From: Octopus bimaculoides | Lineage: Eukaryota | Length of the DNA: 64,000 bases | Reading direction: 5' to 3' | NCBI RefSeq assembly: GCF_001194135.2 | Contig: NC_068986.1 | Span: 79,828,046-79,892,045, forward strand | Shown here: positions 1 to 64,000 of the stretch, piece by piece | Numbering within the stretch: position 1 is the first letter of the stretch | Layout: each line of letters opens with the position of its first letter | Notes under the pieces: generated by a model | What the model was told of the DNA's origin: nothing | The model's input: only the letters and a program-made list of their open reading frames with translations | Database searches by the model: none | Position numbers and translations under genes: made by a program

Positions 1-28043: not shown

Positions 28044-28222
28044 GGCGGCGAGCTGGCAGAATCGTTAGCACACTGGACTAAATGCTTAGCGGTATTCTGC
28101 CCGTCGCTATGTTCTGAGTTTAAATTCCGCCTAGGTCGACTTTGCCTTCCATCCTTCAGGGTCGATAAATTAAGTATCAGTGAAACACTAGGCTCAATGT
28201 AATCGGCTAGTCCCCTCCACCA
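28044..28222 (+). mobile_element. tRNA-derived SINE family 1, preceded by an orphan tail at about 27975-28040
   Basis: ggcggcgagctggcagaatcgttagc head, box B GAGTTTAAATTCC. Confidence 0.88.
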
Positions 28223-28296
28223 GGCATCCACCGGAGACCAAGAGCAGCAAGGGCACTTTTGTTTTGCTATGCATGCTAAAATTATCACCACATTTA

Positions 28297-29495
28297 TTTC
28301 ATTTTAGATGGAGAGTGCTTTCCGTAGTATATGCGCTGTACCCATCAAGGTTATCTTTTGTAGTTCACGGAGATTGGGGTTACCAGGGAGTTACTTAATA
28401 TACTTCTCGGCTCCTTACGTTATCATTCCCATCGCACTAATTACTAATTACTATCGTAGTACTAAGCTTCCGCATTTTTTTAATTTCAATTTGCAAATCT
28501 TTATAGTGAGAAAGCTTTTCGTATTCTTTTCTTGAGACATTTTGATCTTGTGGGCTAGACATATCTATTAACAGAAAGGTTCCTCTGTTGTAGTCCTTGA
28601 TCACATTATCTGGTCGATTGGAGTCAATTTTTCTGTCTGTTTGTATTGGGAAGTTCCAAAGGATAGTGACGCCCTCGCCATTTACTACATCCTCTGGATG
28701 GTGCCTGTACCAATTATCATGAGATTTAATTTTTTAGTGTTTACAAGTATTCCAGTGAACGTACTACCCTAGTCTGTCATGTCTTATGAAGTACTCCTTT
28801 TCAGCGAGAACTGGGTAGCCAGAAACAACATGATCAATTGTCTCTATGAATTTTCCGCAATTTCTGCACGAGGGGGAATTTTGTTTTGTTTAAGATGCAC
28901 CGCGCTCTGCTCGGCCACCTGTGATTAACAGTGACACCAAACCCTGCTGTACGACCAGGATGATCGCAGATATTTGCCAATATCCAAGTCGAGTGTTGAA
29001 AACTACCTGCACCAAATGAAGCAAACGTCGCCCAACGGTTTTCTATCTGCTATTCGTTGCAGAAACGTTTGCATGGTAGTTTCTGGTAAGTAAGCTCTGA
29101 TCTTGCGCTGCAACAACAAAACCTTCTGTTTCCCCTTTCAGACCTGTCCCTTGTAGTCATTGGTATGTTAGATTTTGATCAATATTTTGGCTTGGACAGG
29201 CGCTTAGGCTATTTTCCATGCAGGAGTTTTCTTTTCCAGTTGTCTTCGATATTATTCATGCAAACCTTCTTTGCTTTTTGTTTGATGTATTTTTGCATCA
29301 GTGATAGGTTTGTCACTATTTATATCTCGTTGGTCTTTCTGATTGTTAATTTCTAAATTAGGAGAAACAATGGTAGGTCTGTCAGTATTTGGGGGTCTTT
29401 GGCCATTCTTATTGTTAACTTGTACATCAAGAGACTTTTTAAATTTTTTACTAAGCTTCATGACTGAAGCTTGCTTGGAATCTTCATGCTTCAGG
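28297..29495 (-). mobile_element. R4/Dong-like RLE non-LTR retrotransposon, 3' part, interrupted by a mariner-derived patch
   Basis: Minus-strand VVAAQDQSLLTRNYHAN, CRNCGKFIETIDHVVSG (CCHC finger), RHDRLG, WNFPIQTDRKIDSNRPD and KLSHYKDLQIEI. Confidence 0.9.
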
Positions 29496-29554
29496 ATGTT
29501 ATCCAAGTTTCTGGGTTGCAAATCCCTGTAACGATCCTCATCTTGTTTGTTGTT

Positions 29555-29600
29555 AACACAACATTTCGGCTGATACACCCTCCAGCCTTCATCAGGTATC
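29555..29600 (-). ncRNA. Minimal type-I hammerhead motif, family A copy 1
   Basis: GATAC-CTGATGA-A-GGCTG gagggtgtat CAGCC-GAAA-TG-TT-GTGTT. The stem III palindrome has a C-to-T change relative to AACGTT in other copies. Confidence 0.75.
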
Positions 29601-29639
29601 TTGGGAAAATTTCTAAGGTATCTTTCGATGTTGTTGTTG

Positions 29640-29689
<50 letters not shown>

Positions 29690-29693
<4 letters not shown>

Positions 29694-29755
29694 TCTGGAA
29701 TCGAACTCGGAATCTTGGAGTTAGTAGCCCGCGCTCTTAAACACTACGTGGGCAA
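29690..29755 (-). promoter_or_regulatory. tRNA-like Pol III promoter module in the Penelope 3' region
   Basis: Box B GAGTTCGATTCC (plus 29697-29708). Box A is partly deleted here but intact (TGGCGTAGTGG) in the copies at 33.3 and 51.5 kb. Confidence 0.7.
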
Positions 29756-30466
29756 TTATGGAGTGAATTTTAGCGCTTATAAATCTAATATTTTCCCATC
29801 CATCCTTAATACCGGTTCCCATATGCTACTCATATCTGCACATGGTCTACTTAGGAGGTTGTTGTGTCCTCGCATATGTGCTGCTTCTTTTTCGTATTTT
29901 CCAGTGGTGTTCTCTGCCTAATATATTAACTTCATCCCACGGGGGAGGTGTCTCCATTTTCCATACACGATCAGCTATACCCGATTTATCAATATCTCCT
30001 CAAGTCACAGCTTTGCAATACTTGTCTACCCTTATTTTGAGGGGGCGACATGTTTCGCCTCTGTATAACCTACCACAGCTGCATGGGATAGCGTACACGC
30101 AGTCTTTGGTTATATTCTCTTCTATTGGCGGTTTTACTCGAAGGAGGTATTTGCGAAGTGTTGTATTGCTCTTGAATACTACCCTGATGTCATATCTTTT
30201 GTATCTTTTCGGAGAGGCCTTTCACATAGGGTAGACAGACTGGACAGTTTACTGGTTTCATCCTCTCTCTTTTCTTCATAACTGGAGTGGATAGTATGTT
30301 TTTGGAGTAGTTGTTGCTTAATAGATTGTTATTGAGCTTGTGAATAACGATCGCTCCTTATATTCTTTGCTCGATGTAAATAATGTGAATAATGGACTCT
30401 CGGATAGATCTTAATTACCGGTTGTTCTTTACTTGAAAGCAGGCAATTACAAATCACCAAATATTT

Positions 30467-30599
30467 CAAGTAGTGCCTTCTCCTGTGACTCAAAGAGACA
30501 ATACGCTCTTTAGAATGCGAGCTGTACCAAACAATGCTGTCTTCTGGATCACTTCGAGCCTGACAGCAGCTCCAATATTCTTAATATATTTCCCAAAGC

Positions 30600-30602
<3 letters not shown>
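30467..30602 (-). mobile_element. R4/Dong-like LINE extreme 3' fragment
   Basis: GFGKYIKNIGAAVRLEVIQKTALFGTARILKSVLSL*. Confidence 0.8.
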
Positions 30603-30647
<45 letters not shown>

Positions 30648-30651
30648 CTAT

Positions 30652-31010
30652 ATACTACTAAAACTCAGTGATTTCCTGCCTGTCTGCCTGTCTGCCTGTC
30701 TGCCTGCCTGCGTGTTTGCATGCGTACTTGCCTGTAATTTTATACAGCCAAACCGGTGCATACTCTGAAAGTAAGGCACCCTTGAAATGTGAATACAAAC
30801 AGAATAAAACAAGTTTCGCATAAATCGGACTACGGATTGCCGAGATACGTGGATTTTTTGGGAACCTTCATAAATAGCCAAAATAGCACATAATGGGAAA
30901 TACTCTGAAAGTAACATAACCCTGAAATGGGAATATATAATACTGTGTAAATTGATTCCATTAATTTTATGTTTACGGTATATAACAATTCTTTTGGCAT
31001 TTTTGTAGAA
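30652..31010 (+). mobile_element. Unclassified non-autonomous element with internal (CTGT/CTGC)n, possibly Helitron-like
   Basis: Starts tatactactaaaactc, then a microsatellite and an internal repeat tactctgaaagtaa...gaaatg(t/g)gaata (twice). Class is inference. Confidence 0.35.
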
Positions 31011-31499
31011 GTGTGCACGTATGCCATACATAAATACTGTTACTGAAATTCAAGCTTATCCCGGAAGTTCTATTTCTATTAGATGCTGTAAATAATCAAT
31101 AAAACCTTAAATATAGACTTGTAAACTAGACCTATGATGACACGAACGGCTTGAAATATTTAACTGAATCATCATAAAATTAACTTTCATTTCAATGCAA
31201 TGTTGAAATCAGCTTCCATGTTTTATAACCTGAACCGTTAGTGACTCAACGGTTATCATTATTAGAGACGTGTAACGACAGTGGATTGGTAGCAAAGGCA
31301 GTAGATTCGCAGCATCATTAGAGTGTCAGTGAAACTGCAAAGTGCTAATGATATTTCTTCTGGTTCCTTACGTTCTGCTTACTGTTAGCATTGTGGATGA
31401 TAGAAACGATAGAGCTACCATTACTTTCTAAGTTAAAATTTAAGCGCAGTTGAGTTACACCTCCACGAAACTTCAGTCAGGCAGGGAAGTACAGGGATC

Positions 31500-32200
31500 A
31501 GTCTCATCTATTTTTCCTTCCTTCAAAGTTATGTAACGTTGTTTTTGCCTCCCTTAGAGCGGCATACTAAGTATGTCGGAGTTGTTGATGCACAGGGGCA
31601 GCAACATTTAAATATATTCCAGGACAGTGAACAAGTGGTGACCGCTTCTATAATTTGTCTCTTTCAAGTAGATACATTCTTGGGTCAAGTGTTCACTACT
31701 ACTCTAATTTTCACTTAAGCTTTCTATTCAGAACTTGTTTTTGAGGAAGGAAAGTAACGTTCGTAGAAAAACGCTGGGTGTCAGTAAGAATAAACTGGTT
31801 GGCACGTTACAGAGATTTACAACCCAGAAACTTGGACAACATTAGAAAATCCTGGCCTAGCAGTACTGATAAAGACTACAGACACAGAAATGTTATCAAA
31901 CGAACTTGCTCTAAATGTGTGCAAAGCAGCGAAGCCCTTCTGTACGCATTTGTTCAGTGTCCCGGTACTGTTGAACTGTGGAATTGTCGATCAACTTTTG
32001 TCGCGCATAGGATGGATCTGGCTATCAGAATGTTAATCGTGATGATTATCAGCCGGCTAAATTTCTTCCGAGAAAAGCAGGCAGTTCTCTTCTATCTGTT
32101 GGTTATGACGAAAGAGGTGATATAATGGACATAACTGAAAAGAATAACGAGAGACACATTCCTCCTCGGCTAAACCCTCGTTGACTTCTTAAAATTCTTC
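31500..32200 (+). mobile_element. Tx1/L1-group LINE ORF2 C-terminal remnant
   Basis: QPRNLDNIRKS...RTCSKCVQSSEALLYAFVQCPGTVELW...QAVLFYLLVMTKEVI resembles the Tx1 Cys-rich C-terminus. Confidence 0.65.
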
Positions 32201-32695
32201 TCGGAGTGAAAGATGACCGGAGAAATAGAGGTCTGCTACCCCAACCCCAATAAATTTCCTAATAAGTGGATAAAAGTGTCGAGTGAATGGCTGTACGTAT
32301 AGCAATGCCTGCATATAAGGGAATACTGTGCAGAATGGACATTAACCCCGTCTTTTCTAATACAATACTATTTTCCACCAAACTATTGTAACCAAATGAA
32401 ATATAACTTAATGCGGCAGCCATGTTCATTCTGGATCTGTGGGATTTCTTAATTGGCCTAAAGGGATGGTACTTTTCTCGTGTCTTCCTCATATTGTCAT
32501 TTTTGTTTGTTTATTTTTCATTTACTTATTTAGTCATTCTTTCACTCATTTGCGTATTTTTATTATTTCATTCAATTTCTATGCAATACACATATATTTG
32601 ATTTTTGTAATCTGTTTTGCAGTCTCGTCATCGCTTCCCCTTGGGGCAATAAACTGTAAAGACAAAATTATTCTTATCAGAATCATCATTATTAA

Positions 32696-33050
32696 GATGC
32701 TGAGCTGGCAGAATCGTTAGCACGCCGGGCGAAATGCTTAGCGATATTTCGTCTGTCGATAGGTTCTGAGTTCTAATTCCACCTAGGTCGATTTTGCCTT
32801 TCATCCTTTCAGGGTCGATAAAATATGTACTAGTTCAACACTGGAATCAATTTAATCGACTAACCTCACACCCAAAATTTCAGGCCTTGTGCCTGTAGTA
32901 AAAAGGCTTATTTAAGGTGGAGGGGAAACTAGCAGAGTATTTATCGCGCTGGACAAAATGCTTAACGGCATTCCTCCCGAGTTTACGTTCTGAGTTCAAA
33001 TGCCGCTGAGGTCGACTTTGCATTTCATCATTCGAGTTCAATAAAATAAG
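32696..33050 (+). mobile_element. Two tandem SINE family 1 copies
   Basis: Heads at about 32696 and 32916, both with box A/B; the second is truncated by the tRNA-HHR element. Confidence 0.85.
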
Positions 33051-33052
33051 TA

Positions 33053-33450
33053 CCATTATTTACATTTAACGGATATTTGTCCTCATCTTGTTTGTTGTTA
33101 ACACGTTTCGGTTGATATACCCGCCAACCTTCGTCAGGTGTCTTGGGGAAATTTCGAACCTGGGTTCTTATTCCCAAGGTATTTTTCGATGTTATTATTT
33201 TTATTATTATCATTCTTCTTATTATTATTATCATTATTATTATTATTATTATTCAGGTCGCTGCATGGAATCGAACTCGGAATCTTGAGGTTAGTAGCCC
33301 GCGCTCTTAACCACTACGCCATATGCCCGTGGGCATACGGTGTAGTGATATATCAGCCGAAACGTTGTGTTAACAACAAACAAGATGAGGACAAATATTC
33401 GTGAATAGTAAATAATGTTCATAATTCCTCATCTCTTAAATATAGAACTG
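33053..33450 (-). mobile_element. ORF-free tRNA-(AAT)n-hammerhead element (family A copy 2) with an inverted second arm
   Basis: Box A at 33311-33321, box B at 33267-33278, (AAT)n, HHR at 33100-33142; inverted partial HHR and tail at about 33348-33450. Confidence 0.88.
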
Positions 33451-33724
33451 AAATAAGTACCAGTTGAGTACTAAAGTCGAAATAATTGACTTATTCCCTC
33501 CCCGAAATCGCTGGCCTTGGGCAAAACTTTGAAGCCGTTATGATTCTTTTCTTTTTTTTTTTTCTTTTTCATATGCTGCCGAGGTCGACTTTGCCTTTCA
33601 TCCATTCAAAATCAATGAAAGAAGGACCAGTGAAGCACCGGTGTCGATGTAATCGACTAGCTCCCTTCCACAAAATTTCAGGCTTTGTACCAGTTGTAGT
33701 AAAGATTATAATTATTATTAAATC

Positions 33725-33930
33725 ACCGTGCTGGCAGAAGCGTTAGCAAAACAGGAAATTTGCTTAGCGGTATTTTGTCTGTCTTTCCGTTCTGTTTTCC
33801 AGTTCCCCGTGGGTGGACTTCCATCCTTTCGAGATCAAGAAAATAAGTACCAGTTGCACGTTGGTATCGGGGTAATCGACTAGACCGTCCACCAAAATTT
33901 CCTGCCTTGTGCCTATTGTAGAAATGAATA
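33725..33930 (+). mobile_element. SINE family 1 copy (a partial copy also lies at about 33450-33715)
   Basis: gctggcagaagcgttagc...gcttagcggtattttgtc...aataagtaccagtt...gccttgtgcc. Confidence 0.8.
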
Positions 33931-33933
33931 GTC

Positions 33934-33970
<37 letters not shown>

Positions 33971-34676
33971 TAGTAGTATCATTACACACTAGGTCGGAAT
34001 TAATGGATATGATCAATCATTTCAACCCTTCTTATAAATAATTCCCACAAAATGTAAGTTTTTATGGAGCTATTTTTCTTTCATTGCTGTCCACAACATC
34101 AACTATAGTTCGTGTACATATAATCTACGTGTGTGTGTGTATGATATATAAAGGTAGATGTATATAAATACACACTTGGGTACATCATATATATTTATNN
34201 NNNNNNNNNNNNNNNNNNNNNNNNNNNNNNNNNNNNNNNNNNNNNNNNNNNNNNNNNNNNNNNNNNNNNNNNNNNNNNNNNNNNNNNNNNNNNNNNNNNN
34301 NNNNNNNNNNNNNNNNNNNNNNNNNNNNNNNNNNNNNNNNNNNNNNNNNNNNNNNNNNNNNNNNNNNNNNNNNNNNNNNNNNNNNNNNNNNNNNNNNNNN
34401 NNNNNNNNNNNNNNNNNNNNNNNNNNNNNNNNNNNNNNNNNNNNNNNNNNNNNNNNNNNNNNNNNNNNNNNNNNNNNNNNNNNNNNNNNNNNNNNNNNNN
34501 NNNNNNNNNNNNNNNNNNNNNNNNNNNNNNNNNNNNNNNNNNNNNNNNNNNNNNNNNNNNNNNNNNNNNNNNNNNNNNATATATATATATATACTTACAC
34601 TTCCATATATTTAATCCACTAAGAAGCGCAGTAACTATACCGGCCATTAAGCCGTGCACAAAAGAAGTTTGTGCCC

Positions 34677-34717
<41 letters not shown>

Positions 34718-36052
34718 CACAAGATCAGCATTAACACACTCCTCCACGTTCACAAACACACGCTTACATTCAGCAGATATATACGTGGCGATGCTAGTTG
34801 ATAGATTCTGTACATCGCGTGCTGTGGAACTATAAATTTCGTCTGAAGTTTAAGCCATATTTCATTAGACAACAGTAGTCTAATGGATGCAAAGTAAATA
34901 ACAATAACAATAAAAACTGACTGCAACAACAAAAATACCTGGTAGCCATATATTATATTCTTTCATGTTGATCTAGGTAAGCGAAGTAATTTGATATACA
35001 TATACAGCGATACATACACACGCACAGACTTAAACAGAAACACACAAACACATTCACACACCACATAATCATACATACTCGCACGCACACTGGCTCAGAC
35101 ACACACATTCACACTAACACATACACACTCACACACATACTCACTCACATACACGCACACACGCTAGCACACATACTCACACACACTAACAAACGCACTA
35201 ACACACACACACACACTCACATACACACACTCCACACACACTCTCTCACACACACTCACACACAAACACTCATACTCACACTTACACACTCAAGTATTAT
35301 AACGTGCGTAATTCATTGATGGTGAGTTTGAACATATTTGTATGTGAATGTGCGTGCATGTGTGTGTGGGGGGGGGGNNNNNNNNNNNNNNNNNNNNNNN
35401 NNNNNNNNNNNNNNNNNNNNNNNNNNNNNNNNNNNNNNNNNNNNNNNNNNNNNNNNNNNNNNNNNNNNNNNNNNNNNNNNNNNNNNNNNNNNNNNNNNNN
35501 NNNNNNNNNNNNNNNNNNNNNNNNNNNNNNNNNNNNNNNNNNNNNNNNNNNNNNNNNNNNNNNNNNNNNNNNNNNNNNNNNNNNNNNNNNNNNNNNNNNN
35601 NNNNNNNNNNNNNNNNNNNNNNNNNNNNNNATATGTGGGTTTTTGCATCCGTGACATTAGTGTTTACATACTAAGCTTTTATTCGTTTAGTCTTAACTTA
35701 AATATGTCAGCTTCAGTCAGTATTTTGTCTACCACTTATAGTATTACTGCAGTGAGTTGGTAATTGACAAAGGTGTCCAGGGCGTAAAAAGAGCACAGTA
35801 TCTCAACTTTTTCTTTTTAGATTTCCCATCAAATTGATGCGAATACACACAGTTTCCCTGTCTGATAAAATACCAATGGGTATTTGTCGATCCGAAACTA
35901 TGGAAGGAAATAACTGGTCAGAGTACTGCACAGTGATCACAAATCTAGAACAAGAAACTTCGTATATGCCAAGCGAACTTCTTAACTGCGCACACCACCA
36001 AATGGCTCATATATACACATACATAAACACATACATGCATATGTAGACAGAC

Positions 36053-36093
<41 letters not shown>

Positions 36094-36319
36094 CATACAT
36101 ACATACATACATAGATACATACATACATACATACATATACACACATTTGTATCTATGCATGTTTATATATTTCAGCTCTGATTTAAGTAGTTGGCTGTCC
36201 TCTATTTACATATGTACGTGCGTCTGTACATACATACATGCATATATTTAGCAGAAGGTGTCGAAATTGTGATGATATTTGGTTGATATTTTATTATGGA
36301 TGGAGCATGTTTGCATCCT

Positions 36320-36655
36320 CCCCCTGTACCGCTAAGAGACCCCCTTCGGTCATGACTGACCATGGGATTGCACCTAGAAAGTTACCTTCCCAGGCACAAG
36401 TCCGGGCAAGCAAGGTTATTTTTATGGGAGACCAGCAGTCGCCCATGCATACCAGCCTCCCCTCTCCACGCCACCAATGTTATCCAAGAGAAAGGCAAAG
36501 GCCGATACAGCTTGGCACCTGTGACGTCGCAACTCATTTCTACAGCTGAGTTGGAGCGACGTGAAATAAAGTGTCATGCAGCCCGGTCCGGAATTCGAAC
36601 TCACAACCTAACGATCGTAAGCTCGACACTTTAACCACTGAGCCATGCACCTTTA
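36320..36655 (-). mobile_element. CORE-type tRNA SINE (family 3 head, different tail)
   Basis: Reverse complement: tggctcagtggttaaagtgtcgagc...gtgagttcgaattcc, cactttatttcacgtcgctcca...cagctgtagaaatgag; tail ...catggtcagtcatgaccgaagggggtc. Confidence 0.85.
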
Positions 36656-36673
36656 CTGCGCCACATTGCGCGC

Positions 36674-36709
<36 letters not shown>

Positions 36710-37654
36710 AACAAACAGGTGTATTAGTTTGATGTTCGGGAAGGTGAGAAAGTCCTTTACATTTCGAGCCTTACTTAATGACTGATCCAATGGGTCAATA
36801 TCTTTCTAGTTGAACCATTGGATGGATCAATTATTAGGTAAGTATATCTCTACGTTGTATATATTTGAATCGATTTGTATTTGGGTGTAACCAGTTATTC
36901 CTTCTCTTCGGATTTTACCTGGTTCTTCATCACAGTCAACTCTTAAATATATGATACGTGTGTAGGAAGCTTATTTGAAAAATAAAATAGAATAGTCTTA
37001 TTCATGTGTTGAATAAGCCACTGGACATAAAAGTCAGTATTCAGTCTTTGTTGGGCGAGAGGATTAGTGAGTATGATTTGTTGATGTGCAGATTAGAAGT
37101 TAATGTACGCAAGAGACTGAGGGTCGTTTCAAATGCATCTAGGAATGACAGTATATTCTGGTATACAAATCGAATTTTTCAGATAAAAATTTACAGCCAA
37201 AAAAGGTTGATTAACTTATGTTAATCACTCTCGAAGACGATTTTGGAGGATCAAAAAATTCCATGTGAAATGCAACAGGAATTGGAAAGATAATGATAAT
37301 GTTTGACTGCCTCCGCTACACCTTTTACACTATATACTACGTTGACTACTATGCCAGAAAATACGATATAAAAAAAATTATGAGGGCTTAGATAAAGGTC
37401 AGTACAAAGATTCAATATATTTTTACGTGAGTGATGATGATGTTTGTGGAGAAATTACACATGAGAGGAAGGGTAAATAGGACGGATGTGTTAATTATAG
37501 ATTATTGGCTGACGGGTATGAAGTTGGGGAGATGTTTTCAATTAAGTATTCAGCTGTCAGTCCGTTTCCTTCCGGTCACTGATATCATCACTTCTTTCCT
37601 CGCTATCTTTTCATCCTGTTCATTTATTGATAAATTTAATCAATATTATCAAAC

Positions 37655-38040
37655 ACGGCATGGTTGTGTGGTTTAAGAAGCTGGTTTTTCAACGACGTGG
37701 TTTTGTATTCAGTCCTACTGCGCGGCACTTTGGACAAGTGTCTTCTACTATAGCTGTGGCCGGCTAATGTCTTGTGAGTAGATTTGATAGAGGGGCAACT
37801 ATGTAAGAGCCTTTCGCATATGTGTGTGTTTGTATGTGTATGTCTCTGTGTTTACCCACCTCCACCCCACCCACTTCTTGACAACTGTTGTTGGTTTGTT
37901 CAAGTTCCAGTAACTTAGCGGCTCCGCAAATAAGACTGGTAGAATAAGCACCAGACTTTAAAATAAGAACTGGGGGTACCCCACGGAGGTATCCGCAGCG
38001 TAGCTGCAGCTGAATGACTGAAACAAGTAAAACATGAAAG
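37655..38040 (+). mobile_element. CORE-type tRNA SINE family 2
   Basis: ggttgtgtggtttaag head, cggcactttggacaagtgtcttctactatagc, family 2 tail. Confidence 0.85.
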
Positions 38041-38770
38041 ACGGTAAGCGTCTGTGTAGAACCGGTATGCCAAGAGAGAACGAAGAAAGGTGTTAAAGAC
38101 TCCTTACATATGATAGATAAAAACAAAAAAAAATTAATCAAAAACTAAAAAGAAGCAAATGAAGGGGCCAAGTAGAAAAAGAACAGTCAAATATTTCTGT
38201 TGTTAAATCTTTTCGTGTGCTCCATAAATTGAAAGATCATATTTATGGTTAATCGATACTTGGAAATATAAGTATTGATATAATTTCATCATGAATAGTA
38301 ATTACCATTCTGTATGAACGTCACTATAGCTCTTTGCTCTTTGGCTACATATCAATCCAATGTTATCCAATATTCCGCCTGTCCCATTTCCCGTTACACA
38401 CTAAACATTGTCAGTTTATGTCAACTGATGATTGATAAAATGAATATTTTAACAATTTATTGTTTCAAACACATTATCTGCATGTAATGCCATCAAAAGC
38501 ATGCACATGCTGGGTACTCGCCCGGGGGTTCCTCGAGTCTAAGAATCCAATGCATCGGTTTACCTGTAAGACTTTAAAGTTGTTGTAAGGAACATGTCAG
38601 TATACTCTACTAACGGTCTAGCTGAGAAAATCTCTTTCCTTCTAGGTAAGGAACTGATAGAAAATTGTCGGATTCCTCTTCCAACGATATACAAACCTAC
38701 ATAAACTCTTGACGTTTATAATATACTTTAAGCCGATGCAGACTACCACCACTAATGCTCTCGGTCTCTG

Positions 38771-38829
<59 letters not shown>

Positions 38830-38830
38830 G

Positions 38831-38885
<55 letters not shown>

Positions 38886-39778
38886 CATGTGAATATATGT
38901 ATGCGTTGGAACGTGTGTGTGTGTGTACTTGTATGTATATATGTGTATATTTATAAATTAAAAGAAAATATGTATATATTCGTATATATGGGCATGTGTG
39001 TATACATATGCGCACCACATATACACACACATTCGTGCAGCCATAAACGTATTCGTGATGTTTATATAGATGTAAAACGCCAATATTTATTCATTTCGTA
39101 TACATCAACAGCTACGGTGTCTACACGATGTAGTTGAATTCGTTTCGTCCGTTTTGTGCATGAAAGGAAATACCAGACATCTGTACCTAGTTAACGATGC
39201 ATACCTGCTTCCGATATATTGCGAGTAAGGGAGCGAACTCCTACCCACTTCTAGCGACAGAACCAGCCTGGTTTCGGCTATTTCTTCCTCTCTTCAATAC
39301 TGGACACCTCATCAGCTTGAGAAGGCGGTAACTCGCCTCTATTCGAAATATGTATAAATTTAAGCGACACAAAGGTAAAGAAGCTAGTTCTAAAATCTAA
39401 GAGATGAACGCAGTGAAGTCCGTTCGAACGGAACAGCCATGTTGAAGTGGCTACGAACATTACTTGCTATTACAACTACTGTGTTCATCTCTTACAGATA
39501 TTCTAGAACTAGCTTTTTTGCTCATTTTAACATCAAAGACTGTGTATCAACGACTGTGATCCCGTCGTTAGAAGGTGGAAAGATTTCGCTCCCTTGCTCG
39601 CAATATTTCGGATGCAGGTATGCATTGTTAACCAGCTCGAGGAGATGTCTTCTTGGGGTTAAAAAATCGCAGTAAAGTCCGTTCGAACAGAACAGCCATG
39701 TTGAAGTAGCTACGAACATTACTGTGTGTGTGTGTGTATGTGTGTGTGTGTGTGTGTGTGTGTACGTATGTATGCATG

Positions 39779-39810
<32 letters not shown>

Positions 39811-39815
39811 GGTGT

Positions 39816-39851
<36 letters not shown>

Positions 39852-40899
39852 CCCATTAATATTGTTTGTTGTAGCTTTTGTGTATATTAGCCTATAAAAA
39901 TACAGATTTTAATGTATTAATACCAAAAAGTAATCTTTACCTCCAACTTGACTTGGAGATTGAGGTAGAACACAGAATACTGCGTTATTTACCCTGTGGA
40001 AATCTTACATAAAAAATCGTGGTGCATAAAGGCAATCGTACTTATATCGTTGATAGCAGAGAATCGTCTGCTTCGCTCGCTGGAACAGCAAGATTATGTG
40101 ACTTCAACCTGCAGATCCTGCGGCCGTAGCACATGATTCTCTTTCGTCAATGATATTATTGTGATTGCTTTAACGCACCACCAGTTCTCATGGGAGATCC
40201 TCTCAAGGTAAATTCATACATTGGTACGCACATGAATACACACATATAAACATCCATAGTTACATATGCACGTACATACGCACATGCTCACATACGTACG
40301 TATTTCCATAGATACACGATATTTCCATAGATCTTACTTTCTTTACCCGGTTTTTCGGAAAAAAGACTTTGGTAGAGCGCCGTCTTAAAGGTTTTAGTCG
40401 ATGCAACCGATTCCGGTACTATTTTTGCTCCTAAGTTTCGTTATCATATGAAACAGAAGACAAGTCGTTCAAGGGGTAAAAGAAGAAAATCCTGTCGAAA
40501 TTTAATACTTAAAATCAATTTTGCTTGTTGCACCAAGTTGTTCACTCTGTGCCATAATTATTCTACCTCACCAAAGCGAAGCCTATACATCGATATAAAG
40601 GTCCGATAAGACTGAAACACGCTCTAAGTTATCTCCCGCACTTGCTGAAAGTATTATTACCATTGATTTAATGTTATCTTTTCCCATCTTATAAGTATTT
40701 CTAATTAGTTATTTAACGCATGCTACATTAAATAGCTTAGCATTGGCTTAACTATCATTGAGACTTAAGTACCAATGTCAAGTTCACATAATAGTGCCGA
40801 GTAGTAAATATGAATTTTCATATTGTCTTCTGATAATCTGAAATCCTAAAACACGATTTTGTGCAACCTTTAGCAAATAATTAGCTACTGTCAATATTA

Positions 40900-41110
40900 C
40901 TTTCTAACTTTGGCACAAAACCAGCAGTTCTGAAGTAAAGTAGAATTTGATTACATCGACCCCCAACGCTCAACTGGTACTTATTTTATAAACTTAGAAA
41001 AGATAGAAGGTAAAGTTGATCTCAGTGGCATTTGAATTCAGAGCATAATGACAGAACTGCCGCTAAGCATTTTGTCCGGCGCAGTAACGACTCTACTAAC
41101 TCGCCATCTT
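40900..41110 (-). mobile_element. SINE family 1, degraded
   Basis: aactggtacttatttt...gcatttgaattcag...ccgctaagcattttgtcc...ctcgccatctt. Confidence 0.75.
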
Positions 41111-41489
41111 AGGCTAAGGTCAGTATTAAACCTAATCCTATTGACCTAATCTATTTTTTTTTTATCATTTACTTGTTTAAGTCATTAGACTGCCTTCATA
41201 CTGGGGCACCTCCTTGAAAAATTTTAGTCGAACGAATGGGCTCTAGTACTTTTTTTTCTTTAAAGTCTGGTACTTATTAAATCGATCTCTTTCGCCGAAT
41301 CGTAAAGCTACGGGGACGTAAAGACACCAACAACAGCTGTCAAGCGATGATGGGGGACAAATACAGACAGAAAGACATACTTTCATAAATTATTTTAGGT
41401 ATCACTTTAGCAAAGAGCAGACAGACATTTTCTCGAACTCCTTCATTTTTAACTCAGCAGCACATCTACAATGTGAGAGATGGGTGAAT

Positions 41490-42950
41490 AAATTTGACAG
41501 ATATAGCTCAGCCAAAGATTGGCCCAGGCAATGTCTAATTTAACAGAATACCTGATAAGATCTGTTAAATCATTTTTAAGTCAATGTTTGTGGTATCCTG
41601 GTCCATTCAAGTAGGGAGTTGTTGACAGATGTATCCAGGTATAGATAGCTCATTTAGTATCCCTTGAAAACATTTGTCCAGTGTTCATTTGAGGATGGTG
41701 GGTCCTTTCCTTCTTTGACTTGTTTTGAGATAATATTAAATAGAGCAGGGCCTGTTGAGGAAAAAACATTGTTTTACAGTGAGTTTATGAGTTATGATCC
41801 TGAATTGTGTAGGGAGCGTATGGCACGTAAGAATAAAGTTTTGATATTTTATGGCAATCTCAATGATCAAGATCAGTCTCTGGGGGTGACTCAATTTTCG
41901 TAATGTTTTATTTGGTGTTGAGAAGCCACAGTGAGCAGCAGTATTCTAGTTGTGGTTTACAAAGGAAAAGAGGAGAATGATGACATCTTGCTCTCTGGAC
42001 TGGAATGTTCTGAAGATCCGAGAGCTCATCCTGCGAACCACATCGACTTTATTGTTGATATGAGCACTCCAGCCAAAATTGTTATCAACAAATTATCCTA
42101 AATCTCTGATATTATCGGATGTTGTGGGTAGTTTCCTTGAACGAAGAGAATATGTTAGTGTCAGGGCATTTTTTTCCAAAGTGTCTAATTTCAAATTTTC
42201 CCTCATTTAACCACATGTTATTTTTGTCCGCCCATTGGGTTACAACATCTAGATAAGACCGCAGACTCCTTCGATAATATTCTGGAGCTTGAAGTCAACT
42301 GCGAATATTTTTATTTGCTGGTTTTGATGACGCTTGAGATGTCGTTTATATAGACTATGAAGAGAAGCGAGTCCAGAACAATTCCCTGAGGTAAACCACT
42401 GGTTACTTTTGCAAGGATTGAGTGGATTTCACCGATTGCAGCATGCTATGTTCTGTTCACCAGGAAATGCTTAATCTAGTAGTTTTGCCACCCATTCCAA
42501 TACTGTACAATTTTAACAGGGAGGTATTGCGACTGATTCTGTCAAATGCTTTGCTGAAGTCAAGACATATGACATCAGAGTTAGAAAACTGATCTCAAAC
42601 CTTTAAGAACATCATCGATGTGATGTAAAACCTGTGTTAAGCAGTCCCTGCTACAGTGAAAATCCCATTGGCCGGGATTTAGAAGGTTGTGAATCGCCAG
42701 GAAGACAGTTATCCTTGATCTTACACCCTTTCAAACACTTTCATGGTATGGAAGGTGAGTGAGATCGGGCGATATTTAACTGAAGGAGATCTGTTTCCAT
42801 TTTTGAAGACCGGGATAGAAGATTGGGAAAAGAGATGTTTCGCTATATAGCCTGAATCTAAAGAATTTCTCCAGATGTTGGTTAAGATACCAACTTGCAA
42901 CTCTTGTATTTTATAAAGAGATGTACCAGGATCCAGCTGATATTCATTTA
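41490..42950 (-). mobile_element. CR1-group LINE reverse transcriptase remnant
   Basis: WRNSLDSG, IPVFKNGNRS..VKYRPISLT..MKVFER, CLTQVLHHIDDVL, DVICLDFSKAFD, PQGIVL..LLFIVYINDIS and QWADKNNM. Confidence 0.92.
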
Positions 42951-45634
42951 CAACTGACGCGACTGAAGCAACATGAAACGAAGTGACTTGTTCAAGGACA
43001 CAACGCGTACCTCAATCCAGGAGTTGAAATCTTCACCCCAACCGCGAGGTCACTCACCTTCACACAAACTAAGTTCGGAATGCTGAAATGACGTTCCAAA
43101 TTAACTAAGAGTTGACTGATGAAGTGAAAATCAGTTGACGAAAATGTGGCTAAGTTTCTTTAAATAAAGTCTCGTAATTCAAACACTTCAATGTTGGGAT
43201 CCTCCATCGCATTTAAGTAACAATGCTATTGAAGTAGCATTTCTAAGTTTCTTTTATCGGAGACTGTATTCATGAATGAAATTTAGTGTCATTTATAATA
43301 TTAGACAATACAATATAATTGTCACTTTTCTACGTGACGTTACCTCAGCACAGATGACATTTCACTTATAGGCAGACAGATCCCTGTGTCGCTGCATACA
43401 AAAATCATTAAATATGGATATCGTTGTGCAAACCAAATATCTATTTTCTTTTTGTAATTTATGTTGTTATTATGAATAAATAGCTTCGTTCTTTACAGAT
43501 TTCCAAAAGCCACCATTTCATTTGTATTTCTGATAGAGAGATTGACAAGTATTCTCTATCTCGGTATACAATAAATATCCTTTCTGCTATAGGCACGGAA
43601 CCTGTCGGCATTGAATAAATGTGACGAGAGACTTCTTCGGAAAGTACCGTGGTTTTCGTTTACTTATCGATGTTGACATATAAACATAACGCCTAAGCAT
43701 ACACACCCACACACATACATATATATACTGGAAAGAAAAGTGATTAAAGAATCCAGGTTAAGCACCCTGGGATCGATTAAATATGCATAACTGATGCATT
43801 GATGCATTGATGCATTTTGAGATGTGCCATTCTATTTGAAACGTAAATATCAAATCATGGATGAATCTTCATTCTTTTGTGCTTTTCTTTATATGAATAT
43901 AAATAGGGAACCAACTGTACTGGTAAATATTGACATCAAGACGACAATATATACGCTATTCACTAAATGCGAATGTCATTATACAGTTTACTTATCGTAG
44001 CCAGACGTCGCTGCACACATGGTTCACTGAATACAGATATGAGTTTTAGTTTTATTTTATTTCCATCCTGTAGTTCTTCTCATTAAGAAAAGTGTGCAAT
44101 CCCCTTCGTTCGAATATCCTCCATTATTCATGAAAGAGGAGTTATATGTCGTTACGTTCTCACATGAGAACGTAACTAATTCAAGGAGAAAGAAAAGAGA
44201 CAGACAGAGGTAGAATACTAGATGCAAATGCTTCACTGATTATTTATTGTCCCCAAAAGGGTAAAAAACGATTTAATTTCAGCGAGACCTGAAATCAGAG
44301 CAAAAAAGCTGCTACAAATACCACAAGGCATTTTATTCAATGCTCAAATGAGACTGTCTGCTTGTCACCATGTTATTATTATAGACGGTGATAGATAAAT
44401 ACAGGTAGCATTGCAATGCAATTACTGTTCATTGAATGTAGATATTACACTATATATTCAGCAATATATAAAAATGTTAGTTCATTATTCCTACACGAAG
44501 ACATATACGGATAATGACCCACAATAGAGTGATACTTACACACAAAGTCTAATATATACAGTAACTTCTAGTTTTATCACACACACATACAAATAAACAC
44601 AAGCAAATTGTTAGGAATTTAGGAAATGACATTTGAACATGGCGATTGCTGAAGCAATGACATCTAGATAGTAACATATAAACTTTTACACTTGTTTCCA
44701 AAAATTTACGCTGATGACTGTATTAAATGATTGCCATATCAATTATACTATCAAATCACTTTTATGTAAATATTTGGATCATGTGACATCATAATTACTG
44801 GTATCTCTCTTAATGACCCGGGCAGAAGCTAATAATTGTGTTGTCTCATGATCCAGAAGTCCAGATTTATCATGAATCAGCATGAGAAGTAACATTCGTA
44901 TTACTGCTCGGTATATAGAGTAACATTGTATCGTAACGTTACTCAAAATTCGTCCAAGGGTACAAGTGGTTGTGAACACATGCCATTAATAAGGACCAAC
45001 GCGGTCGAAATGCACCTGGCGTCCTCGCTAGCCGCTCCTGAGTCGCTTTTCATCTTCTTCCGATTTATACTGTGCTTTAAAAGCAGCATATCCATAAGAG
45101 ATGTTATCTCCAACCAAAAACCGCAGTAAATTTTCTTTTCGACGCATTTACATTAATTATGACACATGGATGGTCACACACATAAACACGTATATATATA
45201 TANNNNNNNNNNNNNNNNNNNNNNNNNNNNNNNNNNNNNNNNNNNNNNNNNNNNNNNNNNNNNNNNNNNNNNNNNNNNNNNNNNNNNNNNNNNNNNNNNN
45301 NNNNNNNNNNNNNNNNNNNNNNNNNNNNNNNNNNNNNNNNNNNNNNNNNNNNNNNNNNNNNNNNNNNNNNNNNNNNNNNNNNNNNNNNNNNNNNNNNNNN
45401 NNNNNNNNNNNNNNNNNNNNNNNNNNNNNNNNNNNNNNNNNNNNNNNNNNNNNNNNNNNNNNNNNNNNNNNNNNNNNNNNNNNNNNNNNNNNNNNNNNNN
45501 NNNNNNNNNNNNNNNNNNNNNNNNNNNNNNNNNNNNNNNNNNNNNNNNNNNNNNNNNNNNNNNNNNNNNNNNNNNNNNNNNNNNNNNNNNNNNNNNNNNN
45601 NNNNNNNNNNNNNNNNNNNNNNNNNNNNNNNNNN

Positions 45635-45665
<31 letters not shown>

Positions 45666-46883
45666 CAGATAAAGAAAAAGCTGGTAGTCACATCGGAGTT
45701 TTGGTGACATAGCTGTAACTTAGAAGCAACTCTCGGTCTTTTCCTTGTAAAATTCAAATAAATATGTCACTCATCTGAAAGGTATTAAATGACCCTTCAG
45801 CTTAATGTTCGATTTATTTTATTTATAACTATGTTTACAATGTATACTATAAGATGTATGTTGGGGATTTTGAGGGAGGCAGAGAATGATAGAAAGAAAT
45901 GAAGAAATAAATAGTATTCAAACACAAATTAAGGCTGGCTTAGCATTTTTATTCAATTTAAATGTATTTTGCCAACAACAAGAACAGCAACAACAAGGGC
46001 ATCAAAGTTTTCAATAATATCTAAATCATATTAAGTTGCATATTAGTGCTTTTCTTTTTGTTCGATGTCGTTTCGTTTCGTTTCGTTTCGTTTCTTTTCG
46101 ATGTCCTTATATTGAAAATCAAATTCAAAGGAAAAACTCAGTAGCCATCGCTCGTTAAGGGCGAGTCTCTCTGATCATAATCTGATATTCATTTTTTATT
46201 TTGTTTTTGTTTGTTTTTGTTTTATTTATTTGTAAAAAGTTTTTAACATGTTCTATCCTTGAATGAATCGATTTATTTATTCGTGTAATTAAAATGCATC
46301 GATTTATTTCATTAGGCTAGCAACTGTTACTGTTTCCAAAAACAGAATAAAACGAAGGTAAAGATAAAAATGTACATGACTACAAAGTTAGGGATCAGAA
46401 AAAAAATAGAGTAAACATCTATTTATAAGAATGATACCTTCCTAATATCTCTCGTGGGCCTGCAGAATGCTTTATATGCATATATACGTTGTATTTGGTT
46501 GTGTGTGCTTGTTATAAACCACGCAGCGGCTTGTCCTCTACGTATGCAAAACATGTAATGCACGACTAGGATATAAAAATGCAAATAACAAATCCGATTT
46601 TAAAAAACCTTCCATTGTTTTTTTTTATGGAAGACAGTCTGAAAGGCGGTACATAATGCTATATGTAACCTATTTCGGTTATATGGCTTTGATTTTTAAA
46701 TACCAGGGATCGCCACTGATGCAGGGCCCATTTACGTGTATAAAATAAGTAACAAAAGGCAAAGTTGAAAACCTCTGGACAATGATGGAAGGACGGGAGG
46801 CAGGAAGAAGGGAAAAGTTAGAGGAAGAAAGTAGAGAAAGAGAGAGAAAAGTTTGTAAGTCGAACGGCATCACAAATCACTAC

Positions 46884-47105
46884 CAGGTAAGTCACGTGGT
46901 GCAGTTGAAACAAATGGAGTCGGAGCAAACATCGGCTTTTGCCGGTAACTGTGCGTCTGACTTCTGTGATCTACGTCCGAACAGTAACCTAATTGGTCAG
47001 AAGACGAACGGATGTGTTGCACTTTGCCTCTGCTGGGTTTCGGTGCTACCGGTGGTGGCGGTGCTTTCTTCCCTGCTTGCGGTGGAATCTGCGGTACAAC
47101 TGGCG
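46884..47105 (-). CDS. Candidate proline-rich coding exon (xPVVPQIPPQAGKKAPPPPVAPKPSRGKVQHIRSSSDQLGYCSDVDHRSQTHSYRQKPMFAPTPFVSTAPRDLP), unidentified gene
   Basis: Very strong acceptor tttttatttttattttccag|CG in a GC-rich island within AT-rich DNA. 222 nt, phase 1 to 1 if the weak donor CTG|gtagtg is used; otherwise terminal with TGA at 46870. Confidence 0.65.
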
Positions 47106-47847
47106 CTGGAAAATAAAAATAAAAAACATAAATAAGAAATGAAATCAGAAAATATGGATAATAATTTGTTTCCAACATTGGCACAAGGTCACGAATTCGC
47201 GAAGAAGGATGGATAGTTGTCGATCTTTTCAACGACCAGTACTTGAACTCTCGAAGAGATTAAAAGAAAAAGAAATTGACAAGGACAGGAATTGAATTTC
47301 TCAAATTTGATACAAAGCTACACAGTTTGAGATCGTGAGTATTATAGTCTATATCAACCACAGTATTTCATTTCGTCAACCTCATAACAACGAAAGCAAA
47401 AAACAAAAATTGACTGATGTGGGCGAAATTTGAACTCAGAACATAAAGAAAGATAACGAGATAATTCAAATAACGTTATCCGGAGCTCCACCTGTTCTAA
47501 CATCTGATTGGATACGCTGATAAATTCTAATTGCTTATTAGTTAATTACTAATCATTACATTATTTACTTTTTGTAATGTTATTTTTCATTCTGACATGT
47601 TGCCAACAATTACTAATTTAATTATGTCTTTGTCTATTTTGTTCCTTATATTTGCTGTTAATTAGCACACTTCGGAAACCAGTTTAGTGCTCTACTTAAT
47701 CTATTTATTTTGGGCTATCGGGAATGGGAAGGGGAAGGTCTTGGACATTTAGTAAGTAAACAGCAATTACCTCATTAATGAAAATAAAAATATATATTGG
47801 AAATTAGCCACCTGAGTTTCGTACAGAAATGTATACATGTATACAAA

Positions 47848-47888
<41 letters not shown>

Positions 47889-48436
47889 NNNNNNNNNNNN
47901 NNNNNNNNNNNNNNNNNNNNNNNNNNNNNNNNNNNNNNNNNNNNNNNNNNNNNNNNNNNNNNNNNNNNNNNNNNNNNNNNNNNNNNNNNNNNNNNNNNNN
48001 NNNNNNNNNNNNNNNNNNNNNNNNNNNNNNNNNNNNNNNNNNNNNNNNNNNNNNNNNNNNNNNNNNNNNNNNNNNNNNNNNNNNNNNNNNNNNNNNNNNN
48101 NNNNNNNNNNNNNNNNNNNNNNNNNNNNNNNNNNNNNNNNNNNNNNNNNNNNNNNNNNNNNNNNNNNNNNNNNNNNNNNNNNNNNNNNNNNNNNNNNNNN
48201 NNNNNNNNNNNNNNNNNNNNNNNNNNNNNNNNNNNNNNNNNNNNNNNNNNNNNNNNNNNNNNNNNNNNNNNNNNNNNNNNNNNNNNNNNNNNNNNNNNNN
48301 NNNNNNNNNNNNNNNNNNNNNNNNNNNNNNNNNNNNNNNNNNNNNNNNNNNNNNNNNNNNNNNNNNNNNNNNNNNNNNNNNNNNNNNNNNNNNNNNNNNN
48401 NNNNNNNNNNNNNNNNNNNNNNNNNNNNNNNNNNNN

Positions 48437-48475
<39 letters not shown>

Positions 48476-48479
48476 GAGA

Positions 48480-48660
48480 GAATATACGAAAAAACAACAA
48501 CAGACGAGGACAGGTGGTGTAAATAACAAAAGGATGTATTAGTATGACGCTCGGGAATACGGAAAGTCTTTGACGTTTCGAGCTACGCTCTTCAACAGAA
48601 AGAATACGGAGACAAGGAGAAAAACACGGAGAAAAAAAATTGAATAGTGTCCAGTCAACG
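48480..48660 (-). mobile_element. Penelope-type pLTR-like short repeat (family B)
   Basis: HHR-like motif followed by ...cccgagcgtcatactaatacatcc...tttacaccacctgtc; a truncated relative lies at about 36705-36770. Confidence 0.6.
48567..48603 (-). ncRNA. Minimal hammerhead-like motif with non-canonical core (A6U)
   Basis: TCTTT-CTGTTGA-A-GAGC gta GCTC-GAAA-CG-TC-AAAGA: perfect 5-bp stem I, 4-bp stem II, ACGT palindrome, GUC triplet. Confidence 0.6.
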
Positions 48661-49014
48661 GTCAATCATAATAATGGCTGATCATAACAATGGCTGACCG
48701 GAAGTTAGAAATTCTTTTTGGTTCATACGCTTCGTCTATCTCAAACAGAGATTTTCTAACGGAATAGATATTTTCTTTTGATACAGTTTTAGACGAGGAA
48801 TTCTCATCTGCTGTGCTGGCAGCTGATCTCTACAACATTGCATGATATTAGTTCTTTGTCACCAGAGAACAATATCAAGACTACCGTGTTTGCATCGGAT
48901 TGTTGTTTCTCACCAACACAGAAAGAGTCGTTTTAATTCAGAGACATTGATCTTTCGTTGGAAATTTCAGAACAACAACGAGGTAGCTGTGCTGTATGCA
49001 TATTTGTAAATATA

Positions 49015-49230
49015 TATTGGTTCCAAATTTTGGCACAAGGCCAGAAATTTCGGGAGAGGGATAACTTGATTGCATCAACGGCAGTGCATAGCTGGTACTT
49101 ATTTAATCGACCTCGAAATGATAAAAGGTAGAGTCGACCTAGTCAGAATTTGAACTGGAACGTAAAAACGGTCGAAATGCCACTGAGCATTTTGCCCGGC
49201 TTGCTACCGATTGTTCCAGCTCACCGCCTT
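49015..49230 (-). mobile_element. SINE family 1, degraded
   Basis: ggcacaaggccagaaattt...ctggtacttatttaatcgac...gtcgacct...atttgaact. Confidence 0.8.
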
Positions 49231-49600
49231 AAGTGTATATATATACTGATGTATGAATGTATATATGTATGTATATATGTATGTATATATGCATGTATGT
49301 ATGCGCTACCATGTGCATGTGAATGTAAGCATGCTTATGAGTACTTGTGGGGAACCGTATGTTTTGAGATATATACCTGTATGCATACATCTGTTAGCAT
49401 CTCTGCATGTGGGCTTATGTACTTATTACATACTAAACTTTTGGAATGTTTTGCATATATTTTCACTGTGACATTAGAGGCTTGCAGCTGTAATTTTCTA
49501 ATTAGCCGAGTCAGGTTTGGTGTGGTAAAGCTAACATTCTCATGACTGATGCAGAAACAGTTAGGTACATGCCCCATTGTCCTAATAATTACTAGATACG

Positions 49601-49656
<56 letters not shown>

Positions 49657-49657
49657 G

Positions 49658-49700
<43 letters not shown>

Positions 49701-49718
49701 TAGATAGGTAAGTAGACG

Positions 49719-49838
<120 letters not shown>

Positions 49839-51273
49839 TGTACGTGCGTATGTATGTTTGTATGTATGTTTCTCTTTGAAAATTTTAAAAATTCTTCGCA
49901 GACTTCAAGCTGCTAATTAGAAAGACTTGATTCTTTCTCTGAGCCAAGACAAATTCCAAAGATTATGAATATGTGACAGTAATTTAGTGTTTACATACGT
50001 ATAAGTGTGTGGATAAATATGCTTGCATTCAGATAATAGCTATGTATGTTTCTTTAGTATACGAGTGTGTATAATTACTCTTTAGAAATGCCCGGGTAGC
50101 ATGTACACAAAATAATTGTCGTAGAATAGTGTTTTAGAAATAACACAGATTTCATCAAAGATTAATGTTAGAATCTGAAGAGCTAGACGAAGTGGCACAT
50201 TGTGTCATGTTTCATCTCTTTACGTCCTGATTTCGTGTCTGTGTGTCATCGGTCATTTCAGTGCACACAAGCCTCATAACTTCTACTAATCTGTGGGCGT
50301 ATACCAAAGTCAACAAATGCTATTAAACGATACAATTAATATTGTTGTATCTTGAGAGAGTCATTATGCCAATAATGATAAAGATTTGTTTCAACACACT
50401 AGTTCAAGTCAAGAATCCTGTAAATCAAATACGAAAATAAAGATACAATTAATAAATATACATAAATTTTAAAAAGTAAATTAATACAGATATATAAATA
50501 TACAATAAATATACATATAATTTANNNNNNNNNNNNNNNNNNNNNNNNNNNNNNNNNNNNNNNNNNNNNNNNNNNNNNNNNNNNNNNNNNNNNNNNNNNN
50601 NNNNNNNNNNNNNNNNNNNNNNNNNNNNNNNNNNNNNNNNNNNNNNNNNNNNNNNNNNNNNNNNNNNNNNNNNNTGTATATATATATATACATTAGAGGA
50701 AAATGACATCAAAAACCAAAGCAGGATGAGTATCTCAGGCCATTTATAATAATTTAATTAGGGTAAGGTTAATTTGAAGTCTTACAGCTATTTCTGGGAT
50801 ATTCCAAGTGATAGGCTCGCATGTCCGTACACTGGGTATTCCGTCATCAGAGACGAAGTATGTTTGAAAGTTCTCGACAGGGAAATTTAGTTTATAAGGA
50901 ATAGAATAGAAGAATAAGGAGTAAATTAAATGTAAGATTACATATAGGATAATAAAAGTTCACAGTTCATCTTTTCCCAGTCTGTTTTCATATATCTACT
51001 TTTATTCTTTATTCATCTATTTTATTCCTTATAAACTGTAAATTTCCCTGTCTAGAGCTTTCATACATACTCATTTTTTTTCTGATGACTGAATACCTAG
51101 CGTACGGACATGCTAGCCTATCACTTAGGATATCCCAGAAATACCTGTAAGACTTCAAATTAACCTTACCCTAATTAAATTATTATAAATGATACAGTTC
51201 GATATTTAAGAGATGAGGTATTATGTACATTATTTATACTTCACGGATATTTGTCCTCATCTTGTTTGTTGTT

Positions 51274-51319
51274 AACACAACGTTTCGGCTGATATATTCT
51301 CCAGCCTTCATTAGGTGTC
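51274..51319 (-). ncRNA. Hammerhead motif family A with G5A core mutation (probably inactive)
   Basis: GACAC-CTAATGA-A-GGCTG gagaatatat CAGCC-GAAA-CG-TT-GTGTT. Confidence 0.7.
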
Positions 51320-51366
51320 TTGGAGAAATTTCGAACCTGAGTTCTCATTCCTCAGGTATTTTTCTA

Positions 51367-51434
<68 letters not shown>

Positions 51435-51507
51435 TCACTGCCAGAAATCGAACTCGGAATCTTGGGGTTAATAGCCCGCACTTTAACCACTACGCCATAT
51501 GCTCATG

Positions 51508-51553
51508 GGCACCTGATGAAGGCTGGAGGGTAAATCAGCTGAAACGTTGTGTG
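51508..51553 (+). ncRNA. Hammerhead motif family A with intact core, in the inverted arm
   Basis: GGCAC-CTGATGA-A-GGCTG gagggtaaat CAGCT-GAAA-CG-TT-GTGTG; AACGTT palindrome; predicted cut 3' of 51548 (NUU triplet). Confidence 0.8.
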
Positions 51554-53295
51554 AACAACAAACAAGATGAGGACAAATATCCATCAAATGTAAATAATGT
51601 AAACAATATTATAAATGACTTGAGATACTCGTACTGCCTTGGTTTTTGATGTCCTTTTCCTCTAATGCAAACCTGCTAACACGGAAGCGTAAAATGGATC
51701 CCTAGCTCCAGCCGCAACTGTGAACTTGGAACCTAATGGATGACCAATTCAAGTACTTACTCAGCGTACCTATTTGTTTAGTTCACCAGTGTACTAAAGC
51801 CCTCATATCCTCAATATATATACACAAACACACACACACATACACACATACGCGAAGGAATGCTGAAAAGTTCCTGGCTTTGGGTAAAAGAAAATACGGG
51901 AGGATCAGTTAATTATGATTTTGTGCAACATATTCCTTTCTCAGATATATACACTTACTGCAGCGGCTCTTCAGTAAAAGAATTCCGGAGGTTGGGACAC
52001 CAACCAGGCCTTTCGCGAAACCCTTAAAGCCAAGAACTTTTCAACACCCCCTTGTGTGTGTGTGTGTGTGTCTGTGTCTGTGTGTGTAAGTGGGTGGGTG
52101 TGTGTATAGATATCCATACATACATCTACAAGACTATTTGAAACATCCCACACTGGGAAGTGGTTAGAAAATCTTTTTTTCTGTTGGGACCATAAATATA
52201 TTCTGAAAAAAAAAAGCAATAATTGTCTTTAAAATTATATGGATTCCTTATGAGTTTGCATACAGCCAATTTTTGAAGAGTTTGAAGTGTAGTCGTTTAG
52301 TATATTACAGGAGTTAATTTGATCGAACTAGGAATGATAAAGATACTTTCGAGACTGGCTGAATTGATTTGAACTTAGAAACTATAGGGAGAAAACTAAA
52401 TTTGGTTAAGTATTTCATTTGGCTCTTCTCTGTGTCAACCCTCCTAAGGCATTATTTATTTCAAAAACATGCATACAGACACGCACAAACATATAAACAT
52501 GTATATTATATATGGATATATATTTATATGTTATATATGTGTGTGTGTTTGTGAAGTGTCTGTGTATGTATGTATGTATGTATGTATGTATGTATGCATC
52601 CATGCATGTTTGATAACTTAGGCTTTACCAATTATTGGCTCAGATCACCGCAGATTTCAAGAAGAATCACAAACTAGATATACAGGACTGTAAAGTGATT
52701 GGCAAAGAGAAATAGAATTCTGTAAAGACTAGAATATATAACCAAGAGACGCTATCCAGATTGAAACAAACAGTTAAGTTAGAGCATTCAAGAGATTAAT
52801 GTATATATATTGAACAATAAGACTGAAATAGTCATTCTATGTTACCATTAAATTTTAGCAATCGAATGAGTGAACAAAGACAATTTTTGTGTCATACTAT
52901 AAGCACAATCTGGTCAGAAAATATTTATTAAACAATCGGCAAATATTTATTAAAACAATTTTTCTTAATATTCTCCTACGTTTTTGTAAATATTTGCGAT
53001 ATAATCACGTCTGTATTGACATTAATATCATTATTCTATCGATCGCTTAATCATTTGCGTTATCAACACAGCCTTTGTTTTAAAACCTAATGTTTATTTA
53101 ACAGTAAAGATATAGCTGTGCTTGCACGTATCTATGTAGATAGCTACAGAATTATATTTATACATAAATGAGTGTATGCGTGTATCGAGTGACCTTTCTT
53201 TAGATGTGATCTAGGATGTCTGTATTTGTAAAAACAGCACAGCGCTATTTCAGATGCAGGAGGGTGCAGTACCATACTGTGCGTATGCATATCTG

Positions 53296-53341
<46 letters not shown>

Positions 53342-53575
53342 NNNNNNNNNNNNNNNNNNNNNNNNNNNNNNNNNNNNNNNNNNNNNNNNNNNNNNNNNNN
53401 NNNNNNNNNNNNNNNNNNNNNNNNNNNNNNNNNNNNNNNNNNNNNNNNNNNNNNNNNNNNNNNNNNNNNNNNNNNNNNNNNNNNNNNNNNNNNNNNNNNN
53501 NNNNNNNNNNNNNNNNNNNNNNNNNNNNNNNNNNNNNNNNNNNNNNNNNNNNNNNNNNNNNNNNNNNNNNNNNNN

Positions 53576-53629
<54 letters not shown>

Positions 53630-53941
53630 TATTGGTATCTTATATAATATACATAATGATATATATATACATACATGTATGTATGTATGTATGCATGTAT
53701 GTATGCATGCATGTATGTATATTTGTATATCTGTACGCGAGTGGTATTTACTTTTTTCAATTCACTGGAGATTGAACGCTAATCACTTGAATTATCTCCC
53801 CTTTCTTATTTGGAGTCTTGAAAACTGCAGCTAGTTTAGGTGTTTCTTTACTTTATCTTGAAGCGAAGCGACTAAGTATGTTCTCTTCGAGGGAAAGTAA
53901 AGGCATACGCACGCACGCACACACACACACACACACACCCA

Positions 53942-53973
<32 letters not shown>

Positions 53974-54129
53974 TACACACATACACATATATACATATAT
54001 AATCTAATAAATACAGGATTTAATGTGAGTCAACATAAGTTTCATGTTTCAAGCGTACAGTAATCAGACGAGCATGTATTGCCAGCCGTGTACTCTCCTG
54101 AAATCATTCAGCCTCAAAAATAACCTTGA

Positions 54130-54720
54130 AAACTGAGAAAACTGAGAAAAAGTAAGGAAGAACAAGAAAGAACTACAAGAAACGAAAAGAAAGAAACGAC
54201 AAAAGCTTGCAGAGCGGAAAGGCAAGAGTTGTGTCCCCTTGGACTGTTAGAATAATAATTAACAGTCCTTGGATATGTCAATTCATCGGAGAAAGATTGA
54301 AGATTGTAAGACTGCATGCTTGATCCAGCGAGTGATTGGTTTTCTCCAGTTCGATAGTAGAAACTTGTCGAGATGCTTACATCTTGTGATAATCTCCGAT
54401 CTCGTGTGCAGACGGTCTGTGAGGTTGTTAGATTTTAAAAGGATAGAAGTTCTTTCAGCTATACAAAGCCTGCACCTCCTTGACCTATTAACGTATGTTA
54501 TGAATTGCTGGTAATGTGCAAGGGATTTTTGGCATACAGTCTTACCCTTTAATCTTTCCCCGTCGAATTAACACCACCAACTTTTGTTTATTGTTGTTCT
54601 AACGGCCCAGAGAGACTCAACTCCTTTTTCCCTTCACTGAAAGTTTTGCATTTGCTCGTTTTTTTTTCTTATTTTTTCGCGTTCTTTTCTTTTTATTTTC
54701 TCTGGCTCTTCTCTGCTTTT
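54130..54720 (-). mobile_element. Penelope-like element: GIY-YIG C-terminal fragment flanked by inverted pLTR-like arms
   Basis: Minus-strand NRSRRCRLCIAERTSILL...LHTRSEIITRCKHLDKFLLSN (PLE C-terminal CxLC...ELxxKCRH motif) at about 54330-54520. Diverged IR at about 54130-54320 / 54530-54720. Confidence 0.8.
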
Positions 54721-54920
54721 TCTCAGATAACAAGCATGTTCATTCTGAGCCTGAATTATTATGGGATAGTACTCTGTACGCTATGTAAGCACAGTCCATT
54801 TCTGTGCTATCGGTGCGTGTAATTTATAGTAGCCCACATTTAAACCCTGTGTTTAATTTTTGATATTTATCTCTCGCTGGATGGAATACTTTTTTCTTTA
54901 CCAATAACGGGACAGTACAC

Positions 54921-54990
<70 letters not shown>

Positions 54991-55421
54991 GTGAGAGAGA
55001 CACAGACGACAGACAAACGGAAAGACAGATAGAGAGATAGATCAGTAATATATATCGATATGTAATTATAAGATCCAAGAATCTAACCGTAGGAAATGTG
55101 TAAGCTTCGAACAAACCGTGGTAGGTATAAAAAAACAACGTCCAGGAACAATAATAATTTCTTGGCGTCGAAGGTTGTAGGCTTTTCCCATACCGGAGAT
55201 CTATAAGCTGAGAATGTTTTCGTATAGCTCACAATTTCAAATTACACCTTCGGTGCGTTAATTTTTGATTCCCAAACGACAATGTAACCTCCATATAATT
55301 AAGGTATCTTCGGCGTGTTGAGTAGCTGGCTGATTACCCTTGTTGAGTAATTATTAAATCAGAAGATATGCTGCGAAACATGTAGCTTAGATCTTCCCTG
55401 TCGCGCTCCCACAACTTGGAG

Positions 55422-55456
<35 letters not shown>

Positions 55457-55539
55457 TATGGAAATATTTTATTCTCAAACGCATAATAATAATGCTGAAT
55501 AGCATGGAACATACTTATATTGCAGAAAAATTTGTTAGC

Positions 55540-55615
55540 GGCCAGCCATGAGACTCGAACTCACATCTCTGTGATTACCAGCCATAGTGCTTTGCCTCTT
55601 TAAGCTAAACTGCCC
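55540..55615 (-). pseudogene. tRNA-Thr(GGT)-like pseudo-tRNA / SINE head
   Basis: GGGCAGT TA GCTT aaagaggca AAGC A C TATGG CTGGTAA TCACA GAGAT GTGAG TTCGAGT CTCAT GGCTGGCC folds as a cloverleaf with mismatches in the acceptor and anticodon stems. Its 3' half plus flank is repeated inverted at 55709-55842. Confidence 0.65.
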
Positions 55616-55932
55616 ACTAACAAATTCTTTTGCAATTTTTCAACTTATAAATTTAACTTTTATAGACGCTATATGTGAAAGTATGATGTATGTATACAAA
55701 CAAAGTTTGTAATCACAGGGATGTGCGTTCGACTCTCATGGCTGGCCGCTAACAAATTTTCTGCAATATAAGGATGCTCTATCTTATTTATGCTATTCAC
55801 CATTATTACTATGCATTTGAGAATAAAGCATTTCCATATCTGTATATTTCAATACATCTCAGCGCTTCTAAAAAAAGCAAACTTTGTTTACATACATCGT
55901 AATACACACACACACACACACACCCACACACA

Positions 55933-55964
<32 letters not shown>

Positions 55965-56849
55965 NNNNNNNNNNNNNNNNNNNNNNNNNNNNNNNNNNNN
56001 NNNNNNNNNNNNNNNNNNNNNNNNNNNNNNNNNNNNNNNNNNNNNNNNNNNNNNNNNNNNNNNNNNNNNNNNNNNNNNNNNNNNNNNNNNNNNNNNNNNN
56101 NNNNNNNNNNNNNNNNNNNNNNNNNNNNNNNNNNNNNNNNNNNNNNNNNNNNNNNNNNNNNNNNNNNNNNNNNNNNNNNNNNNNNNNNNNNNNNNNNNNN
56201 NNNNNNNNNNNNNNNNNNNNNNNNNNNNNNNNNNNNNNNNNNNNNNNNNNNNNNNNNNNNNNNNNNNNNNNNNNNNNNNNNNNNNNNNNNNNNNNNNNNN
56301 NNNNNNNNNNNNNNNNNNNNNNNNNNNNNNNNNNNNNNNNNNNNNNNNNNNNNNNNNNNNNNNNNNNNNNNNNNNNNNNNNNNNNNNNNNNNNNNNNNNN
56401 NNNNNNNNNNNNNNNNNNNNNNNNNNNNNNNNNNNNNNNNNNNNNNNNNNNNNNNNNNNNNNNNNNNNNNNNNNNNNNNNNNNNNNNNNNNNNNNNNNNN
56501 NNNAAATTAGCATAAGAGTAAAAACATATTAAAAGATAAAAGATTAGAAACTAGAATACCTTCCTTGTTGATTTGCTGCTTGCTATCTCATAAAAGAACA
56601 TGTGAAGTCTCTTTTACTTCGCAAAAATGTGAAAGGTTTTTGTTTTTTGTTGTTTTTTTGTTTTTTCACAAGAAAATATTATTAAGGAACAAATATTATA
56701 AGAAAATGAAATTTTGAAAGAATGTAGGAAACTATGAGTCAATGTCATGCATTCTTCCACATTCATCTAAATTGTTCAAATAATTTTTTTTTTTTTTTTG
56801 ATCCATCATGATTCGAAAATGGCCTCTAAGTGCTGAAAGTTCATCTAAT

Positions 56850-57640
56850 GTGCCGGGGAAAAGCATGACATTTGGATGTAAAAGCACAAGCGTTTAGTCG
56901 ATTAGAAGCTGGCAAACGTCTTGTATAAGTAGATAAGTATGTAATCATCTTATAAATGGGGTTAAATAAAGATTTCTGCCATGACAACCCCGTTGTTATC
57001 AACAAAGAAGGTGAATTGTTCAAGGAGTAAATTTTGGTGGGTAAAAATGAAAAATATGCTTTCTATATGAATGGATGACGAAACGGAATGCGACATGCCA
57101 TTAAGCCAACTAATAATGTAAAAAAAGCAAGGAGCATCTTTAGACACTTACAAGAAGAAGAAGAAGATAATTCAGAAGCATTCACAGCTAAGAGTTTGGT
57201 TTGATAGGTTCAAACGGCGGCATAACCTACACAGCATCCGTTTTTCTGGAGGAGCTGCAAGAGCAGGCGCTCAGGAAGCCAAAGAATTTCTCCAGCTTCC
57301 CACGTTTTCCTGAAATTTTATGAAGAAATAGTACCAGCGGTCATCAGTGACTTCGTTGAGCTGGCCAATGAAGGGAGAATGCAAAATGTCAATGCGGAAG
57401 ATGTGGAATAGTTAATAGAGTTTCATGGTGACAGTTTTTACCTATTGAAAGGCTGCGTAAATTAGCACTGCAATACATCTAAAATAAGTTTGAAGACGCA
57501 ACCGAAGAGCCAGTAACAGCACAAAAATTTCTTACAACTGAATTCTTCAGGGGCAGCATAACTAAGATTGCTAAAATTTATGGCTGGATTTCTTTATTGA
57601 GAATGACCTTGAATGGGATCGCAGCAGCAAGACAGAAGGA
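56850..57640 (+). mobile_element. Tigger/pogo-family DNA transposon remnant
   Basis: CENP-B-like KSMT..DVKAQAFSRLEAG, KARSIFRHLQEEEEDNSEAFTA, VELANE...NVNAEDVE and DFFIENDLEWDRSSK; many frameshifts. Confidence 0.8.
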
Positions 57641-58254
57641 AATACTGTGGGCAGGATATCCTACGACGGATTCCAGCTTTCTGAGGAAAGACTTATAAAA
57701 TGTAGACGGCATTAGATGTAGTCTCCCTACATGTGCGGAAGAGGTAATACATGGATTTTCATTCCAGCTTTGCATCTTCTGAACTATATCGCAGTCATTC
57801 TTGTAAGCAGAATTCATAAGTAGAACTGATTAGTGTTAAATAAGTATATATTAACAATGGATATTATTTTCTAATTGTTTTCTAACCCGTTTTCAAATTT
57901 CATCAAAATATTTGGTCATGCTGTGTAACATAAGAATGTGAGAGGAAATTTAATGTTATCGAGTATAAGGGGAGAGCAGGAGTGATTCTCTGGAATTTTC
58001 TAGTTGTTTCGAGGTGTTTATAAAATTTAATCTGTGTTAAAAATAAACTCTTAAACTCATATTCCGATATTATGCTATAATATAATGACCCCCATTTAAC
58101 ACGGTTTCCTTAAGTACTGCATTTTATGAATATTTTAAGAACGCTTACAGAAGTATATGTTAATATACATATCTGTGCATGCGTATATATGTATATAAAT
58201 ATTGCATGTGAAGGTGTGGATGTGTATATGTACGCATGCATGCATATATGAATA

Positions 58255-58306
<52 letters not shown>

Positions 58307-58317
58307 NNNNNNNNNNA

Positions 58318-58351
<34 letters not shown>

Positions 58352-58639
58352 CTATAGAATAATATATATTTTATGATGTTATATATTATATTACATATAT
58401 ATATTCAAACACACATAAATTGATACATTCAATACATATATGCATATGGATACATATGTAGGTAAATATATATATATATATGTATATATATATGTATATA
58501 TGTATACATATATCTATGCATGTATATGTTTATGTGTAATTACTATATATGTACACAGTATATATACGTATATGTACTTATATGTATATATACATATATG
58601 TACTTATATGTATATATATGTATGCATATATACATATAC

Positions 58640-58710
<71 letters not shown>

Positions 58711-61700
58711 CGTATATATACATATATATACGCATATACACATATGTGTGTGTGTATATATATATACGTATATGCATATATATACACATATATGTATACA
58801 TATACATATATATATATATAAACATAATTAAGGGATCAGCAAATATATGCGTGTATATATACATATATATGTATATATATACATATCATCATCATCATCA
58901 TCATCGTTTAACGTCCGCTTTNNNNNNNNNNNNNNNNNNNNNNNNNNNNNNNNNNNNNNNNNNNNNNNNNNNNNNNNNNNNNNNNNNNNNNNNNNNNNNN
59001 NNNNNNNNNNNNNNNNNNNNNCAGTTACGCACTGGTGTCGATGTAATCAACTTAGTCCCTTTGTCTGTCCTCATTTGTCCCCTCTATGTTTAGCTCCTTG
59101 TGAGTAATAAAGAATTAAATATATATATATATATATATATAATATACATATAATATAATATATATAAAATGTATATGTATGTATATGTATATATATGTTT
59201 GTGTGTGTATATATATATATTCGTATGTGTGTTTGGTTGTGTTTGTGGACGTGCACGAAAATGCACGCAGATATGTATTTATATTCTTCACCTTTTCGTA
59301 CGCAACGTGTAAACACTTGTAAAGTGTTACCAGCAAACTTAAAATGACTTTAGCAACGAAATAGAACCCAGCACGTTTGCACCACACGTTGATACTAGAT
59401 TGTCAATGGCGTTTTAATTCACATTTCTCCTTTACCTTAATACACAATGATCGATGTACTTCTATAAATTTCTCGCACAGCATCCATCTCCCTAGAGTTG
59501 TGTTGTTCACTCCCTTTTTAGATTTATCACAGATGCTATAAGGTACGTTCAGTCTGATGGAATAATTATGGCAATAACATGTCTATATTTTGATGAAAAC
59601 TATATAATACAGCTCGGAATATATAAATAAATTTTATCTATACAGGAAAGTATTTCCTGAAATCGTTTTAAATGATCATGAGAACTAAAGCCTTCCGTTG
59701 TAAATACGTGCGGACGACAGCTTGACAGGATTAGAAGAAGCGTTGAAACTCCACAATTTGTGCCTTTCACATTTTTTTTGTTTTTTTTTCGCACCTCTAT
59801 ATCATGAATCTATATGTCCACAGAGATATATAGATTCCGCCATCTATATTCCTCCCTTTAAATATTCAAAATAATGGGCAAAAATCAAGTGATAAGATTG
59901 TGGAACTCATACTTTCGTATAGAATTTTGCCTTTATGTTCAAATCCAACAGGTATTTGTTTGTTTTTTTCTTCTTTTTATCAGCCTAGCATTGATAACGT
60001 ACTGTATTTTTCGTTACATAAGTTGATGTAGTATATAGTGTAAACATTGAAACATCGTCACTATCTTTCTAAATCCTGTTGCCTTTCTCATAAAATGTTT
60101 GGTCCTTCAAAGCCATCTTTGTGCATTAGTCGACTTACCAGCAAATTTTGATCTGAAAAATTCGACTTGTATGCCAGAAAATACAGTAACCAATACTTAT
60201 ATACTGGAGTCGATTCTTTTGCCTATACCTCTCCTCTAAAAGTTTTTACGGACTTAGTGTAAGAGTTTCTGTAATAATTTGAGGGTTATATAAATTTCCA
60301 ATCGTTTAAGATGTCAATAAGTTAGTTACATAACGAAATTATGCTTATTTCTCTATTAAAACGGTAGCTAATGATCGTTGCTAGTTTGTGAGCGTAACTT
60401 AATACCAGTAAATTAGAAGCAACTAATGCAATCAAAATGGCCTATTAGTCCTTGCTAGCGATAATCTAATTTTTTGGCAACGAAGAGCTAAAGTGATCCC
60501 AAAATTTATCGAACGTCTCATTACGACTATGTATTTAACTAGGCTTAACGAGATTACATTTCAAACATAGAACCGTTATCATCTCTATCGGTATTATTAT
60601 TGCTCTTGCAATTAATATTATGATTATCATCGTCAGCAGCAGCAGCAGCAGCATCGTATTTATCAAGATCATCATCATCATTACCATCATTATCATTATT
60701 ATTGCTGTAGTTTTGAAATGAATTTCAAACGAAATTTCGTTCAAAGCTGAATTTAATTAACCATTGTTTAGAATCAAGTAGATGCCAACAAGAAATTTTA
60801 CGGTTAAGTTATATCAACACTGAAGCAAATATTTGTTGTTCGCAGTTTTCTATACAAATTAAGCGCAAAATGGATGAAACAGCTATCATATCGAGTACAG
60901 TACAATCCAATTTCGAATAAAAGTCTTCTTCATAAAAATATATTCACATCTAGCTCAATTTATATATATAGCCTTTTTATGTAATTATGATATATTTTTA
61001 AGCTTGAAACATATTCAAACTTGTTCTGGTCTAAAAATTGGGTTGCTAACTAACTAAAGTGACTCAGCAACAATAACAAGACCCCGAATATTTCCATACA
61101 CTGAATTCTTTTATTATTTTGTTTGTCCAGTTACTCTGTAGTTTTCGATTATGCGAACAGATGTATTTTGTAGTTTCTCTATTACTAATTCGAAACTAAC
61201 ACCGACCGAACACGCGATGGATTGCGACTATTCTTAGAGGTGAGGGCGACAAACGCAAAACCAAACCAACATATCCACTGCTAATAATTCAATTTTATTA
61301 ACTAGATCTTACCCTACACAAGTACATGCCACTCAAATGTCTATAATCCGAAACGTCGAAAACACTCTCATATATATCCAACAGTTTATTACTAGTCATT
61401 ATCTTTTATGTATATACTTTGTATGTGTATACTATGTTTTATTTTGTCTTTTTTGTATTTCGTTTTGTTCCTGATTTGTTTTTCATTGAATTAAATGTAT
61501 TCCATTGAATAAGTGTATGAAAGATGCTATTATAATGGTTGCGTAGACAATGAGCTCATAGAAACGATAGAATATAGAACAAAATCCCATTTCAGGATAT
61601 ATTTTCTTCGCACCAGGCCAATAATTCACGTCACAGATCGCGTGAACCGATGGTGAACAAGTGCTAAAACTAGCCGGCTCATTGCCAATCACCTTAATAA

Positions 61701-61928
61701 CCGAAATATCAGAATTATAAACCCATTATTTATATTTTTATATGCTTTTCTATGTTTTAACATGAAAATTTGTTATAAACGATTGCAGTGTTGAAGACAT
61801 ACAAGAATTATTCAAAAACACACAACCGTAAACTTCACATAAACATATATTATTACAATGGAACAGCATCAGTGACCAGGTCACAGTTGGTGCGACGAAA
61901 ATTTTGATACCAAATAATAAATGATAGC

Positions 61929-62623
61929 ATGTTGTCAACTTAATGTGACAATCCCATGAAAGGGAAGATTGCTACTGTTATTAGCCCTAGGAAACACCGT
62001 TTCCTGTTGGACTTGACACATTTCCTGTGCCCTTATGCTTTCAAAGTGGAGATAATCACCTCCACCTAGCAAAGCCAGCATCCAGAGACTAGTTTCGGAG
62101 CCATTGCTCAACATCAATCTGGAGTAGCATGGTTTGCTAGCTGTCGATGTCTAACTGCCTTTGAAAACATCTATATTTCAAGTGAAATACGTTTCTGATT
62201 TTTGAAAATAGAAATAATACATTACTAAATCTCTCAGGGAGAATTTTGCAGTAGCAGCACGATAAAGTATGTTGTCAACTTAATGTGACAGTCCCATGAA
62301 AGGGAAGAATGCTACTGTTATTGACAACATCGACAGCTAGTAAGCCATGCTACTCCAGATTGGTGGTGAGCAATGACACTGAAACTAGTCTCTGGATACC
62401 GGCTTTGCTGGGTGGAGGTGTTTATCTCCACTTTGGAAACGTAAGGACACAGGAAATGTGTCAAGTCCAACAGGAAACGGTGTTTCCTAGGGCTAAATAA
62501 CAGTAGCATTCTTTCCTTTCAAGGGACTATCACATTAAGTTGACAACATACTATCACTTCATCGTGCTGCTACTGCATAAATCTCTCTGAGAGATTTAGA
62601 AATGCATTATTTCTATTTTCAAA
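61929..62623. mobile_element. Nested inverted-repeat locus with two degenerate hammerhead-like motifs (Penelope pLTR-like)
   Basis: 61929-62149 is the inverse of about 62325-62550; 62201-62322 is the inverse of 62496-62623. HHR-like motifs at 62081-62123 (-) and 62354-62396 (+). Confidence 0.75.
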
Positions 62624-63299
62624 TAAATCTTTAAGTGAAGATAAGAATCTGCGTGTTTTTGAATGGCTCATATATGTCTTTCACACTACAATTATTTTAG
62701 TTTCAACATATAGTTTCAAATCAAGTCACTTGCTCGACAAGTACGCTTCCGAAATTTGTTTTAAATTTAATATTAAAGTGTGTTTGTAAAAGGAGACCAC
62801 CTCTTCTTTCATTCCTCTTCTGTTGAAGACTTGACTATAACTTTTTTTTTTAATTCCACAGAGTATTTTCCATTTCGCTGGTCTCGTTGTACGGTTGAAT
62901 ATGCACAACGAACAGCAAGCGGAAATCAAGTCATTACGACGGTAGTAACTTCGTTATAAACTTTGATATGTATTGGTCATGCAGAATATGACAGCGGCCA
63001 AAGCCAAGAGGATAGTTGTCCTGATAAACTTTCAAGCCAGGAAAACATATGTATTTAAAACAGATTATAAATATCGAAGAGTTTTGAAGAGTTTCAATTA
63101 CACGATAAAAAGAAATTAGATCCCCCAAGACTTATAAAAACCTTGTTTATAGACAAGAAAAGAAGATTGGAATATAAAATTGCAAACGAAATACTTATTA
63201 AAACCGTAAAAAAAAATCTATACAAAACGATTTTCATCGAATAAATTTAAAGTCCACTGGCCAATATTTATAATGAATAATTTTCTTAATGTCCCAGCA

Positions 63300-63610
63300 T
63301 ACATTGCGATGCGTGTAAGATATAAGCGCGGGTATGGCTGTATGGTTACGAAGCTCACTTTGCAACCACGTTCAGTCCCACTGCATGAGATGTTAGGTAA
63401 CTGTCGTCTACTCGCGCGTGCATATACTTGTCTCCCACCGCTTGACAACTGGTGTTGGGATGTTTGCGTCCTCGTAACTTAAAGTTTCCGCGAAAGCGAC
63501 TAATAGAATAAAATATAAGTACTGGAGTCAATTTGTTCGACTAAAGCTTTTCAATACACTGCTACAGCATGACCGCAGTCCGTTGACTGAAGTAAGTAAA
63601 TGATAAAAAG
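63300..63610 (+). mobile_element. CORE-type tRNA SINE family 2, internally deleted
   Basis: ggtatggctgtatggttacgaag head, gttcagtcccactgc, family 2 tail ...gtcaatttgttcgactaaa...cagcatgaccgcagtc. Confidence 0.8.
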
Positions 63611-64000
63611 ATAAGACTTCGTTCCACGTCTTTCCCTGAACGTACACGCATGAATTTATCATAACCCGCAACAAGCAACTCCAGTCTCATACAGCAGCTA
63701 CACAGAAATTCGGTTACAAATAGACAGGCTACCAATAACATCTAGCAAATCGTCTACTTACATACCATTTAGAAAATAACCGTTACAACCAACCACCACA
63801 CACAACAACATAAACATACTATATCTACCAAAGACAGAGAGAAAGAGGGAAAAAACGAACAGACTATGAATTATCTCAAATCTTGATATTCGCAGCACGT
63901 ATAGAAAACACTAAAATGGATATTTTTGAGGCACCTACAGGCTCAAGTCAATACAAAGAAATAACAGCACTACGTATCAATTTATTTATCTATCTATCTA

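What the first reader, a model, noticed from the sequence alone, without database searches (positions are those of the whole stretch)
29534..30400. Penelope element whose 3' region is a tRNA-like Pol III promoter, (AAT)n tract and hammerhead ribozyme
Seen: on the minus strand a GIY-YIG endonuclease C-terminus ends at stop 29777-29779. About 20 nt later the sequence tgcccac begins the same tRNA-like module (box A TGGCGTAGTGG / box B GAGTTCGATTCC) that heads the ORF-free copies at 33.3 and 51.5 kb. Then come (AAT)n and a minimal type-I hammerhead. Established: Penelope-like element (PLE) pseudo-LTRs commonly carry minimal type-I hammerheads with palindromic stem III, and tRNA-derived box A/B modules drive Pol III SINEs. 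Inference: this PLE family has incorporated a tRNA-derived internal Pol III promoter into its pLTR, so the pLTR can be transcribed by itself and spawn a ribozyme-bearing SINE. I do not know of this combination being described.
Basis: partly seen in the sequence, partly recalled or inferred. Interest (0 to 1): 0.9.

Follow-up and report, generated by a model that had tools for sequence, protein, structure and literature searches.

The report
Penelope retroelement tail with tRNA-derived head
An octopus Penelope-like retrotransposon carries, right after its endonuclease gene, a tRNA-derived segment, an AAT run and a small hammerhead ribozyme. The same block also occurs alone as short SINE-like copies, which hints, without proving it, that this block is copied from its own RNA polymerase III transcript.

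Summary
On the minus strand a decayed, 5'-truncated Penelope-like element (PLE) endonuclease fragment ends at TAA 29779-29777. It is followed by a tRNA-derived A/B-box segment (box A half deleted in this copy), (AAT)15(AAC)5, a minimal type I hammerhead (29601-29550) and the start of the PLE terminal sequence.

The join is inherited. The same order follows the stop codon in two other octopus-lineage copies (Octopus vulgaris chromosome, a metagenome contig) and in four copies of a PLE lineage only 52-59% identical in protein. One of those four is a decayed pLTR-ORF-pLTR unit.

The ORF-free copies at 33.3 and 51.5 kb are complete copies of this pseudo-LTR. Each has a 10-12 bp target duplication, an inverted 5' arm and a one-sided 33-nt tail, which is the PLE insertion signature. 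Their bodies start at the head of the tRNA-derived segment, about 30 nt downstream of a conserved TTTATAAG box.

Pol III use is plausible: A and B boxes are conserved across lineages and the cloverleaf is not. It is unproven, because ordinary Pol II-derived solo pLTRs explain the copies about as well.

I rate it a new variant of a known kind. Schistosoma Sm-alpha already combines a Pol III promoter and a hammerhead. Interest is moderate.

The parts
29777..30345 (-). Decayed, 5'-truncated PLE endonuclease (GIY-YIG-type motifs) pseudogene. Stop TAA at 29779-29777. No RT part is present in this copy.
   Evidence: Translation. It has 14 homologues, best 56-72% identity, including an Octopus vulgaris protein. 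It is 83.8% identical to the O. vulgaris copy across the junction. Protein alignment A3.
29761..29790 (-). Conserved block TATTAGATTTATAAGcgcTAAAATTCACTC. It has a TATA-like TTTATAAG (29783-29776, which contains the stop codon) and a TCACT motif. It lies about 32-34 nt upstream of the head of the tRNA-derived segment.
   Evidence: It is the most conserved non-coding block between the two PLE lineages: TTTATAA is 90-100% identical. It is absent from the ORF-free copies.
29690..29754 (-). tRNA-derived segment of the 29.5 kb copy. It starts with the short hairpin arm TGCCC. Box A is reduced to CGTAGTGT (29748-29741) by an 11-nt deletion. Box B GAGTTCGATTCC lies at 29708-29697.
   Evidence: Global alignment of the intact version to tRNAs gives z = 7-9. 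No cloverleaf is found.
29630..29689 (-). (AAT)15 followed by (AAC)5, an internal microsatellite.
   Evidence: The position is homologous to GAGTAATAATAC in the diverged lineage.
29550..29601 (-). Minimal type I hammerhead. Predicted cleavage is between 29560 and 29559.
   Evidence: Descriptor match. Pair counts on 11 instances. The features match the min-HHR of PMC4209133.
29535..29559 (-). First 25 nt of the PLE 3' terminal sequence (GTGTTAACAACAAACAAGATGAGGA). This copy stops here, earlier than the others.
33054..33450 (-). ORF-free copy 1. Inverted 5' arm with tail 33450-33348. 36-nt palindrome 33347-33312. Box A 33321-33311. Box B 33278-33267. AAT-rich run 33253-33196. Hammerhead 33143-33093 (3-nt deletion at the cleavage site). 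3' end without tail at 33054. Flanked by 10-bp TSD GTACTTATTT (33451-33460 and 33044-33053).
51193..51606 (-). ORF-free copy 2. Inverted 5' arm 51606-51510, which puts a second hammerhead motif on the + strand at 51507-51558. Box A 51497-51487. Box B (1 mismatch) 51455-51444. (AAT)20 51430-51371. Hammerhead 51320-51269 (G5 to A). 33-nt tail 51227-51193. Flanked by 12-bp TSD TCATTTATAATA (51607-51618 and 51181-51192).
30370..30414 (-). Possible remnant of an inverted tail arm at the 5' end of the 29.5 kb copy (ATTATTCACATTATTTACAT). This is weak.
   Evidence: Local alignment to the inverted arms of w33 and L001 gives z = 3.2 and 5.2, no better than the best shuffle.

Best explanation
**What it is (shown).** This is the 3' part of a dead, 5'-truncated Penelope-like retrotransposon of an octopus. 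Its pseudo-LTR, the 3' non-coding region that a tandem arrangement also places in front of the ORF, has this order:
1. A TATA-like box that overlaps the stop codon.
2. A short hairpin.
3. A tRNA-derived segment (probably tRNA-Arg) that keeps A and B boxes but no cloverleaf.
4. A spacer, which in octopus has expanded into (AAT)n.
5. A minimal dimer-type hammerhead.
6. About 50-86 nt that hold the two reverse-transcription entry sites (the PLE 'tail').

**How the short copies arose (shown from structure).** The ORF-free copies are full copies of this pseudo-LTR alone, inserted by the PLE enzyme. Both DNA strands of an AT-rich target are nicked and primed. This leaves a 10-12 bp duplication, an inverted 5' arm and a tail at one end only.

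**Template RNA (inferred).** The template is a discrete RNA whose 5' end lies at the head of the tRNA-derived segment, about 30 nt downstream of the TATA-like box.

**Polymerase (most likely, not shown).** RNA polymerase III makes this RNA, using the TATA-like box plus the internal A and B boxes. The pseudo-LTR would then be a SINE-like sub-genomic transcription unit of the PLE. Daughter copies lose the upstream TATA-like box, so they are probably poor sources of further copies.

**Ribozyme.** As a monomer the hammerhead should stay uncleaved, which keeps the entry sites attached to the body.
For: **The junction is inherited.**
- O. vulgaris copy L001 aligns to window 30085-29668 at 83.8% over 438 nt, straight through the stop codon into the module. 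It has a different 5' truncation point and different flanks.
- L011, from another sample, has an intact EN C-terminus ending in the same TTTATAA, followed by hairpin, TGGCATAGTGG and GTTCAAATCC.
- L002, L003, L004 and L005 have 52-59% protein identity to the window fragment and no shared SINEs with the window. They show the same order.
- L005 holds N-terminal, RT and EN remnants between two such pLTRs.

**PLE made the short copies.**
- TSDs, inverted arms and a tail at one end only occur in w33, w51 and L001a.
- These features match those described in PMC3846280, PMC8557442 and PMC11167929.

**A discrete 5' end.**
- Both window copies and L001b have their inverted junction or body start at TATGCCC-AC-GGGCATA.
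- That is position +1 of the tRNA-like part, and it lies 32-34 nt after TATAAG.

**The pattern looks like a promoter.**
- Across lineages TTTATAA, box A (TRGYRTARYGGTTA) and GTTCRA are conserved.
- The anticodon region is not conserved, and the A-B spacing varies from 34 to 53 nt.
- No tRNA fold is retained.

**tRNA origin.** Global alignment gives z = 7.2 against the window's own tRNA gene.

**Hammerhead.**
- Eleven instances fit the min-HHR descriptor.
- 84.6% of cells are paired, against 15-53% when partners are slid.
- Helix II has two compensatory pairs.

**Terminators.** The best-kept copies have no T4 run between head and tail.
Against: - No transcription data of any kind were available.
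- Only three ORF-free copies of the octopus family could be examined (two in the window, one complex copy in L001). The fixed 5' end therefore rests on very few cases.
- In the second lineage the ORF-free pieces are ordinary random 5' truncations: L005 4100-4340 starts inside the tRNA-like part, and L003 4128-4179 is a hammerhead only.
- A TATA-like box about 30 nt upstream of the start fits Pol II equally well.
- A. vaga PLE pLTRs have a TATA box, a TCACT initiator and a 5' palindrome without any tRNA part (PMC3846280).
- The absence of T4 runs is not significant: about 1 is expected per copy.
- One copy (L013) has lost the TATA block and the tRNA-like part. Its protein cluster has 8 members.
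- Covariation in the hammerhead does not exceed the shuffle control.
- Rfam finds neither a hammerhead nor a tRNA.
Confidence: 0.5

Rival explanations
1. Ordinary PLE biology with a fossil tRNA piece. An ancestor of these PLE lineages picked up a tRNA- or SINE-derived fragment in its pLTR. Transcription is by Pol II from the TATA-like box. The short copies are the usual solo or inverted pLTR insertions. They arise when reverse transcription starts at the first entry site of a pLTR-initiated transcript, or by extreme 5' truncation. The A and B boxes have no Pol III role.
For: - Solo pLTRs, inverted pLTRs, a 31-bp tail, 5' palindromes and a TATA plus TCACT promoter are described for A. vaga PLEs (PMC3846280).
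- The TATA-like block is the best conserved element here, and it lies at the canonical distance from the copies' 5' ends.
- Single hammerhead-bearing PLE fragments are common in animal genomes (PMC4209133).
- The second lineage shows random truncations.
Against: - A and B boxes stay recognisable over a divergence at which the EN protein is only 52-59% identical. The sequence between the boxes is not conserved and changes length.
- That pattern is hard to explain for a neutral fossil, although pLTRs as a whole are under constraint.
Confidence: 0.35
2. The tRNA-derived segment acts as an RNA signal, not a promoter. For example it could be a tRNA mimic cut by RNase P or RNase Z to define the 5' end of the pLTR RNA or the 3' end of the ORF RNA. 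Or it could be a structure recognised by the PLE protein.
For: - The copies' 5' ends and the inverted junctions sit at position +1 of the tRNA-like part, where RNase P would cut.
- A hairpin TGYCC/GGRCA at that spot shows a compensatory C:G to T:A change between lineages.
Against: - No acceptor, anticodon or T stem can be formed in any lineage.
- ARAGORN finds nothing in any of the eight modules down to 85% of its thresholds. At 80% there is one unassignable call, in L003.
- The Rfam tRNA model gives no hit at E <= 10 on a 101-nt target.
- Minimum-free-energy folds are not tRNA-like, and only one of four folds is more stable than its shuffles.
- The conserved hairpin is also what PLE inverted junctions leave behind (PMC3846280).
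Confidence: 0.08
3. Chance neighbourhood: an independent tRNA-derived SINE inserted just downstream of a PLE fragment at this one locus.
For: The window copy lacks the inverted arm sequence between ORF and module. A 5'-truncated SINE could look like this.
Against: - The same junction sequence occurs in L001 and L011, and in homologous form in L002-L005.
- These copies have different flanks and different truncation points.
Confidence: 0.02

Closest known systems
Penelope-like elements with minimal hammerheads in their pseudo-LTRs (Cervera & de la Pena 2014, PMC4209133; Arkhipova et al. 2013, PMC3846280; Craig et al. 2021, PMC8557442; Frangieh et al. 2024, PMC11167929)
   Same: C-terminal EN after RT. 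pLTR-ORF-pLTR unit (seen in L005). Min-HHR with an extra nucleotide after A9, G10.1-C11.1, a long helix II, a 4-5 bp helix I and a palindromic ANNU. Inverted 5' arm, a one-sided tail of about 33 nt, 10-12 bp TSD at AT-rich sites. A palindrome at the pLTR 5' end and a TATA-like box. Pairs of hammerheads on opposite strands 100-700 bp apart.
   Different: None of these papers mentions a tRNA-derived segment or A/B boxes in a pLTR (text searches). Here that segment is conserved across two lineages and heads the ORF-free copies.
Schistosoma Sm-alpha / Sj-alpha SINE-like elements (Ferbeyre et al. 1998; Laha et al. 2000; as summarised in PMC6765202)
   Same: Short non-coding retroposons that combine a Pol III-type promoter with a type I hammerhead.
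   Different: Sm-alpha carries a canonical hammerhead, is often tandem, and is not reported as part of an autonomous element. Here the module is physically joined to a PLE ORF, the ribozyme is the minimal PLE type, and the copies are dispersed with PLE-type ends. I could not read the primary papers or compare sequences.
Metazoan non-LTR retrozymes (Cervera & de la Pena 2020, PMC7229834; Li, Clavereau & Pollet 2026 preprint, doi 10.64898/2026.07.22.740005)
   Same: Non-autonomous hammerhead-bearing sequences thought to derive from PLE pLTRs and to use PLE enzymes.
   Different: Retrozymes are defined as tandem arrays with a hammerhead in each unit and act through circular RNAs. The copies here are single and dispersed, and have a tRNA-derived head. 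Those papers discuss no promoter.
LINE-SINE pairs that share a 3' end, and the octopus tRNA-derived SINEs OK, OR1, OR2 (Ohshima & Okada 1994, 2005)
   Same: A tRNA-derived head with A and B boxes joined to the 3' end of the autonomous partner that supplies the reverse transcriptase.
   Different: The partner would be a PLE, not a LINE. In addition, the tRNA-derived head sits inside the autonomous element itself. OR2 is a CORE-SINE (PMC4758252), so it is different.
Cassandra, Helenus and Ajax: non-autonomous LTR retrotransposons with 5S- or tRNA-like sequences in their LTRs (Kojima 2024, PMC10886601)
   Same: A small-RNA-gene-derived, Pol III-promoter-like sequence embedded in a terminal repeat of a retrotransposon.
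   Different: Those are LTR elements, non-autonomous only, and have no ribozyme. Here the repeat belongs to a PLE and is found on ORF-bearing copies.

Membership tests
Penelope-like element (EN+ type) | Single ORF with reverse transcriptase followed by a C-terminal endonuclease | tested here: met
   Met in relatives, not in the window copy. L005 has the RT motifs (MVSLDVVSLFTKVP, GLAMGS.LSP, RYIDDTF) followed by the EN. P0015 and P0016 carry RVT_1 plus the EN part. The window copy keeps only the EN part. PLE-type phylogeny of the RT was not tested.
Penelope-like element (EN+ type) | Endonuclease of the GIY-YIG fold | tested here: inconclusive
   By eye the motif pattern is VY.IPC.CG..Y.GET.R.L..R..EH. 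Pfam, NCBIfam and the PDB sequence profile find nothing. The AlphaFold core at residues 70-140 has pLDDT about 90 with strand-strand-helix-helix-strand-helix order. Foldseek gives only weak hits to the GIY-YIG enzymes T4 EndoII (prob 0.30) and I-TevI (TM 0.47 on the target), all with E > 1. One source names P0002 a GIY-YIG endonuclease.
Penelope-like element (EN+ type) | Insertion signature: pseudo-LTR, inverted 5'-truncated arm, 30-40 bp tail at one end, TSD | tested here: met
   w33, w51 and L001a each have an inverted arm and a 33-nt tail at exactly one end. TSDs are 10 and 12 bp. A direct pLTR pair is seen in L005.
Minimal PLE hammerhead (min-HHR of Cervera & de la Pena 2014) | CUGANGA and GAA boxes, helix II closed by G10.1-C11.1, an extra nucleotide between A9 and 10.1, a palindromic A15.1-N-N-U16.1, H17 not G, short helix I | tested here: met
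   All features are present in w29, w51 (G5 mutated to A), the w51 arm, L001a and L001b, and in CUGAAGA form in L003, L004 and L005. Helix II is 92% paired with two compensatory pairs, and helix I is 71% paired. The descriptor gave one spurious hit in about 160 kb.
Minimal PLE hammerhead (min-HHR of Cervera & de la Pena 2014) | Self-cleavage (as dimer or protein-assisted) | not testable with these tools
   This needs in vitro transcription of monomer and dimer constructs.
Rfam hammerhead families | Score above threshold with a curated hammerhead covariance model | tested here: not met
   No hammerhead hit at gathering score or at E <= 10 on 500-nt targets. This is expected for motifs without a helix III hairpin.
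tRNA-derived SINE | Head derived from a tRNA, with A and B boxes at tRNA-gene spacing | tested here: met
   TGGCGTAGTGG matches TRGCNNAGTGG 11/11. AGTTCGATTCC matches GGTTCGANNCC 10/11, and 34 nt lie between them. A composite A+B match is expected 0.34 times per window by chance. A cloverleaf is not retained.
tRNA-derived SINE | Transcribed by RNA polymerase III from the internal promoter | not testable with these tools
   Only indirect hints are available. The boxes are conserved across lineages while the rest of the tRNA part is not. The best copies have no T4 run, which is not significant.
tRNA-derived SINE | Short, non-coding, dispersed in many copies, sharing the 3' end of an autonomous partner | tested here: inconclusive
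   The copies are short (about 290-320 nt bodies), non-coding, dispersed, and share the whole 3' region with the PLE. Genome copy number and an own lineage of ORF-free copies could not be measured. Only three such copies were seen.
Metazoan non-LTR retrozyme | Tandem repeats with a type I hammerhead in each unit | tested here: not met
   All copies found are single. The second hammerhead in w51 is on the opposite strand, in the inverted arm.

The most novel reading that the evidence does not exclude
A PLE lineage of cephalopods carries a complete tRNA-gene-type Pol III transcription unit in its pseudo-LTR: an upstream TATA-like element plus internal A and B boxes. Every pLTR would then give a short uncapped RNA with a dormant hammerhead and the PLE reverse-transcription entry sites, and the PLE enzyme copies that RNA into SINE-like insertions. 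This would be the first SINE-PLE partnership, with the SINE promoter residing in the autonomous element itself. It would offer a common origin for Schistosoma Sm-alpha-type ribozyme SINEs and animal retrozymes.
Probability: 0.35. Interest if true: 0.75.

Novelty: new variant of a known kind. Interest (0 to 1): 0.55.

Why it matters
How PLEs are transcribed is poorly understood, as is the origin of the thousands of orphan minimal hammerheads in animal genomes.

A conserved tRNA-gene-like module in a pLTR, heading ORF-free copies that bear PLE insertion scars, gives a concrete and testable route from an autonomous PLE to a SINE-like parasite. It would extend the LINE-SINE partnership model to the third class of retrotransposons. 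It would link Pol III-driven ribozyme SINEs (Schistosoma) and retrozymes to PLE pLTRs. It would also explain part of the SINE load of octopus genomes.

If the boxes are inert, the finding is still a clean example of PLE insertion anatomy: two RT entry sites, priming on both strands, and a palindrome at the template's 5' end. In that case it is of specialist interest only.

Tried and rejected
1. **Rfam and ARAGORN.**
   - No tRNA or hammerhead was called in any copy, even on 101-152 nt targets at E <= 10 or with ARAGORN thresholds lowered to 80%.
   - I take this as showing that no tRNA fold is retained. It does not argue against tRNA ancestry.
2. **More short copies through spurious antisense ORFs.** A protein-database search with such an ORF found no candidates.
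3. **An intact full-length octopus element.**
   - The RT+EN query returned only ENA proteins of the second lineage.
   - The last contig look-up (L013) gave a 5'-truncated copy with a UTR deletion.
4. **More distant PLEs (L007-L010).** None has a tRNA-like part after the ORF, so the module is restricted to certain lineages.
5. **GIY-YIG confirmation.** Tests by Pfam, NCBIfam, PDB profile and Foldseek were negative or weak.
6. **ORF start inside the ribozyme.** I considered that the AUG inside CUGAUGA starts the PLE ORF, as the start codon lies at the ribozyme in Anolis PAc. That frame stops after about 25 codons in all copies, so I rejected the idea.
7. **An intron.** In the second lineage I considered an intron from the conserved GAGCNNAGGTAAAAA after the stop. 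No matching acceptor was found, and I did not pursue it.
8. **T-run depletion as a Pol III sign.** It is not significant.
9. **Catalogue checks.**
   - The SINEBase supplement with the octopus OR1 consensus is not held.
   - Ferbeyre 1998 and Lunse 2017 are not held.
   - Repbase and Dfam are not available.
Full report
**What is at the locus.**
- Read on the minus strand, window 30345-29777 translates, with three stops or frameshifts, into the C-terminal endonuclease region of a Penelope-like element. The readable stretches are CLPYVKGLSEKIQKI, VYAIPCSCGRLYRGETCRPLKIRVDK and SIWEPVL.
- The frame ends at TAA 29779-29777.
- Twenty-two nt later tgcccac begins a stretch (29748-29535) that is 80-81% identical to two ORF-free copies at 33.3 and 51.5 kb.
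- The stretch holds these parts in order:
  - a tRNA-derived segment, with box B at 29708-29697 and box A cut down to CGTAGTGT by an 11-nt deletion;
  - (AAT)15(AAC)5;
  - a 28-nt spacer;
  - a hammerhead motif at 29601-29550;
  - 25 nt of terminal sequence.
- The window is 32% G+C and is a gapped scaffold with 21 N runs. None lies near the three copies.

**The hammerhead.**
- The motif parses as a minimal type I hammerhead of the kind Cervera and de la Pena defined for PLE pseudo-LTRs (PMC4209133).
- Its parts are helix I (G)ACAC/GUGU(U), CUGAUGA, one unpaired A, a 6-bp helix II GGCUGG/UCAGCC closed by G10.1-C11.1, GAA, the palindromic ACGU (positions 15.1-16.1), then U17 and the cleavage site.
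- A descriptor search found 11 instances in the window and related loci, and one spurious hit in about 160 kb.
- On their alignment 84.6% of cells pair, against 15-53% when partners are slid. Helix II is 92% paired, with C-G to U-A and U-A to C-G compensatory changes.
- The covariation does not exceed the shuffle control.
- Rfam models do not see the motif, as expected without a helix III hairpin.
- The identification therefore rests on the descriptor features and the context. Cleavage itself is untested.

**The tRNA-derived segment.**
- In intact copies TGGCGTAGTGG matches the box A consensus 11/11. AGTTCGATTCC matches box B 10/11, with 34 nt between them.
- The 73-nt segment aligns end to end with the tRNA gene that ARAGORN and Rfam call in this window (z = 7.2). 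That second result is a lead only.
- No cloverleaf survives:
  - ARAGORN finds nothing in any of the eight modules down to 85% of its thresholds, and at 80% makes one unassignable call, in L003;
  - the Rfam tRNA model gives nothing at E <= 10 on a 101-nt target;
  - predicted folds are not tRNA-like.

**Is the ORF-module junction accidental? No.**
- The EN fragment finds 14 short homologues. Their genomic loci show the same order.
- In an Octopus vulgaris chromosome (L001) the alignment to the window runs unbroken from the EN through the stop into the module (83.8% over 438 nt). That copy has a different 5' truncation point and different flanks.
- A metagenome contig (L011) has an intact EN C-terminus ending in the same TTTATAA, then TCACTC, TGCCTACGGGCA, TGGCATAGTGG and GTTCAAATCC.
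- Four loci from ENA assembly ERZ21867824 (L002, L003, L004, L005) belong to a PLE lineage only 52-59% identical in protein. They share no SINEs with the window, so they come from another taxon.
- After the stop these four loci have a TTTATAAG..AAAATTCACTC block, a TGTCC..GGACA hairpin, box A (TAGCGTAACGG or TGGCACAGTGG), GGTTCAATCC, about 150 nt, a CUGAAGA-type minimal hammerhead, and AAUAACAAUAAAGAUGAAGACAAUAGUCC.
- L005 is a decayed but recognisable unit. It has a 5' pLTR (truncated inside the tRNA-like part) and about 2.3 kb with N-terminal, RT (MVSLDVVSLFTKVP, RYIDDTF) and EN remnants, then the stop and a 3' pLTR.
- More distant PLEs (L007-L010) lack any tRNA-like part. One copy (L013) has lost the first 190 nt of the UTR.
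- (AAT)n exists only in the octopus lineage. The other lineage has GAGTAATAATAC at that place.

**What the ORF-free copies are.**
- The copy at 33054-33450 is flanked by a 10-bp duplication GTACTTATTT. The copy at 51193-51606 is flanked by a 12-bp duplication TCATTTATAATA.
- Each starts with an inverted copy of its own 3' end. In w33 this arm is 103 nt. In w51 it is about 97 nt and reaches into the hammerhead, which puts a second hammerhead on the plus strand at 51507-51558.
- The last 33 nt of the terminal sequence (cataatacctcatctcttaaatatcgaactgta) are present at one end only. That is the 3' end in w51, and the inverted arm in w33 and in L001a.
- This is the published PLE insertion signature: an inverted 5'-truncated copy, a 30-40 bp tail at one end, and a TSD (PMC3846280, PMC8557442).
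- It fits the finding that the Anolis PLE enzyme nicks and primes on both strands and starts reverse transcription at two adjacent internal sites (PMC11167929).
- Twenty-six nt of the tail are 100% identical between octopus and the second lineage, as expected for an enzyme entry site.
- So PLE machinery made the short copies. They are not MITEs or LINE-dependent SINEs.

**Where the template RNA starts.**
- In w51 the direct body starts at (G)TGCCCATGAGCATA.
- In w33 it starts with a 36-nt palindrome, CACTACACCGTATGCCC-AC-GGGCATATGGCGTAGTG.
- In the second L001 copy a much longer inverted arm meets the body at the same TATGCCC-AC-GGGCATA centre.
- All copies, ORF-linked ones included, keep at least TGCCC/GGGCA there. 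The second lineage has TGTCC/GGACA, a compensatory difference.
- Palindromes at the 5' end of pLTRs and at inverted junctions are known in PLEs, where they were interpreted as self-priming (PMC3846280).
- Their constant position here suggests that the template's 5' end is fixed at position +1 of the tRNA-like part. This rests on three copies.
- That point lies 32-34 nt downstream of TATAAG in the conserved TTTATAAG block. ORF-linked copies have this block, and ORF-free copies necessarily lack it.

- For Pol III:
  - Across the two lineages TTTATAA is 90-100% conserved, and box A and GTTCRA stay recognisable.
  - The anticodon region is unalignable and the A-B distance varies from 34 to 53 nt.
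  - That is the pattern of a type 2 promoter with an upstream TATA-like element, not of an RNA fold.
  - The best-kept copies have no T4 run from head to tail.
- Against, or neutral:
  - The T-run result is not significant.
  - TATA at about -30 suits Pol II equally.
  - A. vaga pLTRs have TATA plus TCACT without any tRNA part.
  - In the second lineage the ORF-free pieces are ordinary random truncations.
  - Solo pLTRs are a normal PLE product.
- I put the Pol III reading at about one half, and the Pol II plus fossil reading at about one third.

**Comparison with what is known.**
- PLE pLTR hammerheads, tails and inverted arms are known.
- Short SINE-like elements with a Pol III promoter and a hammerhead are known from Schistosoma (PMC6765202).
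- Animal retrozymes are proposed to be pLTR derivatives (PMC7229834; 2026 preprint).
- tRNA-derived SINEs of octopus were described in 1994. OR2 is a CORE-SINE. OR1 could not be checked.
- The PLE papers I could search do not mention a tRNA-like segment or Pol III in a pLTR, and no held paper speaks of SINEs mobilised by Penelope.
- Repbase and Dfam were not available, so prior cataloguing cannot be excluded.

**Verdict.**
- The architecture and the PLE origin of the short copies are well supported.
- The Pol III and SINE mechanism is plausible but unproven.
- It is a new variant of a known kind, of moderate interest.

Noticed in passing
window 51507-51558 (+) and 51320-51269 (-): The inverted arm of the 51.5 kb copy creates a second complete hammerhead motif on the opposite strand, about 190 bp from the first. 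This matches the 'dual min-HHRs on opposite strands' noted in Schistosoma by Cervera & de la Pena. This arm copy has the intact CUGAUGA box, while the 3' copy has CUAAUGA.
   Followed up: partly
window 33044-33053 / 33451-33460 and flanks 32960-33043, 33461-33500: The 33.3 kb copy inserted into another short repeat (..tcgactttagtactcaactg|gtacttattt|tattgaactcgaatgatgaaatgcaaagtcgacctcagcgg..). This looks like a different, abundant SINE family.
   Followed up: no
window 23675-23970 (+); L001 819-988 and 8885-9012: Another tRNA-derived SINE-like repeat (box B-like GAGTTCAATTCC at 23729-23740) sits next to long (CATA)n, (TA)n and (TG)n runs at 23540-23675. Two copies 80-83% identical occur in the O. 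vulgaris locus.
   Followed up: no
window 55538-55615 (-): This is the only tRNA call in the window: tRNA-Thr(GGT), Rfam 31.5 bits against a threshold of 29. The sequence is odd, so it may be a pseudo-tRNA or a SINE head rather than a working gene.
   Followed up: no
window 30430-30650 (-): Just upstream of the PLE fragment lies the end of another retroelement-like ORF (..GAAVRLEVIQKTALFGTARILKSVLSL*). It is preceded by a separate (AAT)15 run at 30601-30645 that is not attached to any tRNA-like segment.
   Followed up: no
window 29496-29533 (-) and 31805-31842 (+): A 38-nt sequence (cgttacagggatttgcaacccagaaacttggataacatc), 92% identical, flanks the region in inverted orientation 2.3 kb apart. 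It starts exactly where the 29.5 kb copy ends. The PLE fragment may lie inside or beside another element.
   Followed up: partly
window 5160-5320 (-): A long compound microsatellite (AAT)n-(AAC)n-(ACC)n with no PLE or tRNA-like sequence attached. AAT-type runs are common in this genome independently of the element.
   Followed up: partly
L004 6545-9790: In the second lineage, a 3.2 kb insertion with a weak zf-CCHC gene splits the tRNA-like segment of a PLE pLTR between box A and box B.
   Followed up: no
L012 6790-7090: A third PLE family in the same assembly has an inverted arm plus a direct solo hammerhead (CUGAAGA A GGCCA..UGGCC GAA ACGU A). No tRNA-like part is visible next to it. An RVT_1 gene lies on the other strand at 3768-5162.
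   Followed up: no
L002-L006 just after the EN stop (e.g. L002 5545-5565): A conserved AATATGAGCNNAGGTAAAAA lies between the stop codon and the TATA-like block in the second lineage only. It contains a 5' splice-site-like AG|GTAAA. PLE pLTRs are known to hold introns, but I found no matching acceptor.
   Followed up: partly
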